Assembly (NCBI GenBank): GCA_050692915.1
Contig: JBOGVU010000004.1
Coordinates: forward strand, 1,968 to 65,967
From: Actinomycetota bacterium
GTDB lineage: Bacteria > Actinomycetota > UBA4738 > CALAEC01
DNA length: 64,000 nucleotides
Reading direction: 5' to 3'
Below, piece by piece: positions 1-64,000 of the stretch. Under the pieces are notes generated by a model. That model did no database searches and was not told where the DNA came from. It saw only the letters and a list, made by a program, of their open reading frames with translations. The number at the start of each line of letters is the position of its first letter. The first letter of the stretch is position 1. The position numbers and the translations under genes were made by a program.

Positions 1-2
1 TG

Positions 3-170
3 GCCGCCCACCCGGGGGAGACCGCCGTGGTCCTCCGACTGGAATCGGATGAGCGCACCCGCACCCTCCGGCTCTCCGAGGGGTACCGCGTGGAGGCCTC
101 CGCGGGGCTCCTGGCGGAGCTGCGGTCACTGCTCGGAGCGGGTGGAGTCCGCCCCGGGTCGACCGGCTGA
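3..170 (+). CDS. partial CDS (3' end, truncated by window edge) of unknown protein; ends ...LRSLLGAGGVRPGSTG*
   Basis: Frame-3 reading gives a balanced, non Arg/Pro-rich peptide ending at TGA 168-170. The ORF listed for this region (49..276) is in another frame and looks like a GC artifact. Confidence 0.3.
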   Translation, partial: AAHPGETAVVLRLESDERTRTLRLSEGYRVEASAGLLAELRSLLGAGGVRPGSTG

Positions 171-272
171 GATCGCCGTTCGTGTCAGCGGCACCGTTCA
201 CACTCGACGTGTGGCCCGCAGATCCGCCGATCCCCATAGGTCGCTGAGGTCCGACGCCTCCTCGGCCGAGGA

Positions 273-961
273 TTGAGCGACCCCGAGGTCGCACGACGGA
301 CGGGGGTCTCGGTCACCTCGGTTCGTCGCTGGCGAGGCCGACCTTCTTCGTGGCCGCCGCCGGGACGTGGAGGCGTTCCATGTCCTCGATGTCACGGAAG
401 GCCGTTGGATGGGTCGGCGTACGCGTCCTTGCTCGGGCTTTACCTCGGTGACGGCTACATCCTGCAGATGAAGCCGGGCGTGTACCGACTCGATCTGTAT
501 CTGAGTCGCAGGTATCCCACGATCGTGGAGAAGGCAACCTCGGCCATCGCCTCCGTTCGGGGAGGCGATTGTCGCCCCGCCCATCGCGTTCGAACGGGAG
601 ACGTCGACATCTACGCGTACTGGAAGCATTGGCCGTGCGTCTTCCCACAGCACGGTCCAGGCAGGAAGCACCACCGCCCGATCCGACTCGCTTCGTGGCA
701 GCAGGCCATCGTGAGGGCGAACACGGAGTTGTTCCTTCGAGGACTGATCCACTCGGATGGGAGCCGCGTATCAACAGGGTGAAGGGGTACGAATATCCCC
801 GCTACCACTTCAGCAACCGGAGCTCGGATATCCGTGGGTTATTCATCTGGGCCTGTGCCCGATTGGGCGTCGAGGCTAGAAGGACGAACCGCTTCGACGT
901 TGCTGTATCCCGCAGGGAGCATGTCGCGCGGCTCGACGCCTTCATCGGACCGAAGTCCTGA
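273..961 (+). pseudogene. HTH + double LAGLIDADG-like (homing-endonuclease-fold) protein, interrupted by a frameshift near 765-782
   Basis: TTG start at 273. N-terminal HTH-like segment EVARRTGVSVTSVRRW. Two LAGLIDADG-type motifs, LLGLYLGDGYI and FLRGLIHSDGS, about 100 aa apart. The reading frame continues in ORF 569..961 (…RINRVKGYEYPRYHF…) after a 1-2 nt shift. Confidence 0.5.
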
Positions 962-992
962 TCGAGCTGGGTCTCGTACACTTGACTGCGAC

Positions 993-1076
993 GCCGGGGT
1001 GGAGGAATCGGTTTACTCGGCGGCCTCAAAAGCCGCTGGCCGAAAGGCCATGCGGGTTCGAATCCCGCCCCCGGCA
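993..1076 (+). tRNA. tRNA-Leu (anticodon CAA), class II with long variable arm
   Basis: 7-bp acceptor stem GCCGGGG/CCCCGGC. Anticodon loop CUCAAAA. Variable stem-loop GGCCGAAAGGCC. T-arm GCGGG-TTCGAAT-CCCGC. Discriminator A. Confidence 0.85.
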
Positions 1077-1081
1077 CGCTC

Positions 1082-1723
1082 GTGGATCCCGTCACCGGAT
1101 TCTCCCGCCGCTCCCTGATCGCCCTGGCCGCGGCCGTGGGTCTGGGCGTGGTGGCCAGCACGGTGGCGACCGTGGTCGAGACATCCGCCGCCGACTGTCC
1201 CGACCCCGCGTACGGGTGCGCGCGTTTCGAGCCGGGCGAATCTCTCCAGATCGCCACGGTGGTGTCCTCCGATCAGGACGACCCGGGCCCGTCGGTGGCG
1301 GTTCCGGCCACCGTGCTGGGCCGCCCGGTCCGGGTGCTGACGTTCGAGGTGGGTTGCTCCGTCGAGGAGGCAGCCCGAGCCGCCCGGGACATCGCCACCG
1401 ACCCGCCCGACGACCCTCCCGTCCTGGCCGCCATCGTGGCCGCGTGCCCCCGGGCCGCGGTGCCCGTGGCCCAGATCCTTGACGACTCCGGGATCTCCAT
1501 GCTGGCGACCGGGGATCCGATGTCCCCACCCGTCCCGGTGGGGTTCGCCCTGGAGGGCCTGGACCCTGCCGCCGCGGTGGAAGCGATTCTGGAGGTGGCC
1601 GCGGAGGTGGCCGTGAAGCGCCAGGGGGACCTGCTCGTGCCCAGGACCGGGCTGCGGGATGGCCTGCTGGCCGAGGGCCTGGCCCCGGTCCCCCCCGGTG
1701 AGGCCGGCGCCAGCGAGAGATGA
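1082..1723 (+). pseudogene. truncated Liv-type substrate-binding protein paralog (remnant), beginning 5 nt after the tRNA
   Basis: The N-terminal ~170 aa parallel the downstream LivK (CPDPAYGC…ESLQIATVVS vs CPDTEIGC…EAIRIGSILTIS) and then diverge and terminate. The GTG start lies directly against the tRNA 3' end, leaving no room for an RBS. Confidence 0.35.
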
Positions 1724-1934
1724 GACCGAGCGGGGGCTCTGGAGGAGCCCCGGAGGCCGGCTTGACCCGGAACGACCCCTACTCCGATAATCGTCCTTGG
1801 AAGGCTGTAGGGGAACGACCCGACGGGAGTGGAGAAGGGAGGGAGGCGGATAGGACGGGATTCCCTTCGAACCACGCTTGAACCGGGCGTATGGGCGGTC
1901 GCCCTGGCGCCCGGCGGAACCGAAAGGAGGGGGA

Positions 1935-3227
1935 ATGCAGAAAAGGCTCGGATTTCTCGCCGTGGTGAGCGCGTTCGCGCTCTTGGCGGCGGCGTGTGCC
2001 GAGGACGGCGATGGCGGCCCCACGGATGGGGCGGCCGAATGTCCTGACACGGAGATCGGCTGCGTCGAGGTCGGCGCCGACGAGGCGATCCGGATCGGCT
2101 CGATCCTGACGATCTCGGGTGACACTGCCAGCCTCGGTCTCGACAGCCAGAACGGCATCGAGCTGGCCCTGGACTACCGGGACGGGACGTTCGACGGGAC
2201 CCCGGGGCAGGTCGCTGGCCACGACGTCGAGTTCCAGCATGAGGACGGCGGCTGCGCCGCGGAAGGCGGAACCGCCGCGGGCACGCTGCTGGCCTCGGAC
2301 CCGACGATCGCGGCGGTGATCGGAACCAGCTGCTCCAGCGAGGCGCTGGGGGCAGCGGACCAGATCCTGAGCGACGAGGGCATCGTGCTGATCTCGCCCT
2401 CGAACACCAGCCCGGCGCTGACGGATCCTGCCACGCGCCAGCCGTTCTACTACCGGACGGCGCACAACGACAGCATCCAGGGTGCCGCCGCGGCGCAGTT
2501 CGCCTCGGAGGAGCTCGGGGCCACGACGGCTGCCACGATCCACGACGGCAGCCCCTACGCCGACGGGCTCCAGCAGGTGTTCTGCGACGTGTTCAGCAGT
2601 CAGTACGGCGGCGAGTGCACCACCCAGGAGGCCATCCAGGTCGGTGACACGGACTTCGGACCGCTGCTGACCAGCATCGCCGCGGACTCGCCGGAGGCCC
2701 TGTTCTTCCCGATCTTCCTGCCCGAGGGCGGGCTGATCACCGCGCAAGCACGGGAGAACCCGGACTTCGACGACGTGGCGCTGATCGGGGCCGACGGCCT
2801 CCTCACGCCCGACTTCATCGACTCGGCCGGTGCGGACAACGCCGAAGGCGTGTACATGTCCGGCCCGAGCCTGGAGTTCTCGGGCGACTTCTACGAGGGC
2901 GAGTTCCTGCCCGCGTACGAGGAGCAGTTCGGCGAGGAGCCGACGGCCGTTTTCCACGCCCACGCCTTCGACGCGACGAACATCGTGTTCGACGCGATCG
3001 AGGAGGTGGCGGTGGAGACGGACGACGGCGGCCTGTTGATCCCGAAGACCCAGCTGGCGGAGACCATCGGGTCGACGTCTGGGTTCGAGGGCATCACCGG
3101 CAGCCTCACCTGCGACGAGAACGGTGACTGCCAGCAGACCGCCACGATGGCGATGAACATCATCGAGGACGGCGACTTCAACCCGATCTTCGAGGCCACG
3201 CTGGAGCTGGCCGAGACACAGGGCTAG
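1935..3227 (+). CDS. livK: branched-chain amino acid ABC transporter substrate-binding lipoprotein (LivK/LivJ family, PBP type I)
   Basis: RBS GGAGGGGG precedes ATG 1935. Lipoprotein signal MQKRLGFLAVVSAFALLAAAC. Family-typical sequence throughout. Confidence 0.85.
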   Translation: MQKRLGFLAVVSAFALLAAACAEDGDGGPTDGAAECPDTEIGCVEVGADEAIRIGSILTISGDTASLGLDSQNGIELALDYRDGTFDGTPGQVAGHDVEFQHEDGGCAAEGGTAAGTLLASDPTIAAVIGTSCSSEALGAADQILSDEGIVLISPSNTSPALTDPATRQPFYYRTAHNDSIQGAAAAQFASEELGATTAATIHDGSPYADGLQQVFCDVFSSQYGGECTTQEAIQVGDTDFGPLLTSIAADSPEALFFPIFLPEGGLITAQARENPDFDDVALIGADGLLTPDFIDSAGADNAEGVYMSGPSLEFSGDFYEGEFLPAYEEQFGEEPTAVFHAHAFDATNIVFDAIEEVAVETDDGGLLIPKTQLAETIGSTSGFEGITGSLTCDENGDCQQTATMAMNIIEDGDFNPIFEATLELAETQG

Positions 3228-3317
3228 CGGGCTCGGAGAGAGAGGAAGTCGACGGGAACGAACTGAGGCGCTGCGGGTGGACCGGGGTCCGCCCGCAGTG
3301 CTTCACGCAGGTAACGG

Positions 3318-4409
3318 ATGAGCGAACCAACGACGACGGTTGAGGCACCCAGGCGCCGGCTGTTCCTGGAGCGGGTGCCGTGGCGGGCCATCATCCTGAT
3401 CGGGCTGAGCGCGGTGCTCCTTCTGGGCATCGTCCTGGGGACGGCGTCGACGCTCCAGGAGGGCCGGTTCACCGGGGCCAACTGGAGCCGGCTGATCGTG
3501 GGCGGGGTGACCCGAGGCAGTGTCTACGCCATCATCGCCGTGGGGTACACCCTGGTGTACGGGATCCTCTTCCTGATCAACTTCGCCCACGGCGAGGTGT
3601 TCATGGCCGGGGCATTCAGCACGCTGTTCGTGGCCCGGGCCCTGGACGAGGCGGGGACGCTCAACAGCAGCCCGATCCTGTCGATCGGCATCCTCTTCGC
3701 GTCCTCGATGCTGATCTCCATGGTCGTGGCCATCGTGCTGGAGCGAGTCGCCTACCGGCCCCTCAGGGGATCGCCTCGGCTGATCCTCCTGATCACCGCG
3801 ATCGGGGCGTCCCTGTTCCTCCAGAACAGCTTCCGAGGGTTCTTCGGCGCGAGCTCGACGGCCTATCCGAGGATCGAGATCCTGGCGGGGGAGATGTCGA
3901 TCCTCGGGGTGGCGATCGCCCGCAAGCAGCTGATCGTGATCGTCGGGGCGCTCGTTCTGATGGTGGGCCTGTACCTCTTCATCGAACGAAGCAAGACGGG
4001 GCGGGCGATGCGGGCCGTGGGCGAGGACAAGGAGATCGCCGCGCTCATGGGAATCGACGTCGATCGGGTCATCGTGACCACGTTCGCCGTCGGCGGCCTT
4101 CTGGCCGGGGCGGCCGGGATCCTGTTCGTGTTCGTGTTCAACCAGGTGAACTACTTCATGGGATTCGTCCCGGGCATCAAGGCCTTCACCGCCGCGGTGC
4201 TCGGCGGGATCGGGAACGTGCTGGGTGCGGGCATCGGGGGCATCGCGCTGGGCGTGCTGGAGAGCGTGGGGCCCCGGCTGATCCTGACCGGCGCCCACGT
4301 CCCTTCGCCGGACCAGCTCCAGCCCGTGGTGGCGTTCGGGGTCCTGGTCCTGGTCCTGCTCTTCCGGCCGGGCGGGATCCTCGGCGCCGAGGAAGAGAAG
4401 AGGGCGTGA
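3318..4409 (+). CDS. livH: branched-chain amino acid ABC transporter permease LivH
   Basis: Multi-TM permease with the LivH-typical INFAHGEVFMAGAF segment. Confidence 0.9.
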   Translation: MSEPTTTVEAPRRRLFLERVPWRAIILIGLSAVLLLGIVLGTASTLQEGRFTGANWSRLIVGGVTRGSVYAIIAVGYTLVYGILFLINFAHGEVFMAGAFSTLFVARALDEAGTLNSSPILSIGILFASSMLISMVVAIVLERVAYRPLRGSPRLILLITAIGASLFLQNSFRGFFGASSTAYPRIEILAGEMSILGVAIARKQLIVIVGALVLMVGLYLFIERSKTGRAMRAVGEDKEIAALMGIDVDRVIVTTFAVGGLLAGAAGILFVFVFNQVNYFMGFVPGIKAFTAAVLGGIGNVLGAGIGGIALGVLESVGPRLILTGAHVPSPDQLQPVVAFGVLVLVLLFRPGGILGAEEEKRA

Positions 4410-4410
4410 G

Positions 4411-6474
4411 ATGGCCGCGGTGACGGAGACGGTCCGGGTCGAGCGGGGCCAGGTCCCCCCGGGCAGCGCGATCCGTCGGGGCGTTCGCAGCGGGTTCCTC
4501 GGTGGGCTGATCTTCATCTACCTGTCCGCCGTGGGGCTGGTGGAGCGGTTCAACGACACGAACGTGATCACGGACGTGCTCTCCCTGGGCCCCACGTTCT
4601 TCCTGGGGGCCATGCTGTTCGCCGGGTACCTGGCGGCCAGGGACCGCAAGGTCGAGGGAGAGATCTTCGCGGTGTCGGCCCGGGACCGGCTGGTAGCCGG
4701 GGTCGTAGCCGGGGCCCTCACCGGAGCGATCGCCGCCGCGTTCGTCCTGCTGTTCAACGCCGTGGACGTTCGGGACATCTTCGTGTCGCTGTCCCCGGTC
4801 CTCATGAGCGACGTCCTGACTCTCGGCCAGGAGCCGGCCGTGGGCGCACTCCTCCAGCTGGGGGTGGCCACGGCCCTGGGCACCCTGGGGGCGGCCCTGC
4901 GGCTGGTGGACCCCCGGAACCGCAAGGTGTTCCTGGCGGCCGTGGGGACGATGCTGATCGTCGGCGTCCTGGAGCGTCTGCTCCGGGTCATGCTGGACAA
5001 TCTGGGCCTGGAGACCTCGTGGCTGTACCGCCGTGGGGGCCTGACCGTTTCTGGCGCCATCGGCATGTTCGTCCTGGGGGGCGTGGTCAGCTACCTGACC
5101 ACCCATCGCGAGGCGATCCTCCAGCGGCTGGCGGGCGAGCGCCGGACGGGGGGCGACCAGGGCGGGGTCCTGCCGCCGAGCACCCAGGAGAGCCTGGCCT
5201 TCGGTCTCGGCCTGGCCTCGCTGGCCCTTTCCGCGATCCTGGCCGTTCAGGGGCTGCTGCAGGAGGAGAGCTCCGGCCTCTTGCTGATCCTGGCGCTGGC
5301 GCTCGGGCTGGTGGCCATCGGCGTGGCCGCAGTCACGGTGCGGAAGCGAACCGGCGGTGGCGCCCGGGGCACCATGAAAGCCGGTCGGGCGGGGATCGGG
5401 TTCTTCGCCGCGGTGGCGGGGGTGTTCGCCATCGTCCCCTTGATCGTGGGGGTGTTCCTCAGCCACGCCATGGTCACCGTGGGGATCTACGTGCTGTTGG
5501 GGCTAGGTCTGAACATCGTGGTCGGGTACGCCGGGCTGCTCGACCTCGGGTACGTGGCCTTCTTCGCCGTGGGGGCCTACAGCATGGCCCTGTTCACGGC
5601 CCTCCAGTCCAGCCTGGTGACCGAGGGCGTGGGAGAGTTCGGGAGCGGCTCCCAGGTCGCCGCGGAGCAGCCGTTCACGAACTTCTGGGTGGCCCTGCCC
5701 CTGGTGATCGCCATCGCCGTGCTGGCCGGGGTGCTGATCGGGGCGCCGGTCCTTCGGCTACGCGGGGATTACCTGGCCATCGTGACCCTGGGGTTCGGGG
5801 AGATCGTCCGGGTCATCGTCCGGTCCGACTGGGCCGCCTCGTTCCTGGGGGGCTCCCAGGGGATCAAGCAGATCCAGCCGCCGACACCGGAGGTGCTGGA
5901 CTTCGGGAATCCCCAGAACCTGTACTACCTCGTCCTGGTGTTCATCCTGCTGGCGATCTATGTCTCCTGGCGGCTCCAGTATTCGCGAGTGGGACGGGCC
6001 TGGGCGGCCATGCGGGAGGACGAGGACGTGGCGGAGGCCATGGGAGTTAGCGTGATCAAGTACAAGCTGCTGGCGTTCGCCATGGGGGCCGCCGTGGGCT
6101 GCCTCTCGGGCGCGTTCTTCGCCGTGCAGCTCTCCGTGATCACGCCGGACAGCTTCGAGCTGCTGGTGTCGATCACCGTGCTGGCCGCCATCATCCTCGG
6201 GGGCCTGGGCAGCATCCCCGGCGTCATCGTGGGCGCCGTCGTCCTGGTGGGGCTCCCCGAGGTCCTGCGCGACTTCGCCGAGTACCGCCTGCTGTTCTAC
6301 GGGGCCATCCTGGTCGGCATCATGATCCTGCGGCCCGAGGGTCTCATCGCCAGCGCCCGACGCCGCCGCGAGCTTCACGAACGTGTGGCCGAGGAGGCCC
6401 AGTTCGGAGGGGAGTTCGCAGTGGGTGAAGCGGCCTTGACCGCCAATCCCGGAGAGGCGAGGCGGGAGCCATGA
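4411..6474 (+). CDS. livM: branched-chain amino acid ABC transporter permease LivM with ~350-aa N-terminal membrane extension
   Basis: The C-terminal half is LivM-like ([33 protein letters not shown]). Start codon abuts the livH stop (TGA-G-ATG). Confidence 0.85.
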
Positions 6475-7253
6475 GCCTGCTCGAGGTGAAGGATCTGTCG
6501 AAGCGGTTCGGCGGTCTGGCGGCCGTGGACGACGTCGACTTCCATGCCGATGAGGGAGAGATCGTCAGCGTGATCGGCCCGAACGGGGCCGGCAAGACCA
6601 CCCTATTCAACATCGTCACGGGCTTCTACGAACACGAGCAGGGGACCGTCGGGTTCGACGGCCACAACATCGCCGGCCTCAAGCCGAACCAGATCACCAA
6701 GCTGGGCATCTCCCGGACGTTCCAGGCCGTCCGGCTGTTCCCGGCCATGAGCGTGTTGGAGAACGTCATGGTGGGCCAGCACAGCCGGAGTCATTCTGGA
6801 GTCTTCGGTACGATCCTCCGGCTCCCGGCGACCATCAAGGAGGAGCGGCGGATCGAGGAGAAGGCCCGGGAGATGCTGGCGTTCTTCGGGACCGCCCTCC
6901 TGCCCCGGGCCGACGAGCTCGCGGCCGGGCTGGCGTACGCGGACCGCCGTCGGCTGGAGATCGCCCGGGCCATGGCCACGGAGCCGAAGCTGCTGCTGCT
7001 GGACGAGCCCACGGCCGGGATGAACGCCCGCGAGAAGGAGGAGGTCATCGACCTGGTCAGCCGGCTTCGCCGGGAGCGTGGCTACACGGTCGTCCTGATC
7101 GAACACGACATGCCGGTGGTCAAGGGCGTCTCCGACCGCGTGGTGGCCCTCGACTTCGGAAGGAAGATCGCCGAGGGGACCTATGACGAGGTCGCGAGCA
7201 ACGAGAGGGTGATCGAAGCGTACCTGGGAACCGAGCACGAGGAGAGCGCATGA
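6471..7253 (+). CDS. livG: branched-chain amino acid ABC transporter ATP-binding protein LivG
   Basis: Walker [10 protein letters not shown], LivG-type N-terminus, ATGA overlap with livM. Confidence 0.9.
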
Positions 7254-7975
7254 CGGCGGACGGCGCACCCGTCTTGGAGCTCCAGGGGGTTCACGCCAGC
7301 TACGGCGCGGTCCGGGTGCTCACCGACGTCAGCCTGGAGGTCCGCCGGGGGGAGATCGTGTGCCTGCTCGGCCCGAACGCCGCGGGGAAGACCACCACGC
7401 TGCGGGCCATCCTGGGGCTCACCCCCCCTCGGGCCGGCCGGATCCATGTGGAGGGGGAGCGGGTCGACGGCCTTCCCACGCCGAGGATCGTGGCCAAGGG
7501 GATCACTATGGTGCCCGAGAACCGGCGGCTCTTCGCCAGGATGAGCGTGCGGGAGAACCTGGAGATCGGGGCACAGCTGCGGAAGGACACCGAGGGTATC
7601 CAGCGGGATCAGGACCGGGTCCTCGAGCTGTTTCCGCGCCTGCAGGAGCGGCTGTCCCAGCGAGCCGGCACGCTGTCCGGAGGCGAGCAGCAGATGCTGG
7701 CCATCGGACGGGCGCTGATGGCGGACCCGAAGGTTCTGCTGATGGACGAGCCGTCGATGGGCCTGGCACCGATCCTGGTGGAGCAGGTCTTCCAGAGGAT
7801 CAAGGAGATCAACAAGCAGGGCACTACGATCTTCTTGGTAGAGCAGAACGCCAAGATGGCCCTGTCGATCGCCGACCGTGGCTACATCCTCAGGGGCGGG
7901 GAGGTCGTCATGGCAGACACGGCCCAGGCGCTGCGCGACAGCCCGCAGATGCAGGAGGCCTACCTGGGCGGGTGA
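7250..7975 (+). CDS. livF: branched-chain amino acid ABC transporter ATP-binding protein LivF
   Basis: Walker A GPNAAGKTT, signature LSGGEQQML, ATGA overlap with livG. Confidence 0.9.
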   Translation: MTADGAPVLELQGVHASYGAVRVLTDVSLEVRRGEIVCLLGPNAAGKTTTLRAILGLTPPRAGRIHVEGERVDGLPTPRIVAKGITMVPENRRLFARMSVRENLEIGAQLRKDTEGIQRDQDRVLELFPRLQERLSQRAGTLSGGEQQMLAIGRALMADPKVLLMDEPSMGLAPILVEQVFQRIKEINKQGTTIFLVEQNAKMALSIADRGYILRGGEVVMADTAQALRDSPQMQEAYLGG

Positions 7976-7976
7976 A

Positions 7977-8906
7977 GTGCGGCTCCCGCTGATCGATGCG
8001 GACGAGCTGACTGGTCTCCTCCCGATGCCGGCGGCCATCGACGCACTGGAGCGGGCGTTCTCCGGCCCCGCGCTCCCGGGTGCCCCTCGGCGAACCCACG
8101 TAGAGGTCCCGGGCGGCGAGCTCCTCCTGATGCCGGCCGCTGGGGAGCCGGGCGTGGGGGTGAAGCTCGTCACGCTGAACCCGTCGAACCCCGAGCGGGG
8201 CCTTCCGTTCGTGCAGGGCGCATACGTCCTGTTCGACCCTGACACGCTGTCCCCGGAGGCGGTCCTGGACGGCGCGGCGCTGACGAACCTGAGGACCGCG
8301 GCTGTCTCCGGCCTGGCCACCCGCCACCTCGCCCGCCCCGACGCCTCCTGGCTGGTCCTGTTCGGGGCCGGCGCCACCGCGAACGCCCACCTCGACGCGA
8401 TGCTGGCCGTCCGTCCCTTCCGGACCGTTCGGGTGGTGTCCCGGTCGGAGGGCCCCGCAAACGCTCTGGCCGAGCGGGCCAGGGCGGCCGGCCTGGATGC
8501 GGCCGTGGCCGGGCCGGAGGCCGTTGCCGAGGCGGACGTGGTGTGCACCTGCACCACCAGCGAGCGCCCCGTGTTCGACGGCACCCTCCTTCAGCCGGGG
8601 ATGCACGTGAACGCTATCGGCGCGTACCGCCCCGACATGCGGGAGCTGGACGATGAGGCCGTCGCCCGGGCCCGGGTCGCGGTGGAGACTCGGGAGGCGG
8701 CCATGGCCGAGGCCGGTGACCTACTGATCCCCCTTCGTTCGGGGCGCATCGGGCGTGACCACGTCGTGGCCGACCTGGGCGAGGTGGTTCGGGGCGCCAC
8801 GGTGCGCCGCGGCCCCGAGGACGTCACCGTGTTCAAGTCGGTGGGGATCGCCCCGGAGGACCTGATCGTGGCCCGGGCCGCCGTGGATGCCCGGGCCCGC
8901 GCCTAG
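7977..8906 (+). CDS. ornithine cyclodeaminase / mu-crystallin family protein
   Basis: GTG start 2 nt after the livF stop. Rossmann GAGATA motif and overall OCD-family sequence. Confidence 0.8.
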   Translation: MRLPLIDADELTGLLPMPAAIDALERAFSGPALPGAPRRTHVEVPGGELLLMPAAGEPGVGVKLVTLNPSNPERGLPFVQGAYVLFDPDTLSPEAVLDGAALTNLRTAAVSGLATRHLARPDASWLVLFGAGATANAHLDAMLAVRPFRTVRVVSRSEGPANALAERARAAGLDAAVAGPEAVAEADVVCTCTTSERPVFDGTLLQPGMHVNAIGAYRPDMRELDDEAVARARVAVETREAAMAEAGDLLIPLRSGRIGRDHVVADLGEVVRGATVRRGPEDVTVFKSVGIAPEDLIVARAAVDARARA

Positions 8907-9424
8907 GAGGTCGTCCAGGGAGCCGCGGAGAGGTACCTGGCCCGGAGGAGGTCGAACGCGCAGTCGTCCTCCAGGACCTCCAGGGAGAGGGAGCCGCCCT
9001 CCAGGGCCCACCGGTAGACGCCCCTGGTCTGGGGGCAGTTGGGGTCGTTGATCAGGATCAGGCGGGCGCCCTCGACGAAGTAGTGGCCGCCGCTGAAGAA
9101 CGCCCAGGCGGGATGTTCCACCCGGAAGCGGCCCTCTTGCAGCGTCAGGACGGCCAGGCCGCTGTTGAGGCGGTACGGGGCGCACCGGCGACACGGGATG
9201 GGGTCGGAGCCGGCCTCGTAGTTCCGCTGGTACACCCCGTCGATCGGGGTGCCGGCCAGCGGCGGGACGGGGGTCACGAACGGATACGGCTCCTGGGCCG
9301 GGGCGTCCCGCCACATCTCCGGGTCCCCCGTGGGACTGGGCGTTCCCCGGGGGGACTCGGCCGTCCCCGTGGAGCAGCCAATCAACAGCCCGGCCACGAG
9401 GATCGTTGGGATCCGTGGAGCCAT
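8903..9424 (-). CDS. hypothetical lipoprotein
   Basis: Signal peptide plus lipobox LLIGCS, balanced composition. Convergent with the OCD-family gene. Confidence 0.55.
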   Translation of the reverse strand: MAPRIPTILVAGLLIGCSTGTAESPRGTPSPTGDPEMWRDAPAQEPYPFVTPVPPLAGTPIDGVYQRNYEAGSDPIPCRRCAPYRLNSGLAVLTLQEGRFRVEHPAWAFFSGGHYFVEGARLILINDPNCPQTRGVYRWALEGGSLSLEVLEDDCAFDLLRARYLSAAPWTTS

Positions 9425-9603
9425 GGTCGGATCGAACCACGGTTGTGGTCCTTCAGGGAATGCTCCGACGGTCGCAGAAGTGTCGCCTGGATGTCGCCGA
9501 CCTCGGCGCCGGCTGGAGGCCGGGCCGCCGGGCCCGAACTGGACGCCCCGGGCCGCCCACGCCTACGCTCCGGGCCACGGTGGAGAAGGAGACTGGTTGA
9601 AGC

Positions 9604-10791
9604 ATGCGGAAGCGATGGCTGGCCCTCCTGGCCGCGGTGGCGCTCGTGGGTGGGTCGTGCGGCGGCGGCCCCGATGAGCCCGACGAGGCGGCGGCCGGAA
9701 AGCCTCGGGTCACCGTGTACTTCCAGGGCGCCCTCAGCGGTGACTTCCGGTCCCTGGTGATCCACGCGTTCCAGGCCGCCCAGCTTCGGATCGACGAGCT
9801 GAACGCCGACGATGACTTCCCGGCCGTGGTGACCCTGGAACGGGCCGACACCCAGGGCGACCGCGTCAGGGCCCCTGGCGTGGCCGAGAGGGTGGCGGCC
9901 GATCCTCAGACCGTCGCGGTGATCGGTCCGGCGTTCGCCGGAGAGTCCGAGGAGTCCGGAGACACCTACGAGGCCGCGGCCATCGCCTTCGTGACGCCCT
10001 CGGCCATCGATCCCGACCTGGCCGACCGAGGCTGGGAGTACTGGTACCGAACCGTGGCGACCGAGGAGGACCAGGGCGGTCCGATGGGGGAGTGGATGGC
10101 CTCCAGACATGCCAGCATCTTTGTGGCTGATGACGAGTCCGAGTACGGGCAGGACCTGGCGGAGGCCGTGGCCGAGGCCGCAGGCCAGAACGGCGCCGCG
10201 GTCGAGAAGGTGGAGGGCATCGTCCCCACGGAGGTGTACTCGGAGCTGATCGGCGACGTGGCGGCCTCCGGAGCCGACGCCCTCTTCTACGGGGGCTTCG
10301 ACGTGCAGACGGGGCTGATCGTGGCCCAGGCCCGCGACGCCGGGCTGGACATCCCCATCTACTCGGGCGACGGATCCGTGTCCACGACACTGCTGGACCT
10401 GGCCGACGAGACAGCGTCGGATGTCTTCCTATCATGCCCCTGCAACCTCGAGGGGGAGGGGGGCTTTCGATCGACCTACGAGTCGGCCTACGGGGAGACC
10501 CGAGCCCCGCTGTTCGCCGCGGAGGGCTACGACGCGGCCAGCCTGATCGGGGAAGGGATCCGCTCGGCGATCGAGGGCGGGGCCGAGGATCCCGCCTCGA
10601 TCCGTGCGGGGATCAAGACGTACCTGGACAGCCTCACGGTCGACGCCCCCTTCCAGGGGGTGGCCAAGACCATCGCCTTCGATGATGCCCACGAGGTGGC
10701 CGCGCTGGATCGGCGGGCCCTCATCTTCCTTTACGAGGTCGAGCCCGACGGTATCTCGCTGGAGGGAAGCGCGGCCGAGCTGGTGGGCTGA
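9604..10791 (+). CDS. orphan Liv-type (PBP type I) substrate-binding lipoprotein
   Basis: Lipoprotein signal LVGGSC and PBP1/LivK-like sequence. No adjacent permease. Confidence 0.8.
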   Translation: MRKRWLALLAAVALVGGSCGGGPDEPDEAAAGKPRVTVYFQGALSGDFRSLVIHAFQAAQLRIDELNADDDFPAVVTLERADTQGDRVRAPGVAERVAADPQTVAVIGPAFAGESEESGDTYEAAAIAFVTPSAIDPDLADRGWEYWYRTVATEEDQGGPMGEWMASRHASIFVADDESEYGQDLAEAVAEAAGQNGAAVEKVEGIVPTEVYSELIGDVAASGADALFYGGFDVQTGLIVAQARDAGLDIPIYSGDGSVSTTLLDLADETASDVFLSCPCNLEGEGGFRSTYESAYGETRAPLFAAEGYDAASLIGEGIRSAIEGGAEDPASIRAGIKTYLDSLTVDAPFQGVAKTIAFDDAHEVAALDRRALIFLYEVEPDGISLEGSAAELVG

Positions 10792-10797
10792 CCGTGG

Positions 10798-11739
10798 TTG
10801 CCGGCCCCAGGCCCCTCCAATAGACTCCCCAGCCGTCCCGATGACCTGGGCCGACGTCGAGCGAGACCAGACGCCGCGGCCGGGGGAGGCGTAGGCTCGC
10901 CCCGCTCCCGGCCCACCCGCGCCTTTCCCTCGTTGGCGGTGACCGCGTTCCTGCTCCTGGGGGGGGTCCTCCTCCTGCTCCCCCGGCCGGAGACCCCCAT
11001 GACCGTGGGACGGGCCAGCGCCGAGGTCGCCACGCTCGAGGACGGGCTGCTCACCGTGGGGGCCGCCCCCACCTCGCCGTACTCGTTCTCCGGACCGGGG
11101 GGGCCGACCGGGTTCGAAGTGGACATCGTCGTGGAAGTGGCCCGGCGGCTGGGGCTCGAGTCCCGGCTGGTGCTGGCTGAGGGGGACCCCTTCTCCTCGG
11201 TCGAGGAGGGCCAGGCGGACGTGGTCGTCGCCGGCGCCCCGATCACCGCGGAGCTGGAGAGCCGGGTGAACCTGTCCGAGCCGTACGTGCGGGTCCTCCA
11301 TGCGTTCGTGGTGAACGCGGACGCCCGACCGGACCTGACCGGGCTCGACGACCTGGCGGAAGGCGACGACGTGGCGGTGGTCGAGGGCTCCACCGGGCAT
11401 GCCTGGGCGATCTCGGCCCTGGAGCCCGAGGCGATCGAGGTCGGTCCGTACCCCGATGTCGAGGCCGCCGCCGTGGCGCTGGCCGCGGGGGCCGTGGACG
11501 CGCTCATCGTGGACGAGGTCCAGGCCATGGCGGCCACCGACGCCCGGGAGAGCCTTCGGATCCTGGAGACGGTCCCCACCGGGGCGGGCCTGGGCATCGC
11601 CGTCGACCCCCGCAACGGGGACCTGCTGACCGCCATGAACGAGGCCCTGGCGGACATGGCCGCGGACGGGACGTACGACCGGATCTACGACCGGTATCGG
11701 GCGGCCCTCCCGCCCGGGGGCCGGATCACCGCGGGGTAG
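10798..11739 (+). CDS. polar amino acid ABC substrate-binding protein (SBP_bac_3 family). True start uncertain: TTG 10798, or GTG 10939
   Basis: SBP_bac_3-like body (GFEVDIVVEVARRLGL…). Hydrophobic signal segment. G8 homopolymer at 10960-10967. Confidence 0.7.
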   Translation: MPAPGPSNRLPSRPDDLGRRRARPDAAAGGGVGSPRSRPTRAFPSLAVTAFLLLGGVLLLLPRPETPMTVGRASAEVATLEDGLLTVGAAPTSPYSFSGPGGPTGFEVDIVVEVARRLGLESRLVLAEGDPFSSVEEGQADVVVAGAPITAELESRVNLSEPYVRVLHAFVVNADARPDLTGLDDLAEGDDVAVVEGSTGHAWAISALEPEAIEVGPYPDVEAAAVALAAGAVDALIVDEVQAMAATDARESLRILETVPTGAGLGIAVDPRNGDLLTAMNEALADMAADGTYDRIYDRYRAALPPGGRITAG

Positions 11740-11743
11740 CGAC

Positions 11744-12790
11744 GTGGCCGGTCGGCCAGAGACCGAGGTCGTGGTGGTGGGGGCGGGCATCATGGGCTCG
11801 GCCACTGCGGCGGCGCTGGCCCGGGAGGGGCGAGAGGTGGTCTTGGTGGAGCGGTTCCGGGTGGGCCATCGCCGTGGGTCCAGTCACGGCGCCGCCCGCA
11901 TCTTCCGCTTCTCGCACCCGGACCCGCTGTACGTCGGCATGATGCAGGAGGCCCTCCCGTTGTGGCGGCGGCTGGAGGATGAAACGGGCGAGACGATCCT
12001 GACGGTGACCGGCGGTCTCGACGGGGGGAGCGGTCTGGAGCAGAACGCCGCGGCCATGGCGGCGCGAGGCGTGCCCTTCGAACGGATCGACGGGACCGAG
12101 GTGACCGCCCGGTTCCCGGCCCTGGCCGCCGAGCCCGGGGAGCCGTTCCTGTTCCAGGCGGAAGGGGGAATCGTTGCGGCCGACGTGGCCCTGCGGGCCT
12201 TCGTCTCCTCGGCGGTAGGCCGGGGAGCTGAGCTGGTGGAGGAGACGCGGGTGGTGGCCGTCAGGCCGGGGGACGACGCGGTAGAGATCGACACCGAGGA
12301 TGGGGCCTACCGGGCCCGCGGGGCCGTGGTGACGGCCGGGGCGTGGGCCAGGGGCCTCCTGACGCCGGCCGGAGTGGACCTCCCCGTCCGCCCCACGCGG
12401 GAGACGGTGGCGTACTTTCGGCTCGACGAGTCGCTCCCGGTCCCCACCCTGGTGGAGTGGGCCGACCCATTGGGCTACGCGCTCCGCAACCCCGGGCAGG
12501 GGATCAAGGCGGCCGAGCACCGGGTCGGCCCGGAGATCGACCCGGACGAGGAGGGCGGGCCGGACCAGGGGTCGGTGGCCCGGATCGGGTCCTGGATCCA
12601 TCGCCGGTTCCCGGAGGCCGACCCGGAGCCCCACCTCGTGGAGACCTGCCTGTACACGAACACCGACGACGAGTCGTTCGTCCTGGAGCGCCGGGGGCGG
12701 TTGGTGGTGGGGTCCCCGTGTAGCGGGCACGGCTTCAAGTTCGCCCCCCTGATCGGGGAGCGGCTGGCCGCCCTGGCCGGGGTGGGTTGA
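11744..12790 (+). CDS. FAD-dependent N-methyl amino acid oxidase (monomeric sarcosine oxidase / MTOX-like)
   Basis: GAGIMG dinucleotide-binding motif and a C-terminal CSGHGFKF motif typical of covalent-flavin MSOX family members. Confidence 0.8.
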   Translation: MAGRPETEVVVVGAGIMGSATAAALAREGREVVLVERFRVGHRRGSSHGAARIFRFSHPDPLYVGMMQEALPLWRRLEDETGETILTVTGGLDGGSGLEQNAAAMAARGVPFERIDGTEVTARFPALAAEPGEPFLFQAEGGIVAADVALRAFVSSAVGRGAELVEETRVVAVRPGDDAVEIDTEDGAYRARGAVVTAGAWARGLLTPAGVDLPVRPTRETVAYFRLDESLPVPTLVEWADPLGYALRNPGQGIKAAEHRVGPEIDPDEEGGPDQGSVARIGSWIHRRFPEADPEPHLVETCLYTNTDDESFVLERRGRLVVGSPCSGHGFKFAPLIGERLAALAGVG

Positions 12791-12870
12791 GAAAGCGCGC
12801 ACCGACCAACTAGCATTCCCCCAAGCGGCCGTCCCCCGGCCGCCCGGGACGGGACATGAAGGGAGGCGAC

Positions 12871-13722
12871 GTGGCGACACGGAAGGCTCGACTGCTCATG
12901 GGGGTTCTCTTCTCGCTGGTGCTGGTGGCCGGGGCCTGCGCGGAGGAGGAGCCCATCGAACCGGGCGCGGGGGCGGATGAGACCGAATCCCCCACCCCGG
13001 AGTTCACCACGCTCACCGAGGGGGTCCTGGCGGTCGGCTCGTGCCTGGACTTCCCGCCGTTCGAGTCGGTCGAGGGGGGCGACGAGGTCGGGTTCGACGT
13101 CGACCTGATCGAGGAGATCGCCACCCGACTCGGCCTGGAGGTCGAGTGGGTCCGGGCCGACTTCGACACGATCTTCACGGCCGTGGCCGGCGGCGAGTTC
13201 GACGTGGTGGCCGCGGCCTCGACCATCACGGAGGAACGCGAGCAGGTCGTCGACTTCTCCGAGCCCTATTACAACTCCCGGCAGTCCCTGATCGTAAATA
13301 CGGAGGAGACCCCGGACATCGCCGGCGTCGCGGACATCGGCGAGGGCGACGTGATCGGCGTCCAGCGAGGGACCACCGGCAAGGCCTGGGCAGAGGACAA
13401 CCTCGTGCCCCAGGGAGCGGAGATCCGGACGTTCCAGGGGGCGCCCGCGGCCTTCCAGGACCTGGCCGCTGGCGGGGTGACGGCGGTGGTCAACGATGAG
13501 CCTTCCTCCGCGGAGATCATCGAGAGCCTCCCGGGGCTGGAGATCGTGGAGGCCATCGACACGGACGAGAAGTACGGGTTCGCCTTCTCTCCGGAGAACC
13601 CCGAGCTCACCGACGCCGTCAACCAGGCCCTGGCGGAGATCATCGCCGATGGGACGTACCAGGAGATCTTCCAGAGGTACTTTCCCGGCGTAGAGGTCCC
13701 GCCGGAGTTCCAGCCCTCCTAG
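12871..13722 (+). CDS. polar amino acid ABC substrate-binding lipoprotein (SBP_bac_3). Alternative ATG start at 12856
   Basis: RBS AAGGGAGG precedes GTG 12871. Lipobox LVAGAC. SBP_bac_3-like body. Confidence 0.75.
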   Translation: MATRKARLLMGVLFSLVLVAGACAEEEPIEPGAGADETESPTPEFTTLTEGVLAVGSCLDFPPFESVEGGDEVGFDVDLIEEIATRLGLEVEWVRADFDTIFTAVAGGEFDVVAAASTITEEREQVVDFSEPYYNSRQSLIVNTEETPDIAGVADIGEGDVIGVQRGTTGKAWAEDNLVPQGAEIRTFQGAPAAFQDLAAGGVTAVVNDEPSSAEIIESLPGLEIVEAIDTDEKYGFAFSPENPELTDAVNQALAEIIADGTYQEIFQRYFPGVEVPPEFQPS

Positions 13723-13789
13723 CGGCGCGCGGCGAAGGGGGCCCGTCCGACTGCGGGCGGGCCCCCTTCTCGTTCTCGGAGGCGGATCG

Positions 13790-14902
13790 ATGGCCGTGAC
13801 CAAGGAACAGGGCAGCCAGCTGGACCAGCTGGAGTCCCCGGCCGAGCGACGGCTGGCCCGGTCGGCGGCCATGATCCTGGGCATCGGCATCGCCTCCATC
13901 GGGTTGGCCCTGGGAGGGACCGTGGTGTCGACCCTGGCAAACGGCATCGTCCCCTACCGGCGGTTGGTGGAGGGGCTGCTGTCCACGCCCACCGCGGTGA
14001 TCCTCGACATCGGCCTCGGCCTGGGCGCGGTGGCCATCGCCCTCGGCTTCGCCATGTACGGTCGGATGCCCACCAAGCGGTCCCGGGAGCAGTCCATCGC
14101 CGGGGCCGTCCTGGGGATCCAGGCGGTGGTCGTCGGGCTCATCATCCTGGCGTTCCGGACCTTCGGGGACCCCGACCTGTTCATCAAGCTGTTCTTCAAC
14201 GCCGGGATCCTGGAGGGCCACCTGGGCGCGTTCATCCGGGGAGCCCTGAACACCGTCATCCTGGCCCTTACCGGTGAGGTGGGCGGGATCATCGTGGGGC
14301 TCTTCCTGGCCATGCTGGCCATGTCCAAGCGGGCCGTGGTTCGGGCCCCCGCCCGCGTGTACATCAACTTCTTCCGGGGCACGCCGCTGATCTGGCAGCT
14401 CTCGGTGTTCTACTTCGGGTTCGCCATCGGGCTGGGGATCCGCCCGGCCATCGAAATCGGGCCCATCCAGCTCTCCGCCCCCTACACGATCGCGGTCATC
14501 GTGTTCGTCCTGAACACGGGGGCGTACGCTGCCGAGGTGTTCCGGGCCGGGATCCAGTCGATCGAGCGGGGCCAGCTGGAGGCGGCCCGGTCCCTGGGCA
14601 TGTCCTACGCCCAGGCCATGCGGTACGCGGTGGTCCCTCAGGCGGTCCGGCGAGTCATCCCCCCGCTGATGAACGAGTTCGTGATCCTGATCAAGGACAC
14701 GTCTCTCGTGCTTGTGCTCGGTTTGGCCGTGGGGGAGCTGGAGCTGTACACGACCGCCCGGGAGGGGTACTCGGACACGTTCAACGCCTCGTTCTTCACC
14801 GCGGCGGCCATCGGCTACCTGGCCATCACCCTGCCGTCGATCTGGGCCGTGAACAGGCTCGAGCGCCGGCTGCGCAGCGGCCTCGTCGGGGTCGGAGCGT
14901 GA
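13790..14902 (+). CDS. amino acid ABC transporter permease (HisM/GlnP family) with ~150-aa N-terminal TM extension
   Basis: C-terminal half matches polar-amino-acid permeases (FFRGTPLIWQLSVFYFG…EAARSLGMS). Confidence 0.8.
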   Translation: MAVTKEQGSQLDQLESPAERRLARSAAMILGIGIASIGLALGGTVVSTLANGIVPYRRLVEGLLSTPTAVILDIGLGLGAVAIALGFAMYGRMPTKRSREQSIAGAVLGIQAVVVGLIILAFRTFGDPDLFIKLFFNAGILEGHLGAFIRGALNTVILALTGEVGGIIVGLFLAMLAMSKRAVVRAPARVYINFFRGTPLIWQLSVFYFGFAIGLGIRPAIEIGPIQLSAPYTIAVIVFVLNTGAYAAEVFRAGIQSIERGQLEAARSLGMSYAQAMRYAVVPQAVRRVIPPLMNEFVILIKDTSLVLVLGLAVGELELYTTAREGYSDTFNASFFTAAAIGYLAITLPSIWAVNRLERRLRSGLVGVGA

Positions 14903-15633
14903 GCGGGCCCCTGGTCCGACTGGAGGGCGTGCACAAGTGGTTCGGATCCCTCCACGTCCTCAAGGGGATCGACCTCCAGGTGGAGCCCCGAGAGGTGGTG
15001 GTGGTCATCGGACCGTCCGGGTCCGGGAAGTCCACCCTCCTCCGCACAATGAATCTGCTCGAAGAGCCCACGGAGGGGAGGGTGTGGTTCGAGGACGTCG
15101 AGCTCACCGACGTCCGGACGAACCTCAACAGGGTCCGGACCCAGCTGGGCATCGTGTTCCAGGCGTACAACCTGTTCCCTCACAAGACGGCGGTCCAGAA
15201 CATCACGGTGGCCCTGGAGAAGGTCCTTGGGCTCGACCACGGGCAGGCCCTGGAGGCGGCCCGCAAGGAGCTGGACCACGTCGGGCTGGCCCACAAGGCC
15301 GACACCCATCCGGGTCGGCTCTCGGGCGGGCAGCAGCAGCGGGTGGCCATCGCCCGGGCCCTGGCCATGCGCCCCAAGGTGATGCTCTTCGACGAGGTCA
15401 CCTCTGCTCTCGACCCCGAGCTGATCCAGGAGGTGCTCGATGTGATGAAGGCCCTGGCGTCGGAGGGGACGACCATGGTCGTGGTCACCCACGAGATGGG
15501 CTTCGCCAGGGAAGCCGCCACTCGCATGGTGTTCCTGGACGAGGGCCAGGTCCTCGAGGATGGCGATCCGCGCCGAATGTTTGATCGGCCGGAGCATCCG
15601 CGTCTGCGGCGGTTCCTCCACCGGATCCTGTGA
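14899..15633 (+). CDS. amino acid ABC transporter ATP-binding protein (GlnQ-like)
   Basis: Walker A GPSGSGKST, signature LSGGQQQRVAIARAL, ATGA overlap with the permease. Confidence 0.9.
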   Translation: MSGPLVRLEGVHKWFGSLHVLKGIDLQVEPREVVVVIGPSGSGKSTLLRTMNLLEEPTEGRVWFEDVELTDVRTNLNRVRTQLGIVFQAYNLFPHKTAVQNITVALEKVLGLDHGQALEAARKELDHVGLAHKADTHPGRLSGGQQQRVAIARALAMRPKVMLFDEVTSALDPELIQEVLDVMKALASEGTTMVVVTHEMGFAREAATRMVFLDEGQVLEDGDPRRMFDRPEHPRLRRFLHRIL

Positions 15634-15980
15634 GTCGGACGGTCCTGCTGCTCCTGGTCGTCCTGACGGCCTGCCGAAGCGATACGGGGCCCGACCCCGA
15701 CGCTCGCCCCTACGTGGTGACGGCCATCGACTACCACTTCCACGACGCCCACCCCTCGCTGGCGATCCCCCTGGACCGGGCCGTCCAGTTCAGCAACCAG
15801 GGCCGGAACCCCCACAACGTCACCATCGAGGGGACGGACTACGACCGGACCATCCAGCCCGGCGAGCGGATCACGATCGACCCGATCGGGTCCCTGCTCC
15901 CCGAACCCGGCCGATACGCGTTCGTCTGCAGGCTCCACGCGGATCGGGGGATGAGCGGGGTGCTGGTGCTGGTGGAATAG
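15630..15980 (+). CDS. small cupredoxin-like (type-1 copper) lipoprotein
   Basis: Lipobox VLTAC. Candidate copper ligands His (HFHD) … Cys-x2-His-x4-Met (FVCRLHADRGM). ATGA overlap with the upstream ATPase gene. Confidence 0.6.
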   Translation: MSRTVLLLLVVLTACRSDTGPDPDARPYVVTAIDYHFHDAHPSLAIPLDRAVQFSNQGRNPHNVTIEGTDYDRTIQPGERITIDPIGSLLPEPGRYAFVCRLHADRGMSGVLVLVE

Positions 15981-16348
15981 ATGAAGGCGGGCCCGTAGCG
16001 CCTTTGGAGCCGCTCACGCCTTCCCCATACGCGAGCGTTATCTACTCGGCTCTACGGACCCGCCAAAATTTGGTCCCGAGCGACTTCGAATCCGACGACA
16101 GCCCTCCGGTCCGGGTTCCGGTCCGGGCCTCGAGCGAACCCGATGCTCGAATCTTCCCCCGGGGCCTTCCGGCCCCCGCCGGTCCCTGCGGCCGCTCGGG
16201 ACCGGGCGGAAAACTAACAGGCGCTCGGCTCGAAGTCAACGGGGGGGGAGGTGTTGCGCCCCAACGGTTCCGAAGTATCGACGCAGGTAGCGGCCACCTT
16301 CTCGCGCGCGAAAAATCGGCGGTTGGACGCAATGTTGTCCGCCAAAAC

Positions 16349-17065
16349 TCAACGAAGCGCCTCGAGCGCTGCCACGGCGGCGGGCGCCAGGACCAGCGCG
16401 GGGAGAAGGTTCGCCACGCGAACCTCGCGCAGTGACAGGAGGCGTAGCCCGATCCCGATGATCAGGATGCCGCCCACCGCCGACATCGCGGCGATCATGG
16501 CGTCGGAGAACGCGTCGGCCAGCGCCGTGGCGGACAGCGACAGCGCGCCCTGGTACACCAGGATCGTGATCACCGAGAAGCCCACGCCCCAGCCGAGGGC
16601 CGACGCGAACGCCAGCGCGCCGAACCCGTCGAGGAGGGACTTGATCGCCAGCAGCTGGTAATCGCCGGTGAGGCCGTCCTGGATCGATCCCAGGATCGTC
16701 AGTGGCCCCACGCAGAACACCAACGACGAGACCACGAACCCCTCGGTGAACCGGGCCTGTCCGCGGCCGAAGCGAGCCTTGAGGGCCTCGCCGGCCCGGT
16801 CCAGCCCCCGCTCGATGCGGAGGAGCTCCCCCAGGACGCCACCGACCAGCACGCTCCCGAGGATGATCAGCACCGCCCCCCTGGTGACGTCGGAGAGGGG
16901 AGGTCGGAACGCCTCCAGTCCCTGGGAGACCCCCAGGACCAGCGTGAACAGGCCCAGACCGTGCATCACGGTCTCCCGGATCCGCTCCGGGAGGCGGCCG
17001 CCGAGCAGCGTCCCGACGGCCGTTCCGGCCAGAACCGCGGCCGCGTTGATCAGGGTTCCGGTCAC
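16349..17065 (-). CDS. DUF554 membrane protein (YqgA family)
   Basis: N-terminus VTGTLINAAAVLAG…GGRLPERIRETVMHGLGLF closely parallels E. coli YqgA. GTG start overlaps the upstream thioesterase stop (GTGA). Confidence 0.75.
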   Translation of the reverse strand: MTGTLINAAAVLAGTAVGTLLGGRLPERIRETVMHGLGLFTLVLGVSQGLEAFRPPLSDVTRGAVLIILGSVLVGGVLGELLRIERGLDRAGEALKARFGRGQARFTEGFVVSSLVFCVGPLTILGSIQDGLTGDYQLLAIKSLLDGFGALAFASALGWGVGFSVITILVYQGALSLSATALADAFSDAMIAAMSAVGGILIIGIGLRLLSLREVRVANLLPALVLAPAAVAALEALR

Positions 17066-17499
17066 GGGTCCTGGATCGACACCGTCAGGGTCGCTGTGGC
17101 CACCAGGTCCTCCCGGTCGTCCCTGACCCGAAGGTCCCAGACGGCCACCCGCCGCCCGACCCGCACCGGGACGCCGGCGCACGTCACGTGGCCCTCGCCG
17201 ACGGCGCGGAGGTGGTTCACCGAGAGCTGGATCCCCACCACCCGGCGGTCCAGGCCGACGGCCACCGCCGTGCCGAACGACCCCACGGTCTCACACAGGG
17301 TGGCGGTGGCTCCGCCGTGGAGGAGGCCGTCGACCTGCGCATTGCCCGCAACCGGCATGCGTGCCACCAATCGGGCGCTGCCGACCTCGAGCCACTCGAT
17401 CCCCATCCGCTCCATCAGCGTCCCCTGCATGGCCTGGTTGGCCATCTCCACGGCGCGTTCCGGAGCGACCCCCGCGGGGAGCGGGTTGTCCTCGCTCAC
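17062..17499 (-). CDS. PaaI/YbgC-type hotdog-fold thioesterase (start approximate)
   Basis: GLLHGGATATLCETVGSF motif. Confidence 0.7.
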   Translation of the reverse strand: MSEDNPLPAGVAPERAVEMANQAMQGTLMERMGIEWLEVGSARLVARMPVAGNAQVDGLLHGGATATLCETVGSFGTAVAVGLDRRVVGIQLSVNHLRAVGEGHVTCAGVPVRVGRRVAVWDLRVRDDREDLVATATLTVSIQDP

Positions 17500-17518
17500 G
17501 TCGGCGGAGTCTAGCGGT

Positions 17519-18382
17519 TCAGGAACGCCGGGCGGCCGCGTCGGCGGCCTCGGGGCCGGTCGGCCGGGCCACAACCGCCGCCTGGGGCCGGAAGAAGAGG
17601 AACCCGGTCACACCCAGATATACGAGCCACGCGCCGAGCTCCAGCCACGACGGGTTCGCGTTGTAGCCGAACATGGCCCGGAGGAAGGCGCCCACCCCTG
17701 CCTCGTCGGACAGGACGCCGGAGACGTCGAACGCGATGGCGGACTCGCCCGGCAGCCACGCGATCTCCTGGAGCTCGTGGATGCCGCCGGCCAGCAGCCC
17801 CGCGGCCAGGACGAGGATCAGGCCGCCGGTCACCTTGAAGAATGTCCGAAGGTTCAGCCGGACCCCACCCCGATAGATCAGGTAGCCGAGCACGACCGCC
17901 GTGGCCAGGCCGAGGGCGGCCCCCACGTACCCGAGGGCCACCGAGCCCGTGACCTCCTCCCGGATAGCGCCGAACAGGAAGAGGACCGTTTCCAGGCCCT
18001 CCCGGACCACGACCACGAACGCCAGGGCCGGCAGGGCCAGGGCCGTGCCCGAGGCCAGCGCGACGTCGACGCGCTCCTGGAGCTCGCCGCGGATGAACCG
18101 GGCCTGCCGCCGCATCCAGAAGATCATCCAGGTCAGCACACCCACCGCCAGGAGGCTGGCGATACCCTCGAAGGCTTCCTCGGCCGTCTCGGACAGCGCG
18201 CCGGCCGTGGCGAACACGATCGCCCCGACGACCAGGCTGAGGGCCACCGCGGCCCCGGCCCCGACCCACACCGTCCCGTGGCGGTCCCGCCGGCCCACCG
18301 AGTTCAGGTACGCCAGGATGATGCTGATGACCAGGGCGGCCTCGATGCCCTCCCGGAGCGTGATCAGGAACGCCGCGCCCAA
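17519..18382 (-). CDS. efeU: FTR1/EfeU-family high-affinity iron permease
   Basis: Two RExxE motifs (LREGIEAAL, VREGLETVL) and 7 TM segments. Confidence 0.8.
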   Translation of the reverse strand: MGAAFLITLREGIEAALVISIILAYLNSVGRRDRHGTVWVGAGAAVALSLVVGAIVFATAGALSETAEEAFEGIASLLAVGVLTWMIFWMRRQARFIRGELQERVDVALASGTALALPALAFVVVVREGLETVLFLFGAIREEVTGSVALGYVGAALGLATAVVLGYLIYRGGVRLNLRTFFKVTGGLILVLAAGLLAGGIHELQEIAWLPGESAIAFDVSGVLSDEAGVGAFLRAMFGYNANPSWLELGAWLVYLGVTGFLFFRPQAAVVARPTGPEAADAAARRS

Positions 18383-18465
18383 CGTCGCCTCCTCTCTACA
18401 TAATCAGGTAGCCCTAACGGATAGGCTCAAGTGCGGCTAATACTACGCGGGGAGTCGGATTCGAG

Positions 18466-19125
18466 TCAAGCTCCGACCCGGACCCACAGGTTGTCCGCCA
18501 GGTGGGAGCCCAGACCGACCTTCTCCCCGCCGACCTCGAGGGTCATGGTGCCGTCGGGAGCCACGGCCAGCACCCGGATCCTGGCCCCCGGCATGAGGCC
18601 GGCATCCTCGAAGAACCGCATCACGTCCAGCTCCAACTCGAGGTCCTCGGTGAGCCGCTCCAGCCGGGCCCGGGTCCCCGCAGGCACCTCGTGTAGGGGG
18701 CGCAGGTCCGACTGGTCCACGGCATGAGAAGAGCCGGGGATCGGGTTGCCGTGGACGCATGTGGCCGGGTCCCGGAGCATCTCGACGAGCCGGCCCTCCA
18801 CGCGCCCCGAGATGGCCGGGCCCCATGCCGTGGCCTCCTCGTGGGCCAGGTGCCAGGAGAGGCCGATCACCTCGACCAGGAACCGCTCGGCCAGCCGGTG
18901 CCGGCGAACGAGTGCCTCCGCCACCCGCTTTCCCTCCGCGGTGAACCGGAGGCGTCGGTCCCCGCCCGTCTCTACCAGGCCGTGTCTACCGAGCCGCTTC
19001 ACGGCCTCGGACACGGACGCGGGGCTGACGTCCAGCCATTCGGCCAGACGGGCCTGTTGGGTGGGGATCCCCTCCTCGGCCATCTCGTAGAGCGCCTCGA
19101 GGTACTCGTGGGAGGGCTGGGTCAC
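18466..19125 (-). CDS. ideR: DtxR/IdeR-family iron-dependent repressor with C-terminal FeoA/SH3-like domain
   Basis: HTH-plus-metal-site architecture. Sequence is IdeR-like along its full length. Confidence 0.85.
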   Translation of the reverse strand: MTQPSHEYLEALYEMAEEGIPTQQARLAEWLDVSPASVSEAVKRLGRHGLVETGGDRRLRFTAEGKRVAEALVRRHRLAERFLVEVIGLSWHLAHEEATAWGPAISGRVEGRLVEMLRDPATCVHGNPIPGSSHAVDQSDLRPLHEVPAGTRARLERLTEDLELELDVMRFFEDAGLMPGARIRVLAVAPDGTMTLEVGGEKVGLGSHLADNLWVRVGA

Positions 19126-19135
19126 GGGGGGAGTC

Positions 19136-19141
19136 TACAAT
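19136..19141 (+). promoter_or_regulatory. TACAAT -10 hexamer 4 nt upstream of the polA GTG (near-leaderless transcript)
   Basis: Exact TACAAT. The same hexamer recurs immediately upstream of uvrA and uvrC. Confidence 0.3.
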
Positions 19142-19145
19142 CGCC

Positions 19146-21773
19146 GTGCAGGTGACGAAGAAGCGCATCTTCCTCCTCGACGGCCACAGCCTGTCCTACC
19201 GGGCGTACTTCGCCCTGCCCACCTCGCTGGCCACTTCCTCGGGACAGATCACGAACGCCGTGTACGGGTTCACCTCGATGCTCATCAAGCTGCTGGCGGA
19301 GGAGAGGCCGGACCGGATCGCGGTGGCCTTCGACAAGGGCCCCCCGACCGAACGCCTGGCCCGGTACGCGGAGTACAAGGCGGGGCGGACGGAGGCCCCC
19401 GACGAGTTCCGGGAGCAGATGGGTCTGATCCGCGAGGTCCTGGAGACGCTCGGGGTGCCGATCGTAGAGGTCGAGGGCCACGAGGCCGACGACGCCATCG
19501 GCACGCTCGCTGTCCGGGCTCGCCGGGAGGGCATGGAGGCGGTCATCGTCACCGCCGACCGAGACTTCTTCCAGCTGGTCGGTCCGGGGATCCGGGTGAT
19601 GTTCAACAGGAAGGGGATCTCCGACATCGTCGACTACGACGAGGCCGCCGTGGAGGCCCGGTTCGGCCTGCCCCCGGAGAAGTACCTCGACTATGTGGCC
19701 CTGAAGGGCGACCCCTCGGACAACATCCCGGGCGTGCCCGGGGTGGGGGAGAAGACGGCCAGCCGCCTGATCCAGGAGCACGGCAACGTCGGGGCCGTGC
19801 TGGCGAACGCCGGGACGCTCTCGCCGAAGCTCGCCGCGGCCATCGCCGAGGCGGGCGACCGGCTGCGACTGAACAAGGACCTGGCCCGGCTGCGGACGGA
19901 CCTCGACCTCGACATCGATCCGGACGGCTGTGTGCTGGCCGACCGCGACGACGACGCGGTCCGGCGGCTCTTCAACGCGCTGGAGTTCCGGACCCTGCTC
20001 GAGCGGCTGGAGGAGGCCGGCGTGGCCCCGGCGGCCGCGGAGGTGAAGGAGCTGGCGCTCGCGGAGACCTCGGCCCGGGACGCCGTGGCTATGCTGGACC
20101 GGGGGGACCCCCTGGCGGTGGCCCTGGTGGCCCGGGGCGGGGAGCCCGTGGCCATCGGTCTGTCTTCGGGGGAGGGGATCGGCCGGACCCTGCAACTGGA
20201 CGGAACCTTTCCCGAGTCGGTGGCGGCCTGGCTGGCCGACCCAGACCGGCCGAAGTGGGTCCACGACTCCAAGGAGCTGGGGGCCACCGCGCTCCGCCTG
20301 GGGATCGAGGTGGCCGGGGTCGCCTTCGACACCCTCCTGGCCGGCTACCTGCTCGATCCGGCCGAGGCGACGTATCCGCTGTCCGCCCTCTCGGAGCGAT
20401 ACCTGGGGGCCGACGTGCTGGGGAGGGCCGAGGACACCGTTGAGGAGGGGCAGCTGCCGCTGGGGGAGGCCTGGCGTGAGCCGGCCGGCCACGCCGCCGC
20501 GGTGGCGCTCCTGGCGCCGCCGATGGCCGAGCGGGTGGAGCGAGAGGGGGTCCGTTCCCTGCTGGAGGAGGTGGAGCTCCCCCTGGCCGGGGTCCTGGCC
20601 CGGATGCAGGCGGCCGGGGTGGCCCTGGACATCGACTACCTGAAGGAGCTGTCCGAGACGATCGGCGACCGAATGCGGACGCTGGAGGAGGATATCTACG
20701 CCCACGCCGGAGAGGAGTTCAACCTGAACTCCCCGCCCCAGCTCCGGGTGGTGCTGTACGAGAAGCTCAAGCTCGCCTCGGGGAAGCGGACCCCGAAGGG
20801 CCAGCTCTCCACTGACGCCTCCGTGCTGGAGAAGCTCCGGGACCGCCACCCCATCATCGACGCGCTCCTGTCCTACCGGGAGCTGGCGAAGCTGAAGTCA
20901 ACGTACCTCGACGCGCTCCCTCCTCTGGTCTCCGCCGGCCGCCTGCACACCACGTTCAACCAGGTGGGGGCGGCCACGGGTCGCCTGTCCTCGCTCAACC
21001 CGAACCTCCAGAACATCCCGATCCGGGGGGAGACGGGGCGCCAGATCCGGAAGGCGTTCGTGGCCTCCCCGGACCACGTCCTGGTGGTGGCCGACTATTC
21101 GCAGATCGAGCTCCGGGTCCTGGCTCACCTCTCCGGGGACGAGGCCCTGGCGGAGGCATTCGCCGCCGACACCGACATCCACGCCGCCACCGCGGGAAAG
21201 GTGTTCGGCCTTCCGCCGGATCAGGTGGATTCCGAGCTCCGCCGGCGGGCCAAGGTCGTGAACTACGGCCTGGCCTACGGGATGAACGCGTACGGCCTGG
21301 CCCAGCGGCTGGGGATCGTGCCGGACGAGGCCCAGGAGTTCATCGACGCGTACTTCGCGGGTTTCCCGAAGATCCGGGAGTTCCTGGACCGCCAGGTGGC
21401 CTTCGCCGCCGCGGAGGGTTTCACGGCCACGATCCTGGGCCGGCGCAGGTACCTGCCGGAGCTGCAGTCACCGAACCCACGGATCCGCGATCTGGGCCGG
21501 CGCATGGCGCTGAACGCCCCGATCCAGGGCTCCGCGGCCGACATCATGAAGCTCGCCATGATCAGGGTGGACGCGGCCATGGGATCGCTCCCGGCCACCA
21601 TGGTCCTGACCGTCCATGATGAGCTCGTGTTCGAGGTCCGGGAAGGCGCCCTGGACGAGGTGGCCGGGGCCGCCCGGAAGGAGATGGAGGCGGCCTACGG
21701 GCTGTCGGTGCCCCTCCGGGTCGACGTCGGCTCCGGCCCGAACTGGGCCGACGCCGCCCCCGCCGGCCACTGA
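19146..21773 (+). CDS. polA: DNA polymerase I
   Basis: 5'-3' exonuclease N-terminus (LLDGHSLSYRAYFAL), then 3'-5' exonuclease and polymerase domains, over a full-length 875 aa. Confidence 0.95.
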   Translation: MQVTKKRIFLLDGHSLSYRAYFALPTSLATSSGQITNAVYGFTSMLIKLLAEERPDRIAVAFDKGPPTERLARYAEYKAGRTEAPDEFREQMGLIREVLETLGVPIVEVEGHEADDAIGTLAVRARREGMEAVIVTADRDFFQLVGPGIRVMFNRKGISDIVDYDEAAVEARFGLPPEKYLDYVALKGDPSDNIPGVPGVGEKTASRLIQEHGNVGAVLANAGTLSPKLAAAIAEAGDRLRLNKDLARLRTDLDLDIDPDGCVLADRDDDAVRRLFNALEFRTLLERLEEAGVAPAAAEVKELALAETSARDAVAMLDRGDPLAVALVARGGEPVAIGLSSGEGIGRTLQLDGTFPESVAAWLADPDRPKWVHDSKELGATALRLGIEVAGVAFDTLLAGYLLDPAEATYPLSALSERYLGADVLGRAEDTVEEGQLPLGEAWREPAGHAAAVALLAPPMAERVEREGVRSLLEEVELPLAGVLARMQAAGVALDIDYLKELSETIGDRMRTLEEDIYAHAGEEFNLNSPPQLRVVLYEKLKLASGKRTPKGQLSTDASVLEKLRDRHPIIDALLSYRELAKLKSTYLDALPPLVSAGRLHTTFNQVGAATGRLSSLNPNLQNIPIRGETGRQIRKAFVASPDHVLVVADYSQIELRVLAHLSGDEALAEAFAADTDIHAATAGKVFGLPPDQVDSELRRRAKVVNYGLAYGMNAYGLAQRLGIVPDEAQEFIDAYFAGFPKIREFLDRQVAFAAAEGFTATILGRRRYLPELQSPNPRIRDLGRRMALNAPIQGSAADIMKLAMIRVDAAMGSLPATMVLTVHDELVFEVREGALDEVAGAARKEMEAAYGLSVPLRVDVGSGPNWADAAPAGH

Positions 21774-21945
21774 CCTCGTATTGACGCTGGTCAGCGCGTT
21801 CTCCTACTATTAGGGGTGCCCGCGAGGGCGTTCCCGCACGGACCTCCCACGGCTCTGCGCGGGGCCCAGCGTGGGCGGAAGGAGCTGATCGGACATCGAG
21901 ACGACGAGCGAAGCGACGGTCGAGCGGGACCTCACTCCCGAGGAG

Positions 21946-23262
21946 TTGCCCGCGGCGATCGAGGCGTCACTGAAGGACTTCAACGACGGAGATCTGGTTA
22001 CCGGCCAGATCGTGCGCATCGACCGGGACGAGGTGCTCCTGGACATCGGTTACAAGTCCGAGGGTGTCATCCCCATCAAGGAGCTGTCGATCCGGCACGA
22101 CGTCGACCCCGACGAGGTGGTGAAGGTCGGCGACGAGATCGAGGCCCTCGTTCTCCAGAAGGAGGACAAGGAGGGCCGGCTGATCCTGTCGAAGAAGCGT
22201 GCTCAGTACGAGCGGGCCTGGGGCCGGATCGAGAAGATCATGGCCGAGGGCGGCACGATCACAGGACCGGTGATCGAGGTTGTAAAGGGCGGGCTGATCC
22301 TCGACATCGGGCTCCGGGGCTTCCTCCCGGCCTCACTGGTGGACCTGCGCAGGGTCCGGGACCTCCACCCCTTCGTGGGCCAGGAGCTCGAGGCGAAGAT
22401 CATCGAGCTCGACCGGAACCGCAACAACGTGGTCCTGTCACGCCGGGCCTTCCTGGAGGAGTCGCAGAGCGAGGGCCGGAAGAAGTTCCTCGAGTCGCTG
22501 CAGAAGGGCGAGCGTCGGAAGGGAACCGTGTCCTCCATCGTCAACTTCGGCGCGTTCGTGGATCTCGGCGGCGTGGATGGGCTCGTGCACGTGTCCGAGC
22601 TGTCGTGGCGTCACGTCGAGCACCCCAGCGAGGTCGTCTCGGTCGGCGAGGAGGTCGAGGTCGAGGTCCTCGACGTCGACATGGAGCGCGAGCGCGTGTC
22701 GCTGTCGCTCAAGGCGACCCAGGCCGACCCGTGGAAGGAGTTCGCCGAGCACCACCGGGCCGGACAGGTCATCGAGGGCGAGGTCACGAAGATCGTGCCG
22801 TTCGGCGCCTTCGTGCGCGTTGCGGACGGCATCGAGGGGCTGGTGCACATCTCCAAGCTGTCGGAGCAGCACGTGGAGTCCGCCGACCAGGTGGTGCAGG
22901 TCGGCGAGCGCGTCCGGGTGAAGGTGGAGGACGTGGACGTGGCCCGACGAAGGGTGTCCCTTTCGATGCGCGGCGTCGACGAGGCCGCTCCGGTTGCCGA
23001 GATCGAGGCGGAGGTCGCCCCCGAGGCGCCCGAGCCCGAGCCAGTGTCCGCCGAGCCGGAGCCCGCCGAGCCCGAGCCGGCCGAAGCCGAGGCCGAGGCT
23101 GCGCCAGAGCCCGCTCCGGAGCCCGCTCCCGCCGCCGAGGAGGAGGCGGAGGCCATCGCCCCCGAGCCGACGTCCGCCGAAGAGGCCACCGACCAGGACG
23201 AGGGCGAGGTCTCCCTCGAGTCGATCGTCGAGGACCTGAAGCGGCGCGAGGGCCGCGGCTAG
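21946..23262 (+). CDS. rpsA: 30S ribosomal protein S1
   Basis: Multiple S1 domains and an acidic EPA-rich C-terminal tail. TTG start lies directly against GAGGAG, so the true N-terminus may lie upstream. Confidence 0.9.
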   Translation: MPAAIEASLKDFNDGDLVTGQIVRIDRDEVLLDIGYKSEGVIPIKELSIRHDVDPDEVVKVGDEIEALVLQKEDKEGRLILSKKRAQYERAWGRIEKIMAEGGTITGPVIEVVKGGLILDIGLRGFLPASLVDLRRVRDLHPFVGQELEAKIIELDRNRNNVVLSRRAFLEESQSEGRKKFLESLQKGERRKGTVSSIVNFGAFVDLGGVDGLVHVSELSWRHVEHPSEVVSVGEEVEVEVLDVDMERERVSLSLKATQADPWKEFAEHHRAGQVIEGEVTKIVPFGAFVRVADGIEGLVHISKLSEQHVESADQVVQVGERVRVKVEDVDVARRRVSLSMRGVDEAAPVAEIEAEVAPEAPEPEPVSAEPEPAEPEPAEAEAEAAPEPAPEPAPAAEEEAEAIAPEPTSAEEATDQDEGEVSLESIVEDLKRREGRG

Positions 23263-23277
23263 GCTCCCGACTCCGCC

Positions 23278-23877
23278 ATGCTCCTGGTCGGCCTGACCGG
23301 CGGCCTCGGTGCCGGCAAGTCCACCGTGGCTCGCATGCTCGCGGATCGAGGAGCCATCCTGGTGGACGCGGACGAGCTGGCCCGCCGGGCCCTGGAGCCC
23401 GGGAGCGGAGCCTACCGCCAGGTATCCGATCTCTTCGGCGACGAGGCGGTGACCGCCTCCGGCGAGCTCGACAGGGCGGCCATCGCCGCCGCGGTGTTCT
23501 CCGACCCCGAGCGGCGCCGGGCCCTCGAGTCGATCGTCCACCCAGAGGTCTTCCGGATGCTCGCGGAGGCCGTGGAGGCGCGTCGGGGGACGGACGACAT
23601 CATCGTGTTCGACGCTCCGCTGATCGTGGAGACCGGGTTCCACGACGCCTGCGACGTGGTCGTGGTGGTGACCGCCCTCGAGGAGGAGCGGGTGGCCCGG
23701 GCGGTTCGGGACCGGGGGTTGACCGCGGACCAGGCCCGGGCCCGGATCGGGGCCCAGATCGGTGACGCCGAACGCGAGGCCGTGGCCGACGTCGTGATCC
23801 GGAACGATGGCGACGTGGCCCAGCTGGAAGCTCAGGTGGACGACCTGTGGGAGCAGCTCCGGGCCGGGGGCGACTAG
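23278..23877 (+). CDS. coaE: dephospho-CoA kinase
   Basis: P-loop GLTGGLGAGKST and CoaE family sequence. Confidence 0.85.
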   Translation: MLLVGLTGGLGAGKSTVARMLADRGAILVDADELARRALEPGSGAYRQVSDLFGDEAVTASGELDRAAIAAAVFSDPERRRALESIVHPEVFRMLAEAVEARRGTDDIIVFDAPLIVETGFHDACDVVVVVTALEEERVARAVRDRGLTADQARARIGAQIGDAEREAVADVVIRNDGDVAQLEAQVDDLWEQLRAGGD

Positions 23878-23878
23878 C

Positions 23879-24592
23879 GTGGACGTGGAGGCGGTGTTCT
23901 TCGACGCCGGGGAGACGCTCCTCTATCCGCACCCGTCGTTCGCGGAGCTCTTCGCCGAGGTGCTCCGCCGGGAGGGCCACCGCGTGGACCCCGCCGTCGT
24001 CCTGGAAGTGGTCTCCGCTTCCTCGCGAACCCTCAACGAGTTCCTGACCTCGGAGGAGGCCCGCCTGTGGTCGACCTCGCCGGAACGGTCCAGGGCCATG
24101 TGGGACAGGCTGTACCGTTCGTTCCTGTCCGACGTGGGGATCGCCGAGGACCACGACCGGCTGGCCGACGCCCTGTACAGGCGGTTCAGGGACCTGGCCA
24201 CGTACCGCCTCCACCCCGACGCGCTCCCGGTCCTTCGTTGGCTCAGGTCCACCGACCTCACGATCGGGCTGATCTCGAACTTCGAGGAATGGCTGGAGCA
24301 GCTCCTGGAGGCGCTCGAGCTCCAGGCGTTCTTCGACGTAACCGTGATCTCGGGTGTTGAGGGCGTGGAGAAGCCCGACGCCGAGATCTTCCGCATCGCG
24401 CTGGCCCGGGCCGGGGCCACGGCCGAGCGGGCCGTGTACGTGGGCGACAACCCCGTGTTCGACGTGGACGCGGCCAGGGCCGTGGGCATGATCCCGGTGC
24501 TGATCGACCGCCGGGGCCGGCACCCGGATTCGGACTCGATCCGCATCACCTCGCTCGAGGACCTGCCGGGTGTCATCGGCCTCGATCGCTGA
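23879..24592 (+). CDS. HAD-superfamily hydrolase (subfamily IA-like)
   Basis: GTG start adjoins the coaE stop. Motif I is FFDAGETL, with motif IV as VGDNP. Confidence 0.7.
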   Translation: MDVEAVFFDAGETLLYPHPSFAELFAEVLRREGHRVDPAVVLEVVSASSRTLNEFLTSEEARLWSTSPERSRAMWDRLYRSFLSDVGIAEDHDRLADALYRRFRDLATYRLHPDALPVLRWLRSTDLTIGLISNFEEWLEQLLEALELQAFFDVTVISGVEGVEKPDAEIFRIALARAGATAERAVYVGDNPVFDVDAARAVGMIPVLIDRRGRHPDSDSIRITSLEDLPGVIGLDR

Positions 24593-24626
24593 CCGGGGCT
24601 TGCGCGGGAGCACCCCCGGGGCTTTG

Positions 24627-25154
24627 ATGGCGGCGGTGCAGGAGAGGGGTATCGGCCATCTGGACGAGGTCCTGGACAACCTCGGGGTGTTCCGGGCAGC
24701 CGCCGAGGAGCTCGTCCGGCTGTGCCCATCGGGGTTCCGCCGCGTCCCCATCTCCCAGGGGAGCGAGTTCTACTTCTCGATCCAGGCCCTGGCCCCAGGC
24801 CAGGTCGCGTACGCGCACACCCATCCCGACTCGGAGGAATGGACCGTGGTGCTGAGCGGGGAGGGGGAGGCCCGGATCCACGGGGCCGTGCCCCTCCAGC
24901 CGGGGTCGGTGCTCGGGCGGGCCGCGGCCTTCCCGCACGGGTTCCGAGCCGGGCCGGAGCCCCTCTACCTCCTGTCCATCCAGGCTCCCCGGCCCACGGC
25001 GGACGCCACCACGTGGGACGAGGCGGGGGAGACCTCCGAGCCCATCGAGTGCTCCGGCGGCGGGCGGTGCCGGCGGTGTCCTCGGTGCGGCGGTCACGCA
25101 GCCATGGTCCGCCGTGCCGTGTTCGAGTGCGAGAACTGCGCGCTCCAGCTCTGA
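24627..25154 (+). CDS. cupin-domain protein with C-terminal CxxC…CxxC zinc ribbon (start uncertain; ORF opens at 24570)
   Basis: Cupin metal motifs AHTHPDSEE / FPHGF. C-terminal CRRCPRC…CENC. Confidence 0.55.
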   Translation: MAAVQERGIGHLDEVLDNLGVFRAAAEELVRLCPSGFRRVPISQGSEFYFSIQALAPGQVAYAHTHPDSEEWTVVLSGEGEARIHGAVPLQPGSVLGRAAAFPHGFRAGPEPLYLLSIQAPRPTADATTWDEAGETSEPIECSGGGRCRRCPRCGGHAAMVRRAVFECENCALQL

Positions 25155-26776
25155 GCGTCCGCCTGGCGCTGGCCGTGTTCCTGGTGGCGGGGTCGTGCAC
25201 GACGGAGACCGAGCCCCGGGCCGAACCCTCGCCGCCGACGACGCCGTCGCCGATCGCCCCGACCGCCGGCCCGCCCCCCGAGGTCCTGGCCTCCGGCCCC
25301 GTGGCTCGCCGGACGTGCCGCCTTCCCCATCGACACCTGCTCCGGATCTGGCGGGGCTACGACCCGGAGCGCAGCGGCGAGCTCCAGCTGGTCCCCGTCG
25401 AGCCGAACGTGATCGGTCCGGGGTTTCCGCACGCCGGCGTGGCCGATCATCTGCAGGACGTGCCGATGCTCGTGTACGGGCCGGGGCTGATCGAGCCAAG
25501 GCGGCGGGTCCTGCGTCCGGTCACGGTGGCCGACGTGGCCCCGACCATCGCCGGGCTGATCGACTTCGATCTCCCCGCCCCGGACGGCGTTCCCCTGCGC
25601 GAGGCCCCGGTTCGGGGGGCGGAGCCGGCCCGGCTGGTGGTCACGCTCGTGTGGGACGGCGGCGGCCGGGGGGTCCTCGACGAATGGCCCGATGCGTGGC
25701 CGAACCTCCGGCGGCTGATCGGGGAAGGGACGTGGTACGAGCGGGCCACCGTGGGCTCATCGCCCTCCACGAGCGCCCCGATCCACGCCACCATCGGGAC
25801 CGGCACGTTCCCCAAGCGGCACGGCCTGATCGGGAACGCCCTCCGGATCGACGGCCGCATCGGCGACCCGTGGGAGCAGGGGCCGGCCCATCTTCGCCAG
25901 CCCTCGGTGGGGGACCTGTACGACCTGTCGGAGGACAACGTCCCGCTGATCGGGCTGATCGGGAGCGCGCAGGTGCAGCTCGGGCTGCTCGGCCACGGCT
26001 CGATGTGGGGCGGGGGCGACCGCGACATCGCCGTGCTCAAGCGCCGCCGCGGGTACGAGAGCCCGGACGGGTTCTGGGGGGTCACATCGACGAGCAGGGT
26101 CGCTTTCTCCACGCCCGGGTACGTGAACGACCTGCCGTTCATCACCGAGTACCACCGGTACGCGGACCTCCTGGACGGCCGGGCCGACGGGGCGTGGCTC
26201 GGGGAGCCCATCGAGCTGCTCAGGAACGGCTTCGACACCCCCGCCCGGATCCCGTTCGAGACGCGGCTGGTGGAGGAGGTGGTCCGCCGGGAGGGATTCG
26301 GCCGGGACGACGTCCCCGACCTCCTCTATCTCAACTACAAGTTGATCGATTTCGTGGGCCACCGGTGGAGCCTCCACAGCCAGCAGATGCGGCACACCAT
26401 CCGGGAGCAGGACGCGGAGCTGCCCGAGCTGGTCGAGCTCCTCGACGACCGGGTGGGGAGAGGGCGGTGGGTCCTGATCCTCACGGCCGACCACGGCTCT
26501 CAGCCGGACCCGGTCGCCGAGGGCGGACGCCGGATCGACATCACGGGGATCGAGGCCCACATCCGGGCCCGGTTCGACGACGGGGACGACCGGCCCCTGG
26601 TCCAGCAGGTCCAGACGAGCCAGGTGTTCCTCGACACGCAGGAGCTGGCCCAGAACGGCCACACCCTGCAGGAGGTCTCGGCCAGCCTGCTGCGATCCGA
26701 GCCGGGCCTGGCGGCGGCGTTCCCCTCCGAGCTCCTTCCCCGGCTCCGGTGCCTTCCCGAGGCCCGGGACGGGTAA
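25127..26776 (+). CDS. secreted lipoprotein of the alkaline-phosphatase superfamily (type I phosphodiesterase / nucleotide pyrophosphatase-like)
   Basis: GTG start yields signal peptide MRELRAPALSVRLALAVFLVAGSC. TGTFPKRHG and LTADHG motifs. Overlaps the cupin gene's 3' end by 28 nt. Confidence 0.7.
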   Translation: MRELRAPALSVRLALAVFLVAGSCTTETEPRAEPSPPTTPSPIAPTAGPPPEVLASGPVARRTCRLPHRHLLRIWRGYDPERSGELQLVPVEPNVIGPGFPHAGVADHLQDVPMLVYGPGLIEPRRRVLRPVTVADVAPTIAGLIDFDLPAPDGVPLREAPVRGAEPARLVVTLVWDGGGRGVLDEWPDAWPNLRRLIGEGTWYERATVGSSPSTSAPIHATIGTGTFPKRHGLIGNALRIDGRIGDPWEQGPAHLRQPSVGDLYDLSEDNVPLIGLIGSAQVQLGLLGHGSMWGGGDRDIAVLKRRRGYESPDGFWGVTSTSRVAFSTPGYVNDLPFITEYHRYADLLDGRADGAWLGEPIELLRNGFDTPARIPFETRLVEEVVRREGFGRDDVPDLLYLNYKLIDFVGHRWSLHSQQMRHTIREQDAELPELVELLDDRVGRGRWVLILTADHGSQPDPVAEGGRRIDITGIEAHIRARFDDGDDRPLVQQVQTSQVFLDTQELAQNGHTLQEVSASLLRSEPGLAAAFPSELLPRLRCLPEARDG

Positions 26777-26785
26777 CCTCGGCCG

Positions 26786-27163
26786 ATGGCGGGCGAGCGG
26801 TTCTTCACCGTCGAGGAGGCGAACTCGGAGCTTCCGGCCCTCAGGGATCGCCTCACCCGGATCCGGGGGGCCAGGGCCACGGTCATCCGCTCGGCCGAGG
26901 TGGTCCGCCGGGCCTCCCCCTCGGACGGCGGCGGGCCGGAGGGCGCCGCCTACCTGGAGGCCGTGCGCGTGCTCCGCGAAGAGGTCGAGGCGCTGGCCGC
27001 GGCCGGCATCATCCTCCGTGACCCCGACAGCGGCCTGGTCGATTTCCCTGCCCGCCGGGAGGGCCGCACGGTCTACCTGTGCTGGCGGCTCGGGGAGGAG
27101 CGGGTGGAGCACTGGCACGACGCCAGCTCCGGGTTCTCCGGCCGTCGGCCTCTCAACAGCTGA
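26786..27163 (+). CDS. conserved hypothetical protein (DUF2203-like), the typical actinobacterial neighbour of uvrB
   Basis: [12 protein letters not shown]…GLVDFP…[10 protein letters not shown]…WH pattern. Occupies the position of the Rv1632c-type gene. Confidence 0.55.
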
Positions 27164-27183
27164 GCGCGCGCTACCATCGGACC

Positions 27184-29199
<2,016 letters not shown>

Positions 29200-29477
29200 C
29201 CCTCTGACCGGGGATTCGGACACATCTGCCGGAGAGGGGTCCCTCCGCCGGAGGTCCGACTTGTTCACCCGACCGACAGCGGGTTAGGGTTCGTTTCCAT
29301 CCTCGAGCGCCCGCACCGGGAGGGAGCACGATCAGGATCGCTTGCCGTTCATGGCCCAACGCTTCCGCCGTTGTCCACGTGCGGTGCTTCCCTGAGTATC
29401 CGTCCCGGCCCAGGGATCCTCCGCCGCGAGCCCGAACAAGATTTCCGATGAACGTCGGTCGAACAAGGAGGAAGCGG

Positions 29478-31235
29478 ATGCACCGAAGGATGCGCACGAT
29501 CGTGCTCGTGGGCTCCATGGCCGGATTGCTCAGCTTGCCGTTGGCGGCGGCTGCGGAGCCCCCGCCGGAAGAGGTGAGCACGTTCGACTACACGCAGAAC
29601 ATGCACCCGATGGGTCATTCGGCCCGGATCCCCGTGGGCGGCAGGTTCAACTCGGACCTGGCCTTCTGGGGAAAGACCGCCTACCAGGGCACCTACGAGG
29701 GGTTCCGGATCATCGACATCACCGAGCGGGACAACCCGGTCGAGGTAAACAACTACGCGGAGTGCGCGCCCGGTTCGACGGCCGGGAACCAGGGCGACGT
29801 GATCATCTGGGATGACATCCTGGTCCGATCGTGGAATTCGAACACGGGGGCCGCCGGCAGCTCCTGTGACGGCGACTTCGTTCCGCCGGGGTTCGAGGGC
29901 CTGCACGTCTTCGAAGTCAGCGATCCATCCGATCCCGACCTGATCGCCTCGGTCGACCTCCCCCAGGGGTCGCACACCGCCACGGGCGTGCCGGACCTGG
30001 AGAACGACCGGCTGCTCGTCTACAACTCGGCCTCGAGCGGCGCGAATCCGGGGATCGACATCGTGGAGGTCCCCCTGGACGCGCCGGAGAACGCCGCGTT
30101 CCTCCGGTTCGAGCCGTCCGGCGATCCCACGATCGGCGGTGGGCTGCCGAACCTCGTGACGATCGATCCTCCGTCCTCGGCGGCGGGGGTCTACGGGGCG
30201 ACGGGGGCGGCTTTCGGGCCAGCGCCGACCTCCGGCGGCATCTCCGGCGACATCGAACTGGTCAACGACGGCGTCAGTACCCCGCCGGCCGGCACGCCCA
30301 CCGACGGATGCGAGCCGTTCACGCTGACGGCCGGGGCCATCGCGCTGATCGACCGGGGTACCTGCTCCTTCGTCCAGAAGGCGAGCAACGCGCAGGCGGC
30401 CGGGGCGTCGGCGGTCATCGTGGCCAACAACGTGCCCGGGGCCCCGATCACCATGGGGGGCTCCGACCCGACGATCACGATCCCATCGGTGATGGTGTCG
30501 CTGGACGACGGCAACACCATCAAGGCGGGCCTGCCGGCCCACGCCACCATCACCAGCCACCCGATGCCGCAGCGGTCCTGCCACGACACCGGGGTGATCC
30601 TGGGCGACGCCCTGAAGGCGGCCTGCGCCGGCGGGAACGGGCTCACCGTGTGGAGCATGGACCCCGCCGACGGCGGATCGCTGACCGACCCCCAGATCCT
30701 GTACTCCCGGGCGGTCGAAGGGGTGAGCATCGGGCACTCCGCGTCGTTCACCTGGGACGGAGAGACCGTGATCTTCGGGCACGAGCCCGGTGGTGGTGGT
30801 CAGGCGCAGTGCCAGGCGACGAGCCCTGAGGTCAACAAGACCATGTTCTTCTTCGATGCGGACACGGGAGACGAGGTCGGCCGCTGGGTGCTCCCACGGC
30901 CGCAGACGAACACGGAGAACTGCACGATCCACAACTACAACATCGTGCCCACCGCCAAGCGGGACGTGGTCGTCAGCGGCAACTACCAGTCGGGGATCAG
31001 CGTGGTCGACTTCTCCGACCCCGAGAACGCCGTGGAGGTGGCCTACGCCGACCCGGCCCCGCTCGTGCCCACGGCCACCGGTGGAGACTGGTCGTCGTAC
31101 TGGTACAACGGGATGATCTACGAGTCCGACATCACCAGGGGCTTCACCACCTGGCTGCTCAGCGACAAGGTGGTGGCCGGCGCCATGAAGCTCGGACACC
31201 TCAACCCGCAGACCCAGGAGTTCACCATCGGGTAG
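29478..31235 (+). CDS. secreted LVIVD-repeat beta-propeller protein with inserted PA (protease-associated) domain
   Basis: RBS AGGAGG precedes ATG 29478. Signal peptide. Repeated GFRIIDITERDNP / GISVVDFSDPENA blades. PA-like insert spans roughly 30090-30550. Tandem paralog of the next gene. Confidence 0.7.
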   Translation: MHRRMRTIVLVGSMAGLLSLPLAAAAEPPPEEVSTFDYTQNMHPMGHSARIPVGGRFNSDLAFWGKTAYQGTYEGFRIIDITERDNPVEVNNYAECAPGSTAGNQGDVIIWDDILVRSWNSNTGAAGSSCDGDFVPPGFEGLHVFEVSDPSDPDLIASVDLPQGSHTATGVPDLENDRLLVYNSASSGANPGIDIVEVPLDAPENAAFLRFEPSGDPTIGGGLPNLVTIDPPSSAAGVYGATGAAFGPAPTSGGISGDIELVNDGVSTPPAGTPTDGCEPFTLTAGAIALIDRGTCSFVQKASNAQAAGASAVIVANNVPGAPITMGGSDPTITIPSVMVSLDDGNTIKAGLPAHATITSHPMPQRSCHDTGVILGDALKAACAGGNGLTVWSMDPADGGSLTDPQILYSRAVEGVSIGHSASFTWDGETVIFGHEPGGGGQAQCQATSPEVNKTMFFFDADTGDEVGRWVLPRPQTNTENCTIHNYNIVPTAKRDVVVSGNYQSGISVVDFSDPENAVEVAYADPAPLVPTATGGDWSSYWYNGMIYESDITRGFTTWLLSDKVVAGAMKLGHLNPQTQEFTIG

Positions 31236-31268
31236 CGGGGACGGATCCCTCGTCTGTTTCGCCCGGTT

Positions 31269-31301
31269 GAGAGAGGGGCGGCCGTGAGGTCGCCCTCTCT
31301 C
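31269..31301 (+). terminator. GC hairpin after LVIVD paralog 1 (GAGAGAGGGGCG … CGCCCTCTCTC)
   Basis: Inverted repeat with one bulged G. No U-tract, which is common in high-GC genomes. Confidence 0.4.
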
Positions 31302-31460
31302 GCTCCCCGGCCCGGCCGGACCGTGAGGGGCGACCAGCCGGTTTGCGGGTTTCCTCCCCAACGGCTAGGGTCGAAGGGTCCCTGACCCCGCACGTGCTTT
31401 TGCCATGGGCGATTCCCGTGGGGCCACGCGCGGGCCAATAGGACGAGGAGGTGGGGACAC

Positions 31461-32864
31461 GTGAGAAGGAGAATCCGATGGTCCACGCTGGCCGTCTCCA
31501 TGACGGCCCTGGTGGCCGTGGGGGTGCCGGCGCAGGCCGACCATGCCACGCGGCCAAGCACCACGAACATCCATGCCCTGGGGCACAGCCCCCAGGAAGG
31601 GACGTTCAGCGTCCCCGATGGACAGCGGGTGATCAACTCCGACATCGCGTTCTGGGGAGACATCGCGTTCAACGGGAACTACAACGGGTTCCGGGTGATC
31701 GACATCTCCGCACCCGGGAACCCGAAGGAGATCTCCCACCCAGAGTGCAATGGTGACCAGGGCGACATCGTGGTCTGGGAGGACATCCTGGTCCGATCGT
31801 GGAACTCGCCGGCCCCGGCGGGACGGACCTGCGACGGTGAGCCGGTGCCGGTGGGCTTCGAGGGCGTGCACGTCTGGGACATCAGCGACCTCGACAACCC
31901 CACGCTGCTCACCGCGGTGGAGTTCAGCGCGGCGGGAGCGGCGCAGCGGGGCACCGCGGACGGCTGCGGCTCCCACACGGCGACGCTGGTCCCCGATCTC
32001 GAGAGCGATCGCCTGCTCGTCTACAGCAACAACTCGTCGGGTGCTGGTCGCCCAGTGTGCGACGCCATGGACATCATCGAGGTGCCCACGGACGATCCGT
32101 CCAGCGCCAGCCACATCGGCTACGTTCCGCTCACCGGCGGCTCGCTCGGCAGCAACAACGGCTGCCACGACGCCGGTGCGATCCTCGGAGACGTCAACAA
32201 GCTGGTGTGCGCCAGTGGCCACGCCGCGAACGTGTTCTCGATCGGCGCGCCCGGCGGTGGCACTCTCGAGAACCCACAGTTCCTCTACACGATCGAGGAA
32301 TCGGATGCGTTCGGGAACAAGGTCGGCATCGGGGGACGGTGGCACTCGGCCGGCTTCACCTGGGACGGGGAGGTCATCGTCCTGGGGTGGGAGCCTGGCG
32401 GTGGCGGCGCGGCAGAGTGCGAGGCCACGGACCCCGACATCAAGAAGAGCATGTTCTTCTACGACGCCGACACCGGGGCCAAGCTCGGCCAGTGGGTGCT
32501 CCCAAACCCGCAGGGGGCCGACGAGAACTGCACGATCCACGTCTACAACATCGTGCCCCTTCGGAGCGGCCGGTACGTCGCGGTGAGCGGGAACTACCAG
32601 GCCGGGACGTGGGCCACCGACTTCACCGACCCGGCCAACCCGGTCACGGTCGGCTGGTCCGACCCGCCCTCGCTCGGGCCCGGCCCCTTCTGCGGCGGGC
32701 AGTGCCAGATCGGCGGTGCGTGGTCGAGCTACTGGTACAACAACTTCATCTACGAGTCGGAGATCCAGGCCGGTCTGAACGTGTTCCGGCTGAGCGACTC
32801 CGCGACCGGCGGAGCGATCAAGCTGGATCACCTGAACCCGCAGACGCAGGAGTTCTCCCTGTAG
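31461..32864 (+). CDS. secreted LVIVD-repeat beta-propeller protein (paralog without PA insert)
   Basis: GTG start with upstream GAGGAGG. Colinear with paralog 1, including conserved Cys positions and the shared C-terminus LNPQTQEF. Confidence 0.7.
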   Translation: MRRRIRWSTLAVSMTALVAVGVPAQADHATRPSTTNIHALGHSPQEGTFSVPDGQRVINSDIAFWGDIAFNGNYNGFRVIDISAPGNPKEISHPECNGDQGDIVVWEDILVRSWNSPAPAGRTCDGEPVPVGFEGVHVWDISDLDNPTLLTAVEFSAAGAAQRGTADGCGSHTATLVPDLESDRLLVYSNNSSGAGRPVCDAMDIIEVPTDDPSSASHIGYVPLTGGSLGSNNGCHDAGAILGDVNKLVCASGHAANVFSIGAPGGGTLENPQFLYTIEESDAFGNKVGIGGRWHSAGFTWDGEVIVLGWEPGGGGAAECEATDPDIKKSMFFYDADTGAKLGQWVLPNPQGADENCTIHVYNIVPLRSGRYVAVSGNYQAGTWATDFTDPANPVTVGWSDPPSLGPGPFCGGQCQIGGAWSSYWYNNFIYESEIQAGLNVFRLSDSATGGAIKLDHLNPQTQEFSL

Positions 32865-32883
32865 CGTTCGCGGGCTGACGTTG

Positions 32884-32913
32884 GTGGGGGGTGGGCGCCG
32901 GCCCACCCCCCAC
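32884..32913 (+). terminator. perfect 13-bp GC hairpin (GTGGGGGGTGGGC-GCCG-GCCCACCCCCCAC)
   Basis: Perfect inverted repeat lying between the LVIVD paralog 2 stop and the amidohydrolase GTG at 32932. Confidence 0.5.
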
Positions 32914-32931
32914 GGCTATCCTCGTGCCGAG

Positions 32932-33972
32932 GTGACCACGGGGCGGCTGCTGGTTCGGGGGACGGGGGCCTGGATCGGCTCGGGCGAGGTCATCGAGGCC
33001 GCTGCCGTGGTCCTCGAAGGAACTCGGGTCACCTTCGCCGGTCCGGCCTGGGAGGCGCCCGAGGCGGACCGGCAGATCCGGGGCGACTGGTTCCTGATCC
33101 CCGGCGTCCTCGACCACCACGTCCACATCTGCCTGTCGGATCCGAGGGCGGTCCTCCGGGGCGGGGTGACGTTCGTCCGGGACCTGGCCTGGCCCGCCGA
33201 GGACATCTTCCCCCTGGCCGATATCTCCCAGGCCACGGACTTCGACGGTCCGGCCATCGCTGCGGCCGGCCCGATGATCACGGCTCCGGGAGGCTACCCG
33301 ACCGCCTCGGGGTGGGCGCCCGCCGGGACGGGGATGGAGGTGGCCGGGACGGACGAGGCGGCCCGGGCCGTGGCCCGGATCGCGGACCAGGACCCCGCTG
33401 TGATCAAGATCGCCCTCAACTCCGAGGCGGGGCCCACGCTCACCGACGGCGAGCTCCTGGCAGTATGCGACGCCGCTCACGAGCGGGGTCTGGCGGTGAC
33501 GGCCCACGTCCAGGGCCGCGGTCAGACGGAGCGGGCGCTTGGTGCCGGCGTGGACGAGCTGGCGCACTGCCCGTGGACCGAGCGGCTGGCCGATGACCTC
33601 GTCGAGGCCCTGGCCCGGACCGTGGCCGTGGTCAGCACACTCGACATCCATTCCTACGGGCGGGACACGCCGGAGCTAGGGACGGCCCTGGACAACCTCC
33701 GCCGGTTCGTGGCCGCCGGGGGGCGGGTCCGGTACGGAACCGACCTCGGCAACGGGCCCATCCCTCCCGGGATCCACGTCGGAGAGGTCCGCCACCTGGC
33801 CGAGGCCGGCCTCGACGCGGCCGCGATCCTGGGCGCCATGACGCTGTCACCTCTTCGGGAGGGGATCGAGGCCGACATGGTCGGGCTGGCCGGGGACCCC
33901 TTCGAGGATCTGGAGGCCCTGGGCCGGGTCCGCCTGGTGGTCCGTGGGGGCACGGTTCGGCTGGGCCCCTGA
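32932..33972 (+). CDS. metal-dependent amidohydrolase-family protein (alternative TTG start 32881 lies inside the hairpin)
   Basis: HHVH metal motif and TAHVQ…ELAHC, typical of the amidohydrolase fold. Confidence 0.75.
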   Translation: MTTGRLLVRGTGAWIGSGEVIEAAAVVLEGTRVTFAGPAWEAPEADRQIRGDWFLIPGVLDHHVHICLSDPRAVLRGGVTFVRDLAWPAEDIFPLADISQATDFDGPAIAAAGPMITAPGGYPTASGWAPAGTGMEVAGTDEAARAVARIADQDPAVIKIALNSEAGPTLTDGELLAVCDAAHERGLAVTAHVQGRGQTERALGAGVDELAHCPWTERLADDLVEALARTVAVVSTLDIHSYGRDTPELGTALDNLRRFVAAGGRVRYGTDLGNGPIPPGIHVGEVRHLAEAGLDAAAILGAMTLSPLREGIEADMVGLAGDPFEDLEALGRVRLVVRGGTVRLGP

Positions 33973-33983
33973 GCCCCGGTACG

Positions 33984-35324
33984 ATGCCGCCGATGACCGA
34001 CATCCCCAAGCCCCGCGTCGGGGTGGTGCTCGCCGCCGGGCGGTCCGAGCGGCTCCGGGCCGTGACCGGGGGCGGCTCGAAGGCGCTGGTCCGGCTGGGG
34101 GGCCTGCGACTGGTTGAGCGCGCCATCCGCACCCTGCTGACGAACGAGGTTGAGTTCGTGGTCGTCGTGGTCGGCTATCACGCCGGCCCGGTGGCCGCCG
34201 TGGCCCAGCGCGCCGCGCCGGGGCGGGTCCAGGTGGTGGAGGCCTCCGATTGGGAGGAGGGCAACGGGGCTTCGCTGGCCGCAGCCGAGCCCGTCCTGGG
34301 CGCCGAGCCAGGCTTCCTGGCCGTCAGCGCCGACCACGTGTTCGCCGAGGATGCCCTGGGGGACCTGACGAGGGCCGGCGGGCCGGCCGTCCTCGTCGAC
34401 CCCTCGCCGGAGCCGGAGGTGTGGAAGGAGGCCACCAAGGTCCGTATGGGGGCGGACGGGCGGGTGCAGGAGCTGGGGAAAGACGTGGACTCGCCCACGG
34501 TGGACGCCGGCGCCTTCCTCTTACCCCGGGAGGTGTTCGACGCGATCCGGAGGAGCAGGGCGCGCGGCGACGGGTCCCTGGCGGTGGCGGTGACCGAGCT
34601 CGGGAGAACCGTGCCGGTGGCCGCCGTGGCCATCCGGGCCGAGGCGTGGTGGCAGGACGTGGACACGCCCGAAGATCTGGCTCTGGCCGCCCGCAGGCTC
34701 CGGGCCGGCCTGCCCCGGCCCGGTGACGGCCCGGTGGCCCGGCTCTTGAACAGGCGCCTGTCGGTGCCGGTGTCCTGGCTGCTGGTCCGGTTCGGCCCGA
34801 ACCCGGACCTGCTGTCGGCGGCGGCGTTCGTGGTGGGGCTGGTGGCCGCGGCCTTCCTGGCCGCGGGTCTCGGGGTGGCCGGCGGCCTCATGGCCCAGCT
34901 CTGCTCGGTCCTGGACGGGGTTGACGGCGAGGTGGCCCGGCTTCAGCTCCGGGCCGGGCCCCGGGGGACCCTGCTGGACGGGGTCCTCGACCGACTGGGC
35001 GACGCGGCCATCTGCGCCGCCCTGGGCGTCTGGGCGTCTTCCGCAGGGACGTCCCCGGCCGTGGTGGTGGTCCTGGTGGCCGCGGCCACCACCGGAGCCA
35101 TGCTGTCTATGGCCACGAAGGACCGGGTGGCGGCCCTCGGCCTGGAGCCCCCCTCCGAGCGGCGGATCGGCTGGCTCCTGGGGGGCCGGGACGGCCGCCT
35201 CCTACTGATCGGGGTCCTTTCCGTGCTGGGGATGCCCCAGGCGGCCCTGGCGGCCACGGCCGGCACCTCGCTGGTCTCCGCGGCCATCCGGGTGTCGTTC
35301 GCCCGGACCGTCCCACCGTCCTGA
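33984..35324 (+). CDS. bifunctional nucleotidyltransferase / CDP-alcohol phosphotransferase (IPCT–DIPPS-like)
   Basis: N-terminal [12 protein letters not shown] and EEGNGASL nucleotidyltransferase motifs. C-terminal membrane domain carries the D-G-x2-A-R-x8-G-x3-D-x3-D signature ([10 protein letters not shown]…[13 protein letters not shown]). Confidence 0.65.
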
Positions 35325-35342
35325 GGCCGCCGTCGCCGTCGG

Positions 35343-35346
35343 TACA

Positions 35347-35348
<2 letters not shown>
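35343..35348 (+). promoter_or_regulatory. TACAAT -10 hexamer overlapping/adjacent to the uvrA start (leaderless if translation begins at ATG 35356)
   Basis: Exact TACAAT. Confidence 0.3.
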
Positions 35349-38219
<2,871 letters not shown>

Positions 38220-38223
<4 letters not shown>

Positions 38224-39824
38224 GCCGCCGGGTCTGTGATAGAACACGTCCCGCTGTGCTGAGTCGGCTCGTGCCCGTCCTGGGCATCATCGCGCTGGTG
38301 GCCACGGCCTGCGGTTCGCCCGACATCGTGGTCCGGTCCGGGGAGCCCGAGGGACCCTCGTGGTTCTCGCTGGTGGTGGACTCGACCGGCGATGCCGGGG
38401 CGGGGCTCTCGTTGGCCACGGACGCCGACGGCAACCCCCACCTGGCCTACGTGGCCCTGGAGGAGGAGGTCGAGGGGGAGGCGCCCGCGCCCGACCCGCT
38501 GGCTCCCACGCTCCCGGCGGTGATGCACGCCCACCTTGTGGGGGAAGCCTGGACCCGGGGACCGGTGGCCGAGGAGCAGGAGCTCGACGGGGCGTCGGAG
38601 ACGGCCATCGCCGTCGGCGCCGACGGGGTGCACCACGTGGCCTGGACCGCCGGCGGCCAGGTTCTCTACTCGTCGAACGCCGGCGGCGAGTTCGCCGAGG
38701 AGCGGGAGACGGTGGCCGACATCGGGGCCGTGGGCTTGTCGATCGCCGCCGACGGGGACGGGACGCCCCTGATCGCGTTCCAGACCGCCCTGGATGAGGC
38801 CGAGGGCCCAGCCTCGCTGATCAGGCTGGCCACGCCGGAAGGCGAGGGAGCCTGGACGCTGGAGACCGTGGCGGAGGCGTCCGCGCCGGAGGAGCCGGCC
38901 GGCACGGCGGTCGTCGTCACCCCCGACGGGCCGGTGGTGGCGTTCGGGTCCGACGGGGCCACGCTGGTGGGGGAGCGGCGGGGCACGCGGTGGTTCAGCG
39001 AGACCGTGGACGAGGACGGCGGCGTGGGGATGGCGGGTTCCCCCGACGCCGACGGGAACCCTCACCTGGCGTACCTGACGGGGACCGGCGACGTCAAGCA
39101 CGCCCACTCGATCGATGGCGGGCCGTGGGACGTCTCCGACGTCGGCTCGGGGGCCACCGGCTCCCCGGCCTCGATCGCCCTGGACGCCGAGGGAGTCCAC
39201 CAAATCGCCTGGCAGACCGCCGACGGACTGGCCTACGCCTCGAACGCCGGTGGAGACGAGTTCGCCGAGGAGGAGCTGCCCGCCTCCACGGCCGAGGGCG
39301 TCCGGCCCAGGGTGGGCGCCGGCGCCGACGGGACCGTGTACGTGGCCTTCCGGGACGAGAGCGACACCGAGGTCCAGATGGCCGTCCGCAGCGAGGACGC
39401 CCCCCTCCTGGCGGTGCCCGCCCCCGAGGAGGCTGCGGGCGGCGGGGGTGCCGGGCCGCCGACCGGCCCGCCCCCCTGTGAGCCGGAGGGGACCGAGCTG
39501 GCCATCACCGCCCCGCCCGGAGGGGCGGGAACCGGGTTCGACACGGATTGCTTGGCTGCTCCGGCCGGCGAGGCCTTCACGATCGAATTCGATAACCAGG
39601 ACGACGGAGCAGCCCCGCAGACCCACAACGTCGCCATCTACACAGAACAGCCTCCAGCGGGGCAACCTCTGTTCCAGGGAGAGATCTTCCCCGCACCGGC
39701 CGCAATGACCTATGAGGTCGACCCCATCGACGAGCCCGGCAACTACTTCTTCCAGTGTGACGTTCACCCGACCACCATGACCGGGACGTTCGTGGTAGCC
39801 GTCGCAGACGGCGAAGGCGGCTAG
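38220..39824 (+). CDS. lipoprotein: 7-bladed beta-propeller fused to C-terminal cupredoxin (type-1 Cu) domain
   Basis: Lipobox LVATAC. Seven ~45-aa repeats of the form xDxDGxPH(L/I)A(Y/W/F). C-terminal copper ligands His…Cys-x2-His-x3-Met ([10 protein letters not shown]). GTG 38220 overlaps the uvrA stop; alternative GTG at 38256. Confidence 0.65.
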
Positions 39825-39863
39825 CGGACCGACCGAATCCCTCGCGCTCGCCCGGTGGAGCCC

Positions 39864-39869
39864 TACAAT
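39864..39869 (+). promoter_or_regulatory. TACAAT -10 hexamer 17 nt upstream of the uvrC GTG
   Basis: Exact TACAAT. Confidence 0.3.
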
Positions 39870-39886
39870 GGGGCCGGACGGGCAGC

Positions 39887-41761
39887 GTGACCGACGACAT
39901 CCCGAGACCGGACCCGGCTTCTGTCCCCGACGCCCCGGGGGCGTACCTCTTCCGTGACCGTGACGGCCGGGTCATCTACGCGGGGAAGGCCAAGTCCCTC
40001 CGGAAGCGGCTGGGCGCGTACTGGGGCCGTCCCCTCCATCCCCGGACCGAGGCCATGGTGGAGGCGGCCGACCGGGTCGAGTGGATCGTGGCCTCCGGCG
40101 AGGTGGACGCCCTCCACCTCGAGTACAACCTGATCCAGGAGCACCGCCCTCGGTTCAACGTCCGGTACCGGGACGACAAGTCGTATCCGTACCTGGCGCT
40201 CACCGTGGCCGAGCGGTGGCCCCGGGCCATGGTGACCCGGTCGAAGCGGCGGAAGGGCATGCGGTCGTTCGGCCCGTACGCCCACGCGTACGCGATCCGG
40301 GAGACCCTGGACGCCCTCACCCGGGTGTTCCCCGTCCGGACCTGCTCGAACGGCTTCTTCGACCAGCGGCGCCGGGCCGGCCGGCCGTGCCTCTACTACG
40401 ACATCGGCCGGTGCGCCGGGCCGTGCGTGCCGGAGAAGACCGGCGTGACCGATGAGGGATACCGCGAGCACGTGGACCGGCTGGCCGACTTCCTGGCCGG
40501 AAACCACCGTCCCATCCTCCGGGAGCTGGAGGTGGAGATGCGTTCGGCCTCCGCGACCGAGGAGTACGAGAAGGCCGCCCGGTTCCGGGACCGCCTCACT
40601 GCCGCCGGGAAGGCCATCGAGTCCCAGGAGATGGTGCTGTCCCAGCGGGAGAACCTCGACGTGATCGGGCTCGACGAGGACGATCTGGAGGCGGCGTTCC
40701 AGGTGTTCTTCGTCCGGCGGGGCCGGGTCACCGGCCGCCGGGGCTGGGTGGTGGACCGGGTCGAGGATCTCGACGCGCCGGCGCTGGTGTCCTCGTTCCT
40801 GGAGCAGCTGTACATGGAGCGCGACGAGGTCCCCGCCCGGGTGCTGGTGCCGGTGTGGCCGCGGGACCGCGATGTACTGGAGGAGTGGCTGTCCGGTCGC
40901 CGGGGAAGCGCCGTGCGCATCGCCCTCCCGGAGCGGGGGGACAAGCGTCGCCTCCTCCAGGTGGTGACCACCAACGCGAGGGAGGCCTTCCTCCGCCACA
41001 AGCTGAAGCGGGCCTCGGACTTCGCGGCCCGATCCCGGGCTCTGGCCGAGCTCGGCGAGGCCCTCGGGCTGGCCCAGCCGCCGCTGCGGATCGAGGCGTA
41101 CGACGTTTCGAACATCGGTCCGACGGCAACCGTGGGCTCGATGGTGGTGTTCGAGGACGGCCTCCCGAAGCGCTCCGACTACCGCCGGTTCGAGATCAAG
41201 GGCGTCCCCGGGCAGGACGATATCGCCTCCATGGAGGAGATGCTCCGGCGGCGGTTCACCCGGTACCTCAGGGAGCTAGACGAGCCGGTGGCGAAGCGGC
41301 GCCGGTTCGCCTACCCGCCCTCGCTGGTCGTGGTGGACGGCGGGCGGGGCCAGCTGAACGTGGCCCTCCGGGTCCTGGATGAGCTCGGCCTCGATGTCCC
41401 CGCGATCGGCCTGGCCAAGCGGCTGGAAGAGGTGTACCTACCCGGGCAGCCGGAGCCGCTCCGGATAGGCCGGGGCTCGGAGGCGCTGTTCGTCCTCCAG
41501 CACGTCCGGGACGAGGCCCACCGGTTCGCGGTCGACTACCACCGGCGGCTCCGGGAGCGCCGGGCCATGGCCTCGCCGCTCGACGAGGTGCCGGGGATCG
41601 GCCCGGCCAGGAAGAAGGCCCTGCTCCGGCAGTTCGGCTCGCTGGCCCGGCTGGCCCGGGCCTCGGAGGAGGAGATCGCGGCCACCCCGGGGGTGGGCCC
41701 CCGCCTGGCCGCCGAGGTCGCGTCTCGCCTCCACCGGCCTTCCGAGGCGGCCTCGGCGTGA
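39887..41761 (+). CDS. uvrC: excinuclease ABC subunit C
   Basis: GIY-YIG N-terminus (GAYLFRDRDGRVIYAGKAKSLRKRL), UVR domain, and C-terminal RNase H-like and HhH regions. Confidence 0.9.
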   Translation: MTDDIPRPDPASVPDAPGAYLFRDRDGRVIYAGKAKSLRKRLGAYWGRPLHPRTEAMVEAADRVEWIVASGEVDALHLEYNLIQEHRPRFNVRYRDDKSYPYLALTVAERWPRAMVTRSKRRKGMRSFGPYAHAYAIRETLDALTRVFPVRTCSNGFFDQRRRAGRPCLYYDIGRCAGPCVPEKTGVTDEGYREHVDRLADFLAGNHRPILRELEVEMRSASATEEYEKAARFRDRLTAAGKAIESQEMVLSQRENLDVIGLDEDDLEAAFQVFFVRRGRVTGRRGWVVDRVEDLDAPALVSSFLEQLYMERDEVPARVLVPVWPRDRDVLEEWLSGRRGSAVRIALPERGDKRRLLQVVTTNAREAFLRHKLKRASDFAARSRALAELGEALGLAQPPLRIEAYDVSNIGPTATVGSMVVFEDGLPKRSDYRRFEIKGVPGQDDIASMEEMLRRRFTRYLRELDEPVAKRRRFAYPPSLVVVDGGRGQLNVALRVLDELGLDVPAIGLAKRLEEVYLPGQPEPLRIGRGSEALFVLQHVRDEAHRFAVDYHRRLRERRAMASPLDEVPGIGPARKKALLRQFGSLARLARASEEEIAATPGVGPRLAAEVASRLHRPSEAASA

Positions 41762-42663
41762 CCGCCCAGCCGGCCAGACGGGAGGAGCCTCGCCGGCTCC
41801 CCACCGGGCCCCAGTTCACCCTGATCACCGGCCTGTCAGGGGCCGGCCGATCGGAGGCGGCCAAGTGCCTGGAGGACCTGGGGTTCTTCGTGGTTGACAA
41901 CCTGCCCCCGGCGCTGATCCCGAAGATGGCCGAGCTCGTGGAGGCCACCGGCGGTCCCCAGCGGGTGGCCATCGTGGCCGACGCCCGCGGCGGGAAGTTC
42001 TTCGGTGACCTGGCCAACGCCCTCGACGTGCTCAGGCAGCGGCGGATCGCCACCCGGATCCTGTTCCTGGAGGCCTCGGACGAGGTGCTGGTCAGCCGGT
42101 TCGCCGAGACCCGGCGGAAGCATCCACTGGCCCCGGAGGACCGGCGTGAGGAGGGGATCCGCCGGGAGCGGGCCATCATGGAGGCCCTCCGGGGCGAGGC
42201 CGACCTGGTCATCGACACGACCGGGCTGACCCCGAACGAGCTCCGGGAGCGGGTCCGGGACGCCTTCTCCAAGGCCCCCCCGGAGGCCGGCCTCCAGGTG
42301 GCGGTGGTCTCGTTCGGCTACAAGTTCGGTGTTCCCCGCGATGCAGACGTCGTGCTCGATGTGCGGTTCCTGCCCAACCCCTACTGGATCGACTGGCTCC
42401 GGTCTCTCCCGGGGACCGAGGCCCCCGTCCAGAGGTTCGTGACGGGCCAGCCCACGTACGCCGAGTTCATGAGCCGCCTCCGGGGGCTCCTCGACTACGT
42501 GCTCCCGGGGTTCATGGCAGAGGGGAAGTCGTACCTGACCGTGGCGGTGGGGTGCACCGGCGGGCGCCATCGGTCGGTGGTTGTGGCCGAGGACCTCCTG
42601 GCGTACTTCCGGGAGAAGGGCCTGCCGGTGACCCGAGATCACCGCGACATCGGCCGGGACTAG
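41758..42663 (+). CDS. rapZ: RNase adapter protein RapZ (YvcJ family P-loop NTPase)
   Basis: Walker A GLSGAGRS. Conserved position downstream of uvrC. Confidence 0.85.
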   Translation: MTAQPARREEPRRLPTGPQFTLITGLSGAGRSEAAKCLEDLGFFVVDNLPPALIPKMAELVEATGGPQRVAIVADARGGKFFGDLANALDVLRQRRIATRILFLEASDEVLVSRFAETRRKHPLAPEDRREEGIRRERAIMEALRGEADLVIDTTGLTPNELRERVRDAFSKAPPEAGLQVAVVSFGYKFGVPRDADVVLDVRFLPNPYWIDWLRSLPGTEAPVQRFVTGQPTYAEFMSRLRGLLDYVLPGFMAEGKSYLTVAVGCTGGRHRSVVVAEDLLAYFREKGLPVTRDHRDIGRD

Positions 42664-42678
42664 GTACGCTCCTCACCC

Positions 42679-43260
42679 GTGAGCCGCGCCCTGGCGCTTG
42701 CGCTCGTCGCGCTGACAGTGGCGTGCGACGGGCCTGACGGTGGGTCGGGGCCGTCGGATGCCGGCGGCTCCGGTCTGGCCCCGGTGGTGCTCCGGGCCGG
42801 CGAGGTCCCCGAGGGGCTGGAGCCGGACCAGGCCGGGCCGATCGCGTCGATCCGGGACGTCCTGCCCCTGAGGCGGCGGTTTCCGAACCTCCCCCCGCTC
42901 GCGGACGGGCTCGCGGAGGGGTTCGTGGAAGGGTACCGGCGATCGTTCGCCGGCCCCGACGGCGCGGCGTCCTCCACGGTGGTCCGCATGGCTGACCCGA
43001 CGGTCGCCTCGGCCCTGGTCGCCTACCTCCGGCTGCTCCCGGTGGGGGGGCACGCCGGGACGCCAGAGGAGGTGCCGGCCACCGGCCTCGGGGAGAAGGG
43101 GTACGGGTGGCGCCTCCTGGTCCCCCGGCGCGAGTCGTCCGGCTACGTGTGGCGGTCGGGCGACCTGGTGGCCGCGGTGACGCTCAGCGGCCCGGTGGGC
43201 CGGGCGAACCCCGAGGCCTCCCTACCCCTGGCCGAACGGGTGGACGAACGCCTGGCCTGA
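42679..43260 (+). CDS. hypothetical lipoprotein (occupies the place of yvcK/whiA)
   Basis: GTG start. Lipobox LTVAC. Confidence 0.5.
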   Translation: MSRALALALVALTVACDGPDGGSGPSDAGGSGLAPVVLRAGEVPEGLEPDQAGPIASIRDVLPLRRRFPNLPPLADGLAEGFVEGYRRSFAGPDGAASSTVVRMADPTVASALVAYLRLLPVGGHAGTPEEVPATGLGEKGYGWRLLVPRRESSGYVWRSGDLVAAVTLSGPVGRANPEASLPLAERVDERLA

Positions 43261-43326
43261 GCTCGGTCGTGGGCGTGAAGGCCCGGCGGGTAGGATGGAC
43301 CGCGAGACCACAAGGAGGCGGCGACG

Positions 43327-44331
43327 ATGACGGTGAAGGTCGGTATCAACGGCTTCGGAAGAATCGGCCGTAACTTCTTCCGGGCGGCCAAGCGCCAGGG
43401 TGCGGACCTCGACTTCGTGGGGGTGAACGACATCACCGATGCGAGGACCCTGGCTCATCTGCTGAAGTACGACTCGGTGCTTGGGACCCTCGACGCGGAC
43501 GTCGGCGTGAGCGACGAGGGGATCCGGGTGGACGGCGACGAGCTGAAGGTGCTGGCCGAGCGAGACCCGGCCGCGCTCCCGTGGAAGGAGCTGGGCGCGG
43601 AGATCGTCATCGAGTCGACCGGGCTGTTCACGGACCGGGAGAGCGCCCAGAAGCACCTGGAGGCCGGGGCACAGAAGGTGATCGTCAGCGCCCCCGCGAA
43701 GGGTGATGACATCACGATCGTCCTCGGCGTGAACCAGGATGACTACGACCCGGCCACCCATCACGTGATCTCCAACGCTTCCTGCACCACGAACTGCGTG
43801 GTCCCCATGGCCAGCGTCGTCGAGGAGGCCTTCGGCATCGACCGGGCCCTGATGACCACGTGCCACGCGTACACGAACGACCAGAACCTGCTCGACCTGC
43901 CTCACGAGGACCTCCGGCGGGCCCGGGCCGCGGCCATCAACATCGTGCCGGCGAGCACGGGGGCGGCCAAGGCCACCTCTTTGGCCATCCCCAAGCTCAA
44001 GGGGAAGATGGACGGCATGGCATTCCGGGTCCCGGTGCCGGTCGGCTCGGTGACCGACCTGGTGTGCCTCCTGGAGCGGGAGGCCACGGTCGACGAGATC
44101 AACGAGGCGTTCCGGACAGCCGCCGAGGGCCGCCTCCAGGGCATCCTCAAGTACACGGAGGACCCGCTGGTCTCCTCGGACATCGTGGGGGACCCGCACT
44201 CGTGCGTGTTCGACGCGCTCTCCACGATGGCCATCGGGAACATGGTCAAGGTGATCGGCTGGTACGACAACGAGTGGGGCTTCTCGAACCGGCTCGTGGA
44301 GCTGACCGAGCTGGTCGCCTCGAAGCGCTGA
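43327..44331 (+). CDS. gap: glyceraldehyde-3-phosphate dehydrogenase
   Basis: [14 protein letters not shown]-binding motif and ASCTTNC active site. Confidence 0.95.
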
Positions 44332-44333
44332 GC

Positions 44334-45497
44334 GTGGCGCGGCTCCGGACCATCGAGGACCTCGGCGACCTGGCCGGGCGGCGGGTCTTCATGCGGGTCG
44401 ACTTCAACGTCCCGCTGGAGGGCGGCCGGGTGGCCGACGACACACGGATCGCCGCCGCCCTGCCCACGATCCATGAGCTTCGCGACCGGGGGTCACCCCT
44501 GGTCCTGGCCTCGCACCTGGGGCGCCCCGAGGGGAACGTGGTCGGAGAGCTCCGCATGGATCCCGTGGCCCGGCGCCTGGAGGAGATGGGGGGATTCCCG
44601 GTCGGCAAGATGGATGGTTGGATCGCCCGGCCCGGTGAGGGTGAGGTCGTCCTCCTGGAGAACCTGCGGTTCGACCCCGGCGAGGAGACCAACGACCCCA
44701 GGTTCGCCCGGGAGCTGGCCTCGCTGGCCGACGCGTACGTGGACGATGCGTTCGGCGCCGCACATCGGGCCCACGCCTCGGTGGTCGGGGTGGCCCGGCT
44801 TCTGCACGGTGTCGCGGGGCGCCTCATGCAGAAGGAGGTGGAGGTCCTGTCCCTGCTCGTGGAGGGTCCGGAGGAGCCGTTCGTGGCCATCCTCGGCGGG
44901 GTCAAGGTGTCCGACAAGCTCGGTGTGATCGACGCATTGCTGGATCGGGTGGACGCGCTGCTGGTGGGCGGGGCCATGGCGTTCACGTTCCTGGCCGCCC
45001 AGGGCGCCGAAACGGGCGACTCCCCGATCGAGGAGGATCAGCTGGACACGGTTCGGGCCGCGCTGGCCAAGGCCGAGAAGCGAGGGGTGGTGATCGTACT
45101 CCCCGAGGACATGGTGGCCGCGCCGGAGGCCTCGCCCGAGGCCCGGAAGGAGACGGTGCCCGCCGATCGCATCCCTCGAGGGCTGAAGGGGCTCGACGTG
45201 GGGCCGCGGACCGTCGAGGAGTTCACCCGGGTCCTGGCCGACGCCAGAACGATCTTCTGGAACGGGCCCATGGGCGTGTTCGAGCTGGAGCCGTTCGCGC
45301 TGGGGACGCGCGGCGTGGCTCAGGCCGTGGCGGCGGCGAACGCGTTCACGGTGGTCGGCGGGGGCGACAGCGTGGCGGCGATCCGGAAGCTCGGCTTCGA
45401 GGACTCGGTCGATCACCTGTCCACGGGCGGGGGAGCGTCGCTGGAGTTCCTGGAGGGGAGGACCCTTCCCGGCGTGGCCGTGTTGATGGAGGGCTGA
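44334..45497 (+). CDS. pgk: phosphoglycerate kinase
   Basis: GTG start 2 nt after the gap stop. The listed ORF 43860..45497 is a merged frame. PGK motifs RVDFNVP and GGGASLE. Confidence 0.9.
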
Positions 45498-46262
<765 letters not shown>

Positions 46263-46264
46263 CC

Positions 46265-47533
46265 ATGGCCCCACCGAAGCTCCTGTACGCGTGCCTGGAT
46301 GGACTTGGGGACGAGCCCGATCCCATCCTGGGCAACCGGACGCCGCTGGAGGCCGCGGCCACGCCGTTCCTGGACGACCTGGCCGCCCGGGGCCGCGTCG
46401 GCCTGGTGCACACCGTGGGCCCCGACATCGCCCCGGAGTCCGACATCGCCGTGTTCGCCATCCTCGGCTACGACCCCGCCGAGCAGCATCCCGGTCGGGG
46501 AGTCCTGGAAGCGCTGGGGTCGGGGATGGAGTTCCGGGACGACGACCTGGCGCACCGGGTGAACTTCGCCACCGGGGAGGACGGCCACATCGTGGACCGT
46601 CGGGTCGGCCGGGACCTGTCCAGCGAGGAGGCCCGGGCCCTGGCCGACGAGGTCAACGGCCGGCTGGAGCTCCCCGCGGCGACGTTCGAGCTGCGCCCCA
46701 CGGTGGAGCACCGGGGCGCCCTGGTGATCCGGTCCACCGAGGGCCCGCTGTCGGCCGAGGTCTCCAACACCGACCCGGCGTACGCGAAGGTGGGGAGCCT
46801 CGGGGTGGCCCTGGAGACGTTCGAGGATGAGGTGGCCTGGGCCGAGCCGCTGGACGCCTCGGAGGAGGCCCGCCGGGCCGCCGACCTCACGAACGCGTTC
46901 GTCAGGGAGTCGGCCCGGATCCTGGATGCATCGGAGACGAACGCCCGGCGCCGGCGGGACGGCCGGCTCCCGGCTAACCTGATCCTGACGCGGGACGCCG
47001 GCGACCACCTCCCTCGGCTGACCCCGATCCGGGAGCGGTTCGGCCCGTCGTGGGGGTGCTTCGTGGAGATGCCGGTGGAGCGGGGGATCGCCATGGCCCT
47101 GGGGATGGGGGAAGTTCCGGCGCCCTCGCCGCCCGACCCGGAGGAGCGGTACGCGGCCTGGGCGGCGGTGGCGGTCGAAGCCTTGGGTGGGTACGACGCC
47201 CTGTACGTCCACATCAAGGGACCCGACATCCCGGCCCACGACGGCCGGGCCGAGGACAAGCGGGACGTCATCGAGGTGATCGACCGAGCCTTCTTCGGCC
47301 AGGTCCTCCCGGCCATCGACCCCGGCGGCGTGATCCTGGCCGTGACCGCCGACCACGCCACATCGTGCCTCCGCAAGGCCCACACCGCCGATCCGGTCCC
47401 CTTACTCGTATGCGGGCCGGGGGTCCAGGCGGACGGGGTCACGGCCTTCGGCGAGCGGTCCGCCGCCGACGGCTCCATCGGCACGATCCGTGGCGTCGAC
47501 ATCCTCCCGCGCCTGGTGTCCCTCCTCCGCTAG
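46265..47533 (+). CDS. apgM: 2,3-bisphosphoglycerate-independent phosphoglycerate mutase, archaeal type (ApgM)
   Basis: ATG 2 nt after the tpiA stop. CLDGLGD N-terminus, TADHATS motif near the C-terminus, alkaline-phosphatase-superfamily metal site. Confidence 0.8.
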   Translation: MAPPKLLYACLDGLGDEPDPILGNRTPLEAAATPFLDDLAARGRVGLVHTVGPDIAPESDIAVFAILGYDPAEQHPGRGVLEALGSGMEFRDDDLAHRVNFATGEDGHIVDRRVGRDLSSEEARALADEVNGRLELPAATFELRPTVEHRGALVIRSTEGPLSAEVSNTDPAYAKVGSLGVALETFEDEVAWAEPLDASEEARRAADLTNAFVRESARILDASETNARRRRDGRLPANLILTRDAGDHLPRLTPIRERFGPSWGCFVEMPVERGIAMALGMGEVPAPSPPDPEERYAAWAAVAVEALGGYDALYVHIKGPDIPAHDGRAEDKRDVIEVIDRAFFGQVLPAIDPGGVILAVTADHATSCLRKAHTADPVPLLVCGPGVQADGVTAFGERSAADGSIGTIRGVDILPRLVSLLR

Positions 47534-47624
47534 CCCCCTAGGCCGGTCAGACCGGATAAGGGCTCGAAACCCCGCTCGGGGGGGGGCAATCCGGCGGAGG
47601 GGGTGGTGGCGTATTACTGCGAGA

Positions 47625-47651
47625 GGACCCAGCGTTGCTTGGGCTGGGTCC
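47625..47651 (+). terminator. 9-bp perfect hairpin GGACCCAGC-(9)-GCTGGGTCC after apgM, overlapping a TTGCTT-17-TAGTAT promoter-like element
   Basis: Perfect inverted repeat. Candidate -35/-10 at 47635-40 and 47658-63. Confidence 0.4.
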
Positions 47652-47694
47652 AGACACTAGTATCTGCTGGTCCTGGACCTGAGGGGGCGCACGA

Positions 47695-48687
47695 GTGGCG
47701 CAGGTCGCCAGCGAGCCGGTCGCGGCCGAACCGATCGGCCCGGAGTTCGGCGGAGAGCCGAGCAAGCAGGTCGTCGGCCGGAGCCCGGGCCAGCTCTTCT
47801 GGCGCCGGTTCCGGCGAGACAAGTTTGCCGTGGCCGGGGTCGTGTTCATCGCGTTGATGATCGTGCTCGCCACCGTGGGGGCCCCCCTCCTGTCCGGCGT
47901 GGTGGGCCACGAGCAGAACGAGGTGTTCGTGTCCGAGGCCCTGAGCGAGATCGGGCTCCCGATCGGCCCGACCGGCGAGTTCTGGTTCGGGGCCGACACG
48001 GCCGGGCGGGACCTGTTCGTTCGGGTGCTCTACGGGGCCAGAACCTCGCTGACGGTGGCCGTGGTGGCCACCGGCATCGCGCTGGTCATCGGCGTGACCC
48101 TGGGCCTGATCGCCGGCTTCTACCGGGGCAAGGTCGATACCTTCGTCTCCCGGCTGATCGACATCGTCCTGTCCCTGCCGATCCTCCTGCTGGCCCTGGG
48201 CCTGGTGGCGGCGTGCAGCCTCAGCCGGACCGGCTGCCTCGGGGGGCTGATCCGGCCGGGCGTGCTCCTGGTCAGCTACGTGATCGGGCTGTTCTCCTGG
48301 CCGTACATCGCCCGGATCGTCCGCGGCCAGGTCCTGTCCCTGCGGGAGAAGGAGTTCATCGAGGCCGCCCGGGCGCAGGGCGCCGGAGACGCCCGGATCA
48401 TCTTCCGGGAGATCCTGCCGAACGTGACCGCCCCGATCATCGTGTACACGACCCTGATCATCCCGGCGAACATCCTGTTCGAGGCGGCCCTGTCGTTCCT
48501 GGGCATCGGGGTGAAGCCGGGGACCGCGTCATGGGGGAAGATGCTCGCCGACGCAGGAACCGGGATCTTCACCGTGGCCTGGTGGATGATGCTGTTCCCC
48601 GGCCTGTTCCTGTTCCTGACCACCCTGGCCTTCAACCTGGTCGGCGACGGTCTGCGGGACGCGCTCGACCCACGCACGGCTCGGTGA
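47695..48687 (+). CDS. dppC: peptide ABC transporter permease DppC/OppC family
   Basis: GTG start. C-type permease N-terminus (WRRFRRDKFA) and EAA-loop region. Confidence 0.85.
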   Translation: MAQVASEPVAAEPIGPEFGGEPSKQVVGRSPGQLFWRRFRRDKFAVAGVVFIALMIVLATVGAPLLSGVVGHEQNEVFVSEALSEIGLPIGPTGEFWFGADTAGRDLFVRVLYGARTSLTVAVVATGIALVIGVTLGLIAGFYRGKVDTFVSRLIDIVLSLPILLLALGLVAACSLSRTGCLGGLIRPGVLLVSYVIGLFSWPYIARIVRGQVLSLREKEFIEAARAQGAGDARIIFREILPNVTAPIIVYTTLIIPANILFEAALSFLGIGVKPGTASWGKMLADAGTGIFTVAWWMMLFPGLFLFLTTLAFNLVGDGLRDALDPRTAR

Positions 48688-48761
48688 AGCGATGACCGGC
48701 GAGAGAGAGGAGACGGCCTGGAGCACTCGGTGGTACTCGGGTACGTGAGAGAGGGGATGAC

Positions 48762-50591
48762 GTGAAGCGATATACGAGACTGATCGCCCTCGCCGGGGTG
48801 CTGGCCCTCGCGGCCGCCGCCTGCGGCGAGGAGGCGGCGCCGCCCGCAGCCGAGGGCGAAGAGGCCCAGCGGGGCGGAACGCTCCTGGCCGGCCTGGAGT
48901 CGGACGTCGATGACGCTTTCGACCCCCAGAAGGAGTACTACTCGGTCACGTGGGGCTTCTACCACTGTTGCCTCCTGCGGACGCTGATCACGACGCCGCT
49001 CACTACGGCCGAGAACGGAGGGGATGAGCCACAGCCGGACCTGGCCACGGATCTGCCGGAGGTCTCGGAGGACGGGCTCACCTACACCTTCACTATCCGG
49101 GACGGGGTGACCTTCGCCCCCCCGTATCAGGACACGGAGATCACGGCCCAGTCCTTCATCAACGCCATGGAGCGGGAGGCCACCCCGGCGGTCGGCGCCG
49201 GGTACCCGTTCTACTACTCGGTGATCGAGGGGTTCGACGAGTTCTCCGAAGGTGAGGCCGACACCATCTCCGGGATGACCGCGGTCGACGACAAGACCCT
49301 GGAGATCACCCTGAGCCGGCCGGCCGGGGACTTCCCGCTCCGGATGATGATGGCGGCGACAGCGCCGATCCCCGATGGGGCCGCCGACGGGCACGACAAG
49401 GACTACGGGCGGTTCCTGATCTCCTCGGGCCCGTACATGTTCGAGGGGGCGGACGAGGCCACGGCGCCGCCGGCCGAGCCCTTCCCCGGCTACGAGCCCG
49501 GGCGGTCGATCGTCCTGGTTCGGAACCCGTCATGGAGCGCCGACACGGACCCCCTCCGGGAGGCGTACCTCGACCGGATGGAGATCCAGATCGGGCTGAC
49601 GACCGACGACGGCGCCCTTCGGGTCGACAGCGGCGAGATGCATCTCATGCTCGACGCGATTCCGCCGGCCCAGCAGATCCAGGCGTACCAGGGGGATCCG
49701 GAGCGCCAGGACCAGCTGTTCTCCTTCACCGGCGACGGCACGTACTACGTGTCGATGAACGTGGCCGAGCCTCCATTCGACGACGTCAACGTCCGTCGGG
49801 CCGTGAACTTCGCCCTCGACCGGGCCGGCCTGCTCCAGATCCGGGGCGGACCGCTGTTCGGTGAGGTGGCGAACCACGCCATCACGGATCCGTTGACGAA
49901 CTTCCTGAACGCGGACTACGATCCGTATCCATCGCCGGACGGTTCCGGCGATATCGCCGCGGCGCAGGAGGAGATGGCCCAGTCCGCGTACGACTCGGAT
50001 GGGGATGGCGTCTGTGACGACCCGGTGTGCGAGAACGTCGTCTCGGTCACCGACGAGGCCGACCCATACCCCGACCAGTCGGCGCTGATCAGCCAGAACC
50101 TCGAGCCGCTGGGGCTCACCTTGGACGTCACGACGCAGGAGCGCACCACGATGTACGACAGCTGCAACGACCCCGGTGCGCACGTGGCGCTGTGCCTGGG
50201 CCCCGGGTGGTCCAAGGACTACTCGGACGCCACCACGTTCGGCGAGGCGCTGTTCGGATCGGCGGCCGTCGGTCCGGACTCGTGCTGCAACTACGCCCTG
50301 GTGGGGGCCCCTTCGGACGTCCTGGAGGAGCACGGCTACGAGGTCACCGAGGTCCCCAGCGTCGACGCCGATTTCCTGGCGTGCGACGAGATGGAGCTCG
50401 GGGACGAACGGCTCCAGTGCTGGGCCGACTTCGACCGGAAGATCACCGAAGAGGTCGTGCCGTGGGTTCCGATCAGCTTCTTCCGCGACGCGTTCATCGT
50501 GAGTGACGCGGTCCGGAACTTCGACTACGACCAGTTCTCGGGTCAGCCCGATCTCGCTGGCTTGTCGCTCGCGGGCGGAGGCTCCGCCTAG
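48762..50591 (+). CDS. peptide/oligopeptide ABC substrate-binding lipoprotein (SBP family 5)
   Basis: Lipobox LAAAAC. SBP_bac_5-like sequence. Confidence 0.8.
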   Translation: MKRYTRLIALAGVLALAAAACGEEAAPPAAEGEEAQRGGTLLAGLESDVDDAFDPQKEYYSVTWGFYHCCLLRTLITTPLTTAENGGDEPQPDLATDLPEVSEDGLTYTFTIRDGVTFAPPYQDTEITAQSFINAMEREATPAVGAGYPFYYSVIEGFDEFSEGEADTISGMTAVDDKTLEITLSRPAGDFPLRMMMAATAPIPDGAADGHDKDYGRFLISSGPYMFEGADEATAPPAEPFPGYEPGRSIVLVRNPSWSADTDPLREAYLDRMEIQIGLTTDDGALRVDSGEMHLMLDAIPPAQQIQAYQGDPERQDQLFSFTGDGTYYVSMNVAEPPFDDVNVRRAVNFALDRAGLLQIRGGPLFGEVANHAITDPLTNFLNADYDPYPSPDGSGDIAAAQEEMAQSAYDSDGDGVCDDPVCENVVSVTDEADPYPDQSALISQNLEPLGLTLDVTTQERTTMYDSCNDPGAHVALCLGPGWSKDYSDATTFGEALFGSAAVGPDSCCNYALVGAPSDVLEEHGYEVTEVPSVDADFLACDEMELGDERLQCWADFDRKITEEVVPWVPISFFRDAFIVSDAVRNFDYDQFSGQPDLAGLSLAGGGSA

Positions 50592-50601
50592 GAACGACGG
50601 G

Positions 50602-50644
50602 CGAGGGGATGAGTGGGGGTCCGTCGGGGCCCCCACTCCCCTCG
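50602..50644 (+). terminator. bulged GC hairpin (intra-operon attenuator candidate) between the SBP gene and dppB
   Basis: CGAGGGGATGAGTGGGGG … CCCCCACTCCCCTCG. Confidence 0.35.
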
Positions 50645-50665
50645 TGGGGGATAATCGGGGGCGAC

Positions 50666-51637
50666 ATGGGACGGTACCTGATCCGGCGGACGCTGTTCCT
50701 GGCCTTGGTGCTGGTGACCGTGTCCTTCCTGACGTTCCTGATCTTCTACAAGCTTCCGCCGGGCGACCCGGCGCGGAGGGCCGCGGGCCGGCGGACCAGC
50801 CCGGACATCATCCAGCAGGCCCGAGAGAACCTCGGGCTGGACAGGCCCTGGTACGTGCAGTACGGCCGGTTCGCCAAGGGCCTGGTCCCGTGGCCGGGGT
50901 TCTTCCTGAACGAGCAGGTGTACTTCTCCTACAACAACTTCGTCCCGGTCAAAGAGCAGCTCTACCAACGGCTCCCCGTCACCGCCGTGATGGCGGTCGG
51001 CGCCTCGGTGGTGTGGGTCCTCATCGGGCTCCCGATCGGGATCATGTCGGCGATCAAACCGAGGTCGACCCGGGACCGGGCCGGGATGCTCTTTGCGCTC
51101 TTCGGCGTGTCCGCCCCGGTGTTCTGGCTCGGCTACGTGATGCTGTACGTGTTCTGGTTCAAGCTGAGCTGGTTCCCGGGGAGCACCCTGCCCATCGACG
51201 AGACGCTCTGGGAGTCCGTGCTCCGGGGCCGCTTCGTCCTGCCCTGGATCACGCTCTCGTTGACCTTCGCCGCCTTCTACGCTCGGATGACCCGCTCCAA
51301 CCTGATCGAGACCATGAGCGAGGACTACATCCGGACGGCTCGCGCCAAGGGACTGTCGGAGCGTCGGGTGATCTTCAAGCACGGCCTCCGCGCGGCGCTG
51401 ACTCCCGTGGTGACGATGTTCGGGCTCGACCTGGGGATCCTGCTCGGTGGGGCCGTCATCACCGAGCAGGTGTTCAACCTCCCCGGCATTGGCCACTACG
51501 TCATCGACGCGCTGACCACGAACGACTTCCCCGCGGTGATGGGGGTCACCGTGTTCGCGGCGCTCTTCATCATCGTGGCGAACCTCCTGGTCGACGTGGC
51601 CTACGCATTCCTCGACCCGCGGGTGAGGTACGGGTAG
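50666..51637 (+). CDS. dppB: peptide ABC transporter permease DppB/OppB family
   Basis: ATG 50666 gives MGRYLIRRTLFLALV, a B-type permease N-terminus. Confidence 0.85.
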   Translation: MGRYLIRRTLFLALVLVTVSFLTFLIFYKLPPGDPARRAAGRRTSPDIIQQARENLGLDRPWYVQYGRFAKGLVPWPGFFLNEQVYFSYNNFVPVKEQLYQRLPVTAVMAVGASVVWVLIGLPIGIMSAIKPRSTRDRAGMLFALFGVSAPVFWLGYVMLYVFWFKLSWFPGSTLPIDETLWESVLRGRFVLPWITLSLTFAAFYARMTRSNLIETMSEDYIRTARAKGLSERRVIFKHGLRAALTPVVTMFGLDLGILLGGAVITEQVFNLPGIGHYVIDALTTNDFPAVMGVTVFAALFIIVANLLVDVAYAFLDPRVRYG

Positions 51638-52650
51638 TGGGGGAGCCGCTCCTGGAAGTGCGGGATCTGACCGTCCATTTCCCGACCGACGACGGCCTGG
51701 TGAAGGCCGTTGACGGCGTGTCGTTCTCGGTCGACCGGGGGGAGACCCTCGGCGTGGTGGGGGAGTCGGGCTCCGGCAAGACCGTGACGTTCCTTACGGT
51801 GATGGGGCTGATCAGCCGGAAGTCGGCCCACGTGAGCGGCGAGGTCATCTTTCAGGGCCAGAACCTGCTCGAGCTGCCGGACGAGGACATGCAGGACATC
51901 CGGGGGTCCCGGATCAGCATGATCTTCCAGGATCCCATGACCTCGCTCCACCCCTACTACCGGGTGGGGGAGCAGATCGTGGAGGCCATCCGCACCCACC
52001 AGGACATCTCGAAGCGCGATGCCCGGAAGCAGGCCGTGGAGATGCTCCGCCGGGTAGGCATCCCTCGCCCCGACGAGAGGGTCCGCCAGTACCCGCATGA
52101 GTTCTCGGGCGGGATGCGCCAGCGGGCCATGATCGCAATGGCTCTGTCCCTGAACCCCGATCTCCTCATCGCGGACGAGCCGACCACGGCGCTCGATGTG
52201 ACCGTCCAAGCACAGATCCTCGACCTGATCGGCCGGCTGAAGGACGAGTTCGATGCATCGGTCGTGATCATCACGCACGACCTCGGCGTGGTGGCCGAGC
52301 ACGCCGACCACGTCCAGGTGATGTACGCGGGGAGGATCGCCGAGTCCGGGCGACGTAACGACATCTACTACGGCGCGCGCCACCCGTACACGTGGGGCCT
52401 CCTGCAGTCGATCACCAGACTCGATCAGCCCAGGCAGGAGCGGCTCCGCCCGATCCGGGGCCTCCCGCCGTCGTTGATCTTCGTGCCGTCCGGGTGCCCG
52501 TTCCACCCGCGGTGTCCTTACGTCATGGACGTGTGCAAGACCGAGGTGCCACCGCTCCTCAGTGAGGACGGAAAGCATGCCTCGGCCTGTCACCTTCCGC
52601 TGGCCGAGAAGGAGCGGATCTTCAACGAGGACGTGGCGGTGAAGACGTGA
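51637..52650 (+). CDS. dppD: peptide ABC transporter ATP-binding protein DppD/OppD
   Basis: GTG overlaps the dppB TAG (TAGTG). Walker A GESGSGKT, signature FSGGMRQR, C-terminal oligopeptide-transporter domain. Confidence 0.9.
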
Positions 52651-53900
52651 GCGTCACTGCACGCCGGCCCGGCCCCGGCTCCGACGGAGAGCCACTGGTC
52701 CGGTTGCGCGGGGTGAAGAAGTACTTCCCGATCACCCGGGGCATCATCCTCCAGCGCAAGGTCGGTCAGGTCCATGCCGTCGACGGGATCGACCTCGAGA
52801 TCCCCGCGGGCGAGACCTTCGGGCTCGTGGGGGAGACGGGCTGTGGGAAATCCACCACGGCCCGCCTGGTCACGCGTCTGCTCGACGCGACCGAGGGGTC
52901 GATCGAGTACGACGGCAAGGACATCACACGCCTGAGCCGCCGGAGGATGCGGCCCCTCCGACGGGAGATCGCCATGATCTTCCAGGACCCGTACGCCTCG
53001 CTGAACCCGCGGAAGACGGTGGGCTCGATCATCGGGGAGCCGTTCCAGATCCACGGCCTGGCCGGACGGACCGGGATGGGCAGCCCCTGGGCCTCCCCGG
53101 CCGCCCGGCTGGTGGGGCCCCTGATCGCGCTGGCGGCCCTCGTGATCGCGGTGGTGGCGGGGTTCTCCGCATCGATCGAGGTCCCCCTGGCGCTCCCGTT
53201 CGGGCTGCTGGGCCTGGCGATCCTGGTGGAGGTGCTTCGCCGGCTCCTGGCCCTCCCGGCCCGGCGGAGGTGGAACCGGGAGGTCCGGACGGAGGTCCAG
53301 CGGCTGATGGAGCTCGTCGGCCTCAACCCCGAGCACTACAACCGGTTCCCCCACGAGTTCTCGGGCGGCCAGCGCCAGCGGATCGGGGTGGCCCGGGCCC
53401 TGGCGCTCCGGCCTCGCCTCATCGTCTGCGACGAGCCGGTGTCCGCGCTCGACGTCTCGATCCAGGCCCAGATCCTGAACCTGCTGGAGGATCTGCAGGA
53501 GGAGTTCCACCTGACCTACCTGTTCATCGCCCACGACCTGTCGGTGGTGAAGCACATGAGCGACCAGGTGGCGGTGATGTATCTGGGTCGGATCGTGGAG
53601 ATCGCGCCGGGGGAGACGCTCTATGTGAACCCCAAGCACCCCTACACCGGCGCCCTGTTGTCCGCGGTCCCCATCCCCGATCCCGAGCTCGCCGCCCAGC
53701 GGCACCGCATCATCCTGGAGGGCGATGTGCCCTCGCCGATCGACCCCCCCTCCGGTTGTCGGTTCCATCCCAGGTGCCCGAGGGCGCAATTCCCGGTGTG
53801 CAAGGAGGACGACCCGAGGCTCACGCCGCACCACCGGGGCCAGCTCGCCGCGTGCCACTTCCCTCTAGAGGACCGGGCCGTGATAGAGTCCACGGCCTGA
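52647..53900 (+). CDS. dppF: peptide ABC transporter ATP-binding protein DppF/OppF with ~70-aa hydrophobic in-frame insertion
   Basis: Walker [10 protein letters not shown], signature FSGGQRQRI. Extra segment …[72 protein letters not shown]… (nt ~53061-53276) sits between the Q-loop and the signature. Confidence 0.85.
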
Positions 53901-53926
53901 AGGCCCAAGTTCGGAAGGGATCCACC

Positions 53927-54151
53927 ATGCTGATCGCCACCGTCATCGTGCTCCAGGTGATCTCCGCCATCCTGATGGTGCTGTTCATCCTGCTCCACGC
54001 GGGACGAGGCGGGGGCCTGTCCGACATGTTCGGCGGAGGGTCCGGTCTGGCCGGCGGCACCGCGGTCGAGCGGAACCTCGACCGGGTCACCGTGGCCACG
54101 GCCGTCGTCTTCGCGGTGACCACGTTCTACCTCGCCTGGAAGTGGGTGTAG
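53927..54151 (+). CDS. secG: preprotein translocase subunit SecG
   Basis: 74 aa, two TM segments, glycine-rich loop HAGRGGGLSDMFGGGSG. Confidence 0.8.
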   Translation: MLIATVIVLQVISAILMVLFILLHAGRGGGLSDMFGGGSGLAGGTAVERNLDRVTVATAVVFAVTTFYLAWKWV

Positions 54152-55746
54152 GGGCCCAGGGGCCCCGATCCCTGCTCGTCCTCCTGGTCGCCGTGGCGCT
54201 CCTGGCGGCCGGCTGCACAACCCCTCCCGGGCCTGAGGAGGGCCCGGTGGCGGGTCCCTCGGTGGGAGCCACGCCTCGGACCTCGCTCCGCCTGGCCACC
54301 TCCCTCCCCACGAGCCTGGACCCGCGCGAGCTGAACTCGGCCGACGGGCTCCAGCTGGCCGCCCAGCTGTTCGATGGGCTGGTGGGCTACGACCCCACCA
54401 CGCACGAAGCGATCCCGGGGGCGGCGGAGCGGTGGGACGTCGAGGAAGGAGGGAGCCGGTTCGTCTTCCACCTCCGTCAAGGGATGACCTTCCACGACGG
54501 CAGCCCGGTACGGGCCCAGGACTTCGTGTTCGCCTGGAACCGGCTGGCCGACCCTCTGGCGGCCGCGCCGTACGCGTTCCTGCTCGAGTCGGTCGAAGGG
54601 TTCGATCGATACCAGCAGCAGATCCGGGTGACCAGGCTATCGGGGGCGGTGGCCCGGGACGACCGCACCCTGGAGGTGACGCTCGTCCGCCCCTGGCGCG
54701 ATTTCGTCTCGCTCCTGGGCCATCCGGCGCTGTCTCCCGTCCCGCCGGGCGCCGGCGGGGGGTCCTTCGCGTCCCAGCCGGTCGGGAACGGGCCCTACCG
54801 TCTGGCCGCCCCCATCTCGCCGGGAACCCCGCTGCTCCTGCTGCGCTTCGACGGCTATTTCGGGACCCTCCCTCTCGTCCCGACCCTCGAGTATCGAACC
54901 TTCGACGTGGCCTCGGATGCCTGGCCGGAGTTCCTTGCCGCCGAGCTGGACGTGGCCCCCATACCGCCGGCGCTCCTGGCCGAGGCCGAGAGCAGCTACG
55001 GGGACCACGGCATCACCGAGCTGGCCCAGCTCCTGTACTGCGGCTTCGACCAGGAGGACCCTCGCTTCGCCGATCCGGCCCTGCGGCGGGCGGTCTCCCT
55101 GGCCATGGGCCGGGACGTCGTGGCGGCCGACGTGTACGGCGGCGCCGCCATCCCGGCCACTGGGATCATCCCCCCCTCGCTGCCCGGCTACCGACCGGAC
55201 ACCTGCGGGGGCCGGTGCCTGCGCGACCTGGAGGCCGCCCGAGCCCAGGCCGCCGAGGTGCCTCGAGCCAGCCGAACCTTCTCCCTCGACTACCCCGCGT
55301 CGCCCCTGGCCGACCAGCTCGCCCGGACCCTAGTGGCGCAGCTCGGGGAGGCCGGGCTCATGGTGACGCCCCGGGCCCGAAACCCGATCCGGTTCCAGGA
55401 CGTGCTGGAGGACGGGGGACAGGACCTGTTCTGCCTGGTGTGGACGGCGGACTATCCCCGGCCCCAGGCCCTCCTGGAGCCCCTGGTCGAATCGGGGTCG
55501 GCCGACAATCACTCAAACGTCTCCGACCGGGACCTCGATGTCCTGCTGGAGCGAGGGCGGGCCGAGGCGAACGCCGAGATCCGGACCGAGGTCTACGCCG
55601 AGGCCGAGCGCCTGGTCCTGGAGCGGATGCACGTGATCCCCGTGGTCTGGTTCCGCTCCCACCTGGCGGTCCGCCCCGGCGTGGAGGGGTTCGTGGTCGA
55701 CCCGCTGGGCCGGTACGATGCCGCCACGCTCCGGCTCGGCGCGTAG
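54142..55746 (+). CDS. orphan SBP family 5 lipoprotein
   Basis: Lipobox LLAAGC. SBP_bac_5-like sequence. Confidence 0.7.
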   Translation: MGVGAQGPRSLLVLLVAVALLAAGCTTPPGPEEGPVAGPSVGATPRTSLRLATSLPTSLDPRELNSADGLQLAAQLFDGLVGYDPTTHEAIPGAAERWDVEEGGSRFVFHLRQGMTFHDGSPVRAQDFVFAWNRLADPLAAAPYAFLLESVEGFDRYQQQIRVTRLSGAVARDDRTLEVTLVRPWRDFVSLLGHPALSPVPPGAGGGSFASQPVGNGPYRLAAPISPGTPLLLLRFDGYFGTLPLVPTLEYRTFDVASDAWPEFLAAELDVAPIPPALLAEAESSYGDHGITELAQLLYCGFDQEDPRFADPALRRAVSLAMGRDVVAADVYGGAAIPATGIIPPSLPGYRPDTCGGRCLRDLEAARAQAAEVPRASRTFSLDYPASPLADQLARTLVAQLGEAGLMVTPRARNPIRFQDVLEDGGQDLFCLVWTADYPRPQALLEPLVESGSADNHSNVSDRDLDVLLERGRAEANAEIRTEVYAEAERLVLERMHVIPVVWFRSHLAVRPGVEGFVVDPLGRYDAATLRLGA

Positions 55747-57247
55747 TCGCCGGCTCAGGGCCGCGCTCCTGGCGGTCCTCGCTCTGCTCGCGGCGTGTCC
55801 GGCCGACGAGCTCGAGCCACCCCCCGATCGTCGCTCCCCGGCGGGGACCGTCCGGGTGGGCTACCCGGAAGAGCCCCCGACCCTGAACCCGGCCACAGAC
55901 CCCTCCCCGGCGTCCCGGGACCTCCTGCGCCCGTTGCTGCCCTCGTTCTTCCGGATCACCCCGGATCTCCGGTACGAGCCGTCCCTGCTCGCCGCGGAGC
56001 CCGAGGTGGCGCCGGCGGGGGACCGGACCGAGATCAGGTTCCGGATCCGCGAGGACGCCGCGTGGAGCGGCGGGACCCCGGTGACCGTCCAGGACGTGGC
56101 GTTCACCTGGCGGGTGATGACGGACCCCGGCGTGGACGCGTGGAACCCCACCGGGTTCGACCGGCTGGTGGACGTGGTGTCGGACGACCCCAAGGCCGGC
56201 CGGCTGGTGCTCGACGGCCGATGGCCGGGGTGGCGGGATCTGTTCGCCGCCGGTCGGTTCGTGCTCCCCGCGCACGTCGGTGAGCCGGGATCGGTGGCCG
56301 GGTGGGACGAGGGGCCGCCGGTGACGGCCGGGCCCTACCGGCTCGACGGCTGGACCCGGGGACACTCGATCGTCATGGTCGCCGACCCCACCCACTGGGG
56401 TCCCCGGTCCGCCGTTGAACGGCTCGAGGTGCAGTTCGTGCCGGATCCCACCACGGCCCTCCAGCTCCTGGAGCGCGGGGAGCTGGACGTGGTGGCCCCG
56501 ATGGCCGGAGTGTCGTGGGGCCGGCGCCTGGCAGAGATCGCCGGCGGCGGGACCTCCAGCGCCACCGGCCCGGACGTGGTGTCCCTGGCGATGAACGCCG
56601 AGTCGGTGAGCGACGCGGACCTACGGCGACGCATCGCCCACGCCATCGACCGGAGCCGTTTCCTCGAGGTGGCCCTGCGCGATGACGCCGAGCCGGCCCA
56701 CGGGCTCCTGGTCCCCGAGCAGGAAGGGGCCGAGCCCGCCTGGGCCCGGTACGGCAACGAGCCCGCCCCCGGCGCCGCTGCGCCCGAGGAGCTAGAGATC
56801 GTGTACCCGAGGGGGGAGCTGCCGGACCTGGTGACGCGGTACGTCCAGGCTGAGCTGGAGCGGGCGGCCATCGACGTGGACCTGGTGCCCCTGGAGGCGG
56901 ACGTGCTCCAGGGGACCTTCTTGCCCTCCCGCCGCTTCGACCTGGCCCTGGTGGAGGTGCGCACCGGCCCCTCGCCCGAGCTGTGGCGATGGGTGGAGGT
57001 GCCGGGGGCGGGGACGTCCCTGACCGGCCTCGCCGACGAGGTGCTCGCGGAGATGGTCCGACGGGCCACGGAGGGATCGGCCCCGGCCCTCCGCGAGGCC
57101 CAGGCGCGGCTGGCCGAACTGGCGGTCGCCGTTCCCCTGTACCGGCCCCGGCTCACCGTCGGGTGGCGGGCCGGCATCGCCGGTCCCGCGGCCAACCCCA
57201 CCGTGGAGGGCCCACTGTGGAACGTGGAGGCCTGGTCCGCGGCCTGA
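55718..57247 (+). CDS. orphan SBP family 5-like lipoprotein
   Basis: Signal peptide with lipobox LLAAC. SBP_bac_5-like sequence. Confidence 0.65.
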   Translation: MPPRSGSARSRRLRAALLAVLALLAACPADELEPPPDRRSPAGTVRVGYPEEPPTLNPATDPSPASRDLLRPLLPSFFRITPDLRYEPSLLAAEPEVAPAGDRTEIRFRIREDAAWSGGTPVTVQDVAFTWRVMTDPGVDAWNPTGFDRLVDVVSDDPKAGRLVLDGRWPGWRDLFAAGRFVLPAHVGEPGSVAGWDEGPPVTAGPYRLDGWTRGHSIVMVADPTHWGPRSAVERLEVQFVPDPTTALQLLERGELDVVAPMAGVSWGRRLAEIAGGGTSSATGPDVVSLAMNAESVSDADLRRRIAHAIDRSRFLEVALRDDAEPAHGLLVPEQEGAEPAWARYGNEPAPGAAAPEELEIVYPRGELPDLVTRYVQAELERAAIDVDLVPLEADVLQGTFLPSRRFDLALVEVRTGPSPELWRWVEVPGAGTSLTGLADEVLAEMVRRATEGSAPALREAQARLAELAVAVPLYRPRLTVGWRAGIAGPAANPTVEGPLWNVEAWSAA

Positions 57248-57284
57248 ACCCGGCCAGGGGACGGGACCGTATACTTGGTCCCGC

Positions 57285-57371
57285 GTCGGAGTGGCGGAAT
57301 CTGGTAGACGCGCTAGGTTGAGGGCCTAGTCCGGCTCGCGCCGGGTGAGGGTTCAAATCCCTCCTCCGACA
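57285..57371 (+). tRNA. tRNA-Leu (anticodon GAG), class II
   Basis: Acceptor stem GTCGGAG/CTCCGAC. D-arm resembles E. coli tRNA-Leu (UGGCGGAAUCUGGUAGACGC). Anticodon loop UUGAGGG. Long variable arm. T-arm GAGGG-TTCAAAT-CCCTC. Confidence 0.85.
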
Positions 57372-57374
57372 CCC
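57360..57374 (+). repeat. attL-like core: 15 bp at the tRNA-Leu(GAG) 3' end (CCTCCTCCGACACCC)
   Basis: Exact direct repeat of 63807-63821. Confidence 0.6.
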
Positions 57375-57452
57375 TCTGAGCAGGGAATCTCCCTGTCCTC
57401 AACTCGGCGAAGCTCATACTGCCCACCACCATTTCCTCTCGGCAGGCAGGAC

Positions 57453-58235
57453 TCATACGCAGGGCTCGACGCTGAAATCCTGATGACCCCTCCCGTGCGC
57501 AAACCGCGGCGCCCAGGTCGCGGACACCAGGTCCCACGCGCCGCCCGAGTTCTTCTCGAACTGGAGCAGGTAGCGGATGGCTTGGATGGAGTCGTCGAGC
57601 AGGCCCTCCAGGGTGACGGTCACCTCTGCCCGTTCTCCCCCCTAGAGGGCCGCCTCTTGGAGGACCGCAGTGGCGGAGGCGGCCTGATCCGGGTCGCTCG
57701 GGTCTCCGAGGTCGAGGAATTCCAGGGCGATTCTCGCCGGCGAATCCCCCCACGAAAGAGCCGTGTCGTCCAGATACCGATTGAACTCGGCTACGGAGAT
57801 TGCGCCGGACTCATCCGGAGGCGCAGGCCCGTCCCAGGTTGGAGAGGAGGATCCGGGTGCGGAGGAAGTCCCGAGGGGCGGGTACTCCTCGAAGCTCTCC
57901 ACGCGCCACGATCCGGAGGGGTCGAGGACGAGCGTTGCCTCGCCGACCCACTCGCTGAACGGAGGCCCAACGCCGTACACGGCACGGCCGTCGGTGCCGG
58001 AGAACCTCGCGGTGCACATGCCCCGGGGGATATCGCCATCGGGGGGAACTTCTTGTGGGCATGTGCCGACGTACCGGGTGCCGAACCGGTCCCGTACGAA
58101 GGCGGCCAGTGCCCGCTCGATCGTGGGCGGCGAGGAGGGAGGAGCTTCGGAGGCATCCCGTCTGAGCAGGAGGACGCCACCGACCACCGCAACGGCGGCC
58201 ACGGTCAGGACTGCAGCCAGGGCCCTCCTCGGCAT
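57453..58235 (-). pseudogene. membrane-anchored hypothetical protein interrupted by an in-frame TAG (57642-57644)
   Basis: ORF 57642..58235 continues in the same frame past the TAG for a further 62 codons of protein-like sequence (GGERAEVTVTLEGLLDDSIQAIRYLLQFEKNSGGAWDLVSATW…) to TGA at 57453. Confidence 0.45.
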
Positions 58236-58375
58236 ATCAGGACTTTAGACGCGCGATTGCCCTTCGAAGTTCCGCGCCGGTTCGAGCAGGCTCCGCGAGC
58301 CCGGGTTGGGGGGAACGACTGCCTCCCTGGACGGGGACGGATTCGGCGGGGCGGGCTGAGATTTGGCGACTCGAG

Positions 58376-59002
58376 GTGAAAGGAGGAGCTGGTCCCGGAC
58401 AGTTAGGGTTCAGAAACAGCAGCAGGGAGGAAACCCTGGACGAGGAACGCCAAATCCGCTTCCGGAAGCTGTACGAGGCTCACGCCGATCGCGTGCTGGT
58501 GTACGCCCTGCGTCGGGTCCCGGCCGGCGAGGCTGCCGACATCGTGTCCGAGACATTCCTCGCAGCGTGGCGCAGGCTGGACATCGTCCCTGAGGATTCC
58601 GCACCGTGGCTGTTCGGAGTGGCCCGGAAGGTGGTGGCCAATCACCGGCGATCACTGAGGCGTGGACAAGCGTTGCGGGCTCGGGTGGAAGGTGACTCCT
58701 CCCGCAGACCGCACCTCGCTCCCGATCCAGCGGATCAGGTGGAGGCCAGGATGGCGATCCGCTCCGCGCTACATCGCCTCTCGGAGTGGGATCGGGAGGC
58801 CCTGACGCTGGTCGCCTGGGACGGGCTGGACGCGGTGGACGCCGCCGCGGCCATGGGCTACACACCTGCCGCCTTCGCCGTTCGGCTGCACCGCGCCCGG
58901 CGTCGGCTGGGGCGTGAGCTCACGAAAGAACGGGCCGGAGCCGGACATGTCCGGGATGATGGGCGTGTGCGCGCCATACCGGCCATCGAGGAGGAGAGAT
59001 GA
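58376..59002 (+). CDS. ECF (sigma-70 family) RNA polymerase sigma factor (start uncertain: GTG 58376 or CTG 58436)
   Basis: Region 2 (LVYALRRVPAGEAADIVSETFLAAWRRL) and region 4 (LTLVAWDGLDAVDAAAAMGYTPAAFAVRLHRARRRL). Confidence 0.8.
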   Translation: MKGGAGPGQLGFRNSSREETLDEERQIRFRKLYEAHADRVLVYALRRVPAGEAADIVSETFLAAWRRLDIVPEDSAPWLFGVARKVVANHRRSLRRGQALRARVEGDSSRRPHLAPDPADQVEARMAIRSALHRLSEWDREALTLVAWDGLDAVDAAAAMGYTPAAFAVRLHRARRRLGRELTKERAGAGHVRDDGRVRAIPAIEEER

Positions 59003-60033
59003 CGCTGGACGTGATGGAGCTGCTACGGCGGAGCGACCCAGTTGATCCTGTTGGGATCGAGGGGTGGGCCAGGGGAGAAGAAGGGAGGCGGGTGTTGCTC
59101 CAGATCGTGGAGACGAGCTCGCCGGTACGCCCTCCGCTTTCTCGCCGACGCAGGCTGGCCGTCATCCCCGCAGGGGCGGGCGCGCTGGCCCTCGCCCTGA
59201 TCGTTGGCTCAATGCTTCTGCCCGCAGGGAGGGGCACCATCTCGGCGGAGGCCGCGGTGGTCCTCCGGTCGGCCGCGAGGGTGGCCGGCGCCCAGCCCCC
59301 GGTTCCATCCGACGGTCGGTACCGATACACCCGGTCCGAGGACGCCTACCTGGGGACCTACGTGGAGCGAGGGGGAAGCTTCTCCGTGTTGCTCCCGCAG
59401 CGCCGCGAGATATGGGTCGCGCCGGACGGCTCCGGGCGGCTGCGGGAGGACGAGAGCGGCGAACCGATTTTCCTCGGGCCCCGGGACCGGTCGACGTGGG
59501 AAGCGTCGGGTCGCCCGGCGCTGGAGGAATCCGGACCCTCGGATCAGACCTTCCAGCCAGGTGGCCTGTACTACGCAGACCTCACGGGATACTCCACCGA
59601 CCCCGACGAGCTGTACGGACAGATCCAGCGCCGGGCGGAGGGGCCCAAGACTTCGGGGGAGCCGGTACCGGAGGGCGCCCCGGCGGCAGTGAAGATGTTC
59701 ACGATCGTCGGAGACCTCCTGCGGGAGACGGCGGCCCCACCGGAGCTACGGGCCGCGCTGTATGAGGTCGCCGCGCGCATCCCCGGCGTGATTCTTGTCG
59801 GCGAGGTGACGGACCCTGTGGGGCGGCCCGGGATGGCCGTGGCCATGGCCTCCGAGGCCGACGGGGTTCGCCGAGAGCTCGTGTTCGACCCCGAGACGTC
59901 GGAGCTGCTCGCCGAGCGGCAGGTACTCCTCCGCCGCGTGAGATGGGTGGACGCCGCCCCCGGGACGGTGATCGGCTGGGCCGCCTACCTCAAATCGGGA
60001 ACGGTGGATTCCACGTCCGCCCGCCCTTCCTGA
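58999..60033 (+). CDS. putative anti-sigma factor / CU044_5270-like membrane protein
   Basis: ATGA overlap with the sigma-factor gene. N-terminus MTLDVMELLRRSDP, single TM segment, extracytoplasmic domain. Confidence 0.55.
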   Translation: MTLDVMELLRRSDPVDPVGIEGWARGEEGRRVLLQIVETSSPVRPPLSRRRRLAVIPAGAGALALALIVGSMLLPAGRGTISAEAAVVLRSAARVAGAQPPVPSDGRYRYTRSEDAYLGTYVERGGSFSVLLPQRREIWVAPDGSGRLREDESGEPIFLGPRDRSTWEASGRPALEESGPSDQTFQPGGLYYADLTGYSTDPDELYGQIQRRAEGPKTSGEPVPEGAPAAVKMFTIVGDLLRETAAPPELRAALYEVAARIPGVILVGEVTDPVGRPGMAVAMASEADGVRRELVFDPETSELLAERQVLLRRVRWVDAAPGTVIGWAAYLKSGTVDSTSARPS

Positions 60034-60065
60034 AGCGCCGACCGCGGGGGCGAACGGAGGAGAAC

Positions 60066-60179
60066 ATGAGCTGGCGGGGAAGCCTCGCCAGGCCGCTATC
60101 CGAGAGCAAGTTCTCCTCGGGTGATGAGCGGTGTGCCTACGGTTGCGGTCGGGCCGTTCCCGGCGCGACCGAGCCTTAG
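60066..60179 (+). CDS. small ORF (37 aa, MSWRGSLARPLSESKFSSGDERCAYGCGRAVPGATEP) with strong RBS
   Basis: GGAGGAGAAC precedes the ATG with ~5 nt spacing. The 3' end is convergent with the oxidase gene. Confidence 0.25.
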   Translation: MSWRGSLARPLSESKFSSGDERCAYGCGRAVPGATEP

Positions 60180-61576
60180 TCCGGCGGGATGTTCTGGTTC
60201 AGCCGGAAAAAGTTCTCGGGGTCGTACTTCCTCTTCAATGCCTTCAGGCGCTGGTACTTCGCAGCCCCGTATGCCTGGCGGACCCGTTCCTGGCCTTCGT
60301 CCATCAGGAAGTTCACGTAGAGGCTCGTGCGGTAGGGCTCCAGGGCCGTCCCGAGCCGGCGCGCCCACTCGCGCTCCTCCTCGAACCCCTCGGCGGTCTG
60401 GCTGTTCCCGTTGATGTTAAAGGTGTGACCCGCGCCACGACCTGCGAAGGCGGTATCGTCCTCGCCGGCGCGGGCGACCGCCCCGCCCATCTGCCAGAGC
60501 CCCACGCTGCTGATCGGGGACTCGATCTGGCGCCCGTACTCCACCATGACGTCGATGATGTCGTCGTTGAGTTCGGCCACGTCGCAGGAACGGAAGTAGT
60601 AGTGCCACCCGGGCTCGAAGCTGGGGTCGTACATCCGCTGGTGCTCGGCGAACGGCCTGGGGACGCACAGATCCAGGGCAGGTGAGCCGAACCCCTTCAG
60701 TGGCCGCAGCACCCTCTCACCTTCCTCTACGGACCCGGCGTAGCAGCTCACCACGGCGACCACCCGCTCCCCGACGAGATCGTGAGGCATGCCTTCGATC
60801 CCCGGCGCCCTGCGCTCGACGATCAGGGTCATCAGGTCGTCGGGGCAGTCGGCGACCCAGTCCCGGTAGAAGCGCAGGACGCTCGGCGCGTCGCCGATCG
60901 GCCAGAAGATCGGCCCGGCCACGACCTGTGGCCCGAGCGGACTCAGCCGGAACTCGAACTCCGTGACGATGCCGAAGTTGCCGCCTCCTCCCCGGACGCC
61001 CCAGAACAGGTCGGTGTTCTCTCGCTCGCTCGCCCGGACCAGCTGGCCCTCGGCCGTGACCAGGTCTACCGAGAGCAGGTTGTCGATAGTGAGGCCGAAC
61101 TTCCGCATGGTGAACCCGATGCCCCCGCCCAGGGTGAGACCGGCCAGGCCCGTGTGCGAGACGAAGCCCGCGGGGACGACGTATCCGAACGCCTGGGTCT
61201 CGCGGTCGAGCTCGCCCAGGAGGAGACCAGGCTGGGCTCGAACCGTTCGGCCCTGGGGGTCGACCCGGACCCCTTTCATCGGGGACAGGTCGATGACCAT
61301 GCCCCCGTCGCACACAGAGTGGCCCGGGAAGCTGTGCCCCCCACCTCGGACGGCTACGAGCAGGCCGTGCTCCCTGGCGAAGCGAACCGACGCGATCACG
61401 TCCGCCGTGCCGGCACAACGCGCGATCAGCGCGGGGAACCGGTCGATCGACCCGTTCCAGACCTTCCTGTGCAGGTCGTAGGTGGCTTCACCGGGACCAA
61501 CCAGCTCTCCGCGGAGCGCGGAGGCCAGCTCTGCGGTCGCCCCATCATCGATATGGATACCCTCGCTCGTAGCCAT
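60176..61576 (-). CDS. FAD-linked oxidase, BBE-like (PCMH-type FAD binding)
   Basis: Start MATSEG at 61576. VRGGGHSF FAD motif. C-terminal BBE motif YDPENFFRLNQNIPP. Confidence 0.8.
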   Translation of the reverse strand: MATSEGIHIDDGATAELASALRGELVGPGEATYDLHRKVWNGSIDRFPALIARCAGTADVIASVRFAREHGLLVAVRGGGHSFPGHSVCDGGMVIDLSPMKGVRVDPQGRTVRAQPGLLLGELDRETQAFGYVVPAGFVSHTGLAGLTLGGGIGFTMRKFGLTIDNLLSVDLVTAEGQLVRASERENTDLFWGVRGGGGNFGIVTEFEFRLSPLGPQVVAGPIFWPIGDAPSVLRFYRDWVADCPDDLMTLIVERRAPGIEGMPHDLVGERVVAVVSCYAGSVEEGERVLRPLKGFGSPALDLCVPRPFAEHQRMYDPSFEPGWHYYFRSCDVAELNDDIIDVMVEYGRQIESPISSVGLWQMGGAVARAGEDDTAFAGRGAGHTFNINGNSQTAEGFEEEREWARRLGTALEPYRTSLYVNFLMDEGQERVRQAYGAAKYQRLKALKRKYDPENFFRLNQNIPPD

Positions 61577-61619
61577 CGCTCCCTCCTCGACGGCAGTATC
61601 CACGTCTAGCCGACTCCTG

Positions 61620-62309
61620 TCAGGAACCTGAGTTCCACCCCTGTTCCAGGGTGAGCCGGGATGGGTCGATGATGACGATCCCGTCGCGCTGTGTCCGCAC
61701 AACGCCTTCCCGACGAAGTTCGCGCAGCACCCGTACGATGACCTCCCGGACCGTCCCCGCGGCCTCCGCCAGTTCTCTCTGGCTGACCCCAGCGACGAGT
61801 TCCTGCCCTGTCTGGTGGCCCGGCCCCCGCTCCGAAGCGAGGTCCAGCAGGTGTCGGGCCACGCGCTGCCGCACGGTGGCAAAGGCACTCCCGGGAATCT
61901 CGTAGATGAAGGCCCACGCCCTTTCGCTGAGCTCGCCCAGGAAGGCTCGGGCGACTCGCACGTCTCGCTCCGCCGCTCGGGAGACGACCATCGGGGACAT
62001 CTTCAACAGCTCCGCGTCCACGAACGCCTGCACCGTCGCCGGCATCACGAACTCCGTCGTGAATAGGGACATGGCTCCGAGCAGAGCCCCGGGTCGGCAG
62101 TACCGAACGGTCATCGTACGTCCATCGGGTGCAGTCACGAACGCCCGCAGGATGCCGGAGATGACCAGTTCGAGATGCCGGGGATCCTCACCCTCCCTAT
62201 GAGTCACCGACCCCGCGGGAATCCTCGTTCCAACGGCATCTCTCAGGAGCTCTCGGAGCACCTCCCGCGGCAGTTCACGCAGGTGGGACTTGGAGACCGC
62301 GGAGCGCAC
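61620..62309 (-). CDS. Crp/Fnr-family transcriptional regulator
   Basis: cNMP-binding domain plus C-terminal HTH (VSQRELAEAAGTVREVIVRVLRELRREG). Lies 43 nt upstream of the oxidase gene on the same strand. Confidence 0.85.
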   Translation of the reverse strand: MRSAVSKSHLRELPREVLRELLRDAVGTRIPAGSVTHREGEDPRHLELVISGILRAFVTAPDGRTMTVRYCRPGALLGAMSLFTTEFVMPATVQAFVDAELLKMSPMVVSRAAERDVRVARAFLGELSERAWAFIYEIPGSAFATVRQRVARHLLDLASERGPGHQTGQELVAGVSQRELAEAAGTVREVIVRVLRELRREGVVRTQRDGIVIIDPSRLTLEQGWNSGS

Positions 62310-62665
62310 ATCCGCGTCAACGGTGGCATCCTACGACTGCCCATGACTGGTCAGAGATGCGACGGAGCGAGACGGACCTGCCACTCGTCGGATCAGGACG
62401 AGATCAGAGAAGCCAGCACAACCAGTCAGGACGTAGTCCCCCACGGCCTAAGCCTCCAGTCGGGGCTCCAGTGGTCGTTTGTGCCGGTCGGTCCTCCTAC
62501 ACAGCAGAGCAAGCAGATGCGGGCCCGATCTTGATAACCTCGAGGGCCGGTAACCGGTCCGGGGTCATCTCTCTCCCACGCTTAAGAGGCTTTTAGAGGG
62601 GGGCCGGGAAGGGTCCCTGTTGCCGGTGACAGGAGCCTTATGGTCGCGTGCGCAGAGCCATGCGC

Positions 62666-63591
62666 TTATGTCAACTCCACCGACGGTTGTCTTGAGTTCT
62701 CGAAATCTCGTGGGTTCGGGCCCTCCAGTTCGGTCCGGAACAGCACGCTGACCCATGAGCGATATGGACGCCACCTCTCCGCAATCTCGGTCAGCTTCTC
62801 GATGGATGGGATCTCGGCGAACCCGTAGGCATCCGCCATGGCACGCTGCAGACGCCGCTCCTTCCGAGGGAAGTAGTCGGGATCGCCCGCGCCTCGAACG
62901 AGAATCAATTCCGCGGAGAAGTCGCCAACTCCCGGAAGACTCTTCAGGCCCCCAAGGGCCTCATCGGGAGGCCGCGACCTGAGCCGGTGAGCGTTAAGCC
63001 GACCATCCAGGGCAGCCCGGGCCACCTCGTGGAGCTGCATGATCTTGCGCCCAAACAGCCCCGGAAATCCGCGCATCGAGAGGAGTCGGTGTGGCCCCGG
63101 GAAGGCGTACAGCCGTTCCCCGTGAACATCGACCTTCTCGCCGCGCTGTTCGGCCATGCGCTGCTTGATCGATGCGGCCTGAGCGATTCGAATCCGATGG
63201 CCAATGATCGTCCACGCCGCGGCTTCGTAGGGCGACCAGAACAGGACCGGGCGCAGCCCCGGATACCCGCTCTGCAGCCGCCCGATCACAGGATCTCGTC
63301 GAGCGACCGCCGCGAATCCCGATCCGTCGACGTCGAGTGAGAGGATCCGTGCCAGCTGCCGGCGCACCGCGGTTCGGTCTGCCTCGCCGAAGATCTCAGC
63401 GATCACCGCCTTGCCGGGCTGGCGCAGACACGCGCCCACGGAGTCCCACCTCCCCTCCACGGGGAAGGCGAGGTGAAGGTGGTCAGCGGTACCTGCGAGC
63501 CTTCGTAGGCGGCGGGTACGAAGCCCTCGAGGAAGCGGCTGCTGGCTTCAAGGGAGAAGGGGCCTCGAGGGATGATTCGGAAGGTCGTCAT
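62666..63591 (-). pseudogene. DNA-3-methyladenine glycosylase II (AlkA-like, HhH-GPD) with a frameshift between N-terminal and catalytic domains
   Basis: The AlkA N-terminal domain (MTTFRIIPRGPFSLEASSRFLEGF) is in ORF 63403..63681, while the HhH-GPD part is in a different frame in ORF 62666..63460. The two overlap across 63403-63460. Confidence 0.6.
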
Positions 63592-63806
63592 CCTGCCAGC
63601 TCCTTCGGTGCCGATGGCCCTGCACGACCGATCGTAAAGACTCGGACGCCTGAGGTCTCCCGGCCAGGTTTCGCCCACCACTGGCTCCGGACTCCTGATC
63701 CGCCGCTCAGTCTGCCAGGATCCGCTCTCCTCGGACCGCCGGGCATGTGCTTATGGCTCGAATCACCCCTCCGACACACCTGTCCACTATCCTGTGAACT
63801 CAGAGA

Positions 63807-63821
63807 CCTCCTCCGACACCC
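63807..63821 (+). repeat. attR-like exact 15-bp copy of the tRNA-Leu(GAG) 3' end; degenerate second copy at 63761-63780
   Basis: CCTCCTCCGACACCC is identical to 57360-57374. Confidence 0.6.
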
Positions 63822-63958
63822 CTTCTGACCGAGAACGAGAACGATCTCTGGGAAGTGGAGACTTTCGTCCGCGACGGAACCTCCTACATCCTGGGGAGCG
63901 ACCGGGACGACGGCTCTGGATCTTCAAGCGCACCGACAGCCAGTCGGCGCTTCTCGGG

Positions 63959-63990
63959 AAGGGGGCCGGCCTCCGGGCCGGCCCCCTTCT
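63959..63990. terminator. strong GC hairpin GGGGGCCGGCC-TCCG-GGCCGGCCCCC flanked by AA/TT
   Basis: Perfect 11-bp inverted repeat followed by TTCT. Could act bidirectionally. Confidence 0.5.
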
Positions 63991-64000
63991 CACGTTTCCC

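What the first reader, a model, noticed from the sequence alone, without database searches (positions are those of the whole stretch)
57285..63821. tRNA-Leu(GAG)-anchored genomic island delimited by an exact 15-bp direct repeat, with decayed cargo and no integrase
The last 15 nt of the tRNA (CCTCCTCCGACACCC, 57360-57374) recur exactly at 63807-63821. A second, degenerate copy (AATCACCCCTCCGACACACC, 63761-63780) lies just upstream of it. This is the classic attL/attR signature of tRNA-targeted integration. The 6.4 kb between them carries an amber-interrupted gene, an ECF sigma/anti-sigma pair, a small Cys-containing ORF, a Crp-regulated BBE-like flavin oxidase operon, a frameshifted AlkA-like glycosylase and a lower-GC intergenic stretch. 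No integrase or excisionase is present. The element therefore looks like a fixed, decaying island, or is mobilised in trans.
Basis: seen in the sequence. Interest (0 to 1): 0.7.

Follow-up and report, generated by a model that had tools for sequence, protein, structure and literature searches.

The report
Decayed gene island beside tRNA-Leu
A 6.4-kb stretch next to a leucine tRNA gene in an uncultured soil actinobacterium is the worn-down, recombinase-less remains of several past insertions at that tRNA; it is a real but ordinary kind of strain-variable genomic island.

Summary
tRNA-Leu(GAG) is at 57285-57373. Its last 15 nt recur exactly at 63807-63821 and nowhere else in the window (chance about 1e-3 or less).

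Relatives show that these are real island borders. A 97%-identical contig (L013) diverges exactly after 57374. A 90%-identical contig (L014) has the same tRNA, then 1.7 kb of unrelated DNA (one M1 peptidase gene). It then has a displaced tRNA scrap joined to the same right flank as window 63809-63984.

The cargo has lower GC3 than the 38 core genes (0.74-0.88 against 0.92±0.03). Two genes are confirmed pseudogenes: one amber stop and one AlkA frameshift. No recombinase gene or remnant is present.

The island is composite. Two more decayed tRNA-3' scraps lie at 62493-62515 and about 63721-63779. Each gene module occurs in other contexts in relatives. The oxidase-Crp module abuts a 59-nt tRNA-Leu fragment in L027. 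A prophage with a tyrosine integrase sits at the same kind of tRNA in L040.

Best reading: successive site-specific integrations at a tRNA hot spot, followed by decay. The element is not autonomously mobile, and mobilisation in trans is untested. It is a new member of a well-known kind, of low interest.

The parts
57285..57373 (+). Intact tRNA-Leu(GAG), the integration target. Its 3' end is the left border (attL-like) of the island.
   Evidence: ARAGORN. Rfam RF00005 scores 54.6 bits. SBP_bac_5 gene followed by tRNA-Leu(GAG) is conserved in relatives from genomes and metagenomes (tRNA found in L003, L004, L006-L009, L013-L016, L018).
57353..57374 (+). Repeat copy 1: T-loop to 3' end of the tRNA plus 1 nt. 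The exact 15-mer core is 57360-57374.
   Evidence: Homology with L013 (97.4%) ends at 57374, and with L014 and L018 at 57372.
57453..58235 (-). Membrane-anchored hypothetical protein gene inactivated by an in-frame amber codon (TAG at 57642-57644; GAG/Glu in homologues).
   Evidence: Intact homologues of 255-259 aa exist. Identical sequence is present in two independent assemblies. GC3 is 0.78. Homologues sit in unrelated contexts.
58376..59002 (+). ECF-type sigma factor gene.
   Evidence: Pfam Sigma70_r2 and Sigma70_r4_2. GC3 is 0.74.
58999..60033 (+). CU044_5270-family protein, the partner of the ECF sigma gene (4-nt overlap of reading frames).
   Evidence: NCBIfam NF038083, 7.2e-46. The sigma+CU044 pair (58352-60057) recurs at 77-81% nucleotide identity in L028-L031 in other contexts.
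60176..61576 (-). FAD-linked oxidase of the BBE/VAO type.
   Evidence: Pfam FAD_binding_4 (7.9e-32) and BBE (3.7e-13). Thousands of homologues, the best at 72-88% identity. Found in three other contexts.
61620..62309 (-). Crp/Fnr-family regulator, upstream of and co-oriented with the oxidase.
   Evidence: Pfam cNMP_binding and HTH_Crp_2. The pair is conserved in L027 (82% nt over 62325-60155) but not in L024 or L025.
62493..62515 (+). Internal decayed tRNA-3' scar plus trailer (CCTCCTACAC|AGCAGAGCAAGCA) in the low-GC spacer. It probably extends left to about 62430.
   Evidence: 22 of 23 nt match the end and trailer of the 59-nt tRNA-Leu fragment of L027 (blastn-short E 2.5e-5). Local score is 41 against a maximum of 29 in 100 shuffles.
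62666..63681 (-). AlkA-type DNA-3-methyladenine glycosylase pseudogene, with a frameshift near 63490-63510.
   Evidence: The same frameshift is in Logan contig L023. GC3 is 0.75.
63721..63779 (+). Decayed long tRNA-Leu-like 3' fragment (anticodon stem to 3' end).
   Evidence: 63758-63779, 82%. 63721-63776 matches L031 5579-5634 at 87.5%, E 1e-12. It is not significant against the tRNA alone.
63800..63821 (+). Repeat copy 3: short displaced tRNA 3' fragment (exact 15-mer at 63807-63821). This is the right border (attR-like) of the whole array.
   Evidence: Homology with L014 resumes at 63809, where L014 has its own scrap TCCTCCGACAC.
63822..64000 (+). Conserved right flank outside the island: non-coding, strongly folding, ending in a GC-rich hairpin at 63958-63989.
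   Evidence: 83.6% identical to L014 6916-7087, with single-base indels. RNA fold z-score is -4.35. No covariation with only two sequences. No Rfam family.

Best explanation
The region 57375-63806 is a composite, decayed genomic island built at the 3' end of tRNA-Leu(GAG) by several successive site-specific integrations.

Proposed history (inferred):
1. Each incoming element carried a copy of the tRNA 3' part in its attP.
2. Recombination by its integrase regenerated the tRNA and pushed the previous 3' end, and everything behind it, to the right.
3. The oldest scar is the short T-loop-type fragment at 63800-63821, still joined to the original flank.
4. Two longer anticodon-arm-type scars (about 63721-63779 and about 62430-62515) mark later events, probably by an integrase of different sublocation preference.
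5. The recombination and transfer genes of all these elements have since been deleted.
6. What is left is accessory cargo under weak selection. Two genes (the hypothetical membrane protein gene and AlkA) are already pseudogenes. The sigma/CU044 pair and the Crp-oxidase pair are still intact.

The island cannot move by itself.

Shown: the repeat, the borders, strain variability, compositional deviation, the pseudogenes, absence of a recombinase, and use of this tRNA species by an integrase-bearing prophage elsewhere.

Inferred: the order of events, that the cargo arrived with the integrating elements, and loss of the integrases by deletion.
For: - The exact 15-mer is in direct orientation at both ends, with low chance expectation.
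- Breakpoints of homology fall on the repeat copies. L013 (97.4% nt) stops at 57374. L014 (89.6%) stops at 57372 and resumes at 63809 after 1.7 kb of unrelated DNA, with its own displaced scrap. L018 carries a third, different cargo.
- Contigs of all seven close genome relatives end 0.3-1.8 kb after this tRNA or SBP gene, as expected at a population-variable site.
- The island has the lowest GC (0.673 against 0.705) and the largest tetranucleotide distance of any 6.4-kb segment.
- GC3 of island genes is 0.74-0.88, against 0.916±0.029 for 38 core genes.
- The rest of the window is core chromosome: PolA, S1, UvrABC, GAPDH, TIM.
- Further scars lie inside the island.
- The Crp-oxidase module lies 43 nt from a 59-nt tRNA-Leu(GAG) 3' fragment in L027.
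- A prophage fragment (TerL, HNH) has its tyrosine integrase (Phage_integrase 1e-25) 54 nt from a homologous tRNA-Leu(GAG) in L040.
- The tail of a large serine recombinase abuts the tRNA in L018.
- The principle that a regenerated tDNA and its displaced fragment mark island ends, and the two attP classes (T-stem and anticodon-centred), are described in PMC4383910.
- Older elements being pushed inward, with partial tRNAs scattered in islands, is described in bioRxiv 10.1101/2020.12.28.424599.
Against: - No empty site (tRNA joined directly to 63822 onward) was found. The exact-junction scan of metagenomes gave nothing. L013 has a similar 12-nt trailer but then different DNA.
- None of the inserts seen in close relatives (window, L014, the part of L013 available, L018) contains an intact integrase, so arrival of this particular cargo by integration is not shown.
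- The cargo modules are ordinary-looking chromosomal genes. Their homologues sit in non-island contexts in other genomes.
- One of the internal scars (63758-63779) is not statistically significant against the tRNA alone.
- Only 179 nt of right flank are visible, so the array could continue beyond the window.
Confidence: 0.7

Rival explanations
1. Hot-spot turnover by homologous recombination. The tRNA scraps are scars of unrelated elements that came and went. The present cargo was brought in, or swapped between strains, by ordinary homologous recombination using the conserved tRNA/SBP side and the conserved right flank as anchors. On this view it is not cargo of an integrating element.
For: - Cargo modules are non-mobile housekeeping-like accessory genes that occur singly in other chromosomal contexts.
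- L014's insert is a single peptidase gene with no mobility function.
- Both flanks are conserved between the window and L014.
- There are no recombinase remnants in the island.
Against: - The borders of divergence coincide to the nucleotide with the tRNA-derived repeat rather than lying somewhere in the flanks.
- The Crp-oxidase and sigma-CU044 modules are each found near tRNA-Leu 3' scraps in other genomes as well.
- Island GC3 is clearly lower than core GC3, which argues against exchange only among near-identical strains.
- This rival and the best explanation are not mutually exclusive.
Confidence: 0.2
2. A still-functional cis-mobilizable element (CIME-like). The island lacks its own integrase but keeps usable attL and attR. 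It is excised and integrated by a tRNA-Leu(GAG)-specific integrase encoded elsewhere in the genome or by an incoming element.
For: - The 15-nt core is perfectly conserved at both ends, although the cargo is decaying.
- Integrase-bearing elements that use this tRNA species exist in related organisms (L040).
- The CIME concept and accretion are documented in PMC5704250.
Against: - No integrase is found in 64 kb of context.
- Only 15 nt are identical, and the T-loop part of the right copy is mutated (TCAGAGA against TCAAATC).
- No second copy of the island, no attP junction and no empty site were found.
- The element looks like a mosaic rather than a conserved unit.
Confidence: 0.08
3. Artefact: either a chance repeat in GC-rich DNA, or a chimeric metagenome assembly joined at a conserved tRNA.
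For: - Independent contigs of the same organism start inside the tRNA (L001 at 57303, L002 at 57346). The SBP-tRNA-island join therefore rests on the window's assembly alone.
- One of 400 simulations reached a 15-nt match.
Against: - L014 carries left flank, tRNA, insert, scrap and the same right flank on one contig.
- L023 independently links the island to the right flank.
- L001 links 71 nt of the tRNA to the island.
- The repeat position coincides with two independent homology breakpoints.
Confidence: 0.03

Closest known systems
tDNA genomic islands as defined by Islander (Hudson, Lau and Williams; PMC4383910)
   Same: - An intact regenerated tRNA gene lies at one end and a displaced 3' fragment in the same orientation at the other.
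- Both fragment types described there occur here: short T-stem/T-loop type and long anticodon-centred type.
- The islands form a tandem array at one tDNA.
   Different: Islander requires an integrase gene in each island, and there is none here. The array members are reduced to 20 nt, 1.2 kb and 5.1 kb of non-mobile cargo.
CIMEs (cis-mobilizable elements) and accretion tandems of streptococcal ICEs/IMEs (PMC5704250)
   Same: [quoted passage not shown] Several such remnants are stacked at one site.
   Different: - Mobilisation by a helper integrase is undemonstrated, and no helper is seen.
- The phylum is different (uncultured soil Actinomycetota).
- The right-hand site is partly mutated.
- There is no evidence that the unit has ever moved as such.
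Prochlorococcus tRNA-flanked genomic islands built by tycheposons (bioRxiv 10.1101/2020.12.28.424599)
   Same: - These are variable islands next to a tRNA, with partial tRNAs scattered inside them.
- Incoming elements push older ones inward.
- Most islands contain no active element, only cargo and remnants.
   Different: No tycheposon-type replication or integration module or fragmented integrase is seen here. The single recombinase-bearing element found at this tRNA species is a prophage fragment (L040).
Dehalococcoides ssrA-specific genomic islands (PMC3146451)
   Same: Site-specific islands at a small-RNA gene, delimited by direct repeats of its 3' end.
   Different: Those islands keep their integrase and carry a coherent adaptive operon. 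I took only the title and abstract of that paper from the search result.

Membership tests
tDNA-integrated genomic island (Islander definition) | Intact tRNA/tmRNA gene at one end | tested here: met
   tRNA-Leu(GAG) at 57285-57373 (ARAGORN; Rfam 54.6 bits).
tDNA-integrated genomic island (Islander definition) | Displaced fragment of the same tDNA, in the same orientation, at the other end | tested here: met
   Exact 15 nt (22 nt at 86%) at 63800-63821 on the + strand. Chance is about 1e-3 or less.
tDNA-integrated genomic island (Islander definition) | Integrase gene inside the island | tested here: not met
   All genes were assigned by Pfam, NCBIfam or PDB searches and none is a recombinase. 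The largest unassigned gap is 356 nt. tblastn with the L040 integrase finds no hit in the window at E<=5.
tDNA-integrated genomic island (Islander definition) | Absent from, or different in, close relatives, with breakpoints at the att repeats | tested here: met
   L013, L014 and L018 diverge at 57372-57374. L014 rejoins at 63809. A true empty site was not found.
tDNA-integrated genomic island (Islander definition) | Composition different from the host chromosome | tested here: met
   GC is 0.673 against 0.705, with the largest tetranucleotide distance in the window. GC3 is 0.74-0.88 against 0.916±0.029. The effect is moderate.
CIME (cis-mobilizable element) | No integration or transfer genes, but attL and attR retained | tested here: met
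   No recombinase, relaxase or transfer gene. A 15-nt identical core is present at both ends.
CIME (cis-mobilizable element) | Excision or transfer promoted by a related element's integrase (accretion-mobilisation) | not testable with these tools
   This needs reads or PCR for attP/attB junctions, or the complete genome. No helper integrase is present in 64 kb.
Prophage / ICE / IME | Own recombinase plus phage structural genes, or conjugation/mobilisation genes | tested here: not met
   None of these is in the island. By contrast, L040 at the same tRNA species has an integrase, HNH and TerL.
Transposon / IS-mediated insertion | Transposase, terminal inverted repeats, short target-site duplication | tested here: not met
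   No transposase. No terminal inverted repeat pair at 57375/63806 among the repeats found. The repeat is tRNA-derived and 15-22 nt long.

The most novel reading that the evidence does not exclude
The tRNA-Leu(GAG) locus of this actinobacterial lineage could be a cassette-like array. Small recombinase-less gene modules of one to a few genes (for example the single M1 peptidase gene in L014, or the Crp-oxidase pair that abuts a tRNA fragment in L027) would each carry a tRNA-3'-plus-trailer site. A trans-acting integrase encoded elsewhere would insert and exchange them. This would be functionally akin to integron cassettes or satellite elements, but anchored on a tRNA gene.
Probability: 0.06. 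Interest if true: 0.6.

Novelty: new member of a known kind. Interest (0 to 1): 0.22.

Why it matters
The region marks a precise boundary between the core chromosome (PolA-UvrABC-glycolysis-peptide transport) and a fast-turning accessory region in an uncultured soil Actinomycetota lineage. It also gives a worked example of how tRNA-3' scraps can be used to dissect successive integration events when no integrase survives.

For annotation, it warns that integrase-dependent island finders will miss such regions. It also warns that contigs of these MAGs break systematically at this tRNA.

It does not reveal a new mechanism.

Tried and rejected
1. Empty-site search. The exact hypothetical attB junction TTCAAATCCCTCCTCCGACACCCCTTCTGACC gave no hit in the metagenome collection. 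L013 has one extra T in that trailer and then unrelated DNA, so it is not an empty site.
2. attP or phage search in IMG/VR. The 24-nt tRNA end, the attL junction and the L027-type junction all gave no hit. A degenerate tRNA-end pattern gave six loci. Five are phage tRNA clusters or unrelated DNA; only L040 is relevant.
3. Retrieval of DNA beyond 64000. Exact-protein look-ups returned only 3-kb contigs that end at 63986 or earlier. The 68,645-nt NCBI contig that carries MGH2655368.1 could not be fetched.
4. Integrase remnants. tblastn with the L040 integrase against the window and all loci gave nothing meaningful. Pfam and NCBIfam gave nothing on the unassigned ORFs.
5. The 'serine recombinase tail' in L018 has no Pfam or NCBIfam hit. 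Support comes only from a 58-aa tblastn match (E 1e-5) to the tail of a frameshifted serine-recombinase pseudogene on a Mycolicibacterium plasmid. I treat this as weak.
6. I considered that L013 and L027 are two halves of one arrangement (tRNA, then LVIVD protein, then tRNA scrap, then oxidase). I rejected this because the two secreted proteins are not homologous.
7. A possible further scar at about 60088-60115 (CCGAGAGCAAG) between the sigma/CU044 module and the oxidase module is not significant, and I make no claim for it.
8. Rfam found nothing in the region except the tRNA. The right-flank structure shows no covariation with two sequences.

Full report
**1. Observation**

ARAGORN places tRNA-Leu(GAG) at 57285-57373, and Rfam's tRNA model agrees (54.6 bits). 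The 15-mer CCTCCTCCGACACCC covers the T-stem 3' strand, the acceptor 3' strand, the discriminator base and CCC. It occurs exactly twice in 64 kb, at 57360-57374 and 63807-63821, both on the + strand.

In register the similarity extends to 22 nt, starting in the T-loop (86% identity). A third copy lies 42 nt to the left, at 63758-63779 (82%). Under a first-order Markov model of the window, 8e-5 exact copies are expected in the 6.6 kb downstream. Any 15-nt sub-word of the last 30 nt of the tRNA recurred in 1 of 400 simulated sequences.

**2. Gene content**

The 6,432 nt between the copies contain the following.

- **A 260-codon gene for a membrane-anchored hypothetical protein (57453-58235, minus strand).** It is interrupted by TAG at 57642-57644. 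Intact homologues of 255-259 aa have Glu at that position and align over 100% of the read-through product.
- **An ECF sigma factor gene (58376-59002) and an overlapping CU044_5270-family gene (58999-60033)**.
- **A FAD_binding_4/BBE oxidase gene (60176-61576, minus strand), preceded by a Crp/Fnr regulator gene (61620-62309, minus strand)**.
- **A 356-nt low-GC spacer.**
- **An AlkA-type glycosylase gene (62666-63681, minus strand) split by a frameshift.** The 264-aa part matches E. coli AlkA (2.4e-11) and NCBIfam PRK10308. A conceptually repaired protein aligns in one piece (residues 1-284, 45% identity, 5e-61) to a single reading frame in Nonomuraea.

Both lesions are present in independent assemblies of the same organism. 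L001 and L002 equal window 57303-60518 at 100% identity, and L023 equals 60851-63986 at 99.97%. They are therefore not errors of one assembly.

No ORF is a recombinase, and the largest unassigned gap is 356 nt. tblastn with a tyrosine integrase taken from a prophage at a homologous tRNA (see section 5) finds nothing in the window.

The 37-codon 'Cys-containing ORF' (60067-60179) straddles the junction between two modules whose homology to other genomes ends at 60057 and starts at 60145-60155. It is probably not a gene.

**3. Is it an island? Comparison with relatives**

The upstream SBP_bac_5 gene was used as an anchor. In uncultured Actinomycetota from the genome and metagenome collections, the SBP gene is followed by tRNA-Leu(GAG). 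Three close relatives are decisive.

- **L013** is 97.4% identical to window 51727-57374 and then loses all similarity, exactly after the last base of the repeat.
- **L014** is 89.6% identical up to 57372. It then has 1.7 kb consisting of one M1-peptidase lipoprotein gene. After that comes a displaced scrap, TCCTCCGACAC, followed by DNA that is 83.6% identical to window 63809-63984.
- **L018** is 89.6% identical up to 57372. It then carries 5.3 kb of yet other genes: glyoxalases, an adenylate cyclase and an AlkZ-like glycosylase.

The contigs of all seven closer genome relatives stop 0.3-1.8 kb after the tRNA or SBP gene, which fits a population-variable site.

The rest of the window is core chromosome: DNA polymerase I, ribosomal protein S1, UvrA/B/C, RapZ, GAPDH, TIM and peptide ABC transporters. 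It has no recombinase.

The island has the lowest GC (0.673 against 0.705) and the largest tetranucleotide distance of all 6.4-kb segments (0.0201; the others are 0.0181 or less). At the codon level the signal is clearer. GC3 of 38 core genes is 0.916±0.029, with a minimum of 0.797. The island genes have 0.74 (sigma), 0.75 (AlkA), 0.78 (hypothetical protein, Crp), 0.84 (CU044) and 0.88 (oxidase).

**4. It is composite**

The oxidase has thousands of close homologues, and their contexts differ.

- **L024, L025 and L026** have the oxidase alone, among unrelated genes.
- **L027** has the Crp-oxidase pair (82% nt identity to 62325-60155). Only 43 nt beyond the oxidase stop codon it has a 59-nt 3' fragment of tRNA-Leu(GAG), running from the anticodon arm to the 3' end. 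The fragment has the same relative orientation as in the window, and no intact tRNA lies on the contig.

The end of that fragment plus its 13-nt trailer (CCTCCGACAC|AGCAGAGCAAGCA) recurs, 22 of 23 nt, at window 62493-62515, in the low-GC spacer between Crp and AlkA. The blastn-short E-value is 2.5e-5, and the local score is 41 against a maximum of 29 in 100 shuffles. Weaker similarity extends about 60 nt to the left.

Window 63721-63776 is 87.5% identical (E 1e-12) to L031 5579-5634. That stretch of L031 holds several tRNA-3'-like scraps and lies 1.6 kb from a homologous sigma/CU044 module. Against the tRNA alone this copy is not significant.

The array therefore reads as follows:

tRNA | 5.1 kb (hypothetical-protein pseudogene, sigma/CU044, oxidase, Crp) | scar | 1.2 kb (AlkA pseudogene) | long scar | 20 nt | short scar | conserved flank.

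The sigma/CU044 module (58352-60057) and the hypothetical gene (57449-58274) also occur separately in unrelated contexts. Even the 5.1-kb segment is therefore a mosaic.

**5. Is this tRNA a real integration target?**

A degenerate search for the tRNA's 3' end in IMG/VR found L040. There, a tRNA-Leu(GAG) of the same type is followed after 54 nt by a convergently oriented tyrosine integrase gene (Phage_integrase 1e-25, with SAM-like and arm-binding domains). Further along lie HNH and large-terminase genes. So integrase-bearing elements do use this tRNA species.

In L018, the ORF that abuts the tRNA end resembles the C-terminal tail of a large serine recombinase. The support is 46.6% identity over 58 aa (E 1e-5) to a frameshifted Recombinase/Zn_ribbon_recom pseudogene on a Mycolicibacterium plasmid. 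This is weak evidence for another decayed recombinase at the site.

**6. Mechanism**

The anatomy matches the established scheme for tDNA islands. Integration splits the tRNA gene. The element's attP restores the gene, and the displaced 3' fragment marks the far end (PMC4383910). Repeated integrations then push older elements inward and leave partial tRNAs inside the island (bioRxiv 10.1101/2020.12.28.424599; accretion and CIMEs in PMC5704250).

The short T-loop-type scar and the long anticodon-arm-type scars correspond to the two main attP classes tabulated by Islander. This suggests that integrases of at least two specificities acted here.

After each tRNA copy there is a loosely conserved trailer, C(T)TCTGA(G/C)C..., seen in the tRNAs of several relatives and in the displaced scraps. 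The recombining identity block therefore probably ran about 10-15 nt past the tRNA.

The order of events, the arrival of the cargo with the elements and the deletion of the integrases are all inferences.

**7. Rivals**

- **Hot-spot turnover by homologous recombination.** The cargo may have been exchanged using the conserved flanks, with the scraps being scars of unrelated visitors. The evidence does not exclude this, and both processes may have contributed.
- **A still-mobilisable CIME.** This is possible but unsupported. No helper integrase, attP junction, second copy or empty site was found, and the right-hand site is mutated in its T-loop part.
- **Chance or assembly chimera.** This is unlikely. 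L014 carries both flanks on one contig, and L001 and L023 independently link the tRNA to the island and the island to the right flank.

**8. Verdict**

The finding is correct and its interpretation essentially right, with one refinement: this is a stack of decayed remnants rather than one island. It fails the Islander membership criterion of an integrase. It fits the descriptive definition of a CIME-like remnant, but without any evidence of mobilisation.

This is a common phenomenon in a little-studied lineage: a new member of a known kind, of low interest. What remains unknown is the DNA beyond 64000 and whether any trans-acting integrase exists in the genome.

Noticed in passing
window 63822-64000 (and L014 6930-7133): The flank just outside the island is non-coding (single-base indels relative to L014) yet 84% conserved. 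It folds unusually well (-90.7 kcal/mol, z -4.35) and ends in a 14-bp GC hairpin at 63958-63989. Two independent contigs (L023 and L014) end at or just after this hairpin. It could be a small RNA, a terminator, or the edge of another repeat.
   Followed up: partly
L027 3748-3806 (JGI Ga0533587_0024914): A 59-nt 3' fragment of tRNA-Leu(GAG), from anticodon arm to 3' end, lies 43 nt from the stop codon of a Crp-oxidase pair that is 82% identical to the window's. ARAGORN finds no intact tRNA on this 7.9-kb contig.
   Followed up: yes
L031 5200-5650 (JGI Ga0506524_0006732): This stretch holds a cluster of tRNA-3'-like scraps: a T-arm/acceptor-like GGTTCGACTCCTTCAGCGCCCACGA, and GGTTCGAATCGCCCCTCCGACA. 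It also holds two copies of AGCAGAT(T)TAAGCA...GTACGCA, reminiscent of the AGCAGAGCAAGCA trailer. It lies 1.6 kb from a sigma/CU044 module homologous to the window's. It looks like another accretion site.
   Followed up: partly
L040 92-1753 (IMGVR_UViG_3300037697_000140): A prophage fragment has a tyrosine integrase gene ending 54 nt from a tRNA-Leu(GAG) of the same family, with HNH and TerL genes downstream. This is direct evidence that this tRNA species is used as attB.
   Followed up: yes
L018 833-1255 (minus strand): The ORF overlapping the tRNA's 3' end resembles only the C-terminal tail of large serine recombinases (tblastn E 1e-5 to a plasmid pseudogene). It has no Pfam hit and is possibly a truncated recombinase remnant.
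   Followed up: partly
window 57374-57390, 63822-63836 and 62503-62515; tRNA trailers in L007, L008, L009, L013, L014: The 10-15 nt after each full or partial tRNA copy share a loose motif, C(T)TCTGA(G/C)C(A/G)G. The window's attL trailer (CTCTGAGCAGG) is identical over 11 nt to that of the distant relative L009. The trailer at the right-hand scar resembles that of L013. This suggests the att identity block runs past the tRNA, or that the trailer is functionally constrained.
   Followed up: partly
L003-L009, L013, L015, L016 (contig ends): Contigs from many independent assemblies end within about 0.05-2 kb downstream of this tRNA-Leu(GAG). Two contigs of the source organism start inside it. 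It is a systematic assembly breakpoint, consistent with strain heterogeneity at the site.
   Followed up: partly
window 60058-60144: This 87-nt junction between the sigma/CU044 module and the oxidase module has no homology in any locus fetched. A weak, non-significant resemblance to the scar trailer (CCGAGAGCAAG at 60100-60110) was noted.
   Followed up: partly
window 993-1077 and 1082-1723: A second tRNA, tRNA-Leu(CAA), is followed immediately by a 213-aa ORF with no Pfam family. I did not examine whether this tRNA also borders variable DNA.
   Followed up: no
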